From: an uncultured delta proteobacterium
GTDB taxonomy: Bacteria; Myxococcota_A; Polyangia; Haliangiales; Haliangiaceae
Direction: 5' to 3'
Length of the DNA: 64,000 nt
Assembly (NCBI GenBank): GCA_963848295.1
Contig: CAWKDB010000010.1
Span: 3,456,001-3,520,000 of the forward strand
Part shown: positions 1 through 64,000 of the stretch, in pieces
Numbering within the stretch: the first letter of the stretch is position 1
Layout: each line of letters begins with the position of its first letter
The notes under the pieces: model-generated
Database searches by the model: none
The model's input: only the letters and a program-made list of their open reading frames with translations
Told to the model about the DNA's origin: nothing
Position numbers and translations under genes: made by a program

Positions 1-110
1 CCGCAACGACAGGCTTGGCCAAGACTTTCATGGAGCGATGACACCACGGTGGCGGGCGGATCGCGCTGGCACGAAGCGAGGCTGCCGGCGCCTGCCGCGA
101 TGCGCCGACT

Positions 111-138
111 TGCGACTGTTATCCCACATCGAGCGTCT
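111..138 (+). promoter_or_regulatory. Candidate ECF-sigma promoter (TGCGACT-N15-GCGTCT)
   Basis: Lies 8 nt upstream of ATG 147. The same bipartite motif (N16) precedes the ECF sigma gene at 14684; a CGTC -10 core is typical of ECF promoters. Confidence 0.4.
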
Positions 139-146
139 GGAGCTGT

Positions 147-1619
147 ATGCGTTGCTCTCTCGCGATCTCGCTCCTCGCCGCGTGCGGCGGTTCGAGCATG
201 ACCACGCCGGATGCCCCGACCACCGGCCCGACGTGCGATCTCACCGGCGTCGCCGCCGCCTCGGCCGACTTCGCGCTGCCCGGGCTCGGTGGCGGCTATC
301 CGACGATGGCGTTTCCGCAGATGGCGGACACCGCGGCGTGCGCCGGCGATGGCGAGTACAGCTACGCGACGCTCGATCTCCACGGCAGCGGCTCGCGCGA
401 CCTCGTGCTGACCCAAGGCTGCGGCGATCCGACGATCGGCGCCTCGAAGTGGATGGTGTTCCCCGGCGGTTCGGACGGGTTCACCCCCGGCGTGTCGATC
501 GCGTTGCCCGGGCTCGGTGGCGCCTATCCGACGCCGACGTTTCCTCAAACCGCCGGCGCCGCAGCATGCACGGGCGATGGCGAGTACGCCTACGCGACGT
601 TCGATCTCGACGGCGATGGCCAGCTCGATCTCGTGCAGACCAAAGGCTGCGGCGATCCGACGATCGGCACGTCGCAATGGACCGTGTTCTTCGGCACCGG
701 CAACGGCTTTGCCGGCGGCACCTCCTTCACGCTGCCCGGGCTCGGCGGCGCGTATCCGAGCCAGACGTTCTCGTCGACCGCGGGCACCGCGGCGTGTAGC
801 GGCGACGGCGAGTACAGCTACGCGCTCCTCGACCTCACCGGCGACGGCAAGCCCGATCTCGTGCTGACCGGCGGCTGCGGCGACGACACGATTGGCACGT
901 CGAAGTGGATGGTCTATCCGAACACCGGCAAGGCGTTCGGCCCGGGCCAGTCGTTCGAGCTCCCCGGCCTCGGCTCGAGCTTCCCGAGCAAGGCGCTGCC
1001 CGCGGTCGCCAGCTCGTCCTCGTGCTCGAGCACCGGCGAGTATCTCTACGCGACGGTCGACATCGACGGCGATCACAAGCCGGACCTCGTGATGTCGCAG
1101 AGCTGCAGCGATACGACGATCGGCGTGTCGGCGTGGTTCGTCTATCCGAACACCGGCACCGGCTTCGGGCCGGTGCAGCGCTTCATGCTGCCCGGCCTCG
1201 GCGGTGCTTATCCGACCACGACCTTCTCGGCGATCGATGACACCTCGTCCTGTTCCGGCGATGGCGAGTACAGCTTCGCGACCGTCGATCTGACCGGCGA
1301 CCACAAGCCAGACCTCGTCTTGACCCGCGCCTGCGGCGACGACACCGTCGGCACGAGTCACTGGATGGTCTATCCCAACACCGGCTCCGCGTTCGGGCCC
1401 GGCCAGACCTTCACCCTGCCGTCGTTGCCCGCAGGATTTCCGACCCAGCCCCTCGACGAGCTCACGTCCACCGCGTCGTGCGCGAATACCGGCGAGTACT
1501 CCTACGCGCTCGCGCAGCTCTCCGGTCAGCCCGGCATCGTCATGACCCGAGGCTGCGGCGACACCACCATCGGCACCTCGCGCTGGCAGGTCTACGCCGG
1601 CCACTGCGCAAATCAGTGA
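147..1619 (+). CDS. Lipoprotein with six ~76-aa FG-GAP/VCBS-like repeats (probable beta-propeller)
   Basis: Lipobox LLAAC; repeats with DxDGDGxxDLV Ca-binding-type motifs and two Cys each; 228-nt DNA period (276, 504...). Confidence 0.8.
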   Translation: MRCSLAISLLAACGGSSMTTPDAPTTGPTCDLTGVAAASADFALPGLGGGYPTMAFPQMADTAACAGDGEYSYATLDLHGSGSRDLVLTQGCGDPTIGASKWMVFPGGSDGFTPGVSIALPGLGGAYPTPTFPQTAGAAACTGDGEYAYATFDLDGDGQLDLVQTKGCGDPTIGTSQWTVFFGTGNGFAGGTSFTLPGLGGAYPSQTFSSTAGTAACSGDGEYSYALLDLTGDGKPDLVLTGGCGDDTIGTSKWMVYPNTGKAFGPGQSFELPGLGSSFPSKALPAVASSSSCSSTGEYLYATVDIDGDHKPDLVMSQSCSDTTIGVSAWFVYPNTGTGFGPVQRFMLPGLGGAYPTTTFSAIDDTSSCSGDGEYSFATVDLTGDHKPDLVLTRACGDDTVGTSHWMVYPNTGSAFGPGQTFTLPSLPAGFPTQPLDELTSTASCANTGEYSYALAQLSGQPGIVMTRGCGDTTIGTSRWQVYAGHCANQ

Positions 1620-1712
1620 CGCTGTCTCTTTTGTCACTTTGCGCCGTCGGGCAGCGCGCGCAACTCAGCGATATCCAACCAGAAGCGATGGGGACGCTGT
1701 CTCTATTGTCAC
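1618..1712 (+). repeat. Two direct copies of a 23-bp box (GGGGACGCTGTCTCTWTTGTCAC), 75 bp apart
   Basis: Copies at 1618-1637 (5'-truncated, overlapping the TGA) and 1690-1712; same family as 3955-4094. Confidence 0.9.
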
Positions 1713-1737
1713 CTTGCGGGTCAGCGGCGAGTCGGAT

Positions 1738-2574
<837 letters not shown>

Positions 2575-2630
2575 GCGCCGACCCTAGCAGGCTCCGCGAT
2601 CACGGGCTGGGGTCTGGTATATGTCTCGGG

Positions 2631-3074
2631 GTGAAGCTGAAGGTCGGTCCCGAGGTCGAAGCACAGATCGCGGCGCTTGGCGCGGGCTTTCTCCCGGCGC
2701 GAAAGTCCGGCGCGCTCGACGAGGCTGAACGAATCGTGCTCGGCACCTGGGCGCTGATTCCCGAGCCGAAACTCGAGTACGACTACTACGCGCAATCGCT
2801 GTCGCGGACGATCGTCGAGTTCTATCGCGACACCAAGCAACACGAGAAAGCCAAGCAATGGCTCGCCACGCTCGCCGCTGCCTACGAGGTCGAGGATCTC
2901 GCGAGTGACCCGTCATGCGCGATGCTCGCGGGCACCGTGCACTACGAGGCGGGTGAGCACGAGCGGGCATTTCTCTACTTCCGCAAGCTCTACGCCGACT
3001 ACAAGCGCCGGCCGTTCAAGCGCTACGACCCGCGTTACCTCGAGTTCACGCTCGACCGCCTGGGCAAGCGCTGA
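2631..3074 (+). CDS. Hypothetical TPR-like helical protein
   Basis: Clean ORF; helical repeat pattern (GTVHYEAGEHERAFLYF). Confidence 0.6.
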   Translation: MKLKVGPEVEAQIAALGAGFLPARKSGALDEAERIVLGTWALIPEPKLEYDYYAQSLSRTIVEFYRDTKQHEKAKQWLATLAAAYEVEDLASDPSCAMLAGTVHYEAGEHERAFLYFRKLYADYKRRPFKRYDPRYLEFTLDRLGKR

Positions 3075-3138
3075 TAGTAAAGTGTGTGCTTGACTATCGG
3101 GCTCGCCCCGGCTTATTACTTAAGCAGATGCTTGAGCA
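3075..3138 (+). promoter_or_regulatory. Two 8-6-8 palindromic operators of the ArsR-SRPBCC operon
   Basis: TAGTAAAG-N6-CTTGACTA (3075-3096, containing a TTGACT -35-like hexamer) and TACTTAAG-N6-CTTGAGCA (3117-3138, covering the ATG). Confidence 0.7.
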
Positions 3139-3454
3139 ACGACTCGACCGCGTGTTCTTCGCGCTCGCCGATCCGAGTCGCCGCGCGATGGTCGAACGGC
3201 TGACCCGCGGGCCAGCCTCGGTCAGCACGCTCGCCGAACCACTCGACATGACGCTCGCGGCGGTGGTCCAGCACCTCCAAGTGCTGCAAGACAGCGGGCT
3301 CGTTACGACGACGAAGCAGGGGCGCGTGCGGACGTGCCGCGTCGAACCTGCGGCGCTGGGCGCTGCGGAGGACTGGATCGCGAAGCGCCGTGCGCTATGG
3401 GAGCGCCGGCTCGATCGATTGGGCGAGGTACTCGCCGAAAGGAAAGCAAAATGA
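3128..3454 (+). CDS. ArsR/SmtB-family transcriptional regulator
   Basis: FFALADPSRR...AVVQHLQVL...KQGRVR signature; ATGA-coupled to an SRPBCC gene. Confidence 0.9.
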   Translation: MLEQRLDRVFFALADPSRRAMVERLTRGPASVSTLAEPLDMTLAAVVQHLQVLQDSGLVTTTKQGRVRTCRVEPAALGAAEDWIAKRRALWERRLDRLGEVLAERKAK

Positions 3455-3909
3455 CGACCACGATCATCCACGACACGTTCACGCTCGATCGCACCTACGA
3501 CGCCAGCGTCGCGGAGGTCTGGAAGGCGTGGACCGATCCCGCGCTGCGCAAGACCTGGTTCCACGGCCCCGATGGCTACGTCGAGTCGGAGCGCTCGATC
3601 GATCTGCGCCCGGGCGGTCACGAAGTGCTCAAGGGCCACATGAAGGACGGCACGAGCACCAGCTTCGTGTCGACGTTCCACTTCATCCACACCGAGCACT
3701 TCATCGTGTCGTCGTACGACATGGAGCTGAACGGCAAGCCGCTATCGTCGACGCTCGCGACCATGCAGCTCGAGCCCGCCGGCAAGGGCACGCGCCTGCG
3801 CTACACCGAGCAGGGCACGTACCTCGACGGCAATCCCGAGGCGGCGGCGAGTCGCAAGGGTGGCACGTCGTGGCACCTCGACAACCTCGGCAAGCTGTTT
3901 GCGCACTAG
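3451..3909 (+). CDS. SRPBCC/AHSA1-family protein
   Basis: TFTLDRTYDA..VWKAWTDP..WF, TRLRYTEQ motifs; classic ArsR partner. Confidence 0.88.
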   Translation: MTTTIIHDTFTLDRTYDASVAEVWKAWTDPALRKTWFHGPDGYVESERSIDLRPGGHEVLKGHMKDGTSTSFVSTFHFIHTEHFIVSSYDMELNGKPLSSTLATMQLEPAGKGTRLRYTEQGTYLDGNPEAAASRKGGTSWHLDNLGKLFAH

Positions 3910-3943
3910 CCGTGGAGATTTCGTAGCGGTGGCCGGATCTGCA

Positions 3944-4094
3944 ACAGGCACAAGTTGACAAAAGAGACAGCGTCCCCACGATCTCCACAGGCACAAGTTG
4001 ACAAAAGAGACAGCGTCCCCACGATCATAGCAATGGTTTCATTGAGTTAGCCGACGTCCGGAAATCCGGATGGTGACAAAAGAGACAGCGTCCC
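3944..4094 (-). repeat. Three copies of the 23-bp box, including a perfect 40-bp tandem duplication (period 43)
   Basis: Boxes at 3955-3977, 3998-4020 and 4073-4094; ACAGGCACAAGTTGACAAAAGAGACAGCGTCCCCACGATC at 3944-3983 and 3987-4026. Confidence 0.9.
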
Positions 4095-5090
4095 TCACGC
4101 GGGCTGCTGCTGCGTACAGCAGTGAAAGCCGCCGCCGCCGACGACGACCTCGCGACACGGCAGGCCGATCGCCCGCCGCGTCGGGAACAGCTTGCCGATC
4201 GCGGCGACCGCGCGCTCGTCGGCGGCGACGCCGTAGGTCGGCACGACGACGACGGTGTTCGCGATGTAGAAGTTCATGTAGCTCGCGGGGAGCAGTGCGC
4301 CGGCGGCGTCGCGGATTTCACCGGGCGACGGCGTTGTCACGACCTCGAGCTTCGCGGCGCGCAGATCCGCGAGGATCCCGGCGAGCGCGTCGCGATTCGG
4401 ATCGCCAGGCGCCGGCTCCATGCACGCGACGACACCTGGCGCGACGAACCGGGCGAGCGTGTCGATGTGGCCATCGGTGTGATCGTTCTCGAGGCCGCGA
4501 TCGAGCCAGACGATGCGGTCGGCGCCGAGCGCCCAGCGCAGCCTAGCTTCGAGCGCCGCGGCGTCGAGCCCCGGGTTGCGCGCGCCGCCGAGCAAGCATT
4601 GCTTCGTGGTGAGCAACGCGCCGGCGCCGTCGACCTCGATCGCGCCGCCCTCGAGCACGAAGTCGAACGCTGCGCCGCGCACGCCGGTCCACGCCATGAC
4701 GCGCGCCGAGACGTCGCTATCGCCGGCCATGACGTACTTGCCGCCCCAGCCGTCGAACCGGAACCGCGCCGCGGCGATCTCGCGATCGCGGGTCACGAAG
4801 ATCGGGCCGGTGTCGCGCAGCCAGACATCGCCGTAAGCGACGTGGTGGAACGCGACATGCGCCGCGGTCGCGCCGAGCAATGCGCGCGCTTCGCCTTCGT
4901 CGCCGGCATCGCGCACGAGCAGGTCGATGCGCTCGCCGCGGCCGCCGTCGCTGATCGCCGCGCACATCGCCATCAACGCGCGCTGTGGTGCGGCGAGCCC
5001 TTCGGCCCATTGCTCTCGATCGTGCGGCCACGCGGTCCACACCGCGGCATGCGGAGTCCACTCGGCCGGCATGCGGAACTGCGAGATCAC
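4095..5090 (-). CDS. aguA: Agmatine deiminase
   Basis: RMPAEW, DVWLRDTGP, LEGGAI, DHTDGHID, ASYMNFY, GGGFHCCTQQQP; GTG start overlaps the upstream stop (GTGA). Confidence 0.93.
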   Translation of the reverse strand: MISQFRMPAEWTPHAAVWTAWPHDREQWAEGLAAPQRALMAMCAAISDGGRGERIDLLVRDAGDEGEARALLGATAAHVAFHHVAYGDVWLRDTGPIFVTRDREIAAARFRFDGWGGKYVMAGDSDVSARVMAWTGVRGAAFDFVLEGGAIEVDGAGALLTTKQCLLGGARNPGLDAAALEARLRWALGADRIVWLDRGLENDHTDGHIDTLARFVAPGVVACMEPAPGDPNRDALAGILADLRAAKLEVVTTPSPGEIRDAAGALLPASYMNFYIANTVVVVPTYGVAADERAVAAIGKLFPTRRAIGLPCREVVVGGGGFHCCTQQQPA

Positions 5091-5611
5091 TCGTCGCTCT
5101 CCGGCTTTCGAGCCTGCGCCTGCGCCTTTAGCACCGTCACGAGCTCGCGGAACAGCGAGCGCGCTGCGCCGGGTGGCTTGCCGGTGTCGCGTTCGCGGCG
5201 CGCGTCTTGGATCGCGCGAGTCAAGTCGTCGGTCGCGCCGCCGGGAAGCTCGGCCGCCGCGGCGATGCCCTCGGTGATCAACCGCGTGCGCCACTGCTCG
5301 GCGAGCTTGAGCAGCGCCGGTGCCGCCGCGCCAGTCGTCTCGACCGTCGCGAGGCGTTGCTCGAGCGCGCCGAGATCTTCGCCGCGGAGATCGCCGGCGA
5401 GCGCGCGTTCGGCGCGGCGCCGCGCCCCGAGCGTCTTCGTGCCGCGCGCGCGATCGACCATCTCTTTCAGCTCGTCTTCGAGCTGGAGCTTCGCGATCAC
5501 GGCGTCCGAGAGCGTCATCAGTGTTCGCGCGAGCGCGGCCGATCGATCGCCCATCCGGCGTTGCTTGCGGCGCTCGATCTGGCGCTTGCTCTCACCGCGG
5601 TCATCTTCCAC
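5087..5611 (-). CDS. yjgA: DUF615 ribosome-associated protein (YjgA/DarP family)
   Basis: SKRQ..., LxxLSDAxIAKLxLxDEL, GARRR, EQWRTRLI, ARSLFREL pattern. Confidence 0.75.
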   Translation of the reverse strand: MEDDRGESKRQIERRKQRRMGDRSAALARTLMTLSDAVIAKLQLEDELKEMVDRARGTKTLGARRRAERALAGDLRGEDLGALEQRLATVETTGAAAPALLKLAEQWRTRLITEGIAAAAELPGGATDDLTRAIQDARRERDTGKPPGAARSLFRELVTVLKAQAQARKPESDE

Positions 5612-5623
5612 CGCACGACGATA

Positions 5624-7183
5624 CTACCGCCACGCCTCGTCGGGGACCGCGAGCGCACCGCCGATCCCGCGGCGGGCGGCGATGAACGCCTGCGCGAACG
5701 CGAGCGCCGAGCGGAACCGCTTCGTCTTGTCCTTCGCCATCGCGACCGCGAGCACGTCCTCGATCGCGCTCGACACGCGGCCGAGCGAGCTCGGGCGCAC
5801 CGGCGGCGTCTGCACGACCTGAAACACGAGCTCGGCGAGGTCCTTGCCGCGAAACGGCGAGCGGCCGGTCACGCAGCGATACGCGATCGCGCCGAGCGCG
5901 TAGACGTCAGCGAGATGATCGACGTCCTTGCCGAGCGCTTGCTCCGGCGCCATGTACTGCGGTGTCCCGACGATGCCACCGCCGGTCAGCGTGCCCTCGC
6001 TATCGAGCAACTTCGAGACGCCGAAATCGAGGATCTTCCAGCTCCCGGCTGCGGTGTTGAAGATGTTGTGTGGCTTGAGATCGCGGTGGACGATGCCGGC
6101 GGCGCGCGCGACCTCGAGGCCGCGCGCGACTTGATCGAGCAGCACGACGAGCTCGTCTTGCGGCAAGCGACTCTCGGCGCGCAACCGCGTCGCGAGATCC
6201 GTCCCGTGCAAGCGCTCCATCGCGATGTACGGCACGAGCGCGCCGGGCGGCGCCAGCTCGAGCACCCTGACGATGTACGGCGAGTCCAAGCGCGCCGCGA
6301 CTTCCATCTCGCGATGAAACCGCTCGAGGTGCGCCGGCGAGCCTGCCGCCTGCGCGTTGACGAGCTTGACCGCAGCGGGTTCGCCGTCGTTGCCGATCGC
6401 CTCGTAGACCTCACCCATCGCGCCGCGTCCGATCACGAGGCCGAGTCGATAACTGCCCATCGCCTGGCCGGTCCACCTGCCTTCGTTCACCCGCTTCGCT
6501 TTCGCGGCATCGTCGACGACCTCGGCGAGCGCTTGCTGCTGGTCGCCGATCAGCCGCATCGCGCTCTGCAGCTCGGCGAGCGCCGTCGAGTTCGTCTTTC
6601 GCGCCCACCGTCCGAGCGCATAACCCGAAGTCAAGAACACGACGATCAATGTCTCCGCCACCGCGAGCTGGGTCCGGCCCGCGACGATGCTCGACAACAC
6701 GCCGGGGTCGCGCAGCCAACCGAGTGTCATCGGAATCGCGAGCGCGAGGTGGCCGCCGATGCAGATGCAAGCGGTCGCCGCGGCGGTCCACCGGACGCGG
6801 CCGAGCGAGATGAACACGATGCCGAGCATGTCGACCATGACGACGGCGGAGAACGGCCCGAAGTAGTAGACCGCGCCCTGCACGCCGACGGTCGAGAGGA
6901 TCCACATCAGGCCTACCGCGGTCGGCTCGTAGCGCTTGGCGTCGAGCGTGAGCCAGGTCAGCACGATGTTGCAGCCCGAGATCATCCCCGCGCCGATCCA
7001 GAACAGATGGCGCGCGAACGGGTCGCCGCCGATCATCACCGACATCACGACCGCGGCGACCGGCGAGAAGATGCCGAACACGTGGAACATGCGCAGTCGC
7101 GCGAGCTCGCCGCGGTCGAGGACCTCGCCGGCCGTCGCCGTCACGCGCAACGACACGGTCGGTGTCTGCGTCTGGCGCAGCAC
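5624..7183 (-). CDS. Membrane-anchored Ser/Thr protein kinase (N-terminal multi-TM domain)
   Basis: GRGAMG, AVK, HRDLKPHN, DFG, APE; several N-terminal hydrophobic helices. Start may be CTG at 7225. Confidence 0.9.
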   Translation of the reverse strand: MLRQTQTPTVSLRVTATAGEVLDRGELARLRMFHVFGIFSPVAAVVMSVMIGGDPFARHLFWIGAGMISGCNIVLTWLTLDAKRYEPTAVGLMWILSTVGVQGAVYYFGPFSAVVMVDMLGIVFISLGRVRWTAAATACICIGGHLALAIPMTLGWLRDPGVLSSIVAGRTQLAVAETLIVVFLTSGYALGRWARKTNSTALAELQSAMRLIGDQQQALAEVVDDAAKAKRVNEGRWTGQAMGSYRLGLVIGRGAMGEVYEAIGNDGEPAAVKLVNAQAAGSPAHLERFHREMEVAARLDSPYIVRVLELAPPGALVPYIAMERLHGTDLATRLRAESRLPQDELVVLLDQVARGLEVARAAGIVHRDLKPHNIFNTAAGSWKILDFGVSKLLDSEGTLTGGGIVGTPQYMAPEQALGKDVDHLADVYALGAIAYRCVTGRSPFRGKDLAELVFQVVQTPPVRPSSLGRVSSAIEDVLAVAMAKDKTKRFRSALAFAQAFIAARRGIGGALAVPDEAWR

Positions 7184-7228
7184 CGGATCCGCCGTGGTGG
7201 CGTCGAGTTCTTCGGCGGCGGGCAGTGT

Positions 7229-8884
7229 CTAGCTCCAGGGATCGAGCGGCGGATCGAGCTTAACCGCACGACCGCGCCGTGCCGAGATAAACGCCTGCGC
7301 GAATGACAGCGCCGACGGAAACCGCCGGCGCGGGTCCTTGGCCATCGCGACCGCGAGCACCTCCTCGATCGCGGGCGAGATCCTCGCAAACGCGGTCGGT
7401 GCCGCCGGTGGCACGTGCACGACTTGATAGACGAGCTCGGCGATGTCCTTGCCGGCGTGCGGCGCGCGACCCGTGATGCAGCGATACGCGATCGCCGCGA
7501 GCGCATAGACATCGGCGGCGTGGGTGACCTCGCGCCCGGCGGCCTGCTCCGGCGCCATGTACTGCGGCGTGCCGACGATGCCCTCGCCGGTCAGCGTGCC
7601 CTCGTCGCCCAACAGCTTCGACACGCCGAAGTCCAGGATCTTCCAGATGCCACCTTCGTTGTTGAACAGGTTGTGCGGCTTGAGATCGCGATGGACGACG
7701 CCGGCGACCCGCGCGACCTCGAGTCCCCGGCCGACCTGGTCGAGCATCACGACGAGCTCCTCGAGCCAGATCCGGTTCTCGTTGCGCAGCCGCGTCGCGA
7801 GATCGGTCCCGTTCAACCGCTCCATCGCGATGTACGGCACGCGCGCGTCGGGCGGAGAAATCTCCAACACCTTGACGATGTACGGCGACGACAGCCGCGC
7901 CGCGACCACCATCTCGCGGTGAAAGCGCTCGACCAGGCTCGTGCTCGCGGTCGACCGCGCGTTCAGCACCTTGACCGCGGCGATCTCGCCGGTCGGCGTC
8001 TTCGCCTCGTAGACCTCGCCCATCGCGCCACGGCCGAGCACGAGCCCGAGGTCGAAGCTGCCGAGCTTGCGTCCGGTCCACCGGCCCTCGTCGATGCGGT
8101 TCGCGCGCGCGGCGTCGTCGCGCACTTCGGCGAGCGCTTGTTCTTTGTCGCCGAGGATCCGCATCGCGCTGCGCAGCTCGGAGAACGCGGCGGTGTTCGT
8201 GCGTCGCGCCCACCGACCGAGCAAGTAACCCATGAACAAGAGACTCGTCAGTAACCCACCGGTCATGTAGAGCGTCTTCGGCGCGATGCCGGCCGAGGTC
8301 AGCAAGCTGTGGTCCGCGATCGTGCCGCTCGCGATCGCCATCGTCATGACGAGCTCGCTCGTCGCGCAGATCGCGACGGTCATCGCCGCGACGATGCGGT
8401 GCCTGCCAAACGTCACGAACGCGATGCCGAGTACGTCGATCATGACCGCGCCCGAGAACGGCCCGAAGTAGAAGATGATCGTGCGCACGCCGATCACCGA
8501 GGTCAGCCAGCACGCCGCGGCGAGCCGTTCGCGATAGCGTTCGGACCGCGACGTCAGCCACAGCAGGGCGAGATTCGATAGCGACACCACGACCGCGCCG
8601 ATCCAGAACGCGAGCCGCACGTCGCGATCGCCGCCGAGCACGAACGACAGCGCGATCGCCGCGATCGGCCCGACCGCACCGAACAAGTGGAACGCGTGGA
8701 GTCGTGGCTCGGCATCGGGTCCGAGGTCGGGCGATGCCGACGGCGACGATTGCGACGACGACGAACCGGTCGTGTGCGAGCGCGTGCCGTGCGCGATGGC
8801 ATGAGGAGTCTCGGCCTCCGTGCCGCCGGATGCCGTGCCCTCGCCGGCCAGGACCGCCGTCGCGTCCGCGTCCGGATCCAACAC
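7229..8884 (-). CDS. Membrane-anchored Ser/Thr protein kinase, tandem paralog
   Basis: Same architecture and motifs as 5624-7183. Confidence 0.9.
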   Translation of the reverse strand: MLDPDADATAVLAGEGTASGGTEAETPHAIAHGTRSHTTGSSSSQSSPSASPDLGPDAEPRLHAFHLFGAVGPIAAIALSFVLGGDRDVRLAFWIGAVVVSLSNLALLWLTSRSERYRERLAAACWLTSVIGVRTIIFYFGPFSGAVMIDVLGIAFVTFGRHRIVAAMTVAICATSELVMTMAIASGTIADHSLLTSAGIAPKTLYMTGGLLTSLLFMGYLLGRWARRTNTAAFSELRSAMRILGDKEQALAEVRDDAARANRIDEGRWTGRKLGSFDLGLVLGRGAMGEVYEAKTPTGEIAAVKVLNARSTASTSLVERFHREMVVAARLSSPYIVKVLEISPPDARVPYIAMERLNGTDLATRLRNENRIWLEELVVMLDQVGRGLEVARVAGVVHRDLKPHNLFNNEGGIWKILDFGVSKLLGDEGTLTGEGIVGTPQYMAPEQAAGREVTHAADVYALAAIAYRCITGRAPHAGKDIAELVYQVVHVPPAAPTAFARISPAIEEVLAVAMAKDPRRRFPSALSFAQAFISARRGRAVKLDPPLDPWS

Positions 8885-8950
8885 ACCTCGAGCGTATCAG
8901 GCTTCCGGTCGCGGGCTTCCCGGATCGCGGGAGGTCAAACAGCCCCGACG

Positions 8951-9643
8951 CTACCCGTCGAGCCCGACGTAGATGTGCTGGACGTCATCGTCTTCGTCGA
9001 CCTCGGCGAGAAACTGTTCGACTTCTGCGCGCGCCACGGGATCGGCGACCTTCACAGGATTCTTGGGTCGCCAGCCGAGCCGCATCGTCGCCACCGTCCA
9101 GTCACGACCGGACAGCGACTTCGTGACCGCGTCGAGATCGCCGGTCTCGGTGTAGAACCGAAATCCGCCCTCGCCATCCGGCTCGAAGTCCTGCGCACCC
9201 GCTTCGATCGCGGCTTCTTCCGGGTCGGCGCCGGCGGGCGGGGTCGCATCGACGATGCCGACGTGCGTGAAGTCCCACGCGACGGCGCTGAGCTGGCCGT
9301 TGCGGAAGTGATGGCGAATGTTGACCGAGGTCCGCTTGTTGTTGTCGGTGAGGCACTCGACGATCACCGGCACGCGATGCGGCGCGAAGCCTTCGTAGAC
9401 CACCGTCTCGTAGGTCGTCACGTCATCGAGTAGGCCGGCGCCCTTCTTGATCGCGCGCTCGAGTGTGTCGCGCGGCATCGAGGCCTTCTTCGCGGCTTCG
9501 ACCGCCGCGCGCAACCGCGCGTTGGCCGCCGGGTCGGCACCGGCCTTCGCGGCGATGATGATCTCCTTCGCGAGCTTCGAGAACACCTTGCCCTTCGCGG
9601 CCGCGCTCGCGAGCCGACCCGCGTGCTTCCATTGTGCGCCCAT
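8951..9643 (-). CDS. yebC: YebC/PmpR (TACO1) family protein
   Basis: [51 protein letters not shown]. Confidence 0.92.
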
Positions 9644-9673
9644 GGCCGGCTTGTAACGTTGTACGTTGCCGCC

Positions 9674-10360
9674 ATGCAAGGCCGACGTGTCCTCGTCACT
9701 GGTGCCACCGGCGCGCTCGGCGCCGGCGTCGTCGCGAAGTTGCTAGCCGCGGGCGCCGACGTCTACGCGCCGATCCTCGAGGCGGCATTGCCGGCGCACT
9801 TGCCATGGCGCGCCGATCCGCGCGTGCACGCGATGCCGAACGCGTCGCTCGACGACGAAGCGCAGGTCGGCAAGCTCTACGACGTGCCCGAGCTGTGGGC
9901 CGCGATCCACCTCGTCGGCGGCTTCGCGATGGCGCCGATCACGTCGACGTCACTCGCTGACCTCGAGAAGCAGTGGCGGCTCAACCTCGTGACCTGCTTC
10001 CTCGGCTGTCGGGAGGCGGTGCGCGCGATGCAACGCGGCAAGGCCGGTGGCCGGATCGTCAACGTCGCGGCTCGGCCGGTCGTTGCGCCGGTCGGCGGCA
10101 TGCTCGCGTACACGACGGCGAAGGCGGGCGTCGCGGCGCTGACCCAAGGGCTGGCCGCCGAGGTCCTCGGCGAGGGCATCCTGGTCAACGCGGTGATGCC
10201 CTCGATCATCGATTCGGCGGCGAATCGCGCGGCGATGCCGAACGCCGACTTCGCGAGCTGGCCGAAGCCGGCCGAGATCGCCGAGACGATCGCGTACCTC
10301 GTCTCGCCCGCGAACGCGCTGACATCGGGAGCGCTCGTGCCGGTGTTCGGGCGCGCCTAA
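9674..10360 (+). CDS. Short-chain dehydrogenase/reductase
   Basis: [22 protein letters not shown]. Confidence 0.9.
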
Positions 10361-10363
10361 CCC

Positions 10364-11449
10364 GTGACGTCCGCGGTGGTGCCGGCGACCGCGCGCGCCG
10401 CGATCGATCGCTGCGAGCGCGCGTCGCTGGTGTTCGATCTCGAGACGATCGAGAGCACGGTGCGCCGCGTCGCCGAGCTCGCGCATGCGCATCGCATTCG
10501 CGTGTTGTTCGCGGCGAAGTCGTTTCCACATCCGGCGGTGCGCGCGGTCGCGGCGCGGCATCTCGACGGCTTCGATGTCGCCTCGCCGGCGGAGCTCGGC
10601 GCTTGTGCGCCGCTCGTGCAGATGATCTCGATCGCCGATCCATCGGGCGCTGCGATCGCGGCGGCGGCGAGCACGAACGGCCGGCTGATCGTCAGCTGCG
10701 ACACCGTCGAGCACGTGCGGGCAGCGCCGGCGCATGCGGCGATCGCGATCCGCTTGTCCGCATCGTTGACCGGGCGCGATCCGGCGATCGGCGCGGTGCT
10801 CGACGGCAACGGCCATCATCGCTCGCGGTTCGGGCTCGATGTCGATCCCGCGCGCCGGCGCGCCGCGGTCGGCGAGCTCGTGCGCGCGGCGGCGGGGAGG
10901 CCGATCGGCTTGCACGTCCATCACGGGCCGATCGTCGCGGCGTCGGCGGAGCGATTCGTCGCGACCGCTCGGGCTGCGCTCGCCGCCGTCGAGGTCGCGC
11001 CCGCGTTCTTGAACCTCGGCGGCGCGTGGCACGGCATCGCCGATCTCGACGCGGCGTTCGCGACGGTGCGCGCGGCGGTGCCCGCCGACCTCGAGCTCGT
11101 GATCGAGCCGGGCCGGTTGTTCTCCGCCGGCGCCGGCTTCGCGGTCGGCCGAGTCACGGCCGCGCGTTCGCTCGACGATCGCGAGCTGCGACTGCTCGAC
11201 CTGTCGCGGATCTGCCACCTGCGCTGGAGTCCGATCGAGCTCGTCGCGCGCGCGCCGGCGCCGGGCGAAGGCCGCGCCGTGCTCTACACCGGCCCGACGT
11301 GCTTCGAGGAGGATGTGCTCGGCGAGTGGACCGTCGCGCCCGCGGTCGCGGCGGAACCGCGCGCGGTGTTCCGCGGCGTGACCGGCTACGCGCTCGCGTG
11401 GAACGTCGGGTTCGCGGGCGTCCCGCCGGCGGACGTCATCGTCTGCTAG
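10364..11449 (+). CDS. PLP-dependent fold-III decarboxylase (LysA/ODC/NspC-like)
   Basis: FAAKS (PLP lysine), DVAS..EL, SRFG, GLHVH, NLGG, EPGR, GPTC..D. Confidence 0.8.
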   Translation: MTSAVVPATARAAIDRCERASLVFDLETIESTVRRVAELAHAHRIRVLFAAKSFPHPAVRAVAARHLDGFDVASPAELGACAPLVQMISIADPSGAAIAAAASTNGRLIVSCDTVEHVRAAPAHAAIAIRLSASLTGRDPAIGAVLDGNGHHRSRFGLDVDPARRRAAVGELVRAAAGRPIGLHVHHGPIVAASAERFVATARAALAAVEVAPAFLNLGGAWHGIADLDAAFATVRAAVPADLELVIEPGRLFSAGAGFAVGRVTAARSLDDRELRLLDLSRICHLRWSPIELVARAPAPGEGRAVLYTGPTCFEEDVLGEWTVAPAVAAEPRAVFRGVTGYALAWNVGFAGVPPADVIVC

Positions 11450-11568
11450 CGCCAATGCCGCTCAGATAACGTTGACCTTGACCTGAACGGTGAACCTGAA
11501 CTTGAACGGCACCTTAGACGTTGTCGTTGACACCGCAACTCCAGAGTTGTGTGGCCGATAGCCCGGTC

Positions 11569-11903
11569 ATGCTCAGCTTCCAGAAGCTTCGCGTCGATCA
11601 ACGCTCGATCGAGTTCCTCGCGCTGGCACTGGAGATCATCGGCGAGCTTCCGAAGGGTCATGCCGAGCTTGCCGATCAGCTGGTCCGCGCCGCGCAGTCG
11701 CAACCGCGTAAGATCGCCGAGGGTGCGGGTCGTCGCACGAACGTCGATCAGGCTCGCCTCTACGCGCACGCGCGCGGCTCCGCGATGGAGGCCGCAGCGG
11801 CTTTGGACACGATGCGAGTCCTGAAGTTGGTCGGCGAGACGACCTACGCGCGCGGCATCGATCTACTTGAAGCATCGTGGCGATGCTCACCAAGATGACC
11901 TGA
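11569..11903 (+). pseudogene. Four-helix-bundle protein (TIGR02436 / 23S-IVP / Avd-like), 1-nt frameshift near 11872
   Basis: MLSFQKL, ELADQLVRAAQS, IAEGAGR, ARGSAMEAAA; the family-typical C-terminus IVAMLTKM is in another frame, ending TGA 11903. Could be a sequencing error. Confidence 0.8.
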
Positions 11904-11986
11904 TCGGGTCGACGTCAATGTCCAAGGTGGCGTTGATGTTCATGTTCATGTCGAGGTCAAGGTCAACGCACTTATCTGAGCGGCAT

Positions 11987-12157
11987 GTGCGCCAGGCCAA
12001 GCCTGGGAGAGGAGAACGGATGGATATCCGCCTCTTCCGCCCAAGGTCGTCCACAGCATCTACCGGACGTAGCGAACCCGTGGACGAAGAGCCGGATGCC
12101 GGAAATCGGCACGTCCGGATCTGTGGGAGCCCCGGGTCACACCCGGGGCAACCCGAC
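11987..12157 (+). ncRNA. Miniature/internally deleted group II intron (171 nt)
   Basis: 5' GUGCG; domain V GAGCCGGAUGCCGGAAAUCGGCACGUCCGGAUC (12089-12121: AGC triad, GAAA loop, AC bulge); domain VI hairpin with unpaired A, ending CCCGAC; GYPPLPPKVVHSIYRT* resembles an intron-RT C-terminus. DV/DVI are secure; the 5' end is less so. Confidence 0.8.
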
Positions 12158-12175
12158 TGCTGCTAGCGCGTGCTG

Positions 12176-13567
12176 TTACTGGTCCGCGGGCGGCGCCTCT
12201 TCGACCGGCGCGTCGGGCACGACCGGCTCGGCGCCACCGCCCGCCGGCGCGAGGTCCGAGCGATCGACGCGCAAGCTGTCGGTCGAACGCGGCAACGCAT
12301 CGGCGCGGCGCGGCGGGAAGGTCAGCGCGAACGTGAAGTACACGGTGTTGCGCAGGTACGACGGGATCAGCAGCGCCGCGCGCGAGTCGCCGTTCTGCGC
12401 GAGCAGCTCGTAGCGCAAGCCATAGGTCTGGTTCGGCGCGGGCGAATAGGTCACGCCGAGGTCGAAGTGGGTCACGTAGAACGTCCCGTCGTTCGCACTC
12501 GTGTTCGCGTCGAGCAGCTCGGTGAGATCGAAGCCGATCGAGCCGAGCAGGTTGACCTTCGGCGCGCCGGTGTGGGTCGTGCCCAGCCAACTCAGCGGGA
12601 GTGCGAGCTGGAGGAGCGCGAGGTCGTCGCGGGTGTTCTGCGCGATCAAGAGATTTGGCGCGACGGTCTGGCGGACCTGCAACGTCGCGCGCCCCCAGGT
12701 ATCGGCGTACGCGACGAGCGCTCCGCCGGCGGGCAACACGGTCGCGTGCTGCGCTACGGTCGTGTCGATCGTGTGCAGCGGCACGATGGCCACGCCGCCG
12801 GCGTCGACGTTCATGCTCCAGCGGCGACCAAAGTCGCGGCGCCAGATCACGCGCGCCCGCGGATCGATCTGCTCGGCGAGCTGAACCGGGCCGACGACGC
12901 CCATCGCCAGCGTCTGCTGATCGAGCCGGAGGTATGCTCCGCCGAGCTCGAGGGCGAGCGAGTCGTGGTCGAAGGTACGCTCGATCGAGCCGAGCGCGCC
13001 CGCCTCGGCCGAGTCGATCGTGTCGTTCATCGCATCGGTGGTATCGACCACGTGGCCGTAAGCGGTCTCGGTGAGCCTCGACTTCTCGGTCACCTCGTAC
13101 GAGGCGGATTCGCTGACATCGGCCTGGCGGACCGTCTCCTGGCCCGCCGGCTGGACCATGACGCCGGTCTGGTCGGGCGACGTGCGCGCCGCCAGGGCGC
13201 TGAGCTTGCCGGTGCTCGCGTCGACCAGCGTGGTGACCTGCGACCGCGGTCCGGGCGTCCAGAACGCCCGCCACGCCGCGCGGAATTGCAGCGATGGTTG
13301 GTCGTTGTGGACCACGTACTCGAGCACCTCGGCCTCGGCGGTCAGCTCGTCGATCAGGGTCGGGCCCTCGTGGGCGAGCAGCAGGCCGGGCCGGACGTCG
13401 AAGAACACGTCGGCCTCGCGGTCGCCGTCGGCCGGCGCCGCCAGGGCGTTGTCGGTCGTCGCCACGCTCCCGTTGGCCGTGACGTGGTACGTGGTATCAG
13501 CGCGAGCATACGAGGCAGCCAACGCGATGACGCTTCCAAACGCAACCGCGGGCAGGGGCCAGCGCAC
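12176..13567 (-). CDS. Secreted/outer-membrane beta-barrel-like protein (possible polysaccharide-export barrel)
   Basis: Signal peptide (AYARA-D); alternating amphipathic beta-strands; near Wzy/GT genes (inference). Confidence 0.55.
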   Translation of the reverse strand: MRWPLPAVAFGSVIALAASYARADTTYHVTANGSVATTDNALAAPADGDREADVFFDVRPGLLLAHEGPTLIDELTAEAEVLEYVVHNDQPSLQFRAAWRAFWTPGPRSQVTTLVDASTGKLSALAARTSPDQTGVMVQPAGQETVRQADVSESASYEVTEKSRLTETAYGHVVDTTDAMNDTIDSAEAGALGSIERTFDHDSLALELGGAYLRLDQQTLAMGVVGPVQLAEQIDPRARVIWRRDFGRRWSMNVDAGGVAIVPLHTIDTTVAQHATVLPAGGALVAYADTWGRATLQVRQTVAPNLLIAQNTRDDLALLQLALPLSWLGTTHTGAPKVNLLGSIGFDLTELLDANTSANDGTFYVTHFDLGVTYSPAPNQTYGLRYELLAQNGDSRAALLIPSYLRNTVYFTFALTFPPRRADALPRSTDSLRVDRSDLAPAGGGAEPVVPDAPVEEAPPADQ

Positions 13568-13668
13568 CGCTTTTCTTGTAGCACGGGCTGCCGATGTCCA
13601 AAGGTCGCGCTAGTGGTTGACAGCCCTCGCTGGCGCCGTGCTTAGAATCTCTAGAAGGCATCTTACAA

Positions 13669-14595
13669 ATGCGCAGTGATCCTCCCGAAGAGCTCCCACC
13701 CCTGTTTGCCGCTGCCCCGCGCAAAGTCGAGCGCGAAGAGGACGAAGAAGACGCGGGCGATGAGGACGACGACGACGCCGAGGACGAGGACGACGACGAC
13801 GATGTCGGCGGCGCCGATGACGACGATGAAGAAGAGGACGAGCCCGACGACGAAGACGACGGTGCCGACAAGGTAGCCGACGAGGGCTGGTCACCGGCGA
13901 CGCCCGCCGACGACGAATGGGTCGAGGGCGAGGAGAAGCCCGAGGAAAAAGACAAGGACGAAGACGAGGAAGAGGACGACGCCGACGTCGGTGGTTGGCG
14001 TGAAGGCACCGCGCGCCCGCCGTGGGCCGGCGAAGAAGACGAGGACGACGACGACGATGATGATGACGACGACGAGGACGACGAAGAAGACGACGACGAT
14101 GACGTTGACGACGAGGACGACGAGGACGAAGAAGAGGACAAAGTAGCCGCTCGCCCGCGCGCGATCATCCGCGACGACGGCGACGACGACGACGATCCGC
14201 CGGCGAAGGACGACGACGACGAAGAAGAGGAGCGCGACGAGCGTCCGCCGCGTGGCCCGATCCCACCGCGCCCGGCCAAGCCGTTGCCGATGGGGAAGCA
14301 ACCGATCGTGGTTCCGGCCAAACCGGGCACCACCCCCGTCAGGCCGCTGGTTCCGGTCGCCAAGACACCGGTCGCGCCTGCGCCGGCGAAGCCTACGCCA
14401 CCTGCGAAGCCGACTTCGCCGCCGCCTGCGCCAGGCAAGCCGGCTGCGCCGCCGCCCGCCGCGAAGCAGCCACCCGCGAAGCCCGCGGCGAAACCGGCCG
14501 CCAAGCCCGCCGCTAAGCCCGCCGCCAAGCCGGCCGCCGCGAAGAAGCCAGCGCCGAAGAAGCCGGCGGCCAAGAAGCCCGCGAGGAAGAAGTAG
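13669..14595 (+). CDS. Low-complexity protein: Asp/Glu-rich N-half, Pro-rich linker, PAAK/histone-H1-like tail
   Basis: Long poly-D/E tracts followed by KPAAKPAAK...KKPARKK. Confidence 0.7.
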   Translation: MRSDPPEELPPLFAAAPRKVEREEDEEDAGDEDDDDAEDEDDDDDVGGADDDDEEEDEPDDEDDGADKVADEGWSPATPADDEWVEGEEKPEEKDKDEDEEEDDADVGGWREGTARPPWAGEEDEDDDDDDDDDDEDDEEDDDDDVDDEDDEDEEEDKVAARPRAIIRDDGDDDDDPPAKDDDDEEEERDERPPRGPIPPRPAKPLPMGKQPIVVPAKPGTTPVRPLVPVAKTPVAPAPAKPTPPAKPTSPPPAPGKPAAPPPAAKQPPAKPAAKPAAKPAAKPAAKPAAAKKPAPKKPAAKKPARKK

Positions 14596-14634
14596 CGCCC
14601 GATCTCGCGCACTTAGGAAATCGTTCGGGAGCGC

Positions 14635-14663
14635 TGCGACTTTCCGTTAGGGTCGGGGCGTCT
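14635..14663 (+). promoter_or_regulatory. Candidate autoregulated ECF promoter (TGCGACT-N16-GCGTCT)
   Basis: 20 nt upstream of the ECF sigma start; matches the motif at 111-138. Confidence 0.45.
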
Positions 14664-14683
14664 CGTGGTCAGAGCCACGAACG

Positions 14684-15238
14684 ATGACCGATACGAGCCA
14701 TGCCTGGGACGAGCTGTCGGAGCTGCTCGCGCCGATCCACGACGACGTGCAGTTGTTCGCACGTCGGATCGCGCGATCGAACGCAGAGGGCGACGATGTG
14801 TTCCAGGAAGCCGTGCTGCGGGCCGCCCGCAAGCTCGGATCGCTGCGCGATCGGTCGCGCTTCAAGTCCTGGATGTTCAGCGTAGTCGCGTCGGTGCACC
14901 GCACGCGCTATCGCCGATCGTTCTGGACGCGGTGGATCAGTGACGAAGTCGCGCCCGATCCCGTCGGTGACGACGGATCGCGATGGGCCGATGATCGAGC
15001 GAGCGCGAGTCGTGCGACCGCGGCGCTCGCGACGCTGTCACCACCGCAGCGCGAAGCGATCGTGCTGTTCGAGCTCCACGGTAACTCGATCGACGAGATC
15101 GCCGAGATCCAAGAGACCTCGGTGTCGTCGGTGAAATCGCGCCTCGTGCGAGGTCGCGATCGGCTGCGCGAATATTACGTGCAGCTAGGAGAACCGGAAC
15201 CCCGTAACGACCTCACCGAGGAGGTGTGCCGTGGATAA
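14684..15238 (+). CDS. ECF RNA polymerase sigma factor
   Basis: Region 2 DDVFQEA..FKSWMF; region 4 LSPPQREAIVL...EIAEI...SVKSRLVRGR. Confidence 0.92.
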   Translation: MTDTSHAWDELSELLAPIHDDVQLFARRIARSNAEGDDVFQEAVLRAARKLGSLRDRSRFKSWMFSVVASVHRTRYRRSFWTRWISDEVAPDPVGDDGSRWADDRASASRATAALATLSPPQREAIVLFELHGNSIDEIAEIQETSVSSVKSRLVRGRDRLREYYVQLGEPEPRNDLTEEVCRG

Positions 15239-15869
15239 CCGCCTGTCTGAAGATCTCGCCGCCCTCGGCGAACGCTCGCAGCATCAGCTGCGAACGATGG
15301 CAGCGACACGCGCACACATCCTCTCCGCTCAGGAGAATTCGAAGATGCGCTTTTTCAAGAATCGTCCAATGCTCGCCGTGTTGATGGTGCTCGCTCTAGT
15401 CGGTGTCGCCAGCGGCGCCGCTTATGCGGTCGACCGCGTGTTCCTGCAGGTCGATCCCGACGAGACCGCGCCGCAGATTCAACAGGACGTGACGACGCAA
15501 TTGCAGAACGCTGGCGTGACGGCTGATGTGCACGCCGACAAACGCGATGGCAAGATCGAAGTGAAGATCGCGACGAGTGATCCAACGTTACCCGGCCGAC
15601 TCGATGTCAGCGCGCTCGGTGGGGCCGAGGTCGAGAGCGACCAGGGCGAGCTCACGATCGAAGTGCAAGCCAAGCTCGGCGACGCGCAGATCGCGCAGTT
15701 GACCAGCGCCGGGTCGAGCACCGACGTGCTGACCGCGTTGGCGATCGCCGAGACCAAGGGCGACACCGCGCCACTTGCCGCTGCATTCGCAGCACACGGC
15801 TTTCACGACGTGACGATCAACGTCGCCGGCACGTCGGTGACGGTGACGATCACCGCACCGCCGAGGTAA
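15231..15869 (+). CDS. Putative anti-sigma factor / single-TM protein
   Basis: Overlaps the ECF stop, GAGG RBS, short cytoplasmic part, one TM, extracytoplasmic domain. Confidence 0.55.
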   Translation: MDNRLSEDLAALGERSQHQLRTMAATRAHILSAQENSKMRFFKNRPMLAVLMVLALVGVASGAAYAVDRVFLQVDPDETAPQIQQDVTTQLQNAGVTADVHADKRDGKIEVKIATSDPTLPGRLDVSALGGAEVESDQGELTIEVQAKLGDAQIAQLTSAGSSTDVLTALAIAETKGDTAPLAAAFAAHGFHDVTINVAGTSVTVTITAPPR

Positions 15870-15872
15870 TGT

Positions 15873-17252
15873 CTAGACATAGCCTTTGATCCTGAGGAAG
15901 ATCGGCAGCACGACGATCGCGTAGAGCAGCGTGATCGCCGCGACGATGACCAGGTCGCGTGCGGTCATCGAGATCTTGAGCTCGGGGCGATGGTGGCGAA
16001 CCGCCGAGTACCAAGCGCCGACGATCCCGAACAGGATCCACAGCGACGGATGATACGTGAACGACAGCGTGTTGATCTGAAATCCGGCCCCGGCGAGCGC
16101 GGCGAGTAACGCCATGCCCCACCCGCGCGCCGATTCGGTGCCCGGCACACTCTCGAGCTCGCGCGTTCCGACGATCAGGATCTTGAGCGACAGGTACATC
16201 ATCGTCAAGAACAGGTAGAGACCGGGCAGGCCGAGCTCGGCGAGCGCGAGGACGTACGAGTTGTGGGCGGTCAGGTTGTGGTGGTGAACGAACTGACCGG
16301 CGCCGACGCCGAATAACGGGCTGTGACGGAACATCTCGAGCCCGGTCGCCCACGCCTCGTAGCGTTCTTGCGTCGATTGATCGGCATCGCCGCCACTGCG
16401 ACTGCCGAACACGAGCACCGGGATCACGATCAACGCGACCGGGATCACAGCTCGCCAGCCATAGCGTCTGATCACGAATACACCGGGGACGAGCATCGCG
16501 GCGATCAGGCCGCCGCGCGACTCGGTCATGAACACGGTGACCAGCACGACGGCACACGCCACCCCGGTCGTGAAGTAGGTGCCGGCCTTTCGTCTACGAA
16601 GCGCGAACCCGATCAGCATCGCGAGCCCGCACGAGCTCATCACGAGCGCGACTTCGTTCGGATCGTGGAGGTCGCCGCGATAGCGCACGCGATCCTCGAC
16701 GCTGTAGGTGCCGAACCAGCCGATGTGCTCGCAGCGATAGTCGAGGGTCTCGTCGACGCCCGGGCCGACGCATTGCTCCGACGTCTCGCACAGGCGGCCG
16801 TCCGGCGTGCCTTCGATCGCTCCGTTGTTCTCTTCGCCGGCGATGCATCCGCGAGGAGCGAGCCCTTGGTCGAAGCACACCGCGGTGATGAATAGCGTCG
16901 AGGCCGTGAGTGCACCGACGACGAACCCGAATGTGCGGAATCGCTGGACGCCGTGCGCGATCGTGCCGTACAGCGTCAGCAAGATCGCCATCTCGATCAG
17001 CTTCGGCACGATCGTGTCGGGTGCGGTGAACGCCGTCGCGATGCCCACCCACACCACGAACGCGATCGCCCAGGGCATCGTCGCGCTCGCGATCGGCTGG
17101 AGCCGGCGGAGCCGCACGTCGATCGCGTAGCCCACGAGCGCGAGCAACGCGAACAGATACAGCATCGGTATCTTCTGGAGCAGCGGTACGAACTCCTGCG
17201 GCCTCACCATGATGAAGACGATCAAGAGCCCGATGCCGGGGAGCGCGAACAC
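15873..17252 (-). CDS. O-antigen ligase / Wzy_C family membrane protein
   Basis: Multi-TM; DPNE, TESRGG, R..AW..G..MF..SPLFGVGAG.F, AHNSY...AELG. Confidence 0.88.
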   Translation of the reverse strand: MFALPGIGLLIVFIMVRPQEFVPLLQKIPMLYLFALLALVGYAIDVRLRRLQPIASATMPWAIAFVVWVGIATAFTAPDTIVPKLIEMAILLTLYGTIAHGVQRFRTFGFVVGALTASTLFITAVCFDQGLAPRGCIAGEENNGAIEGTPDGRLCETSEQCVGPGVDETLDYRCEHIGWFGTYSVEDRVRYRGDLHDPNEVALVMSSCGLAMLIGFALRRRKAGTYFTTGVACAVVLVTVFMTESRGGLIAAMLVPGVFVIRRYGWRAVIPVALIVIPVLVFGSRSGGDADQSTQERYEAWATGLEMFRHSPLFGVGAGQFVHHHNLTAHNSYVLALAELGLPGLYLFLTMMYLSLKILIVGTRELESVPGTESARGWGMALLAALAGAGFQINTLSFTYHPSLWILFGIVGAWYSAVRHHRPELKISMTARDLVIVAAITLLYAIVVLPIFLRIKGYV

Positions 17253-17330
17253 GCGGTGCGATCATCGCTTATATACGCGGCGTTTGGTGACGAACTGGAT
17301 CCGCGCGCCAGGGCAGCCGAAAATTTTCCA

Positions 17331-17729
17331 ATGCAGGACCATCGTCGCCAGAGCCCGCGCATAGCCGCCTCCGCCCTGTGCTGGGAGGTGATCGACGATC
17401 GCGAGACCTCCGCGCTCGTCGTGGATTTCTCGTCGACCGGCGCTCGCGTCGAGCGGCCGTACCTCGGAGGGCGGATCGCGCGCCACGTCCCGCTCCAGCT
17501 CGAGGTCCCCGGCATCGACGAGGTGATGTGGGCGCGCGCCGATCTCGTGTTCGATCAGCTCGTGCCGACGAAGCTGCTCGCGAGCCCGTTCGGGCTGCTG
17601 CGCCGCACCGGCTATCGGATCGCGCTCGCCGCGGCCCGCGATCTGCGCTTGCTCAAAGAGTTCGTGTTCGAGCGCGATCGCGCGCTGCAGTGCGAAGAAG
17701 CGTTGCTGTTCGCCAGTTGCTACCGATAG
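17331..17729 (+). CDS. PilZ-domain protein
   Basis: RRQSPR (RxxxR) and DFSSTG (DxSxxG) c-di-GMP motifs. Confidence 0.75.
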   Translation: MQDHRRQSPRIAASALCWEVIDDRETSALVVDFSSTGARVERPYLGGRIARHVPLQLEVPGIDEVMWARADLVFDQLVPTKLLASPFGLLRRTGYRIALAAARDLRLLKEFVFERDRALQCEEALLFASCYR

Positions 17730-17750
17730 CTGTCGGCGCTACAGCAGGGC

Positions 17751-20102
17751 GTGGCCGCCGCGATCGCCGACTGGTTGTGGGGCTGGGACCCGACGCCAGG
17801 GATCGTCTCGGTCGCCGCGGAGCCGGACGGCCGCGCGATCGTGTGGCGACGCAGCGCGGGCGAGCTGATTCGCGAAGACGTGCGGTTTCGGCCGTGGATG
17901 CTCGTCGCCGATGCGGCGGATCTCGGGCCGGCGGTCGGCGTGCACGAGCTCTCGGGTCCGGGCGCGCTGCGCTACTTCGTACGCGCCGACCATCTCGACG
18001 CACTCACCGCCGCGGTGTTGCGCGCGGAGTCGCGGCGGAGGGGCTACGGCGTTCGCCACCTGCGCGATCTGCCCGACGACACCGCGCTCGCGTTACCGCC
18101 CGAGGAGCAGTACCTCGTCACGACCGGTCGCGTGTACTTCCGCGGCCTGTCGTACGACGAGCTCCATCGCCTCCAGTTCGATCTCGAGACGACCGGGCTC
18201 GATCCGGACCGCGATCGGATCTTCCTGATCGCGGTGCGCGATCCGGATGGCGCGACGACGATCCTCGAAGCCGAAGGCGCCGGCGACCGCGATGCCGACG
18301 AGGCGGCGCTGATCGCGCGGTTCGTCGCCCACGTGCGTTCGGCCGACCCGGACGTGATCGAAAATCACAACCTGCACGGCTTCGATCTGCCGTTCCTCGA
18401 GCGTCGCGCACGGCTGCTCCACGTACCGCTCGCGCTCGGTCGCGCCGGGCCGCCGGGATTGCGCGCTCGCCCCGCTCGCCGCGGTGTCGCCGCGCGTGCC
18501 GGCGATGCCACGCGCAAGGTTCGCTACACGATCGTCGGCCGCGAGCTGATCGACAGCATGGATGCGGTGCGGCGTCACGACTTCGCCGCGCACGATCTGC
18601 CGAGCTACGGGCTCAAAGCGGTCGCGCGCCACTACGGCCTGGCCGAAGCCGAACGCGAAGAGCTTCCCGGGGCGCAGATCTACGACGTCTGGCGCCGCGA
18701 TCGCGCGCGGGTCGTGCGCTACGCCTCGTCCGACGTCGCCGAAGCGGCGGCGCTCGCCCGCTTGCTCGGCGGCGGCACGTTCGCGCTCGCGCAGATGGTG
18801 CCGCGGCGCTACGAGCGACTCGCCGAGACCGGCGCGGCGACCGGCATGGTCGATCCGCTGCTCGTGCGCGCGTACATTCGCTCGGGCGCCGCGCTGCCCG
18901 GACACGAGCCGAGCGACGGCACGCCGCACAGCGGGGCAGCGCTGCATCTGTTCGCAGCCGGCGTCGCGCATCGCATCGTCAAGGCCGACGTCGCGAGCCT
19001 GTATCCGTCGTTGATGCGGTCGTATCGGATCGGGCCGGCGCGCGACCGTCTCGGCGTGCTGCTCGCGCTCGTCGATCAGCTCGTCGAGCAACGGCTCGCC
19101 GCGAAGGCGCTCGGCAAGGCGGCGCCGCCGGGCTCGGCCGAGCGGTTTGGCCACGAGGCGGTGTCCGCGGCGATGAAGCTCGTCGTCAACTCGGCCTACG
19201 GCTATCTCGCGGCCGGCAGCTTGACGCGCTTCGCGGACGTCCACGCGGCGAACGAGGTGACGCGGCGCGGCCGCGAGGTGCTCGCGCTGCTGTGTCGAGA
19301 GCTCGCGGCGCGCGGCACGACGTTGCTCGAAGCCGACACCGACGGCGTGTACGTCGCGGTGCCCGAGGCGTGGATCGAAGCCGACGAGCGCCGCGTCGTC
19401 GCCGAGGTCGCCGCGCTGCTCCCCGACAAGGTCCACCTCGAATACGACGGGCGCTACGCCTCGATGCTGTCGCACGAACCGAAGAACTACGCGCTCCAGC
19501 GCTACGACGGCGGGCTCGTCATGCGCGGCGTCGCGTTTCGATCGAGTCGGGCCGAGCCGTTCGGCGAGCGGTTCCTGCGCGACGCGATCACCCGGTTGTT
19601 CGCGGGCGATGTCGCCGGCGTGCGCGAGGCGTATCTCGCGACGATCACCGCATTGCGCCGGCGCGCGATCGCGACCCGCGACGTGGCCGCGCGAGCGCGG
19701 TTGACGAAGCCACCGGCGGACTACTACGCCGCGCGCGAGTCGAGGCACGAGCCGCCGTACGAAGCGGTGATCGCGAGCGGGCGCGCGGACTGGACTGTCG
19801 GCGAGCGCGTCCATGTCTATCGCGCGGTGCGAGGTCGTCCCGCGGTGCTCCCCGAGGATGCCGATCCTCGCGACTACGACGTCGAGCACTATGTTCGCCT
19901 GCTGCGCGACACGTTCGCGACGCGCCTCGTGCGTGCGCTCGAGCCCGACGACTATGCCGCGGTGTTCGCGGATCCCGATCAGCTGTCGTTGTTCGCGCGT
20001 CCGCTGCACGCGGCGCGTCCGATCCTGACGGCGCTAGCGCGCGAACCGGGCGTAGAGCTCGAGGTAAGCGTCGACCATGGTCTCGGCGGAGAATCGCGAT
20101 AG
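17751..20102 (+). CDS. Family-B DNA polymerase with 3'-5' exonuclease domain
   Basis: Exo FDLETTG, NHNLHGFDLPFL, YASSD; Pol DVASLYPS, KLVVNSAYG, ADTDG, PKNY. Confidence 0.9.
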   Translation: MAAAIADWLWGWDPTPGIVSVAAEPDGRAIVWRRSAGELIREDVRFRPWMLVADAADLGPAVGVHELSGPGALRYFVRADHLDALTAAVLRAESRRRGYGVRHLRDLPDDTALALPPEEQYLVTTGRVYFRGLSYDELHRLQFDLETTGLDPDRDRIFLIAVRDPDGATTILEAEGAGDRDADEAALIARFVAHVRSADPDVIENHNLHGFDLPFLERRARLLHVPLALGRAGPPGLRARPARRGVAARAGDATRKVRYTIVGRELIDSMDAVRRHDFAAHDLPSYGLKAVARHYGLAEAEREELPGAQIYDVWRRDRARVVRYASSDVAEAAALARLLGGGTFALAQMVPRRYERLAETGAATGMVDPLLVRAYIRSGAALPGHEPSDGTPHSGAALHLFAAGVAHRIVKADVASLYPSLMRSYRIGPARDRLGVLLALVDQLVEQRLAAKALGKAAPPGSAERFGHEAVSAAMKLVVNSAYGYLAAGSLTRFADVHAANEVTRRGREVLALLCRELAARGTTLLEADTDGVYVAVPEAWIEADERRVVAEVAALLPDKVHLEYDGRYASMLSHEPKNYALQRYDGGLVMRGVAFRSSRAEPFGERFLRDAITRLFAGDVAGVREAYLATITALRRRAIATRDVAARARLTKPPADYYAARESRHEPPYEAVIASGRADWTVGERVHVYRAVRGRPAVLPEDADPRDYDVEHYVRLLRDTFATRLVRALEPDDYAAVFADPDQLSLFARPLHAARPILTALAREPGVELEVSVDHGLGGESR

Positions 20103-21131
20103 CGCGACGGCGCGACCCTTGGCGCCCATCGCGCGGGCGAGCTCCTGATCGCCGGCGAGCTGGCCGAGCGCGGTGGCGAGCGCGGCTTCGTCGCCCGGAG
20201 ACACGAGCAAGCCGGTGACGCCGTGCTCGATCACCGCGGGCAGACCGCCGACCGCGGTCGCGACGACCGGCAAGCTCGCCGCCATCGCCTCGGGCACGAC
20301 CAGCGGCAGGCCCTCGCTCTTCGACGGCAGCGCGAACACGTCGAACGCCGGCATCAGTCGCGGCACGTCCATGCGGGGACCGGTGAGCACGACCCAGCGC
20401 GGGTCTGGCAGCGCGGCGACCGCGGCGTCGAGCTCGCCCCGGCTCGGCCCGTCGCCGACGATCACGAGCCGCACCCGCGACGACAACCGTGGCGCCAGCG
20501 CACGCACGAGCGCGATCTGGTGCTTGTTGGGATCGAGCCGACCGACCGTGCCGACGACCCACGCGTCGCCGAGCCCGAGCTCGACGCGAGCGGCCGCGCG
20601 CGCTTCCGGATCCGGCGCATAACGCCCGAGCCGGATGCCGTTCGGGATCGTGTGCAGCCGCGCGGCGGCGACATCCCGAGTGACGAGCGCCTGGGCCGCG
20701 GTCGCTTCCGACACCGCGACGAACGCATCGACGAGTCTCGCCGACAGCCGGCGCAACGCGAGCTGACCGCGCGACCCCGCGTTGACCCCGTGCTTCGTGT
20801 GGACGAGCACGGCCCGCACGAGTCGTGCAGCGGGAGCGGCGTAGATCAACGGATTCGGATTGTGGGTGTGGACGATATCGGCTCGCAGTCGCCGCAGCGC
20901 GCGCGCGAGCCGCGGCACGAGCCCGAGGTCGATGCCGTCGCGCTTGATCACGCGCTCCATCGCGATGCCGGCCGCGCGGAACTCGTCGGCCATCGCACCG
21001 TCGGGGGGCGGCGCGAACGAGATCACGCTGACGCGATGACCGCGCGCACGTTGGCCGATCGCGAGATCGAGCGCGACGCGTTCGCCACCGCCCACGCCGA
21101 AAGACGACAGGATGTGGACGATCGACCACAA
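20034..21131 (-). CDS. GT4 glycosyltransferase
   Basis: GGGE, VHTH, IPNGI, VGRL, DVFALPS.SEGLPLV..EAMA. Confidence 0.92.
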   Translation of the reverse strand: MWSIVHILSSFGVGGGERVALDLAIGQRARGHRVSVISFAPPPDGAMADEFRAAGIAMERVIKRDGIDLGLVPRLARALRRLRADIVHTHNPNPLIYAAPAARLVRAVLVHTKHGVNAGSRGQLALRRLSARLVDAFVAVSEATAAQALVTRDVAAARLHTIPNGIRLGRYAPDPEARAAARVELGLGDAWVVGTVGRLDPNKHQIALVRALAPRLSSRVRLVIVGDGPSRGELDAAVAALPDPRWVVLTGPRMDVPRLMPAFDVFALPSKSEGLPLVVPEAMAASLPVVATAVGGLPAVIEHGVTGLLVSPGDEAALATALGQLAGDQELARAMGAKGRAVALSRFSAETMVDAYLELYARFAR

Positions 21132-21157
21132 GCGCGACGTACGTTACCATCATCGCG

Positions 21158-21763
21158 ATGTCCGAGACCGCCACCGACGAGATCGCCGCGCTCGAGGCGC
21201 TCGGCATCGCGCTCGATGGACCTCGGCAAGGCGAGCTCGACGCGGCGTGCGCTCAGATCGCTCGCCGGATCGTGACGGAGCGCGTGCGAGTGATCGGGTT
21301 CGTGCCAGCGGACGATCGCGTCGCGGTGCCGCCGTTGCTCGTCCACCTCGGGCTCGCCTTGTGCAACCTGACCGGTGCGACGGTCGCGGTCGTCGACGCG
21401 AACGTGCGCTATCCCGGACTGCCCCAGCTCAACCGCGGGCTCCAGGTCGATCACGAGCACTCGGTGTTCTCGACCCGATGGCTGCGCGGGTCGCTCGCCC
21501 TGCTGTCGCCGCCGCGGGTCGAGCGCGCCGGTGAAGTCGTGCCGCAGCTCACGCGCGTGCTCGTCGATGGCGCGGATCTGTTCGCACACGTGCTCGTCGA
21601 TCTCACCGGCTTCGAGCTGCTCGGCGAGCACGCGAGTGCCGCCGCCGGGATGGACGCGGTCGCGGTGGTCGGTCGAGCGCATCGCACGCGGGAGCGCGAG
21701 CTCGTGGCGCTTGCCGAGGTGATGCCGCACGGCCGGTTCCTCGGCGTCTTGCTCGTCGGGTGA
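21158..21763 (+). CDS. BY-kinase-like (CpsD/Wze) protein lacking Walker A
   Basis: VIGF...LGLAL...VAVVDANVRYP (Walker A'-like), VLVDL, ...FLGVLL; no GKS/T. Confidence 0.6.
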   Translation: MSETATDEIAALEALGIALDGPRQGELDAACAQIARRIVTERVRVIGFVPADDRVAVPPLLVHLGLALCNLTGATVAVVDANVRYPGLPQLNRGLQVDHEHSVFSTRWLRGSLALLSPPRVERAGEVVPQLTRVLVDGADLFAHVLVDLTGFELLGEHASAAAGMDAVAVVGRAHRTRERELVALAEVMPHGRFLGVLLVG

Positions 21764-21784
21764 AGCCATGTTCTCCTCCGTCCG

Positions 21785-23067
21785 ATGCGTTCACTGGAGC
21801 AAGAGAAGATCGCGGTCATCGGGCTCGGCTACGTCGGCCTGCCGGTCGCGTTGTCGTTCGGTCGTACGTTGCCGACGGTCGGCTTCGACATCCGGCAACG
21901 CCGGATCGACGATCTCAAGAAAGGCCAAGACGAGACGCGCGAGGTCACGTCGCATCAGCTCACGGCTGCGGCGAAGCTCGAGCTGACCGCCGATCCGAAG
22001 CGGCTGGCCGAGTGCACGTTCTACATCGTCGCGGTGCCGACGCCGATCGACGCCAACAACCGACCGGATCTCACGCCGGTGATCCACGCGAGCAAGACGA
22101 TCGCGCCGCACCTTCGCCCCGGCGATTGCGTCGTCTACGAGTCGACCGTCTATCCCGGCGTCACCGAGGAGATCTGCGGACCGCTGCTCGACGCGGGCTC
22201 GGGGCTCAAGAACGGCGTCGATTATTTCTTGGGCTACTCGCCCGAGCGGATCAACCCGGGCGACAAAGAGCACACGTTCGAGCGGATCCTGAAGGTCGTC
22301 TCCGGCCAGAACGCCGAGACGCTCGATCGCGTCGCGCGAGTCTACGGCTCGGTCGTCACCGCCGGCGTGCATCGCGCGCAATCGATCAAGGTCGCGGAGG
22401 CCGCGAAGGTGATCGAGAACACGCAGCGCGACTTGAACATCGCGCTGATGAACGAGCTCGCGCTGATCTTCGATCGCATGGGCATTCGCACCGGCGACGT
22501 GCTCGAAGCCGCAGGCACGAAGTGGAACTTCCTGAAGTTCTCGCCCGGACTCGTCGGCGGTCACTGCATCGGCGTCGATCCGTACTACCTGACGACGAAG
22601 GCCGAGGAGCTCGGCTATCTGCCCGAGGTGATCCTCGCGGGTCGCCGGATCAACAACTCGATCGGACCGTTCATCGCGCAGAAGTGCGTCAAGATGTTGA
22701 CCGCGATCGACGTGCCGCTTCGCAAGGCGAAGGTCGGCATCCTCGGGCTGACGTTCAAGGAGAACGTGCCCGATCTGCGCAACTCGAAGATTCCGGACAT
22801 CGTCGCGGAGCTCAAGCAGTACGGCATCGACGCGATGGTGCACGACCCGCTCGGCGATCCGCACGAGGCGCAAGACGAGTACAAGATCGTGCTCGCGCCG
22901 ATCGATACGTTCACGCACCTCGATGCGGTGATCGTCGCGGTCGCGCACTCCGAGTACATCAGCGACGTCGCCGCGATCTACGCGCGGGTCGCAGATGGAG
23001 GCGTCGTGATCGACGTCAAGGGCGTGCTCACGACACAACCACCGCGCGGCATCCGACTCTGGAGCCT

Positions 23068-23071
<4 letters not shown>
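21785..23071 (+). CDS. wbpO: UDP-N-acetylhexosamine 6-dehydrogenase (WbpO/TviB family)
   Basis: GLGYVGLP, ESTVYPG, YSPERINPGD, KVIENTQRD, PGLVGGHCIGVDPYYL. Confidence 0.88.
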
Positions 23072-24099
<1,028 letters not shown>

Positions 24100-24110
24100 G
24101 ATTGTCGGCG

Positions 24111-24353
24111 ATGGCCGACGACGAGCTGCCGAAGCCCGAACCAAAACCGATCGACGAGAAGCTCGCGCTCGAGCTCAAGCACCTGTCGGAAGACGCGGTG
24201 CTCAAGGGTCAGCCGTACGGCGACGAGAAGTGCGGCAACTGCCTCTACTACCTCAACGCGGACGACAAAATCGCGTACTGCTGGCATCCGAAGCTGCGCA
24301 TCCTCGTCGGCACCGAGTGGTGGTGTCAGTGGTGGGAAAAGGTCGACGAGTAG
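24111..24353 (+). CDS. Small HiPIP-like four-Cys protein without a Tat signal
   Basis: CGNC-x12-C-x14-C with WWCQWW, a HiPIP-like spacing; acidic N-terminus. Confidence 0.6.
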   Translation: MADDELPKPEPKPIDEKLALELKHLSEDAVLKGQPYGDEKCGNCLYYLNADDKIAYCWHPKLRILVGTEWWCQWWEKVDE

Positions 24354-24362
24354 ACCGCCGCG

Positions 24363-25136
24363 ATGCGCATCGAAGACCGAGAGATCGACGGTCCCGAGCT
24401 CGAACGCGCCCAGAATCTGCGCGCCACCGAGCTCGACGAAGGCAACGATCAGGCCGTCAACGATCACGGGACCGAGCTCGAGACCGAGCGGCGCACGACC
24501 GTGCTCGGCGCGATGAAGGCGATCTTCGCAGGCAATCATCTCGCGCTCGAGGGGCTGAAGCTGCCGGCGCGCGAGCTCGCGGCGCTCGAGGCGCTGAGCG
24601 AAGCGGTGGAAGGTCGCGACGCGTCGCTGTCCAAGTACATGTACGCGACCGATCGCAGCGACCTGCTCGAGCAAGCGCTCGCGGTGCTGCAACCGAACGT
24701 CGCGGAGCTGCCGGCATCGTTCGCGGTCGTGATCGAGCGGGTCGGCAGCTTGCGCAAAGATCTGCGCGAGCTCGGCGACTCGCAGGACGAGCTACTCGCG
24801 GGGCACCACGAGCTCGCGCAGATGAAGGGCAAGCCCGACGATCCCGACGCCAAGCCCGATGATGACGTCGATGCCGCGAAGCCGGCGAGCACGCTCGACG
24901 GGCCGGAGCGCGTCGAGCCGAAGAAGCCGCCAAGCACGCTGACCGGGCCCGACGTGCCCGAACCGAAGAAGCCGCCGAGCACGCTCGCTGGCCCGGAGGC
25001 GCCCGAGCCGCCGAGGCCCGCGAGCGATCTGTACGACGCGAGCGCCGACGAGTCCGAGCCGATCGCGCCGTCTGCGAAGTCCGCGGATGCGGCCTCCGAG
25101 CCTAAGAAGCCTTGGTGGCGGAGGCCGTTCGGATGA
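24363..25136 (+). CDS. Hypothetical protein with STL(D/T/A)GP repeats and a KKPWWRR C-terminus
   Basis: Clean ORF; three 14-aa repeats; coupled to the AAA ATPase. Confidence 0.65.
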   Translation: MRIEDREIDGPELERAQNLRATELDEGNDQAVNDHGTELETERRTTVLGAMKAIFAGNHLALEGLKLPARELAALEALSEAVEGRDASLSKYMYATDRSDLLEQALAVLQPNVAELPASFAVVIERVGSLRKDLRELGDSQDELLAGHHELAQMKGKPDDPDAKPDDDVDAAKPASTLDGPERVEPKKPPSTLTGPDVPEPKKPPSTLAGPEAPEPPRPASDLYDASADESEPIAPSAKSADAASEPKKPWWRRPFG

Positions 25137-27214
25137 GCGACGCCGACACCGAATTCGAGCTCGAGAACATTGTTCGGCAGTTTCGGCTGTTCGCCGAGGG
25201 TGCGCTCGTACGCAGACTAAACGCCGGCGCCGGGTTTGCCGACTCGAGGATCGCGTCCCAGATCTATCTACGGGACGAATCGGCATTGGCGCGAATCGCG
25301 GGTGGGACGCTTCGGCCGCAAGGGACGCATCGCAAGGCCGCCGACGAGATCCGCGTGGCGCTCGAAGCGGCCGACCGCGACGCGATGGACCGCGCGGGGC
25401 GAGAAGGGCGATGGACGCGGCTCGTCCGTGGCTTCAGCGAGCTCTCGGGCAGCGGGCCGTACTTCACGCTCGGGTTAGCGATCGCCTACGCGATCGATCA
25501 CGACGTCCGCGAGCTCTGCCACGCGCTGGCGGCGCGGCGGCGTCCGGGGCTTTACCTCGAGACCTGCGCAGACATCTTCGAACAAGAGCCGCCTCCGCCG
25601 ACGCGGACGATGGAGGCGCTTCGGGGATTGCCGCTTCTTCGCAACGCTCGGCTCATCCACGCTTCGGGCGACGGCCTCGATGCCGCGATCGAGGTCGCGC
25701 CGCAAGTGCTCGCGTGGCTGATCGGCGACGGCGAGGTCGACCCGCCGTGCGAGCTGCTCGCGGCGGATGCCGACCTCGGTGTCGTCTTGACGGGGCCAGT
25801 GGCCGCCGCGATCGATGCGCTCGTCGCGCGCGCGGATAACAAGATCGCGATCGTCCTTCGTGCTCCGCGTGGCTCCGGTCGGAAAGCCGCCGCGCATCGC
25901 CTCGCGCGCGCTCTCGGCCGTCCGCTGTTCGTCATTCCGGTGCCCGACATCGTGAAGCAACCGGGTGCAATCGCCGATGCACTATGTGCTGCGCGCCTGC
26001 GCGGCGCCGTGCCGTATCTCGCCGATGCCGACGCGCTCTACGACGCCGCAGGGGCGATGGCTGCCGACCACGCGCTCGCTATCGCCGACGTCCCGGGCGT
26101 GATCGCAGTCGGCTCGACTGGGCGCGGCGGTCACCTCGAGCTCAAGCGCCCCGCGCTGATTGTCGCGATGCCTAGGGTCGAGCTCGACGATCGCGAGCGT
26201 GCATGGAGCGCGAGCCTCACCACGCACGGCGGCCCGGTCGGCGACGCCGCCGAGCTCGCCGCGCGCTACGTCATCGGGCCGGGCGTGATCGCCGACGTGA
26301 TCAGCGAGGCCGCGAAGTACGCCACCGCCGCCGGCACCGCGCTCGATCTCAAAGCGCTCGAAGTGTCGGTCGCGCGCCGCCTGTCGCTCCGGCTCGGCAC
26401 GTTCGGCTCGATCGTCGCGCGCAAGGCGCTGTTCTCGGAGCTCGTGCTGCCCGATGACGTGCTCGACACCCTGCACGACATGATCGCGATGGTGCGCGAA
26501 CGCTCGTTGATCCTCGAGCGCTGGGGCTATCAACGCCACCTCGGCATCTCGCGCGGCGTCGCAGGCCTATTCTCGGGCGAGCCCGGCACTGGCAAGACGA
26601 TGGCGGCGTCGGTCGTCGCGTCGACGCTCGGCCTCGAGCTCGTGCGCATCGACCTGTCGGCGGTCGTGTCGAAGTACGTCGGCGAAACCGAGAAGAACCT
26701 CGGCCGGATCTTCGACGAAGCACAAGACTCGCACGCGATGCTGTTGTTCGACGAGGCCGACTCGCTGTTCGGTAAACGTACCGAGCTCAAGAGCGCACAA
26801 GATCGGTTCGCGAACCTCGAGGTCAACTACATCTTGCAGCGGATGGAGACGTTCGACGGCGTCAGCGTGTTGACCACGAATGCCGAGTCCGCGATCGATC
26901 CGGCGCTCCAGCGCAGACTCAACTTCCGAATCCGCTTCCCCGAGCCCGAGCAGGGCGAACGCGAGCGGCTGTGGAGGCAGTTGCTGCCACCGGCGACCGG
27001 GCTGCACGACCGCGTCGACTTCAACTCACTAGCCGAACGCTTCGACATGACGGGCGGTTACATCAAGAATGCGATCGTCCGCGCCGCGGTGATCGCGGCA
27101 CGCGCCGGCCGCGACATGGCCGCAGAAGATTTGTGGCTCGGCGCGCATCACGAGTACGTCGAGATGGGTAAGGTCATGCCGCAGTTGGATCCCCCGTCCG
27201 GAGGAAGCCTATGA
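25133..27214 (+). CDS. AAA+ ATPase, Afp15/Pvc15-like
   Basis: Degenerate first module (PRGSGRK); GEPGTGKT, SKYVGETEKNL, LFDEAD, DRFANLEVNYILQRME. Confidence 0.85.
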   Translation: MSDADTEFELENIVRQFRLFAEGALVRRLNAGAGFADSRIASQIYLRDESALARIAGGTLRPQGTHRKAADEIRVALEAADRDAMDRAGREGRWTRLVRGFSELSGSGPYFTLGLAIAYAIDHDVRELCHALAARRRPGLYLETCADIFEQEPPPPTRTMEALRGLPLLRNARLIHASGDGLDAAIEVAPQVLAWLIGDGEVDPPCELLAADADLGVVLTGPVAAAIDALVARADNKIAIVLRAPRGSGRKAAAHRLARALGRPLFVIPVPDIVKQPGAIADALCAARLRGAVPYLADADALYDAAGAMAADHALAIADVPGVIAVGSTGRGGHLELKRPALIVAMPRVELDDRERAWSASLTTHGGPVGDAAELAARYVIGPGVIADVISEAAKYATAAGTALDLKALEVSVARRLSLRLGTFGSIVARKALFSELVLPDDVLDTLHDMIAMVRERSLILERWGYQRHLGISRGVAGLFSGEPGTGKTMAASVVASTLGLELVRIDLSAVVSKYVGETEKNLGRIFDEAQDSHAMLLFDEADSLFGKRTELKSAQDRFANLEVNYILQRMETFDGVSVLTTNAESAIDPALQRRLNFRIRFPEPEQGERERLWRQLLPPATGLHDRVDFNSLAERFDMTGGYIKNAIVRAAVIAARAGRDMAAEDLWLGAHHEYVEMGKVMPQLDPPSGGSL

Positions 27215-27802
27215 CCGACGACATGATGCCGGAGAAGAAGGACAACCGCCCGCTCGCGATCGGGCTCGCCGTCGTCGCTGCTGCGTGCTTGCTGTTCGCG
27301 AGCTTCACGCAGAAGTGGCTCGTCAATACCCAGCTCGAGGTTGGGTTCGGCCTGCGCAGCAATCACGAGTGCGCCGGACCCGACTCGTGTCGGTCGGAGT
27401 CGAACAGCGCGCTAGTCAGCGAGCTCCAAGAAGCGGAAGGCAATTCCGACAACGCATCGGGAGCGTTCGCCCCGATGGGCTGGGTCACGTTCGGCGTGCT
27501 GATCGCCGCTGCGCTCGGCTTGCTCGGCGCCGCCGGCCTCGCTGCCGCGAAGAAGAAGCCGAGCTGGCCGATGGCGCCGACCACGGTCGCGTTGCTCGGC
27601 TTGATGATCTCGCTGATCACCGGCTGCGTGTTCGTCGCGACGAAGCCCGGCCCGGCTGGTGCGGTAGGTGTCGGCCTGAGCTTCTGGTTGTTCGGCGCCG
27701 GCGCCGTGCTCGGCATCGCGGCGGCGCAGATGCTCGCGAAGATCAATCGCCCCGACGATCCGGAACTTGATGGCCGGCGCGATGAACCCGGACCAGTTCT
27801 AG
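27211..27802 (+). CDS. Four-TM claudin-like membrane protein (probable +1 indel near 27765)
   Basis: Four hydrophobic helices and a GL..C..C loop; after a frame change it ends LMAGAMNPDQF* at a CTAG shared with the convergent gene. Confidence 0.6.
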
Positions 27803-28410
27803 CCGGTCTTCTTAGGGTTCGCCGCAGCGGGCTTCGCGACGAGCGCGTCGATCTTCTTCGGCTTGACCACCTTCGGCTTCGCGGTGATGAACCCGAAACC
27901 CGCGCCGAGGATTCCGCCGAGGATGTGCGCACCGTGCGCGATGTTGTCGTTGTTCGCGAAGCTGCGATAGATCTCGCCGCCGAGATAGATCGCGGCGACG
28001 GCGATGAAGGTCAGTGGGATCTCGCCCATCCGCATGTTCCCGGTCGACGCGAGCACGATCATCATGAACGCGACGCCGCTCGCTCCGAGCAGCGGGTGAG
28101 TACCGAACGCGAGGTTCGCGAGCCCGCCGAGCAGCGCGGTCACGACGATCATGACGAACAGTCCGAAAGACCCGTAGCGCTCCTCGAGCAACGGCCCGAC
28201 GAGCAGGATGATCATGAAGTTCGACAGCAGGTGCTCCCAGCTCGCGTGGCCGAGCGCGTAGCTCACGAGGCCGACGTAGGTCTTCGCGCCGTCGAGGTGC
28301 GGATACGACACGAACCACGAATGCTCCGATTGGGGCAGCATGTACGCCACGATCGCCGCAATCGCGAAGGTCAGGATGACCGGTGCGTTGTAGGAGATGC
28401 GCAGCTTCAC
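27799..28410 (-). CDS. Rhomboid intramembrane serine protease
   Basis: GHASWEHLLSN, LEERYG, GASG, AHILGG. Confidence 0.92.
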   Translation of the reverse strand: MKLRISYNAPVILTFAIAAIVAYMLPQSEHSWFVSYPHLDGAKTYVGLVSYALGHASWEHLLSNFMIILLVGPLLEERYGSFGLFVMIVVTALLGGLANLAFGTHPLLGASGVAFMMIVLASTGNMRMGEIPLTFIAVAAIYLGGEIYRSFANNDNIAHGAHILGGILGAGFGFITAKPKVVKPKKIDALVAKPAAANPKKTG

Positions 28411-28432
28411 GATCAAACCGTAGCACGCGAGA

Positions 28433-30370
28433 TCAGGTGCCGCCGTACATCGGCTCGCGCAGGTCGCCGCACGCGCCTGTGGCGCACGTGCACGCTCCGG
28501 CGCAGGTGTCGTGGATCTCGCCCGTCGACCAGAAGTCGCGCATCATTTGTTGTATGGCGGTGCGCCGCCTCGGGTTCTCGTGCGCGTCGTTGTTGTAGTC
28601 GAACGTGACGTTCGAGTCGGGCGGGAGCGGCGTCGGGCTCTCGTCGATGATCGCGAAGCCGCGGCGCGTGGCAGATGGCCCCGTTGCGATTCCCCACGGC
28701 GTCTCGACCGCAGGCGTGATCAGCGTCATCCCGAGCGTGCGCGCTTGAAACAGCGCCGACAGGTTCGGCACCTGCGCATCGCCGACCGACATCTGCTGGA
28801 GGATCTGTTTGTCGGGCGTGCCCGGAATCGTCATCGTCCCGGCGGTCGCACCGTCGACCTGCTCCATGCCGATCTCCAAGATCTCCTGCATCAGCGAGGC
28901 ATCGGGCGGTGTCGGGTACGCGCTCTTGAGCGGCGCGCCGAACACCTCCCACTCGTTCGAGCGCTCGAACAGCACCGACCAGTTCTCGCCGCCGACGTGG
29001 AGCACGCCGCGCGTGACGAACGGATCGTAGGCCATGAACGTCGCGCCGAGGATGCTGCCCTGCGAGATGCCGAGGAAGTAGACGCGGCTCGGATCGACGA
29101 TCGAGGCGCCGGTGTCGTCGACGAGCACGGTGCTCGCGAACACGCCACGCAGCAATTGCTCGAGCGCGATCGTGTTGACCATGCCCTGCCAGACGCGCTC
29201 GCCGAAACCCGCCGCGCTCGACAGATCGCCGAGCGCGGCGAACGCGCTCTGCAGATCGCTCGATGACATCCCGACCCATTCGGTGCCCGCGATCACGAGG
29301 CAGCCGTCGGCCGACAGGTCGCGCAGGTACTCCGACGTCTTGAGCTCGTTCAAGTCGCCGAAGAAGCCGTGGCCGTACATCAAGATCCCGGCCGGTGTCC
29401 CCGCGGTCGCGCACGGCGGCACCATGAGGAACGCGTGCGCGATCTCGGTGCCGCGCGCCATCGGCAGGCCGTCGCTGCCGCGGTGATAGCCCTCGAGTCC
29501 CGGCCCGGCGACCTCGGGCGTCGTGAAGTCGATCGAGATCCGGCGCGCGATGCGCGGATCGGCCATCACCGTGCCTTCGTCGTCGGTGATCGTATACGTC
29601 AGGTTCGCGCCGAGTGGCCCCATCGCGGCGAGTGCAGAGTCGCGCGCGGCGACCGGGTCGGCGATCGCCGAGGCGTCGTCCTCGACCGTGAAGTCCCATG
29701 CGACGATCAGATCGCTATCCGGGACGCCGGCGGCGTAGAGCGCGGCGACCGCTTCGCGCAGGCGAGGGCGCGCGGCGTCGAGCCGTGCGTTGCCGGACGC
29801 GACGTCGTCGAGCACCGCTTGAAAGCCGGCGGTGCGTTGCAGCGGCGAGCCATCGGGGTGCGTCACCGCGCGGCGGACGCCGACCGCGTAGCGATGCCCG
29901 CCGACGAGGCGTTGCGCGGGTCGCAGGTAGATCGCCTGGTTCGTGAAGTCGGACGTGACGTTCGCGTCGACCTCCGCGAAGTGCGCGACGCGCTCGCCCG
30001 TCATCATGTCGACGATCGCGGTCGAGCCGGTGCCGTCGAGGCTCGCGCCGATGTTCGTCGCCGGGATCAGCGTCGCGGGATCGACGCCGCCCTCGACCTG
30101 CCACAAGATCGACAGCGCGGCCGGCCAGCCGGTGCGCTGGTCGAGCCGGGTCGGATCGAACGCCGTGCCGGTCAGCTTGCTCGGCGGCAACGCGCCGACT
30201 GGAAGGTCGATACGCACGCCGGTCGGCGACGACGGATCGCTGCGCTCGTAGACCGACGCCGGATACGGCAGCGCGTTCGAGCCGAGGCCGAGCGCGTTGA
30301 CCTCGGGCGGTAGCGCGGCCGTGTTGTCGCCACACGCCGCGACCAAGACTAGTGCGAGCAGGGTGCGCAC
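28433..30370 (-). CDS. Lipoprotein with Ig-like N-terminus and alpha/beta-hydrolase domain
   Basis: Lipobox LVAAC; YGHG oxyanion motif, GISQG nucleophile elbow, DAQVPN, AHE. Confidence 0.7.
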   Translation of the reverse strand: MRTLLALVLVAACGDNTAALPPEVNALGLGSNALPYPASVYERSDPSSPTGVRIDLPVGALPPSKLTGTAFDPTRLDQRTGWPAALSILWQVEGGVDPATLIPATNIGASLDGTGSTAIVDMMTGERVAHFAEVDANVTSDFTNQAIYLRPAQRLVGGHRYAVGVRRAVTHPDGSPLQRTAGFQAVLDDVASGNARLDAARPRLREAVAALYAAGVPDSDLIVAWDFTVEDDASAIADPVAARDSALAAMGPLGANLTYTITDDEGTVMADPRIARRISIDFTTPEVAGPGLEGYHRGSDGLPMARGTEIAHAFLMVPPCATAGTPAGILMYGHGFFGDLNELKTSEYLRDLSADGCLVIAGTEWVGMSSSDLQSAFAALGDLSSAAGFGERVWQGMVNTIALEQLLRGVFASTVLVDDTGASIVDPSRVYFLGISQGSILGATFMAYDPFVTRGVLHVGGENWSVLFERSNEWEVFGAPLKSAYPTPPDASLMQEILEIGMEQVDGATAGTMTIPGTPDKQILQQMSVGDAQVPNLSALFQARTLGMTLITPAVETPWGIATGPSATRRGFAIIDESPTPLPPDSNVTFDYNNDAHENPRRRTAIQQMMRDFWSTGEIHDTCAGACTCATGACGDLREPMYGGT

Positions 30371-30479
30371 GATCCGGTCTTACCTCGTCGCGAAACCCAC
30401 GCGAAAGGAGTTTGGCCGCGACGCGACTTGCTGTTACATCGCGCCCGATCCAAGGTTCCCAGCTCCAACGGAGGCAGCT

Positions 30480-30932
30480 ATGGCGACCGTCGAAGTCACG
30501 GGTGACAACTTCAAGCAGACCCTCGAAAAAGGCGGCGTCGTCCTGCTCGATTTCTGGGCCGAGTGGTGCGGACCGTGCAAAGCGTTCGCTCCGGTGTTCG
30601 AGAAGGCATCGGAGAAACACCCCGACGTCGTGTTCGGCAAGATCGACACCGAGGCGCAGGAGGAGCTCGCGGGCGCCGCCGGGATCCAGGCGATTCCGAC
30701 GCTCATGTTGTTCCGCGACGGCGTGTTGCTGTTCCGCGAGTCCGGTGCGCTGCCGCCGGCCGCGCTCGACGAGCTCGTCGCGAAGGCGAAGGAGCTCGAC
30801 ATGGACAAGGTCCGCGCCGACATCGCCGAGCACGAGAAGCATCACGAGCACGGCCCGGGCTGCGATCACGATCATGACCACGAGCATCACGACCATAGCC
30901 ACGATGGTCACGGCCACGACCACGAGCACTGA
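30480..30932 (+). CDS. trxA: Thioredoxin with His-rich C-terminal tail
   Basis: DFWAEWCGPC, IPTL; GGAGG RBS. Confidence 0.88.
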   Translation: MATVEVTGDNFKQTLEKGGVVLLDFWAEWCGPCKAFAPVFEKASEKHPDVVFGKIDTEAQEELAGAAGIQAIPTLMLFRDGVLLFRESGALPPAALDELVAKAKELDMDKVRADIAEHEKHHEHGPGCDHDHDHEHHDHSHDGHGHDHEH

Positions 30933-30956
30933 TTCGATCGTGTTACCGTCGGATCG

Positions 30957-33626
30957 GTGAGAGCCAGGCTCGCGCTCGCGCTGATCGTCGTTAGCGCGGG
31001 TCACGCGCACGCCGACGACAGCAAGCCCGCGGTTCCCGACGACCCGCCGCCGCCGGAAAAGGAACGCGATGTGTTCGGCCTGTCGCCGCGCACGACCGCG
31101 CCGCCGCCGCTCGATTGCTCGGCCGGCGACGTGACGTTCGCGTGCGCGATGTCGACCGATCCGTTCGCGGCGGTCGCGCCGTTCACGCTGTCGACGTGGC
31201 TGTCCGGCAGTTACTTGATGTCGCTCCCGGTCGGCGACGCGACGCACGATCAAGTCGCCGCGTACGCGCTCGGCGCGAGTCGCGATGGCGCGGGCCCGTC
31301 GTTCGCCGGCGCGACCGGGCTCGAGAATCGCTGGACGATCGAGGGTGCGCCCGCCGACAACATCTTGACCGGCGGGGTCGACACCGTGGTCCCGCTGTCG
31401 TTCCTCGCCGGGATGCGGGTCGGTGCCGGCGGGTTCGCGGCGCGCGATCGGGTCAGCACCGGCGGCACGATCGACGTCGAGCTGATCCGCGGCGGCAAGG
31501 ACCACGTGATCGACGTCCGCGCTTGGGTCGGCGACAGCGCGAACGCGCGGGCGATCCCACCGGCGATCAACACGTACGCAGTCCGCCAAGGTCACACCGA
31601 TCCGGGGCCGACCGCGACCGCATCGATCGTCGCGAGCGGGCCGCTCGGCGATCTGCTCGGCGGTCGTGCGTGGTATGCGCTCGGGCTCGCGCCGTCGCTG
31701 CACTACACGAACTTCACGTGGCAGGCGTCGAAGCTCGTCGACAAGGATCACGACGGCGTGCCCGACGGCGTGCCCGGCTTACCCGAGCTCGATCCGATCG
31801 AGACGACGAAGGCGGCCGTGCCGTCGTGGATCGTGCCGGTGATGGCGCGCGCCGGGCTCGATCGCGGCGCCGACCATGTCGCGCTGACGCTGATCGGTGA
31901 AGCGACGCACACCACCTACAACCTGTACAACGCGACCGAGCAAGCCGCCGGCGTCGACACGCTCGACTACGTCGGTGACGCGATCGCGACGTATCGCCAC
32001 GAGGTCGCCGACACGCATGTCCGCGCGCAGCTCGCATGGCACTTCAACGATTCGACGCAGAGTGCGCACGACTCGGCGGCGCAGCATCTGCCGCAGTACC
32101 TGTCCGCGTACATTCCGCCGACGCTCGTCGACGATCCCGCGCTCGCGCAGGCATGCACCGACCCGGCGAGCTCGATGATCACGAGCTGTCCGGTGCCCGC
32201 CGGCTATTTCGCGAGCGCAGGCGCCGGCATGCTGCAAGACACGACCGCGAATCGGCTGAGCGGCACCGCCGACGTCACGCACGTGATCGCCGGCAACGCG
32301 CTGCGGTTCGGCGTCACCGGCGAGGATTCGAAGCAGAGGCTGACCTCGTTCTTCACCGGCAACACCGAGGTCATCTCGCTGTTCCCCGGCGCGATCGATG
32401 TCGTGCACCTGCTCGGACCCGAGCAGACGTGCTCGACCGATCCGTCGGTGAGCTGCCCCTACGAGAACCAGACGGAGCTGACCTACCGCACGCTGTACGC
32501 CGCGGCGTACGCCGAAGACACGCTCCATCTCGCTCCGAACGTCAACGTCGACGCCGGTCTGCGCTGGGAGCTGATGTGGGTCGGCACGAATCTGCACTTC
32601 TCGAACGAGCTCGCGCCGCGGCTCGGCGCCACCTGGGATCCGCTCGGCGGCGGGCGGTCGCGCGTGTGGGCGAGCATGGGCCGGAGCTTCGTGACGCTCC
32701 CCGCAGGCGTGGATACGTTCCTGTTGCCCGGGACGCGGACGGTCGAGGACATCACGGGCCCGTTCGGCCAGGGCCGGTTCATTCGCACCGCGCCGGCCCT
32801 CGCGATCGCGTCCGGCATCGAGCCGATGACGCAAGACGAAGCGACCCTCGGCGGAGAAGTCGCGCTCGCCGGAACGCTGCGGTTGACCGCGTGGCTCCAG
32901 GGGCGCCGGCTGTATCGCGGCATCGACACGACGACCGACGGCTTCGACAACCCGGGTCGCGCCGACGGTAACACCCCGGAGGAGCGCCAGACCGAGCTGG
33001 TCGCGGCCCAACTCGAGTCGGCGCCGACCACCCGCCTGGTGCTTCGGCTCGGCTACATGTTCGGGCGCACGATCGGGTCTTCGACCGGTGCCTACGATCC
33101 GCGCCAGGGCGCGGTGCTGTACGGCGGCTCGGACTACGACGTCACCGCGGCGAACCAGCTCGGCTACCTGCCGACCGACGCCGGCCACCGCGTATATATA
33201 GAAGGGCAGACCGGAGGCTCGGTAGGATCTGTACGGCTAGCGTTCTCGACCCGGCTGACCGCCGCCAGCGGGCTGCCGCGCGACGTGCTCGGCGACGGCG
33301 GTTTCGGCGTGGTCGAGCTACTCCCGCGCGGTTCGGACGGGCGCGGCCCGACGATCGCCCAGGCCAACGTCCGGTTGATGGCGACCTGGCGACGGTTCGA
33401 GCTCTCGCTCGACGTGTTCAACGTGTTCGACCGGCGCGACCCGACGACGGTCGGCTCGATCTACACGACCCAGTCGCTGTTACCGATCTCCGGCGGCGAG
33501 ATGGCGGACCTGGTCTTCGCACACGACGTCAACGGCCATCCACTGCAGCTCGACACCTACTACCGGCTGCCGACCAGTTTTCAGTCACCGTTCGGCGCGA
33601 TGCTCGGCCTCCACCGCAGGTTCTAA
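30957..33626 (+). CDS. TonB-dependent receptor-like outer-membrane protein (Oar-like)
   Basis: Signal peptide; plug motifs GATGLENRWTIEG, GGF.A...STGG; YAED..AGLRWE, LAPRLG, DVFNVF; C-terminal F. Confidence 0.75.
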   Translation: MRARLALALIVVSAGHAHADDSKPAVPDDPPPPEKERDVFGLSPRTTAPPPLDCSAGDVTFACAMSTDPFAAVAPFTLSTWLSGSYLMSLPVGDATHDQVAAYALGASRDGAGPSFAGATGLENRWTIEGAPADNILTGGVDTVVPLSFLAGMRVGAGGFAARDRVSTGGTIDVELIRGGKDHVIDVRAWVGDSANARAIPPAINTYAVRQGHTDPGPTATASIVASGPLGDLLGGRAWYALGLAPSLHYTNFTWQASKLVDKDHDGVPDGVPGLPELDPIETTKAAVPSWIVPVMARAGLDRGADHVALTLIGEATHTTYNLYNATEQAAGVDTLDYVGDAIATYRHEVADTHVRAQLAWHFNDSTQSAHDSAAQHLPQYLSAYIPPTLVDDPALAQACTDPASSMITSCPVPAGYFASAGAGMLQDTTANRLSGTADVTHVIAGNALRFGVTGEDSKQRLTSFFTGNTEVISLFPGAIDVVHLLGPEQTCSTDPSVSCPYENQTELTYRTLYAAAYAEDTLHLAPNVNVDAGLRWELMWVGTNLHFSNELAPRLGATWDPLGGGRSRVWASMGRSFVTLPAGVDTFLLPGTRTVEDITGPFGQGRFIRTAPALAIASGIEPMTQDEATLGGEVALAGTLRLTAWLQGRRLYRGIDTTTDGFDNPGRADGNTPEERQTELVAAQLESAPTTRLVLRLGYMFGRTIGSSTGAYDPRQGAVLYGGSDYDVTAANQLGYLPTDAGHRVYIEGQTGGSVGSVRLAFSTRLTAASGLPRDVLGDGGFGVVELLPRGSDGRGPTIAQANVRLMATWRRFELSLDVFNVFDRRDPTTVGSIYTTQSLLPISGGEMADLVFAHDVNGHPLQLDTYYRLPTSFQSPFGAMLGLHRRF

Positions 33627-33653
33627 ATCGCCCCACGTGATAGAATTTTTTTC

Positions 33654-36600
33654 GTGGCCGATGTGTCTCAGTTCGAGGAAGCTGCTGCTGCCGTCCGTCA
33701 CTCACCGCACGCGGTCAGCGCGTGGGAAGAGGTCGAGTCGCTCGCCTCTGATCTCGAGAAGCCCGACGAGATCGTCGTGCTCTACGGCGAAGCTCTCGCC
33801 GGTGCAGTCGAGCCGCAAGTCGCCGAGATGATCGGCGAGCGAGCCGGTAACTTCTGCGACGAGTGGTTCGGCGACGATCCGAAAGTCCTCGAGAAGATCT
33901 TGGCGCGCGTGCTCGAGCTCGCGCCGTCGTCGGATTCGGCGCTGCAGCGGCTCAGCGTGATCTACACGGTCGCGGAGCGCTGGGCCGACGTGCTCGCCCT
34001 GTTCGACCGCGCGATCGCCGCGACGAAGGAGCGCGGTCGCCGCACTCGGTTGTTGCGCGAAGCCGCGCAGCTCGCGAAGGACGTCGCGAATCAGCCGGAG
34101 CGAGCGATCGGCTACTACCAGCAACTGCTGCCGCTCGTTCCCGACGATGCGCAGCTCGGCCAGAGCCTCGAGCGCTTGCTCGAACGCCACGAACGCTGGG
34201 TCGACCTGATCCGCCTGTGGGAAGGGCGGATCGAGAGCCAGTCGAAGAAGGATCGCGAGAAGACGCGCGCGCGGATCGCGGCGTGCTGGCTCGACAACCT
34301 CAAAGATCCCCAGAACGCGCTCGCCGCGGTCAAGCCGTTGCTCGGCGAGGCCGAAGACGATCGCGAGAGCTGCTCGCTGCTCGAACGCATCGTCGAGGCG
34401 CCTCAGGCGACGAAGAGCGTGCGCGACGCGGCGTTGGATCTGTTGCGCTCGCATTACGACTCGACCGGCCGGCCGCGCGAGGTCATACGCGTGCTCGAGC
34501 GCGCGATCCAGCTCGACCCGACCGGCGCGCGCGAGCTGCGCGAAGAGGCCGGTCAGCGCCTCGCCGAGCTCGACGACTTGCCGGCGGCGATGGATCACTA
34601 CAGCGCGCTGCTCGCGATCGCCCCGGAGTCGTCGGTCACCGAGGAGAAGCTGCGCCAGCTCGCCGAGCGCGGCGGCCATCACGATCGCTACGCGGCAGGC
34701 GTCGCGGCCGCGGCGCGCACGAACGCCGGCATCGATCCGACGCGCAAGGTCGAGCTGCTCGGGGAAGCGGCGCGCACCCGGCTCGAGCGGATGTCGGACA
34801 TCGACGGCGCGGTCGCGCTGTTCGTCGAAGCCCAAGCGGTCAGCGGTGCCGCCGAGCACGAGCAGCTCGCGATCGCGCGCCGGCTCGCGGCGTTGTACGG
34901 CCAGCAAAACAAGCCGCAAGACCGACTCGCGGTGCTCGAGCGCCAGGCCCACCTCGAATCGAACGATGCGGCACGGTCGGCGATCCTCAGTGAAGCTGCG
35001 AAGCTCGCCGAATCGCTCGGCGACACCGATCGCGCGCTGACGTTGTGGGAGCGCCGTGTCGACAGCGATCCGAGCGATCTGTCGGCGCTCGATGCCCGGA
35101 TCGGCATCCTCGAGAATCAGAAGCGGTGGGACGATCTGGTCGCGGCGCTCGAGAGTCGTGCGAGCAAGGTCGCGTCGCCGAACCAGAAGCGCTCGGACCT
35201 CGTACGCGTCGCGCTCGTCCACGCCGAGCAGCGTCACGATCTCGATTCGGCGATCGGCGCATGGCAACGCGTCGTCACCGATCACAAAGATGACGAAGAG
35301 GGCATCTCCAAGCTCGCCGATCTGCTCGCCGAGACCGGCCGGTGGAAGGAGATGGCCGACCTGCTCGAAGGCGCTTCGGGCCGCGCGACCGCGCGCACGA
35401 TCGCGCGGTTGGTCCGCCTCGGCGATGCGTTGCGATCGCATCTCGACGAGCCGGCGCGCGCATTGACCGCGTATCGCAACGCCATCGCGATCGAGCCGGC
35501 GAGCAAAGAAGCTCGCGCCGGGCTCACCGCGTTGCTCGATCTGAAGCAGACGCGCGCGGCCGCCGCCGATGCGCTCGCGCAGGCGTTGCGAACGACCGGC
35601 GACGTCGCGGGCGTGCTCGATCTCCTGCCAGCGCGACTCGCCGAAGCCGCCGACGATCGCACCCGGCTCGCATTGTTGCGCGAGGCCGCTCAGCTCCGCC
35701 TCGAGCACAAGCACGATGCCCCCGGCGCGCTCGCGGATCTCGCGAAGGCCTTTCCGCTGGCGCCGCGCGATCAACTGATCGAGCACCAGATCATCTCGCT
35801 CGCCCAGTCGACCAACGATTGGCCGGCCGCCGCCGCCGCGTTCAAGGCCGCGATCGGAGCGCTGGGCGATGACACTCGCGAGGCCGCACGGCTGCGCCTC
35901 GCGTACGCCGATCTCGTCGCGGAGCGCCTCGACGACAACACGCGTGCGGCCGAGGCGTACGAGCAAGTCGCGGCGGTCGAGCCCGGCAATCGCCGCGCGG
36001 TCTACGCGTTCGCGCGACTCGGCGGCGCGCTCGGCGAATGGGAGAAGGCGGCGAACGTGGTCGTGCGCTACGCGATGATGCGCGAGGCATTCGACGACGA
36101 GCTGCTGTCGGTGCTCGAGCTCGCGGCCCAGGGCAACCGCGCGCACGATCTGCTCGCGCTCGCGCTCGGCGAATCGCTCGACAAGTTCAAGCTGCCGGCC
36201 GGCGTCGCCGCGTTGTTCCACCATCGGCTCGCGCTGATCCACCGCGATCATCGTCGCGACACCGCGGCCGCGATCGCATCGTTGCGCAAGGCGCTCGAGC
36301 AGGGCGGCGAACGCCTCGCGTGGTTGACCGATCTCGTCGCGCTCGAACGCGAGGTCGGCCAGACCCCGGCGCTGCTCGACGCGCTGCGCCGGCTCGCCGA
36401 CGCCGATGCGCGCGATCTCGATTCGCTCGTCGGCTCCGCGGACATCGCGAGCAAGCTCGGCGAGCGCGAGCAGGCGCTGCAGATCTTGTCCGCGGTGCTC
36501 GGCCGCGCGACGGCGGCGTGGCGCGGTACCGCGTCGATTCGCTCGGCTCGGTCGGTCGATTCGGTCGCGAAGTGGGCGATCGATGCGCTCGTCGAGCTGT

Positions 36601-39600
36601 ATCGCACCGGCGGTCGCGCGCGCGCTGCGGTCGACACCTTGGTCGAGGCGGCCCGGTTGCCGTTCGATGCGGGGACGCGCCGCGACATGCGCCTGCGCGC
36701 CGCGCAGATGGCGACGGTCGAGCTCGGCGACAACGCCGCGGCGATCGAGATGTATCGCAGCGTGCTCGCCGCGCAATCGAACGACCTCGAGGTGATCGAA
36801 CGACTCGCTCACTTGCTCGGGGTCGAAGACCGCGTGCCCGAGCTCTTGACCCTGCGCCAGATCCAGCTCGGGCTCGAGACCGATCTCGACAAGAAGCTCC
36901 AGCTCCGGCTCGAGCTCGCTCGCCTGGTCGGCATCGTCGAGGAGCGCGGCGGTCGGCTCGATGCGCTGCGCGCGAACCTCGAGGATCGGCCCGGTCACGA
37001 GGCGTCGATCGACGCGGTCGCCGAGCTGCTCGCGAACAAGGGCCAGCATCGCCAGCTCGCCGATCTGCTCGAGCAGCAAGCGCAGCGGCTCGAAGCGAAC
37101 GGCGAACCGGGGCGCGGCTCGAAGCTGTGGGCGCGCTACGCGCAAGTCACGGAGCAAGACACGAAAGAAGTCGAGCGCGCGATCGCCGGCCATCGCCGCG
37201 TCGTCGCGCTGTCGCCGACGCCCGAGTCGCTGCGCGCGCTCGCCCGGCTCAACCTCGACCGCGGACAGTCGGCGCAGGCGGTGCCGTGGCTCGAGAGCCT
37301 GCTCGGCACCGTGCCGCCGAACGAACGCTTGATCGTCGTGCACCAGCTCGCGAAGGCGCACTTGTCGGCGAACCAGACCGATCGCGCGATCGCGGCGATC
37401 GAGGTCAACCTCGACGACAAAGAGCCGGCGCTCGAGCTTCGCACGTTGCTCGCCGAGCTCTATCGCAAGGCCGATCAGTGGGAGCCGCTCGCTCGCCACC
37501 TGACGCGCAGCTTGCCGCTGATCAAGGACGAGCGACTCGCGCGCGACTTCGCTCGCGAAGCGGTGCAGCTGTACCTGACGCGGCTCGGCTCGCCCGCGAA
37601 AGCGATTCCGGCGCTCGAGACCGCGCTCGCGCTCGACCCGACCGACAAGGAGCTGCGGACCGCGCTCGCGGTCGGCCAACGCGTCGCCGGTAAGCTCGTC
37701 GAAGCACGCGCCGCCTTGGCCGAGCTGATCGCCGACTTCGGTCGCCGGCGCTCGCCGGAGCGCGCCGCCTTGCACGTCGAGCTCGCGCGCGTCGCTCAGG
37801 CCGAGGGCAAGACCGACGAGGCGATGGCCGAGCTCGAATCCGCGGCGAAGATGGACGCGTCGAACCCGGCGATCCAGAAGGAGCTCGCCGAGCTCGCCCG
37901 CTCGGTCGGTCAGCTCGACAAGGCCGAGCGCACGTATCGCGCGCTGCTGCTGGTCGTCCGGCGCACGCCGCCGGGCGACGACGAGAACGCGGTCGGTGCG
38001 AGCGAGGTGTTGTTCGAGCTCCACAAGCTGTCGGCGTCGCGCGGCGAGTCCGATCAGGCCAAGGAGCTGCTCGAGTCCGCGATGGAAGCGGCGATCCAAT
38101 CGGACGCCGAGGTCCGCCGGTTGCGCCGCAGCTTGCTCGCCCACAACGAAGGCGAGCTGTTGCTCAAGGTGCTCGGCAAGCGGCTCGATACGAACCCCGA
38201 CGTGCACAGCCAGGCGCGGTTGCTCAGCGACATGGCCGACGCGCTCGACGGGCTCGGCCGCGGCTCCGAGGCACTCGACGCGCTGATCAAGGCGTTCGGC
38301 GTGATGCCGTCGCGGCTCGACCTGCACGAGCGCGCCCGCGAGCTCGCGAAGAAGCTCGGCCAGACCAAGCGGTTCGTCGACGCGGTCGACACCGTCGTCG
38401 ATCGGCTGCGCCGCAAAGATGATCCGCCGCTGATCGCGAACCTCTTGATGCGCGCCGGCGATGCCCTCGAGAACGAAGGCGGCGACCTGCGCGGCGCGGC
38501 GAACCTGTATCGCCGCGTCGAGATCCTCGGCGAGAAGCTCGCGGAGGCGTTCTACGCGCAAGCGCGGATCGCCGCGGCGCTCGGCGACACCGCCGAGCAA
38601 GCGCGCACGCTCGACAAGATGTTCGAGCTCGCCGGGAGCGACGCCGAGCCGACCCCGGCTCAAGTCGACGCGTTGTATCGCCTGTCCGAGATCTTCATCG
38701 GCAGCGATTCGCGGCGCAAGCAAGGCGTCGAGCTGCTCGAGCGCGCGTTCGCTGCCGAGCCGCGGTGGGCGCAAGCCGGCCGGCTGCTCAAGGACGCCGC
38801 ATCTCGCGATGCGAGCGACGAGAAGATCCTCGCCATGTACGAGCGGGTCGCACGCAACGGCGGCGATCAGGAGCTGCTGCTCGACTTCCTCGAGCGCCGC
38901 GGGGCCTTGCCCGGTGCAACGCCGCAGCAGATCCGCGAAGCGGTGGATCTTGCGGTCGAGCTCGCACAAGACGCGCGGGCCGAAGCCTTGCTCGTTCGCG
39001 CCGTCGCTGCCGCGCGCGACACCGCCGATGGCATCGGCTCGGCACCGTGGGCGATGCTCGCGCTCGCCGAGCGTCGACTCGCGGCCGGCGATCTGACGCA
39101 GGCGCGCGACCTGGTCTACGAGATCGCGCCGATCGTCGAGCCCGAGCACGTCGATGGCCTCGCGATGCGGATCGCGACCCGCGCGCTCGCTCATCGCAAG
39201 ACCCAGCTCGCCGCCGACGTCTACGAGTTCTTGCGCGAGCGCAGCCCGGCCGAGCGCGCGGTGTGGCAACCGTTGCTCACGATCTATCGCGAGCTCGGCG
39301 ATGGCGATCGGCTCGGCAGCGTCGTGTCGTCGACCTTGCCGAACCTCGTCTCGCCGGCCGAGCGCAACGCGCTGCGCATCGAGCACGTCAAGTTCCTGAT
39401 CGAGAACCTCAAGCGCCATCACGACGCGCTCGACGTGTTGCGCGATGCGCTGCGCGACGACGCCGATAACCTCGAAGCCGCCGAGATGTACGAAGCGACG
39501 CTGCGCGAGCTCGGCGACGACGATGGCATCGCCGAATTTCTGTGGTCGCGATTTGAAGACGCGCAGCGCCGCGGCCACCGCGACTCGACCGTCGACGTCG

Positions 39601-41396
39601 CGCTGCGGCTCGGCACGTTGCTCGAGAAGCAGGGCTCGCCCGACATCGGACGCGTCTATCGCGCGGCGTTGATCATCGCGCCCGATGATCGCGAGATCCT
39701 GCGCCGCGTCGTCAGCCAGCTCGTCGAGCACGACAACCCGCGCGAGGGCGCGCTGTTGATGGAGCGCTTGCTCGCGGTCGAGACGCCGGACCAAGCACCC
39801 GCGCTCGCCGGTCGACTCGCGACGATGTGGGAAGCCGCCGGCGACGCGAAGGGCGTGCAGCGCACGCTCGAGCTCGCGCATCGCTCGGCGCCCGACGATC
39901 GCGCGATCCACGACCGGCTCGAGCAGTGGTATCGCGATCGCGAGCTGTGGTCCGAGCTCGCCGAGCTGATGACTCACGATGCCGAGAATCTCGACGATGC
40001 CTCGGCGGTCGTTCGCCTGCGCGAAGCGGCGAGCGTGTACTCCGGCTTCCTCGGTCAGCCGCTGAAGGCCGCGGAGGTGTTGCGCAAGGCGCGCGCTCGC
40101 GCACCGAACGTGCCCGAGCTCGTCACCGATCTCGCCGCGGCCCTCGCGGCGGCGGGCGAGCTCGACGCCGCCCAGCGCGCGATCGGCGAGGCACTCGGCA
40201 GCGTCACGGGTGCGGCGCGTGTCTCGCTACTCGTGCTGCGCGCGAGCTTCCGCCAGCAGCTCGGCGACGATGCGTCTGCGGTCACCGATCTCAGCGATGC
40301 GTATGACCTCGACAAGGAACGCGTCGCGGAGAGCTTGGTCGCTGGCCTCGATCGCCTGCGCAGCCGCGCCGAGCGCGACGGCGACATGCCGACCGAGCGC
40401 GTCGCGACGTTGAAGCTAGCGCAGCTCCTCGTCGCGCACGGCGAGCTCGAGCGCGGCCGAGGCTTCCTCGTCGCGTGGATCGAACGCGATGCGCGCGATG
40501 CCGAGCCGCTGTACATCCTGTGCGACCTCGACGAATCGATCGAGCACTGGGACGGCGTCGCAGCCGCCGCGATGCGGCTCGCCTACGTCACCGAAGGTGA
40601 AGCGCAGGTCGCAGCAGCCTTGCGGGCGACCGCCGCCTCCGCGAAGGCGGGGCGTCCGGGCGACGCGGTGCCGGTGCTCGAGGTCGTGTTCCAAGCCCAG
40701 CCCGGGGTCGACGTGTTGCGCGACAAGCTGCGCGAGACCTACGAAGCGGCGGGCGAGTTCAAGTTGCTCGCCGGCATCCTCGTCGCCGACGCCGATCACG
40801 GCAGCGATCCCGCCGCGCGCTACGCGAACTACAAGCGCGCCGCCGAGCTCCTGCTCTACCAGCTCGAAGATGCGGCCTCGGCGCAGGTCCCGGCGCAGCG
40901 CGCGCTCGAGCTCCAGCCCGACGACCACGCCGCGCTGATGCTCAACGTCGACGTGTTGATCGGTTCGGGTCAGGTCGAAGACGCCGGGCGCACGCTCGAA
41001 GCCGCGATCGCCGCGCAGAAGAAGCGCACGCCCGAGCTCGCGGTGCTGCAACAACGCATGGGCCGGGTCGCGGCGACGCTCGGCGACAAGGACGGCCAGC
41101 TCAACTGGTTGAAGAAAGCGTTCGATGTCGATCGCAAGAACGCCGAAGTCGCGGCCGAGCTCGCACAGCTCGCGACCGAGATCGGCGACTACGAGCTCGC
41201 CCTCAAGCCGCTGCGGGCGATCACGCTGATGGACAACCCCGCGCCGGTCACGCGGCCGATGGCGCTGTTGTGGGAAGCGAAGATCGAGCACGCGCGCGGC
41301 AATCGCGCGAAGGCCGAGCTGTGGGCGAAGAAGGCGCTGCGCGAAGATCCGGGCTTCGCGGACGCGCAGCAGTTCCTCGACGAGCTCGGTGGCTAG
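33654..41396 (+). CDS. Giant TPR-repeat protein (2580 aa), myxobacterial AgmK-like class
   Basis: Continuous TPR-like helical repeats; high third-position GC. Confidence 0.85.
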   Translation: MADVSQFEEAAAAVRHSPHAVSAWEEVESLASDLEKPDEIVVLYGEALAGAVEPQVAEMIGERAGNFCDEWFGDDPKVLEKILARVLELAPSSDSALQRLSVIYTVAERWADVLALFDRAIAATKERGRRTRLLREAAQLAKDVANQPERAIGYYQQLLPLVPDDAQLGQSLERLLERHERWVDLIRLWEGRIESQSKKDREKTRARIAACWLDNLKDPQNALAAVKPLLGEAEDDRESCSLLERIVEAPQATKSVRDAALDLLRSHYDSTGRPREVIRVLERAIQLDPTGARELREEAGQRLAELDDLPAAMDHYSALLAIAPESSVTEEKLRQLAERGGHHDRYAAGVAAAARTNAGIDPTRKVELLGEAARTRLERMSDIDGAVALFVEAQAVSGAAEHEQLAIARRLAALYGQQNKPQDRLAVLERQAHLESNDAARSAILSEAAKLAESLGDTDRALTLWERRVDSDPSDLSALDARIGILENQKRWDDLVAALESRASKVASPNQKRSDLVRVALVHAEQRHDLDSAIGAWQRVVTDHKDDEEGISKLADLLAETGRWKEMADLLEGASGRATARTIARLVRLGDALRSHLDEPARALTAYRNAIAIEPASKEARAGLTALLDLKQTRAAAADALAQALRTTGDVAGVLDLLPARLAEAADDRTRLALLREAAQLRLEHKHDAPGALADLAKAFPLAPRDQLIEHQIISLAQSTNDWPAAAAAFKAAIGALGDDTREAARLRLAYADLVAERLDDNTRAAEAYEQVAAVEPGNRRAVYAFARLGGALGEWEKAANVVVRYAMMREAFDDELLSVLELAAQGNRAHDLLALALGESLDKFKLPAGVAALFHHRLALIHRDHRRDTAAAIASLRKALEQGGERLAWLTDLVALEREVGQTPALLDALRRLADADARDLDSLVGSADIASKLGEREQALQILSAVLGRATAAWRGTASIRSARSVDSVAKWAIDALVELYRTGGRARAAVDTLVEAARLPFDAGTRRDMRLRAAQMATVELGDNAAAIEMYRSVLAAQSNDLEVIERLAHLLGVEDRVPELLTLRQIQLGLETDLDKKLQLRLELARLVGIVEERGGRLDALRANLEDRPGHEASIDAVAELLANKGQHRQLADLLEQQAQRLEANGEPGRGSKLWARYAQVTEQDTKEVERAIAGHRRVVALSPTPESLRALARLNLDRGQSAQAVPWLESLLGTVPPNERLIVVHQLAKAHLSANQTDRAIAAIEVNLDDKEPALELRTLLAELYRKADQWEPLARHLTRSLPLIKDERLARDFAREAVQLYLTRLGSPAKAIPALETALALDPTDKELRTALAVGQRVAGKLVEARAALAELIADFGRRRSPERAALHVELARVAQAEGKTDEAMAELESAAKMDASNPAIQKELAELARSVGQLDKAERTYRALLLVVRRTPPGDDENAVGASEVLFELHKLSASRGESDQAKELLESAMEAAIQSDAEVRRLRRSLLAHNEGELLLKVLGKRLDTNPDVHSQARLLSDMADALDGLGRGSEALDALIKAFGVMPSRLDLHERARELAKKLGQTKRFVDAVDTVVDRLRRKDDPPLIANLLMRAGDALENEGGDLRGAANLYRRVEILGEKLAEAFYAQARIAAALGDTAEQARTLDKMFELAGSDAEPTPAQVDALYRLSEIFIGSDSRRKQGVELLERAFAAEPRWAQAGRLLKDAASRDASDEKILAMYERVARNGGDQELLLDFLERRGALPGATPQQIREAVDLAVELAQDARAEALLVRAVAAARDTADGIGSAPWAMLALAERRLAAGDLTQARDLVYEIAPIVEPEHVDGLAMRIATRALAHRKTQLAADVYEFLRERSPAERAVWQPLLTIYRELGDGDRLGSVVSSTLPNLVSPAERNALRIEHVKFLIENLKRHHDALDVLRDALRDDADNLEAAEMYEATLRELGDDDGIAEFLWSRFEDAQRRGHRDSTVDVALRLGTLLEKQGSPDIGRVYRAALIIAPDDREILRRVVSQLVEHDNPREGALLMERLLAVETPDQAPALAGRLATMWEAAGDAKGVQRTLELAHRSAPDDRAIHDRLEQWYRDRELWSELAELMTHDAENLDDASAVVRLREAASVYSGFLGQPLKAAEVLRKARARAPNVPELVTDLAAALAAAGELDAAQRAIGEALGSVTGAARVSLLVLRASFRQQLGDDASAVTDLSDAYDLDKERVAESLVAGLDRLRSRAERDGDMPTERVATLKLAQLLVAHGELERGRGFLVAWIERDARDAEPLYILCDLDESIEHWDGVAAAAMRLAYVTEGEAQVAAALRATAASAKAGRPGDAVPVLEVVFQAQPGVDVLRDKLRETYEAAGEFKLLAGILVADADHGSDPAARYANYKRAAELLLYQLEDAASAQVPAQRALELQPDDHAALMLNVDVLIGSGQVEDAGRTLEAAIAAQKKRTPELAVLQQRMGRVAATLGDKDGQLNWLKKAFDVDRKNAEVAAELAQLATEIGDYELALKPLRAITLMDNPAPVTRPMALLWEAKIEHARGNRAKAELWAKKALREDPGFADAQQFLDELGG

Positions 41397-41405
41397 CCCA
41401 CGGCG

Positions 41406-43385
<1,980 letters not shown>

Positions 43386-44519
43386 GCCGGGGGTTATCGA
43401 CCGCAGGCGCGCTCGGTTGCCCGGGCGGCGTGTAGCCGGGCTCGCGGAACGGAACTTCGCAGAACAGCTGCCCTTTCGGCGGCGCCGGCGGGCGCACCAC
43501 CGCCGGCGGCGGTGGCCCGGGGAGGCTGCGGACGCAGCGGAAGCCGGCGAGTACGCCGGTATCGATCGACTGCCACCCATGGCCCCGGCCTGTGATCCCG
43601 GGCGCGGCGTCACCACCCTTCGTCGCACGCCACGGGCGCTCTACCCCTGGCTCTTGGTCATCCGGGATCACAGGCGGGTCGCGCTGGACCGGATCGATCA
43701 CCGACGGGTTGTCGCGGCAACCCCGGATCGAGGACCAGTCGAGCTCGATCACCGGCTCGGGTGCGCGGCGCCTTGTAAATCGCGGGACGCCCTCGATTCG
43801 CGGGAAATTCAGCCAGTCGCTGATCCACTCCGGCGCGCTATAGGACAGGTCCAGAACGCCGTAGGGGCTCGCGCCGGCGGGATGCGCTCCGACATCGAGG
43901 ATGAGCGGCTCGTCGATGCCACATCGGAGCGAGCCGTCGTGGCTCCAGTCCATCGAGCTCAACGTCGTCGTCCGGTCGCACGTCGGTCGCGCATCGCCCC
44001 ACGGATAGATTCGATCGTCGGTGCCGCGCGCGGCCTTCTCCCACTCGGCTTCGCTAGGCAGCCGCTTGCCGACCCAGTTGCAGTACGCGGTGGCATCCTC
44101 GAAGTGGACCTGCGCCGGGAGATTTAGTTCCGCGTCTGGCGCGAAGTCTTCGAGCTGCAGCGACTCGCCGATCGATCGGCCCTTGCAGGCGCCCGCGGCG
44201 TGGCATCGCCCGAACGCGCGCCGTGACACCTCGACGCGATCGATCTCGAGGTGCGAGATCCACAAGCGTCGCGGTGGATCGGCTTCCACGCATTCCGAGA
44301 TCTCCGCCGATTCCATCTCGTGTTGTCGACGGTCGTCGCGCCCGTAGAAGTAGCTGGACACCCGTGCGCGGTAGCAGCCGGCGGAGAACCACGATGCCGG
44401 GACGTCGACCATGTCGTCCGGGATCGGCGTCGTCGGCGTCGGCGGCGGCTCGGGCGGGCTCGCCGGGCCCGAGCATGCGGTGATCGCGCACGCCAGGGTC
44501 GCAGACCGCAGCGTGCGGA

Positions 44520-46172
44520 TCACTGGTTCACCGTCCCACGCGGCGTCTCGTCGTCGGTGGCGATCGCGACGCGCGCCTCGCGCAGGGTGGTCGCGAGGAC
44601 CTGGTCGATCATCGCGGTCGCGCCGGCGATCGAATCGAGCGAGCCGTCGCGGATCGCGTCGGGGGCGTAGCTCGCGAGCGCGGACAGGTCGCCGTCGACG
44701 TGCACGCGCCCGGCCTCGTCGCGGGTCACGATCGTCGGCTCGCTGTCGTAGGCGCCGAGCACGAACCGCATCGGGATCCGCAGCTCCGACAGCCGCGTGG
44801 CCCGCACGCGATCGACGATCGCGTACGACACGCCGTGCAGCGCGGCCGACACGATCTGTGCCGGCGCCACGGCCGACGCGAGCCGGAGCTCGAGCACGCC
44901 GTCGGCCGGCCTCGGTGCGCCGGCGTGGCGGTCGGCGAGCAGCGGTCCCATCTGGGTCGCGCGCTGCTCGGCGCCGGTCGTGTCGGCGACCTGCTCGCTG
45001 CCATTGACCGCGCGCGCGACGTACGCGACCCAGCTCGCCGTGGTCGCGGTGGCTTGGTGCTCTCTCGCCTGGTGGTTGCAATCTACGAGAGCCGCCGTCA
45101 CTTTTTCGAGCGAGGACTTCGCGCGCTTCGGATCGGCGCGATGCAACGGCCGCAGGTTCTTGATCACGTCGATCATATAGGTGCCGTTGGCCTCCTTCTG
45201 CTTCTCCAGCACGTCCTTCTGCGCGAGGAAGAAGTCGATGCGTGGATTGGTCGAGTAGCCCATGCCGGGATCGCGCTCGGCTTGGCCACCGGCCGGGCTC
45301 GGCGTCGCGCTCGGGGCGATCGCCTCGAGCGCGCTCTTGCCCGCCAGCTTGAGCCCTTGCTTGATCGCGGCGCCGAGCACTTTCTCGACCTCGAACGCGA
45401 AGACAACCTCCTCGGCCACTGCAGCGGTCGCGATCGTGAGCGCGGCCTCGGCGAGGTCCCACCACGGCGGCGTGCCGGTCTTGGCGACCCGCTTCTTGTA
45501 CACCGATGCATCGCGGTCGACCGCGTCGCAACCCGCAGCCTGCGCCTCCGCAAGTTCAGTCGCGGCCTTCGTGGCTTTGAGCGCGGCGCGGTCGAACTCC
45601 TTGTCCACCTCGCCCGGTAGGCGGTCATCCGCCTCGACCGCGAGCTCGGCCTGGACCGCCTGGTCCCAGCTCTGCGCCAGGCGGCGCGGCTCGGCTACGA
45701 GCGCGGCCTCGTCGACCGGCCCGCGCGGCACCTGATCGAGCGTGCGGGCACGGCCACGCAGCGCCGTCGTCTTCGTCTCGATCATACCGTCGCTCCAGAC
45801 CACCACCCACGACAGCGTACCCTCGTGGTGCCCCGGCGTGGTGGGCGCGTAGACGATCGTCGGGGATGCCTGCTCGGCCGCGGCCGCTCCCGACGCCCAA
45901 TCGGCCGACGACGGCAACGCGATCTCGGCCGGCGCTTCCAGCCTGAAGTCGGCGCCGTCGATCGTGCAGCACACGATCGCGGCCACGTCGCGCTGGTTGA
46001 AGGGGACGTGGATCTGGGCGGTTCGGCCGCCGCCGACGAGGTGCTCGCCGAAATCGTAGATCGGAACCGCGATGGCGTGCGGCGCGGGCAGGCTCGCCTC
46101 CGGCTCGCGTGGCCTGGCGGCGTGGACCTGCGGGTGCGCGGCCTGCTTCGAATCGTAAGAGGGATCGCCCAT
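44520..46172 (-). CDS. Hypothetical protein: Ig-like (choice-of-anchor-D/ASH-like) N-domain plus helical region
   Basis: YDFG...IVYAPTTPG..EGTL...LRG pattern; hydrophobic segment WWDLAEAALTIATAAV; no signal peptide. Confidence 0.6.
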   Translation of the reverse strand: MGDPSYDSKQAAHPQVHAARPREPEASLPAPHAIAVPIYDFGEHLVGGGRTAQIHVPFNQRDVAAIVCCTIDGADFRLEAPAEIALPSSADWASGAAAAEQASPTIVYAPTTPGHHEGTLSWVVVWSDGMIETKTTALRGRARTLDQVPRGPVDEAALVAEPRRLAQSWDQAVQAELAVEADDRLPGEVDKEFDRAALKATKAATELAEAQAAGCDAVDRDASVYKKRVAKTGTPPWWDLAEAALTIATAAVAEEVVFAFEVEKVLGAAIKQGLKLAGKSALEAIAPSATPSPAGGQAERDPGMGYSTNPRIDFFLAQKDVLEKQKEANGTYMIDVIKNLRPLHRADPKRAKSSLEKVTAALVDCNHQAREHQATATTASWVAYVARAVNGSEQVADTTGAEQRATQMGPLLADRHAGAPRPADGVLELRLASAVAPAQIVSAALHGVSYAIVDRVRATRLSELRIPMRFVLGAYDSEPTIVTRDEAGRVHVDGDLSALASYAPDAIRDGSLDSIAGATAMIDQVLATTLREARVAIATDDETPRGTVNQ

Positions 46173-46254
46173 GGGCCCGCTATCGGCCGAGCCGGCGCTC
46201 GGTTGCGCGGAAAAGACCAAGCAACCGCCGGTGCGAGGTGCCGATAGCGAGCGC

Positions 46255-46704
46255 ATGACCGCAACCACCGCCCTGAACAGCATACCGTTAGTCCTGGGAA
46301 CCTCGACCATGCCGACCGCCGCGCCCCGGCTCGAGGTCGTTCCTAGGACCGGTCCGCCGCCGCTCTGGCAGCCCGGGTCTCGATCGGACACACCGACCAC
46401 GGACGCCATCCGCGAACGCGCGCGAGGCGAGCAGGCCGCGGGTCGGCTGGACGGCGCGATCATCGCGGTGCTGACCCGCCCGTTGCGGCCCGACGAGGGC
46501 CATCGCGTGGGCAACGACAACCGAGAGCGCGAGCTGGTCCGACTGCTCGCCGCGCTCACGCCGGTCGAGACGTACCACCTGCGTCGGCGGCTGGATGCCG
46601 ACCGGGCTGACGATGCGGTCGTCGTCGCGTTCCGCCGCTTGCTCGGCGAGCGGCGGCAGCGGGTGCGCGCGTTCCTCTCCGATCCCAGGCGGCGGTGCGC
46701 GTGA
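46255..46704 (+). CDS. Hypothetical helical protein
   Basis: ORF divergent from the 46172 gene; start uncertain (46255 or 46309). Confidence 0.55.
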   Translation: MTATTALNSIPLVLGTSTMPTAAPRLEVVPRTGPPPLWQPGSRSDTPTTDAIRERARGEQAAGRLDGAIIAVLTRPLRPDEGHRVGNDNRERELVRLLAALTPVETYHLRRRLDADRADDAVVVAFRRLLGERRQRVRAFLSDPRRRCA

Positions 46705-46767
46705 GCGGACGCGCGTTCGCCGGCGCTCACGTTCGAGCGTCGGCGCGATGGTTCGATCGGCGTCGGC

Positions 46768-47424
46768 TCAGAGCGCGGTCACCGCGACGGTCGCGCCGTA
46801 CGCGCTCTGGCCATAGACCGTGACGTTCGTCGGCGCGACGCCGCTGCCATCGAGCGGCAGGTCGTAGCTCGAGGTCAGCTCGATGCCGACCGGCACGTTC
46901 TGGGTGTGACCGTCGGCGTACTGGATGCCGACCGATTGCACGTAGGTCGCGCCGCCATTCGCCGCGAGCTCGATGGTCGACACCGTGCTGTACTCCGGCG
47001 CGATCGCGACGGCGAGCTGGCCATCGTAGAGCGGCGCCGGCGCGGCCAGCGAGATCCACGGCCGGGTGAACCGGCCACCGACGTAGAACCGATCGTGGTC
47101 GAGGCGCAGCTGCTCGAGTCGGTCGCGCTCGATCCGCTCGCCGCGGAGCTCCGCGCGCTGGTCGGCGGCGTGCACCTCGCCGCGCTGGATCTGTTCGCCG
47201 CGGACTTCACCGCGCACGTACGCGCCGCGGTTGTCGTTGTTGCGCACGACCGGGCCGTGACCGCGCTCGACGATCGGACGCGGCGCCGGGCGAACCGCGA
47301 CGTTGTGTACTGGAGCGACCCGCGCGGCTGCGATGTGGACCGCGGGCGCGGCGTTCGCCGTGGCCGTGAGCGCGAGGGCCGAGGAGCTGACAACCAGGGT
47401 GGCGATAAGGGCTTTGAGCAACAT
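46768..47424 (-). CDS. Secreted hypothetical protein
   Basis: AAGGAGA RBS, signal peptide (ATANA), Arg-rich linker, beta-rich C-domain. Confidence 0.75.
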   Translation of the reverse strand: MLLKALIATLVVSSSALALTATANAAPAVHIAAARVAPVHNVAVRPAPRPIVERGHGPVVRNNDNRGAYVRGEVRGEQIQRGEVHAADQRAELRGERIERDRLEQLRLDHDRFYVGGRFTRPWISLAAPAPLYDGQLAVAIAPEYSTVSTIELAANGGATYVQSVGIQYADGHTQNVPVGIELTSSYDLPLDGSGVAPTNVTVYGQSAYGATVAVTAL

Positions 47425-47452
47425 GGGGTATCTCCTTCTGGCCAGACTTGAT

Positions 47453-47468
47453 TGCAGCGCCGATGCCA
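47453..47468 (-). promoter_or_regulatory. Sigma-54 promoter (-24/-12)
   Basis: TGGCATCGGCGCTGCA = GG-N10-GC, upstream of the 47424 RBS. Confidence 0.7.
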
Positions 47469-47578
47469 TATCCAAATAATTGATATCAATCGAGTATTCC
47501 AGAATCGCACATGCGAAGTCCGCAGCGATCCGCAGATTCCGCAGCACCGATTCGTCGGTCTCGCGCGTCCGGACCTGC

Positions 47579-48112
47579 ATGGCCACCAAGTGCGTGCTCG
47601 CGGTGCTGCTCACGTTGGCCGGTGTGGCGCACGGCGGGCCGGTGCCGCGCGACCCAGCGCTGCACGCGACCGACTGGTGCAACTGGACCTATGCGAACAC
47701 CAACTGGTATCCGATGTTGGTCGATTGCAAGGCGACGGTCGACGAACGTCACAGCGAGCACGGAGGGATCTGGGCGTTCCGCGAGTATCGTTTCGTCAGC
47801 GCCGCATACGGCGATCTCACCGGCGATGCGGCCGAGGACGCACTGCTCACGATCGAGGTCACGCAACGCCCGGTGCTGATCGCGGCGGGCAAGCCCAGAA
47901 CGTCGGCGGAATTCTGGCTGATGCAAGACACCGCCGCCGGCATGGTGATCTACACGAGCGAGAGCGCCGACGCGGTTCCGACGAGCGTCGCGATCAGCAA
48001 CGGGGTGGCGACGTTGCAATGGCGCGATCGCGGCAAGACCTGCGTGGAACACTGGCAGTTCAAGCGCGAAGGCGAGGCCGCCGTCAAGACACCGCGCCGG
48101 TGCGCGCCGTAA
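47579..48112 (+). CDS. Secreted hypothetical protein
   Basis: Signal peptide (VAHG); YGDLTGD..ED motif. Confidence 0.65.
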   Translation: MATKCVLAVLLTLAGVAHGGPVPRDPALHATDWCNWTYANTNWYPMLVDCKATVDERHSEHGGIWAFREYRFVSAAYGDLTGDAAEDALLTIEVTQRPVLIAAGKPRTSAEFWLMQDTAAGMVIYTSESADAVPTSVAISNGVATLQWRDRGKTCVEHWQFKREGEAAVKTPRRCAP

Positions 48113-48122
48113 GCTGTCGCGC

Positions 48123-48902
48123 ATGCCCGATGCTGCGGTTCTCTACGCCAGCGCCGACCACGTCGCGACGATCACGCTGAACCGGCCCGACAACCGCAAC
48201 AGCATGACGCCCGAGCTGCTCGACGCGTTCGCGCTGGCGGCGGAGCGCGCGCGCGTCGATCGCGAGCTGCGCTGTGTCGTCGTCACCGGTAGCGGTGCAT
48301 GCTTCTCGTCCGGCGCGGACTTCAAGAGCAGCTTGCAACGCGCGGCGGGTGCTCCGCACGAGCGGTCCTACGCGATGTACGAGCCGTTCTTGTCGCTGCT
48401 CGACATCGAGGTCCCGATCATCGGCGCGCTCAATGGTCATACGGTCGGTGGCGGCTTCGGGCTCGCGCTCGTGTGCGACGTCCGGATCGGCGCGCTCGAC
48501 GCGAAGTACGGCGCGAACTTCGTGCGGCTCGGGCTCGCTCCGGGCATGGCCGTGAGCTATCTGTTGCCGCGGATCATCGGCTTGCCGCGCGCGAACGAGC
48601 TGCTGCTCGCAGGTCGACTCGTCGACGGGCGCGAAGCCGAGCGGCTCGGGATCCTCGGCCGCGCCGTGCCGGCCGGTGACGTGCTGGCCGAGGCGACGCA
48701 GCTCGCGCGCGAGATCGCGGCGGCGGCTCCGCTCGCGGTGCGGGAGACGAAAGCGGCGATCCGTCGCGGCCTCGGGCTCGACGTGCGCGCGGCCGCTCGC
48801 GCCGAGTCGTACGCGCAAGCCCAGACGATCGCGACCGACGATGCGCGCGAGGGCATCGCCGCGCTGCTCGCGAAGCGCGATCCGGTGTTCACCGGTCGCT
48901 GA
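48123..48902 (+). CDS. Enoyl-CoA hydratase/isomerase family protein
   Basis: ITLNRP..RNS, FSSGAD, GGGFGLAL.CD, DAREGI.A...KR.P.F.G. Confidence 0.92.
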   Translation: MPDAAVLYASADHVATITLNRPDNRNSMTPELLDAFALAAERARVDRELRCVVVTGSGACFSSGADFKSSLQRAAGAPHERSYAMYEPFLSLLDIEVPIIGALNGHTVGGGFGLALVCDVRIGALDAKYGANFVRLGLAPGMAVSYLLPRIIGLPRANELLLAGRLVDGREAERLGILGRAVPAGDVLAEATQLAREIAAAAPLAVRETKAAIRRGLGLDVRAAARAESYAQAQTIATDDAREGIAALLAKRDPVFTGR

Positions 48903-49899
48903 GCGCGCACGACTCGAGCTTGGCGGGCGACACCTCGTGTGCGAAAGCCCAGGCGAGCCCCCAATACGTGCCGACGGCGATCGACGGCCACGCAGGCGGA
49001 CCGCCGTGCACGTAGCGCTGGCCGGTCTTCGCGACGACGCCGATCACGTCACCGCCGACGCGATCGTAGAGGCAAGTGCCGGCGGCGAGCACGATGACGT
49101 CCGGGTCCTCGAGCTGGTAGCCGCCCGCGCCGACCGTGTCGCGAAACCGAATCGTCGGGTTGGTCACCTGCACGCTCATCGCGGGAACGTAGCCGCGGAC
49201 GCGCACGCCATAACGCGAGATGCCGACCTCGGTCCAGCCGCCGCTGCTCGCGATCACGATCGCGTCCTGGGGCTGGGCGCCGATCCGCGCGACGATCGGC
49301 GAGCGCGCGTTCGCCGCGATGTGAACCTCGGTTGCCGCGTCGACCATCGCGTTCGAGGGCGTTGCTCCGGTCACCGATGGCTCGGGGCCGATCCACATCG
49401 CGCCGAGCGCGAGCTGCGAGACCTTGCCGCTGACCTCGAGGTTCGGATCGGTCGTGGCGATCGACACGTCGGCGTCGACGATCGTCAGCCCGTTATCGCG
49501 AACCGCGATCGGTACGCCGGGCGCGAGCCACGCGCCGTGGACCCCATCCGCGCTCAATGCCACCTGCGAGATGATCACCGGGACGGCGGCGGCGCGCGGC
49601 AGCCACACGCCGATCCGCACGTCATCCCAGTCGCTGAGGACACGTATCGCGTCGGCGCGCAGCTCGAGCACGCTCCACTCGAACGGCCCGCGCTCGCGCG
49701 GCTCGAGGGGGATCGCGACGAGCGGATCGAGCCATGCGCGATCGACGCGATCGATCCACGCATGGTGGTCGAGCCGGCCGGCGATCGCTGGATCGGCGAG
49801 CTCGCGACCTGCGACCGGGAAACGCGCATGCGCCGGCGGCGGGATCGGCGCGTTGCCCGTCCAGCACCCCGCGAGCACGAGCGCATACAGCGCGTTCAT
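48889..49899 (-). CDS. Hypothetical lipoprotein (possible SH3-like segment)
   Basis: Lipobox VLAGC; GWTEV...VRGYVP. Confidence 0.6.
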   Translation of the reverse strand: MNALYALVLAGCWTGNAPIPPPAHARFPVAGRELADPAIAGRLDHHAWIDRVDRAWLDPLVAIPLEPRERGPFEWSVLELRADAIRVLSDWDDVRIGVWLPRAAAVPVIISQVALSADGVHGAWLAPGVPIAVRDNGLTIVDADVSIATTDPNLEVSGKVSQLALGAMWIGPEPSVTGATPSNAMVDAATEVHIAANARSPIVARIGAQPQDAIVIASSGGWTEVGISRYGVRVRGYVPAMSVQVTNPTIRFRDTVGAGGYQLEDPDVIVLAAGTCLYDRVGGDVIGVVAKTGQRYVHGGPPAWPSIAVGTYWGLAWAFAHEVSPAKLESCALSDR

Positions 49900-50067
49900 G
49901 GAAATCCAGACGGTCGGGTTCACCGCGCCGTCGCACCGCCGCCATCCTTATCCACCGACCGCGTAACGCCCTACGCAGGATGGCAATTCTGGGGTGCGAC
50001 AGGGTCGTGATTCTCACCGGTTACGACGCGCTGCGTCTCGCCTGGCTCTTGCACTACTAACAGGCAG

Positions 50068-51120
50068 ATGGAAATCGGCGTCATCACGAACCCGAACAGC
50101 CGCAAGAACCGCAACCGCCCTGACAGGGCCGAGCGGCTCCAGCGGATCGTCGGGACGATGGGCGAGGTCCACCAGACCACGTCGCTCGAGTCGATCAAGC
50201 CGGTGCTGCGCGACTTCCTACGCAAGCGCGCGCGTTACTGGGTCGCCGATGGTGGCGATGGCGCGCTCCACTGGATGTTGAAGAGCGGCATGGAAGTGCT
50301 GCAAGAAGACGAGTTCGCCGGCCAGGCGATCTCGCTGCCGATGGCATTGCCGACCAAGGGCGGCACGATCGACTTCGTCGCGAACAACGTCGGCATCGAA
50401 GGCGACGCCGAGGGCATCCTCGCGTCGCTGTGCAACGACCTCGAGCACGGCTTGGTCATCGAAGAGACCGAGGTCGATTCGATGGCGATCGACGGGGTGC
50501 AGATCATCGACGGCCAAGAAGTCGAGTTCCGGACCTACGGGTTCGCGTCTGCCGCCGGCGGGATCGGCCAGCGGTTCTATGCGAAGTACTACGAGTCCAA
50601 GGATCCGAACCCGCGCACGATCATGAAGGTCGTCGCGAACACCGTCGCCTCGGCCCCGATCGCGTTGTCGCCGCTCGCGCGCCTGCCGCTCGGTCAGCTC
50701 TCGACGTACGCGCGCGAGATGTTCCAGCCGACGGTCTGCAAGGTCACGCTCGACGGCATGGTGCTGCCCGGCACCGAGTACACCGGCGTCCACATCGCGT
50801 CGATGTCGATCAACCTCGGCAACGTGCTGCGGTTCTTCGGCCAGGCCGATCAACCGGGCCTGATGAACGCGATCGTCGGCACGCCGAGCCCGTGGGCGAT
50901 CATCTCGAACCTGCCGCGGATGGCGCGCGGTGCGCAGATGCGCGGTCGCAATGTCCTCGATCGGCCGTGCCGCGAGATGATGCTCGAGGCGACCGGCAGC
51001 GAGCTGCTCGCGCCGATCATCGACGGCGAGTTCTATCGCGACGTCAAGCGCCTCGCGTATCGCGTCGGCCCGCGCGTCCGGATCCCGAAAGTGATCGCGG
51101 CCAAGAAGGCCGCGGCGTAG
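50068..51120 (+). CDS. Diacylglycerol-kinase-like (DAGK_cat) protein
   Basis: VITNPNS, GGDGAL, GGTID, DGE. Confidence 0.75.
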   Translation: MEIGVITNPNSRKNRNRPDRAERLQRIVGTMGEVHQTTSLESIKPVLRDFLRKRARYWVADGGDGALHWMLKSGMEVLQEDEFAGQAISLPMALPTKGGTIDFVANNVGIEGDAEGILASLCNDLEHGLVIEETEVDSMAIDGVQIIDGQEVEFRTYGFASAAGGIGQRFYAKYYESKDPNPRTIMKVVANTVASAPIALSPLARLPLGQLSTYAREMFQPTVCKVTLDGMVLPGTEYTGVHIASMSINLGNVLRFFGQADQPGLMNAIVGTPSPWAIISNLPRMARGAQMRGRNVLDRPCREMMLEATGSELLAPIIDGEFYRDVKRLAYRVGPRVRIPKVIAAKKAAA

Positions 51121-51132
51121 TCGTTCGCGCGG

Positions 51133-51444
51133 CTACTCCTTCTTACACGACACCGTGGCGGGGGCGCCGCCGTCGCTCTTGCATTGTTTGTCAGACTTGC
51201 ACGCCGCCACGCACGCGTGCTTGTAGGTCTTGAAGCACTTTCGCCCGACGAGAAAGAAGCAGTCCTGGCGCTCGCCCTGATAGCGCCAGCCGCCCCACTT
51301 GGCGCCCTCCGGATCGACCTCGCCGCTCGCCCGCGCCTCGCGCAGCTGCTTCTCTTTGGCGGTCTTCGGCTCGCCGGAGTCCTTCGTCGGGCCGCCGCAA
51401 GCGACCGCGGCGAGCGATACGACGAGGATCCACCGCAGCGTCAT
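51133..51444 (-). CDS. Small Cys-rich lipoprotein
   Basis: Lipobox AVAC; six further Cys. Confidence 0.7.
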   Translation of the reverse strand: MTLRWILVVSLAAVACGGPTKDSGEPKTAKEKQLREARASGEVDPEGAKWGGWRYQGERQDCFFLVGRKCFKTYKHACVAACKSDKQCKSDGGAPATVSCKKE

Positions 51445-51470
51445 CTCGCCGATCATGCCATAGTCCGGCC

Positions 51471-52073
51471 GTGGTCGACGACGATCGCGCGGTTAGAGAA
51501 CGCATGGCCGCCCTCGAAGCCGAGGTCAGGGCAGATGCGGACGCCGATCGCGCTCGCCGCGAAGCTGCCGCGGCCAAGGTCCGCGAGGTGCGCGCACGCG
51601 CGGTCGCTGAACGCGACGAGCTGAGCGCCCGGCAAGTCGCGATCGTCAAGAAAGGCAGTAACGCCCTCCGCAAGCCGGCCGATGATTCCGATGACGACGC
51701 CGACGATCTCGGCGGCGCACTCGAGCTCGCCGGCAAAGCGAACAAGGTCCGCAAGGAGCTCGCGAAGCCGGTCGCGAAGGGCGAAAAATCGTGGATCAAG
51801 TCGGGCATCGCGTCACTCGCGCTCGGGCCGATCGGCTGGCTGTACGCGGGGTCGCTGCGCGAGACGATTCCGCTGTCCGCGGCGTGGGTCGTGCTGGCGG
51901 CGATCGCGAGCAAGATCATTCCGGTGTTCCTGCTGATGCCCGCGCTGTACGTGGCCTTACCGTTGTCGGGTATCACCGGGGTGGTTTATGCTGTGCAGTA
52001 CAATCGGCATGGCAGCCGCCAGCGGTTGTTCGGCAACAAGCAAGAAAAGCCGAAACAGCTCCGCGGTGGGTGA
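51471..52073 (+). CDS. Hypothetical membrane protein (coiled coil plus TM segments)
   Basis: N-terminal coiled coil; LGPIGWLY and hydrophobic helices. Confidence 0.65.
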   Translation: MVDDDRAVRERMAALEAEVRADADADRARREAAAAKVREVRARAVAERDELSARQVAIVKKGSNALRKPADDSDDDADDLGGALELAGKANKVRKELAKPVAKGEKSWIKSGIASLALGPIGWLYAGSLRETIPLSAAWVVLAAIASKIIPVFLLMPALYVALPLSGITGVVYAVQYNRHGSRQRLFGNKQEKPKQLRGG

Positions 52074-52166
52074 GTGTCGTCGTCGCACGCCCCCCTTACC
52101 GAGCTCTCACCGCGGGATGTAATCCGTAGCGCGTCCTGCGCGACCGTGCGTCGCTAGACTAATGCT

Positions 52167-53035
52167 GTGAATCATCATCGCCTCGTCATGGCTGCTGCCG
52201 CGATCGCAACCGGCTCGGCGCTCGTCCACGCGGAGCCGCAGCCGGCCAAGCCGCGGGTCAAGGTCGGCATCGTTCCTTCGATCGCGGTGAACGTCGATGC
52301 CGCGCGCGTCGATGCGCTCGGTCAAGATCTCGCGGATGCGCTCACGTCCGAGCTCGACATCGACGCGGTCGGTGGTCTCGAGGTTCGCCGCCAGTTGCCG
52401 ACGGACGGCGTGCCGCCGGCGTGCGCGACGACTCCCGCATGCAGCCGCGGCATCGCTCAGAAGCTCGGCGTGTCGCAGATGCTGTTCGTCGTGATGATCG
52501 ACAGCGGCGCCGGTGGCTCGGTCGAGGTCGATCCGACCTGGGTCGATGGCGTGACCGGCACGACGCATGGTCGACCGCCGATCGATCTGACGTCTTCGGC
52601 CGACGCCGATGCGCGCCAGAAGTTCGGCGCCGCCGCCCACGCGCTGTTGCCCGACGCGCCGCTCAAGCCCAAGCCCCGAGCGGGCGGCAGCATCCAGTTT
52701 GGCGAGACCACCTCGACGCCGCGCCACATCACGATCCCGATGATCGTCGCGGGCGGTGCCGCGGTCGTCGGGCTCGGCTTCGGCATCGGGTTCGGGCTCG
52801 AAGCGCGCAGCAAGTACAACGCGTGCAACGCGGACCCGACGTGCCGCAACGTCCCGACCGATTCGCGTCGCGGTTCGATTCGCAACGCCGACTACGCCGC
52901 GGATGGCGGTTGGATCCTCGCGGTCGCCGGCGCCGCGGCGGCCACCGTGTTCTGGGCGACGTCGGGCTCGGAGGCGCGGCTCGTCGTCGCGCCGACGCCG
53001 GGCGGCGCCGCGGTCTCGCTCGGAGGCCAGTTCTA

Positions 53036-53036
<1 letters not shown>
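52167..53036 (+). CDS. Hypothetical exported protein with C-terminal myxobacterial membrane-anchor region
   Basis: Signal peptide; C-terminal TM-Cys loop-TM and ...GAAVSLGGQF. Confidence 0.65.
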
Positions 53037-54742
<1,706 letters not shown>

Positions 54743-54751
<9 letters not shown>

Positions 54752-56248
54752 GTACGCGACGTAGACGCAGTTGCGCGACTCTTCGTTGCCGGGGCCGCCG
54801 GGCGGCGACATGCACAGACGGTTCATTCCCTTCACGAGGCTGACCGGCGTCGTGAACTGCGGCGCAGCAAACCTGACCGGGATCAGCGTTGTTCCTGCCA
54901 GATCTTCGTAGTTGTTGTCGACGTCGTGGAGCTCGAACATGTTCGCGCTGCTCGCGCCGTCGACGGTGACCATCACCTGCGACGTGCTGACCACCTGTGG
55001 CGTCGTCGGATCGAACACTGCGCCGTGCACCGCGTTGACCGTCGAACCGTTGATCGTCGCGCCATCGACTCGAGCGCGTCCGTCGCTGCCGGGGCCGCCC
55101 GACGCGTTGCCGAGCAACGAGCTCGTGCCACCGTTGCCGTGCGCCACGCTGACGCCGTTGATCGACGCGACGTTGCCGGCGCGCAGCACGATCACACCGC
55201 CGGAGCCACCGCCGCCCGCCGAGCCCGAACTGCAGTTCGCGCCGTCCGCGCCGTTCGCGGTGACGGCCGGCGCGGTCAGATCGCCGCCTGCACTGAGCTC
55301 GATCGTGCCGCCGGCGCCGCCGCCGACCGAGCCGCCCCCGAGCGCGCCCTTCTGGCCCCCGCCGCCGCCGCTGCCGCCGTTCACGCTGTACGAAGTGATC
55401 AGCGGGTCGCCGATCTCCTTGCCTTGGTTCATCGTGCCGCCCGGGCTCGTTCCGTCCCCCGCGAACCCCGCGCCGCCGCCGCCGTCGTTCGCATCGCCAG
55501 CCTGACCGGGTCCGGGGAGGATGCCCGAGCCATTGCCACCGACCGCGCCGCCTGTGCCGCCGCCGAACACGCCGGCCGAGGTAGCGGCCGTGCTCACCGA
55601 TAGCGAGGGGATCCCGGTCGACTGGATCGACAGGTCGCCGATTGTTCGCAGGATCACCGGCGTCGTCGCACTCGTGAACGACAGCGTCGAGTTTCCGCTC
55701 AGCGCGACGTGGGAGTACTGCACGACGTTCGTGTTGTCGATCGCAACTGCACCCGTCGATGCGACCAGCTCCGGCAGCTCTTGTAGCTTCCAGCCGATCG
55801 TGGCGGTCACCGGGTTGCCGTCGCTCATCTGCGTGACGGTGACGGTGAGCGGAATCGCGGTCGGTGACGGCATCGTGCCCGAATGGATCATCGCGGTCAC
55901 CGGCACCGCGATCAGGTCGCTGTTCGTGGTGGCGACGACCGCGGTCGCGTCCGGGATGACGCTCGGCGCTCCGTCGATCGTCACGGTCGCGCCGGCGGTG
56001 ATGTTCGTGCCCTCGATGACGAGCAGCGCCTTGCGGCTCGCGCCGGTGCCTTGGCCTTCGAGCAAGATCGGCGAGTCCACTTGCGTCAGCGTTAGCCCGG
56101 CCGGGTTTGCGTCGATCGGCCGAGGCGCATCGATCGGCGGCGAATCGATCGCGCCATCGAACGAGCCGGTGATGTGGTCAGGGTTGTAGATGATCGAGCA
56201 TCCACCGAGGAGGAATGCCAGACCGGAGAGTGTCAACGACTGCCGCAT
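54743..56248 (-). CDS. Glycine-rich lipoprotein
   Basis: Lipobox LLGGC; GGGSGG repeats. Confidence 0.75.
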
Positions 56249-56560
56249 CAAAGCAGTATACGCGCGTTCTCGCACGACTCACGGTGGGCTCACCGTCGGT
56301 ATCACCGGCGTCTAACCGAGCCGGGATGGCCTTTACGCGGTGGTTCGCCGACGCTGGTGTGATGGGTTCAATAGGCTGGTCCTGGATCGTGCTGGTCGTC
56401 ACCGCCGGATGCGCCGACCGCGCCGGCCCAAAGCTCGACGAACATCGTGCCGTGGGTCGGCGGCGGTCAGGACCACCACGGGCTCGGCCTGATGGCGGCC
56501 GGGGCGTTCTAAACCGCGGCGGCTTGCGGCTCACGCCGTCGTCGGCGACCATCGAGCGGG

Positions 56561-57370
56561 ATGGTCGCTTGCCTGTTGTGCGGTTCGCCGCGCTCGATCG
56601 GGGTGCTGTGCACGACGCACGGCGTCGCGATCGCGTCTCCCGGGATCACGAGCGAGCAGATCTTCTCGCGCGGCGAGGCCGGGACGGCGTCGTTGATCGA
56701 CGCGTGGGGCATCGGTCACAACTTCGAGGACGGCGCGAAGATCGGTCGCGATCCGCAAGTCGACGTCGCGGTGTTGCACGCGTCGGTGTCGAGCGACCAC
56801 GCGGTGTTGCGCCACGCCGACAACGTCTGGACGATCACCGACCACTCGAGCCGCAACGGGACCGAGATCAATGGCGCCCGCGTCACCGAAGGCACGCTCG
56901 AGGCGGGAGCGACGATCAAGCTCGGCGACGTCAAGCTGTACTTCTGGCCGGAGGCGCTGCCGAAAATGGAGCCGCCGCGCGGGCAGGGCCGGACCGCGCC
57001 GACGCGACGCGACGAGCTGGTGTTCAGCGCGAAGGTCACGACGCCGCGCGGGCACCTCCTCGACCTGCGCCAGCGCGTCGACGGCGGCGTGCTCCGGATC
57101 GGCGAGTCGTCGATCGAGCTCGCGGCGATGGAGTTCGGCCTGTTGCAGCTGCTCGTCGAGCGCCGCCGGATCGTCGGCGACCCCGAGCTCGCCTATGTCG
57201 CCTGGCACGAGATCGCCGACGCGCTCGCGTTTCGCTCGGTTCAGGCCGACAGCGAGAACGTTCGCGAGCTCGTGCATCGCGTCCGCCGCAAGCTCGGCGG
57301 CGTCCAGGCCGACGACTTGATCGAGAGCAAGCGCGGCGTCGGCTATCGACTCGCGGGCGAACCCGGCTAG
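56561..57370 (+). CDS. FHA-domain / OmpR-type winged-helix regulator with N-terminal CxxC-x9-CxxH
   Basis: FHA IGR..SVS..HA..S.NGT; C-terminal VHRVRRKL...IESKRGVGYRL. Confidence 0.8.
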   Translation: MVACLLCGSPRSIGVLCTTHGVAIASPGITSEQIFSRGEAGTASLIDAWGIGHNFEDGAKIGRDPQVDVAVLHASVSSDHAVLRHADNVWTITDHSSRNGTEINGARVTEGTLEAGATIKLGDVKLYFWPEALPKMEPPRGQGRTAPTRRDELVFSAKVTTPRGHLLDLRQRVDGGVLRIGESSIELAAMEFGLLQLLVERRRIVGDPELAYVAWHEIADALAFRSVQADSENVRELVHRVRRKLGGVQADDLIESKRGVGYRLAGEPG

Positions 57371-57395
57371 GGCGAGATCCGCTACCATCGAGGCG

Positions 57396-60300
57396 ATGGC
57401 GGCCCCGACTCGGCGTGGAAATCCAACGGCTCGTCGCAAACGTCAGGTGCGCTGGGCCAAGCGGCTGCGCCGGCTCGGACTCGCGTGGGACAACGCGCTC
57501 GAGATCGCGCGCGCCGGCCGGCTGACCGCGCCGTACGGGGCGCCGTTCGAGGTCATCCACGAGGAGCGCGTCTACAAGCTGCGCCGCTACGAGCGCACCG
57601 GCGGCGAGCCGGTCGCGGCGCCGTTGTTGCTCGTGCCGCCGTTGATGGTCGCGTCCGAGGTCTACGACATCTCGCCCGACGTCAGCGCGATCGCTTTTCT
57701 CGCGAGCCAAGGCATCGATTGCTGGCTCGTCGACTTCGGCGCGCCCGAGCACGAAGCCGGTGGGATGAGCCGCACGCTCGACGATCACGTCCGCGCGGTG
57801 TCGCAGGCGATCGATCGCGTGCGCGCGGTCACCGGCCAAGACGTTCACCTCGCGCGGCTACTCGCAGGGCGGCATGTTCGCGTACCAGGCGGCCGCGTTC
57901 CGCCACTCCGAAGGGCTCGCGTCGATCGTCACGATGGGCAGCCCGGTCGATCTGCATCGCCAGCTCCAGCTCAGCGAGGACGTCACCGAGCGCCTCATCG
58001 CCGGCTTGCGCGCGGCGCTGTCGTGGCCGCTGTCGCACATCGAAGGCTTGCCCGGCGTGTTCACCTCGACCGGGTTCAAGCTGCTGTCGGCGCGCAAGGA
58101 GGTGACGCAGCTGTTCGACTTCGTGCGCAACCTGCACGATCGACAAGCGCTCGAGAAGCGCGAGGCGAAGCGGCTGTTCCTCGGCGGTGAGGGCTTCGTC
58201 GCGTGGCCGGGGCCGGCGTTTCGCAAGTTCGTCGACGACGTCATCGTCGGCAATCGCATGGCCTCGGGCGGCTTCGTGATCGACGGCCAGACCGTGACGC
58301 TCGCGGACATCACCGTGCCGATCCTGTACTTCGTCGGCAGTCGCGACGAGATGGGCAAGCCGGGCTCCGTGCGCGGCATTCGGCGCGCCGCGCCGCGCGT
58401 CGACGCGATGTACGAGATTCCGCTCAAGGCCGGCCACTTCGGCCTGGTCGTCGGCTCGACCGCGCTGACCGTGACGTGGCCGAGCGTCATCGCGTGGATG
58501 AAGTGGCGCGCAGGGCTTGGCCCGCTGCCGGCGACCGCGATCGACGTCCGCGCCGGCGTCGTGCCCGATCCGTTCGAGCACGAGCACGATGCACGGCATG
58601 ACGATGACGACGACGACGAGCACGACGAGAGCCCGTTCGAGCTCGCGAAGGATCTGGTCGAGAAGACCGCGCACGCGGCGTTCGATCGGCATCGGCGAGC
58701 TGTCCGAGGATCTCGGCAGCTACTTCGACAACGCGCGCTGGCAGCTGCCGAAGCTCAACCGGCTGCGCCACCTGCAAGACGACACGCTGATCTCGCTCGG
58801 CCGCACGCTGTCCGATCAAGCGCACAAGATCGGCGACCGCACGTTCTTCCTGTGGCGAGGGCGCGCGTTCACGTACGCCGAATCGAACCGCCGCGTCGAC
58901 GCGGTCGTCAAAGGCCTGATCGCGTGCGGCATCAAGAGCGGGCAGCGCGTCGGCGTGATGATGCTGTCGCGGCCGTCGCACTTGTCGATCGTCACCGCGA
59001 TCAACCGGCTCGGTGCGGTCGCGGTGCTGTTGTCGACCGACACGCCCGACGAGATCCTGCCCCGCGCGCTCGAGCTCGGCGAGACCGACATCGTCATCGT
59101 CGATCCGGATAACGCGGCCCGGGCTCGCGCGCTGAGCACCGGCAAAGTGCTCGTGCTCGGCGGCGTCGGCGAGCCCGCCGTGAGGCCTGGCGACAAGCGC
59201 GCGCTACCCGCCGGTGTGATCGACATGGAGTCGATCGATCCCGAGGCGGTGACGCTGCCGGCCTGGTACAGGCCCGATCCGGGGCGCGCTCGCGACCTCG
59301 CGATGATCTTCGTGACGTCCGGCCGGTTCGAGCCGCTGCGCGCGATGCGGATCACGAATCGCCGGTGGGCGTTCTCCGCGCTCGGCGCCGCCGCCGCCGC
59401 GACGCTGACCAATCGCGACACCGTGTACTGCTGCCTGCCGCTGCACCATCCGTCGGGCACGCTCGTCGCCGCCGGCAGCGCGCTCGTCGGCGGCGACGCG
59501 GCTCGCGCTCGCGTCGCGGTTCGAGCCGGAGACGTTCTGGGACGAGGTGCGCCGCTACGGCGTCAGCGTCGTCTACTACGCCGGCGATATGTGCCGGAAG
59601 CTCGTCGATGCGGCGCCGGTGCGCGGCGATCAGAACAACCCGGTGCGCCTGTTCGCGGGCAGCGGCATGCGCCGCGATGTGTGGCGCCGGCTCGTCGATC
59701 GGTTCGGGCCGGTCGGCGTGTGCGAGCTCTACGCCTCGACCGAAGCGAACACCGTGCTCGCGAACGCCGCCGGCAAGAAGATCGGCTCGGTCGGTCGCCC
59801 GCTGCCGGGCTCGCCCGAGGTCGCGATCGCGGCGTGGAACTTTGCCGACGACGACTTCGTGCGCGACGGCTCGGGCCGCCTCGTGCGCGCGCGGCTCGAC
59901 GAGCCGGGCATGCTGGTCGCGCAGATGTCCGCACGCGCGGGCGCCGATATCGCGCACATCGATCCGCAGCGCCTGCTGCGCGACGCGTTCGAGCAAGGCG
60001 ACACCTGGTTCGTCACCGGCGATATCTTCAAGGTCGACACGCTCGGCGACTACTACTTCGTCGACCGCCAGGGCCAGATGATCATGACCCGGCTCGGCCC
60101 GGTCGCCTCGACGCGGATCGAGGACGCGTTCTACGAGTACCGGCGCGCTCGCCCGGTGCATCGCGGTCGGCCGCGCGGATCCCGACGACCCGGGCGTCGA
60201 GCTCCCGATCGCGGCCGTGCAATTACACCCCAACGCATCGGTCGATCTCGCCGCGGCCCTGTCGACCGCGGCGCAGGCGTTGCCCGAGTACGCGCGCCCG

Positions 60301-60462
60301 CGCCGGATCCGGATCGTCGGCGAGCTGCCGATGACCGACGGCTTCCGGCCGATCAAGCGCGCGATCAAGGACCTCGACCTCGCGGACGCGCCCGACGTGC
60401 TCGCGTGGGATGCGCGCTCGCAGCGCTATGTCGCGACGGTCGCCGGCAAGAGGGCTGGCTGA
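57396..60462 (+). pseudogene. Bifunctional alpha/beta-hydrolase (PhaC-like) / long-chain acyl-CoA synthetase (Rv1683-like), four +1 frameshifts
   Basis: Colinear homology across five ORFs: LVPPLM, GYSQGG, GHFG, FVTSG, LPLHH, ELYASTE, WFVTGD; breaks near 57855, 58688, 59495 and 60141. Possibly read errors. Confidence 0.8.
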
Positions 60463-60516
60463 TGCGAGCTCGCGGTCGCTGGTCGTGTGGCTCGGCCGTC
60501 AAAGTGGGAGGTAGCG

Positions 60517-60834
60517 ATGCGTCTTGGAAACGTCTGGCAGCTCGTCATGATTCTCGTACTCGTCGGCTGCCACGCCGCGCCGACACCTGTCGTCGCGCCG
60601 ACACCGGCGGTCGCTCAGCCGATACCGGGCGGGGAGCCGAACGCCGCCACGAATCACGGATGCGACGAAGTGTCATGCAAGACCCGCGACTACGCGGGTG
60701 CGTGTTGCGCAAAGCTCGAGGCCGCCTCGAAGCCAGCTGATTGCAGGGCGACGATGCACGATGCGAATGACTCCGCGTGCCGTACGCAGTTTTGCGCGAC
60801 ACACGCCGATGATCCCGGCTGCGAGCTCGAGTAG
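60517..60834 (+). CDS. Small Cys-rich lipoprotein
   Basis: GGAGG RBS, lipobox LVGC, CDEVSC...CC motif. Confidence 0.7.
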   Translation: MRLGNVWQLVMILVLVGCHAAPTPVVAPTPAVAQPIPGGEPNAATNHGCDEVSCKTRDYAGACCAKLEAASKPADCRATMHDANDSACRTQFCATHADDPGCELE

Positions 60835-60932
60835 TGGAGGGCGTCGACGGAGGCTGATCAGCTATCGCGCGCCCAAGCTCTAGCATGCGGTCCCCACGTC
60901 TTCGCGCCGCCGTAGTATCCTGGGTGGAAGGC

Positions 60933-61457
60933 ATGGCGACGCAGGGCAACGTTCTCGTGGTCGACGACGAGCCGCTCGTGCTCGCGGCGTACACGCGGAG
61001 CCTCAAGCGGCACTGGAACGTCGTGACCGCGACCGATATCGCGAGCGCGAAGCGATGCATCAGCGAGGTGAAGCCGGATCTCGCGATCGTCGACATGTGG
61101 CTCGGCGCCGCGAGCGGGCTCGAGCTGATCCAGGCGATCAAGGCCGAGCGGCCGGATGCGAAGGTCGCGATCATCTCCGGCTACATGTCGATCGACGCGG
61201 CGGTGACCGCGACCAAGCTCGGCGCCGATGCCGCCGTGGCCAAGCCCGTGGCGCCGGCGGACGTGCTCGCGCGGCTCGCGCACGGGGTACCGGTGGTCGA
61301 GAACGAGCCTCCGGTCTCGTTGGCTCGCGCCGAGTACGAGCTGATCGCGCGCACGCTGGCGGACTCGAACCACAACGTGTCGCGCGCCGCGAGGCGCCTG
61401 GGGATTCATCGCCACACGCTCCAGCGCAAGCTCAAGCGCACGCCGCCCAAGTCCTGA
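60933..61457 (+). CDS. RegA/PrrA-like response regulator (REC plus Fis-type HTH)
   Basis: VVDDE, VDMWL, KP; NVSRAARRLGIHRHTLQRKL. Confidence 0.85.
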   Translation: MATQGNVLVVDDEPLVLAAYTRSLKRHWNVVTATDIASAKRCISEVKPDLAIVDMWLGAASGLELIQAIKAERPDAKVAIISGYMSIDAAVTATKLGADAAVAKPVAPADVLARLAHGVPVVENEPPVSLARAEYELIARTLADSNHNVSRAARRLGIHRHTLQRKLKRTPPKS

Positions 61458-61462
61458 CGGAC

Positions 61463-62590
61463 TCACACCCGGCCGGGTAACCGCATGACGAAGCACGGGC
61501 CTTCGGCGGTGGCTTCGTACTCGATCCGGCCGCCGTGCGCTTCGGCGATCAGCCGGCAGAAGTACAGCCCCATGCCGCGCTTGCCGCCTTTGCCTTGGAC
61601 GTACTTGCCGAACAGGTTCGGCCGGATCGGCTCGGGCACTTGCGGCCCGGTGTTCGCGACCCGGAGCGTGACGCTGCCGTCGTCCTGGTCGTGCCACACC
61701 TCGGCGCTGATCGTGATCCGGCCCCCGCTGTTGCAGTAGCGCGCGGCATTACCGACGAGGTTGTGGAGCACGCGTTCGACGAGGCTCGCGTCGTATCGGC
61801 CTTCGAGCTCCATGGCGCAGTCGATGTCGAGCTCCACGCCGCGCGCGATCGAAGGTCGAGCGACATCGACGACCGACTCGATGAGCGGGCGGACGTTCGC
61901 CTTGCGAACGATCAGCTTGACCGCGGCGTCTTCGAACCGCGCGATGTCGACGAAGTTGGCGACCAGCCCGGACATCCGGCGCACCGAACGCAAGGTCGCC
62001 GCGAGCGCGTCCTTCACGTCGGGGTCGGCGGCTTCGAACACCTCGAGCAGGTGCGTCAGGTTGCTGAGCGACACGGCCAGGCCGTTGTTGAGATCGTGCG
62101 CGAGCAGAGCGCTCGCTTCCTGTCCGTAGACCAGCCGGCGCTCGGTGGCTTCCTTCTCGAGTCGAACCGCGACAAACGCGCGCTGCGTGCGGATCGCCGC
62201 GGCGATGCGGCGCCGGATCTCGGCGATGCCGACCGGCTTGAGCACGTAGTCGTCGGTCCCCGCGTCGAATGCGGCGACGCGGCTGTGCTCGTCGTCGTGC
62301 CCGGTCAGCACGATGATGTGGACCGATGGACCCTGGAGCTGCTTGAGGTGGCGGACGACGTCCGAGCCACTGACCGTCGGCATCGACAGATCGACGATCG
62401 CGACGTCGGGAGGCGTGACCGTCGCTTGCTCGATCGCGCCGGCCGCATCGGTCGCGGTCACGACTTGATAGCCGGCGGTCGCGAGGCCGCTCGCCATCTG
62501 CCGGCACACGCGTTCGTCGTCGTCGACGACCAGCACGCGCACCGACCCCGGTTCGAAGCCAACCTCTCCCTTCCCGCCCGTTTCAAGCAT
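61463..62590 (-). CDS. Hybrid histidine kinase (REC-HisKA-HATPase)
   Basis: VVDDD, DLSMP; AHDLNN; NLVGNA, GMGL. Confidence 0.88.
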   Translation of the reverse strand: MLETGGKGEVGFEPGSVRVLVVDDDERVCRQMASGLATAGYQVVTATDAAGAIEQATVTPPDVAIVDLSMPTVSGSDVVRHLKQLQGPSVHIIVLTGHDDEHSRVAAFDAGTDDYVLKPVGIAEIRRRIAAAIRTQRAFVAVRLEKEATERRLVYGQEASALLAHDLNNGLAVSLSNLTHLLEVFEAADPDVKDALAATLRSVRRMSGLVANFVDIARFEDAAVKLIVRKANVRPLIESVVDVARPSIARGVELDIDCAMELEGRYDASLVERVLHNLVGNAARYCNSGGRITISAEVWHDQDDGSVTLRVANTGPQVPEPIRPNLFGKYVQGKGGKRGMGLYFCRLIAEAHGGRIEYEATAEGPCFVMRLPGRV

Positions 62591-62621
62591 GCGTGTTAGT
62601 ATCGCCCTCGCGAACTTTGCA

Positions 62622-63890
62622 ATGCAAGCGATTGGAAGAAACGCGAGTCCAGGTGCCGATCCGATCCGACTGGCGGAGGTCGTCCTCGCCGCTGCGGTTC
62701 GCGCTTCGGCCGACGCGGTGTACCTCGAGCCGCTCGCCGGCAACGAGACCTCGTACGCGATCGCGTTCGAGCGCGGGCAGCAAGTCGTCGCGACGGTAAC
62801 GGTCGATGCGTCGGTCGGCTCCGCGGCGATCGCGCGCCTGGCCTTTGTCGCCCAGCTCGATCTATCCGCGAGTCACGCCACGAGCGCGGTCGTGCCCGTC
62901 CGTTCCGGCGATCGGCACGCGGACGTCGTGATCACGATCCGACCCGGCGATGGCCTGCGCGCCGACCTGATGGTCGTCACGAAGGCGCGCTCGGCGAAGC
63001 CCGGCGACCACGGCCCGGTCGAGATCGGCGACGTGATCGCGAACTACCGGATCCTCGCGCAGCTCGGCGAGGGCGGCATGGGCACGGTCTACGAGGTCGA
63101 GCACGTCGTGCTCGGGCGCAAGTACGCACTCAAGGTGCTGCGCGCGAAGGTCGTCGAGTACGAAGCGACCGCGGCGCAGCGCTTCGTGCGCGAGGCGCGT
63201 GCGGCGGCGCGGGTCCGCCATCCCAGCATCGTCGACGTGTTCGACTTCGGCCACTTCCCCGACGGGCGGCCATTCTTCGTGATGGAGATGCTCGAAGGCC
63301 AGAGCCTGGCCGATCACATCGACGACGGTGCGGTGGATCCGGCGACGGTCGTCGCGATCGCGCGTCAGCTCGCGGGTGCGCTCGCGGCGGTGCACGAGCG
63401 CGGCGTGATCCACGCGGACGTCACGCCGTCGAACGTGCTCGTCGTTTCGTGGGATCCGGATCCGGTCCACGTCAAGCTCGTCGACTTCGGGCTGGCCGCG
63501 ATCGCTGGCGAGACGTTCGCCGACGAAAATCCCGACTTCGTGCTCGGCACGCCGTCGTACATCTCGCCCGAACAGCTGCGCGGCCTCGCCGCGACCGACC
63601 GCTCCGATCAGTACAGCCTCGGCATCGTGCTGTACGAGTTGCTCGCCGGCCGCCCGCCGTTCACCGACGTCGACCTTCGCAAGCTGTGCATGATGCACCT
63701 CAACGCGCCGGTCCCTCCGCTCGCGAGCTCGCACGGCCCGATTCCGCCGAAGCTCGTCGACGTGGTCATGACGTGTTTGCAGAAATCACCGCAGGCGCGG
63801 TTCCCCGGCATGCGCGCGATGATCGCGGCGCTCGACGAGGTCGAGCGGCTGACCGACCGCCGGGGTTGGCGGCGATGGTTGACGAGCTGA
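62622..63890 (+). CDS. Ser/Thr kinase with N-terminal GspE/PilB-N2-like domain
   Basis: N-terminal PIRLAEVVLAAAVRASADAVYLEP; kinase GEGGMG, ALK, HADVTPSN, DFG, SPE. Confidence 0.8.
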   Translation: MQAIGRNASPGADPIRLAEVVLAAAVRASADAVYLEPLAGNETSYAIAFERGQQVVATVTVDASVGSAAIARLAFVAQLDLSASHATSAVVPVRSGDRHADVVITIRPGDGLRADLMVVTKARSAKPGDHGPVEIGDVIANYRILAQLGEGGMGTVYEVEHVVLGRKYALKVLRAKVVEYEATAAQRFVREARAAARVRHPSIVDVFDFGHFPDGRPFFVMEMLEGQSLADHIDDGAVDPATVVAIARQLAGALAAVHERGVIHADVTPSNVLVVSWDPDPVHVKLVDFGLAAIAGETFADENPDFVLGTPSYISPEQLRGLAATDRSDQYSLGIVLYELLAGRPPFTDVDLRKLCMMHLNAPVPPLASSHGPIPPKLVDVVMTCLQKSPQARFPGMRAMIAALDEVERLTDRRGWRRWLTS

Positions 63891-63897
63891 GGCTACG

Positions 63898-64000
63898 ATG
63901 GAGAAGCCGCTCATTGTGTGCATAGACGACGACGAAGCGATGCTCGGCGGGATCGCGCGATCGTTGCGGCGAGAGCCTAGCTTCGACGTGCGCACCAGCG
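63898..64000 (+). CDS. Response regulator receiver (partial, runs off window)
   Basis: MEKPLIVCIDDDEAML...RSLRR. Confidence 0.7.
   Translation, partial: MEKPLIVCIDDDEAMLGGIARSLRREPSFDVRTS

Follow-up and report, generated by a model that had tools for sequence, protein, structure and literature searches.

The 171-nt stretch at positions 11987-12157 (plus strand) of the 64-kb DNA analysed here, which we call the window, is very probably a dead relic, present in a single copy, that internal deletion has left of a longer group II intron. We regard it as a remnant because both tips of the intron have been kept but the middle required for splicing and moving has been lost, and it is the exact register of these tips that gives it the look of a mini-intron. 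The sequence-only reading had proposed, as one of two possibilities, a dead internal deletion of an intron that had homed into a repeat family. This proposal is supported by a longer parent with the same 5′ end and the same target, found in this genome and in relatives.

The stretch opens with GTGCG at 11987 and closes with ...CCCGAC at 12157, so that GUGYG and AY boundaries lie at a precise exon junction. An Rfam search, suggested in advance as a check, returned RF00029 at 12087-12157 (model positions 1-77, E 1.2e-5) with 45.2 bits against a cut-off of 40 bits, the sole Rfam match within the 64-kb window. Together with the 5′ ends of sister copies, this confirms the claimed group II 5′ end and intact domains V and VI. 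Domain V (12089-12122) carries the AGC triad at 12090-12092 and a 5-nt loop, GAAAU, at 12102-12106, and domain VI (12123-12157) contains a predicted bulged branch A at 12151 and the terminal AC. Over both domains the identity with the parent is 71/71, and both intron tips are likewise unmutated. What precedes them is short: 11987-12026 corresponds to parent nt 1-40, the start of domain I, and 12027-12088 to the 3′ remnant of domain IV (parent nt 1551 onward), comprising the final reverse transcriptase (RT) codons with the stop TAG at 12070-12072 and a hairpin formed by 12047-12054 and 12080-12087. Beyond nt 1-40, the domain I scaffold with EBS1 is missing, as are domains II and III and the J2/3 linker (parent nt 41-1550). 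The predicted fold of the 171-mer (-80.7 kcal/mol, z -3.35; none of 200 shuffles equally good) shows domains V and VI and all three compact hairpins that had been described upstream of domain V, hairpins 1 and 3 being made entirely of parent-derived sequence and hairpin 2 straddling the deletion junction.

BLAST of the 171-mer against the genome it comes from (G000; 7.78 Mb, 11 contigs, 85% complete) splits it into two blocks. The first, nt 1-40, is 39/40 identical to the beginnings of two further copies (C2:797061-797022 and C10:2116765-2116726), and the second, nt 39-171, matches C2:795513-795381 at 98.5%. The C2 blocks belong to one longer copy of 1681 nt (C2:797061-795381), which lies behind the same exon as the window copy. 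The earlier caveat that the 5′ boundary could be chance thus falls away, because the C2 copy shares its 5′ end and exon with the window copy. In terms of this parent copy, the 171-mer consists of nt 1-40 plus nt 1549-1681, fused at a microhomology of 2-4 nt (the 3′ piece proper being the last 131 nt): GATA at 12023-12026 when compared with three sister alleles, TA when compared with the C2 allele. Along with the intervening sequence went the predicted EBS1, domains II-III, and almost all of both domain I and the RT gene. The suggested BLASTN search for further copies had a divided outcome, recovering the longer parent with the same 5′ end and target and no second copy of about 171 nt.

None of the seven G000 copies is whole. 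They lie in the window and at C2:795381-797061, C11:720981-722025, C10:4056505-4057241, C10:2646879-2647163, C10:2116408-2116765 and C2:1221122-1221146; the breakpoints differ in each, and several of the sister copies have kept their outer ends and lost their interior. Among them, only the C2 copy retains domain I, and it too is damaged, with about 300 nt of the RT missing and a frameshift. The best RT matches in G000 cover aa 123-440 of the 440-aa RT of an intact relative (L067, below) and are frameshifted, and we found no intact RT of the parent intron in the 85%-complete assembly; the RT of a different intron, 37% identical, lies at C11:619-620 kb. Two sister copies stand in a curious relation: at C2:795370-797604 and C11:720970-722222 the target duplications are swapped, the left 10-mer of each being the other's right flank (one of the swapped 10-mers with a 1-nt loss), which points to reciprocal recombination or rearrangement via the intron or the element. 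In both copies, RT sequence also resumes at one shared position (L067 nt ~952).

What did the intact intron look like? L067, a relative with 93% and 85% identity to the two parts of the C2 copy, measures 1993 nt and encodes a 440-aa RT/maturase (TIGR04416, 339 bits; cut-off 300 bits). Its ORF spans nt 586-1908, leaving about 670 nt of non-ORF RNA. A 5-nt domain V loop and 450-700 nt of non-ORF RNA are given as features of IIE/IIF introns in a published paper (PMC3753933), and judged by its GAAAU loop and by the non-ORF length of L067, the parent fits the IIE/IIF type; the best plasmid RT matches are unclassed ltrA proteins with 55-56% identity. Nt 218-223 of the parent, located in a hairpin loop, read ATGCTG and are complementary to the final six exon bases, CGGCAT, at 11981-11986 of the window. 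We predict that this loop is EBS1 and that it pairs with IBS1 in the exon. The loop is kept in four relatives, where it can pair with the respective exon over 5-6 bases (for instance, ATGCTG with CAGCAT in L062 and ATGCC with GGCAT in L098), and in a fifth relative, which has a different exon, there was no match to the loop pattern.

The target is shared beyond this genome. The three G000 copies that retain a 5′ end all follow ...GAGCGGCAT, and L067 lies at the equivalent point in a similar repeat, where a 10-mer centred on CTAG comes after ...GGCAT|TG. The genome collection contains 22 loci bearing the 5′ end of this intron; eight of them have a similar exon ending in CAT (L056, L058, L059, L062, L067 and L070-L072), and a matching left arm lies 214-409 nt upstream in five of the eight; L067 also has one. 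In genomes G049 and G047, which may overlap the 22-locus set, the bases next to the intron 3′ ends are TG or CG, and after them comes a CTAG-like 10-mer. A pattern search for the exon-intron junction, allowing one mismatch, gave matches in 18 of 138 family genomes; the reversed control matches too, three of six inspected loci outside G000 have an intron 5′ end, and many of the matches are probably chance. At one further locus, L019 (G009:C645:1-430), the terminal …CCCGAC of an intron is immediately followed by an intron 5′ end with C in place of the initial G, which is either a head-to-tail or circle-type DNA junction or a collapsed repeat.

The host of the window copy is an IS4-type element at 11453-12159. 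Its left end is a 17-bp perfect terminal inverted repeat (TIR) starting from CAATG and extended as an imperfect palindromic arm of ~80 nt (11453-11531). Its right arm up to the intron (11908-11986) forms the 5′ exon, and TG at 12158-12159, the final two bases of the right TIR, forms the 3′ exon, placing the intron two bases inside the repeat. The element begins CAATGCCGCTCAGATAA; once the intron is taken out, the right end matches the left as a perfect reverse complement (17/17). A perfect CTAG-centred 10-bp target-site duplication, CTGCTAGCGC, lies on either side of the element, at 11443-11452 and 12160-12169 (10/10). Intron-free copies exist at C10:4408268-4408346, which reads ...GGCAT and then TG, and at C2:270987-271526; each has its own 10/10 duplication, they also carry deletions, and the direct repeats at two other element loci are 9/10 and 8/10. 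An insertion into the element's terminal repeat, as had been supposed from the sequence alone, is thus supported by the restored TIR and by the intron-free alleles. The accompanying count of 22/24 matches to the left arm was right and its reading was not, since the TIR ends at TG and the remaining bases belong to the target-site duplication. An attC-like or REP-like site, which the CTAG-flanked palindrome had also brought to mind, was dropped because its variable bases are the 10-bp direct repeat.

With CAATG CCGCTCAG ATA at 11453, the element matches the end signature of subgroup IS4 in the IS4 family, -AATR--------WTW, and its duplication, like those of both intron-free copies, falls in the 10-13 bp range of direct repeats listed for that subgroup in Table 1 of PMC2266710. 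It differs from subgroup members in carrying a four-helix-bundle passenger instead of a DDE/YREK transposase, in the manner of a MITE or cassette. Because its sole ORF is this PF05635 gene, we consider the element a non-autonomous derivative.

Several observations on the surroundings may be recorded here. Upstream, the ORF at 10364-11449 (plus strand) encodes a PLP-dependent decarboxylase-like protein (PF02784). Its TAG stop falls within the duplicated target, and the insertion has therefore left the ORF intact; several further copies of the element likewise appear to lie at TAG stops. G000 has another element that targets CTAG and whose ends differ from those of the host element, in the form of seven near-identical 1.64-kb insertion sequences (L194-L199 and L203) with a DDE_Tnp_1 transposase and CTAG on both sides. 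At G000:C2:436425-437013 (L001), the 3′ portion of another group II intron (47.5 bits in Rfam) is fused head to head, by deletion, with half of the same IS4-type element. Farther away in the window, 5624-7183 and 7229-8884 (minus strand) are tandem paralogous ORFs resembling membrane Ser/Thr kinases (motifs identified by eye), with about 75% identity over stretches of 230-300 nt at a spacing of 1605 nt; 13669-14595 (plus strand) encodes 308 aa in which Pro/Ala/Lys-rich repeats come after a long tract rich in Asp/Glu; and the 783-aa ORF at 17751-20102 (plus strand) has family-B DNA polymerase-like motifs, again by eye.

Taken as a relic, the 171-mer would have arisen in three steps. First, the element with its passenger inserted at the CTAG-centred site, an insertion that the 10-bp duplication documents. 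A ~2-kb RT-encoding intron of the IIE/IIF type then came to occupy its present position in the repeat, presumably by retrohoming, with EBS1 (AUGCUG) predicted to pair with CGGCAU. Finally, at least 1.5 kb (about 1.8 kb if the intron was still intact) were lost between two points sharing 2-4 nt. This last event may have taken place during replication, reverse transcription or end-joining repair, and was probably guided by a long-range stem. Among 1596 downstream windows of the parent, the right breakpoint is the best partner of the 25 nt that precede the left breakpoint (nt 16-40 with nt 1547-1570; -22.1 kcal/mol, compared with -11.7 kcal/mol for the native local partner of the same 25 nt). A coincidence of partner and breakpoint within 6 nt is estimated to arise by chance at about 1% per junction, or ~4-5% over those tested. 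Stem guidance as a general rule was abandoned, being seen at one of six junctions, the window's only: the partner ranks of the other five were 0.12-0.52 (RNA) and 0.06-0.72 (DNA), in a survey that misplaced the left breakpoint of C10b and inflated the overlap of C10a. For the window copy, a complementary stem that joined the endpoints and guided the deletion is the simplest reading; the junction hairpin would then be a cause of the deletion and not a selected product, and the hairpins of the 171-mer would be either inherited or by-products of the deletion.

Loss of EBS1, the domain I scaffold and domains II-III would prevent the 171-mer from splicing or homing in cis. According to the same paper (PMC3753933), domain I provides the scaffold and the EBS sites, and domains II, III and VI are needed for splicing; from these known roles, neither splicing nor retrohoming would be expected. 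A recent deletion explains why the tips and domains V and VI are unmutated, with which function is likewise compatible. As to the setting, G000 encodes Ku (PF02735; C11:598946-599474), present as two pieces in different frames owing to a frameshift or a sequencing error, and this Ku-like gene is compatible with end-joining as the origin of the deletions. Two other loci, L167 and L063, are broken 30-45 nt past the 5′ end, L167 resuming in RT sequence, and the region 30-45 nt after the intron 5′ end may be deletion-prone.

Could the remnant nevertheless have been put to use? An improbable alternative is that a dead intron has been kept, or tuned, as a structured 3′ element (a terminator or stability hairpins) of the Avd-like gene. 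This passenger ORF (11569-11898, plus strand; 109 aa) encodes a four-helix-bundle protein of the 23S rRNA IVP/Avd-like type (PF05635, E 1.7e-15; TIGR02436, E 2.2e-14), and the 171-mer follows 88 nt downstream of its stop on the same strand. Two substitutions, at 12032 and 12036, are private to the window copy, the pair being absent from the other alleles compared, and they strengthen the junction hairpin from -11.2 to -13.8 kcal/mol. Random pairs of substitutions equal this gain in 1.9% of trials and, when restricted to nt 41-54, in 40 of 819 cases; the test was post hoc, and the stretch is also polymorphic among sister copies. The stem and the private changes leave a small opening for selection on structure, and co-option of intron remnants has been raised as a possibility in part of the literature (in a passage of PMC4181065). 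Against such a role, the passenger ORF is apparently frameshifted in the window copy: compared with the C2 copy, its last ~10 residues are out of frame through a 1-nt loss near 11871, which may be a sequencing error; contigs of sequencing run X1 show an extra G there. Moreover, the short form is not conserved outside the G000 strain (0 of 137 other family genomes), and RNA run X20 (share 0.05) yields pieces of related introns, none of which crosses the junction among the matches listed.

The Avd-like neighbour had also been taken as a hint at a diversity-generating retroelement, in which avd lies beside the DGR RT and template and variable repeats. This suggestion is not supported. The gene is a passenger of the element, and of nine related introns occupying such transposon ends (picked for this type of 5′ exon; 329-899 nt examined), just one has a four-helix-bundle gene upstream. 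Searching the window with the intron RT as query gave no match at E 1e-5, and no template/variable repeat pair appeared among the 20 largest repeat families shown for 5000-20000. Because of the single such gene among the nine related introns and the lack of an RT in the window, we regard the link as incidental.

Slightly less probable still is the second possibility offered from the sequence alone, a non-autonomous mini-intron completed in trans. Here, a read-through transcript from the same-strand Avd-like gene would base-pair with another RNA that contributes domains I-III, and a sibling RT would splice or mobilise it, as in tripartite organellar introns. Both splice-site ends and domains V and VI are indeed intact, the fold is compact, one G000 copy (C2) has a full domain I, and, as described in a portion of a 2015 review (PMC4424553), tripartite trans-splicing organellar introns with breaks in domains I and IV do exist. 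A hairpin rebuilt where the native one was cut, and tightened by the two private changes, might mean that the 171-mer is kept as a substrate. It is hardly to be expected that we are looking at a bacterial intron-in-pieces in the making, a splice substrate for which a sister copy provides domains I-III and the RT; were this so, nature would have divided a bacterial intron into a substrate part and a catalytic part, an arrangement unreported according to the consulted portion of the review, a counterpart of the tripartite organellar introns and a step toward a spliceosome-like division of labour.

The claim of complementation in trans fares poorly: the short form is single, it has lost EBS1 and domains II-III, and neither an intact RT of this intron nor a second example was found. 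An intact helper copy could be missing from the assembly, which is 85% complete. The sole domain I donor it does contain is a complete 5′ half, which would be expected to fold on itself, and according to that portion of the review trans-splicing introns were unreported from bacteria as of 2015 (PMC4424553). The 171-nt junction occurs at one locus in G000. An 80-mer spanning it was found in G000 alone among 138 family genomes, and the exact junction pattern gave no match in metagenome contigs, in collections that may omit records of this or very close genomes. Nor was a homologous mini seen among related 5′ ends. We assembled 142 loci with related 5′ ends (22 from genomes and at least 120 from metagenomes, where 3 of 64 parts were scanned and about 2700 are estimated), of which 98 with at least 250 nt of downstream sequence were kept and 44 with under 200 nt were left out. 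In a profile search, no domain V lay within 250 nt of the 5′ end in any of the 98, nor within 600 nt in any of 65. The same profile detects the mini at E 1.4e-14; it was built from the same locus set and can miss diverged domains V, since it found one in only 26 of 36 loci with at least 2000 nt. The shortest family members keep about 630-730 nt before domain V, which lies at about 635-800 nt from the 5′ end (4 of 30 with a domain V match); these four, L142, L096, L110 and L081, are candidates for genuine ORF-less introns that would retain domains I-III. The 171-mer thus has neither the complete DI-DVI ribozyme of an ORF-less intron mobilised in trans nor several short-form copies at independent sites, and a literature search covering few subscription journals found no publication on miniature or non-autonomous introns without domain I.

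We give very little credence to a third alternative, in which a composite of MITE and mini-intron is the mobile unit and the short form travels as IS4-type cargo. The perfect 10-bp duplication surrounds the composite, and the sister copies that keep their ends and lose their interior resemble MITE derivatives. The intron, however, splits the last 2 bp off the right repeat, which should block transposase binding, and the 171-mer is present at one locus only. A cognate IS4 transposase was not found in G000: Nterm_IS4 gave 0 matches, and the ends of two multicopy DDE elements that we inspected differ from those of the host element. L098 has an IS4 transposase gene (PF13006 and PF01609), and behind it a relative of the intron occupies an end of this type.

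An assembly artefact, whether a collapsed repeat or a chimera, would be favoured by the multicopy nature of element and intron and by an incomplete assembly with probable indel errors, but it can be set aside with near certainty, as two of four public runs, belonging to different studies, have contigs that span the junction without a single difference and extend more than 31 nt to either side (X1, 11972-12066; X2, 11931-12088), each carrying both private substitutions. The short form is therefore real DNA. The X1 junction contig has a depth of 3.3, compared with 2.7-4.8 for single-copy neighbours; X1 carries the window's strain at about 3x and may be the source sample of the assembly. Neither run covers the flanks, which fits the low depth.

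As a dead relic, the 171-mer takes its place among the fragmented group II introns of bacteria, a common kind into which it fits. Excerpts of earlier work describe an RmInt1 copy from whose interior nt 1520-1844 have been deleted, along with FRE652 (PMC4181065), and 111 intron fragments, 55 distinct copies, in 90 Enterobacteriales genomes (PMC3522654). Like these, the window copy is decayed, lies beside longer relatives and inside a mobile element, and has lost part of the ribozyme; it differs in the unusual extent of the loss, about 91% of a 1993-nt intron. The parent shares its 5-nt domain V loop and about 670 nt of non-ORF RNA with group IIE/IIF introns, whereas the domains essential to activity are missing from the window copy. 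Bacterial introns that lack an ORF and are assisted in trans by a related intron-encoded protein, according to the consulted portion of the 2015 review (PMC4424553), resemble the 171-mer in having no ORF of their own and in having related introns in the genome. Unlike the single-copy 171-mer, which is without domains I-III and for which no intact helper RT was found, they keep a self-splicing ribozyme. The same portion describes the group III introns of Euglena as 90-120 nt long, devoid of domain V, numerous and located in essential genes (PMC4424553). With these and the tripartite psaA intron 1 the 171-mer shares a very small size, both boundaries and a missing middle. It is no group III intron, however, being 171 nt long with an intact domain V, single, located in a transposon end and showing no sign of splicing.

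The relic itself matters little, beyond illustrating that an intron may come to look like a designed mini-intron through a clean internal deletion, a resemblance that sister copies expose. Its parent lineage is of wider interest. RmInt2 is an RmInt1-related intron of class D, whereas the parent has the 5-nt, IIE/IIF-like domain V loop. Both target inverted repeats of insertion sequences: in the sections of PMC4615759 devoted to it, RmInt2 of Sinorhizobium meliloti GR4 homes into the inverted repeats of ISRm17. The lineage described here differs in that its target lies 2 nt from the tip of IS4-subgroup ends, mostly in non-autonomous elements, and it uses either end of the element, the right one in the window and the left one, relative to the passenger gene, at C2. 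In several genomes, then, a sub-lineage of the IIE/IIF type appears to home 2 nt inside IS4-subgroup terminal repeats by way of a short predicted EBS1-IBS1 pairing, and would thereby extend the strategy of RmInt2.
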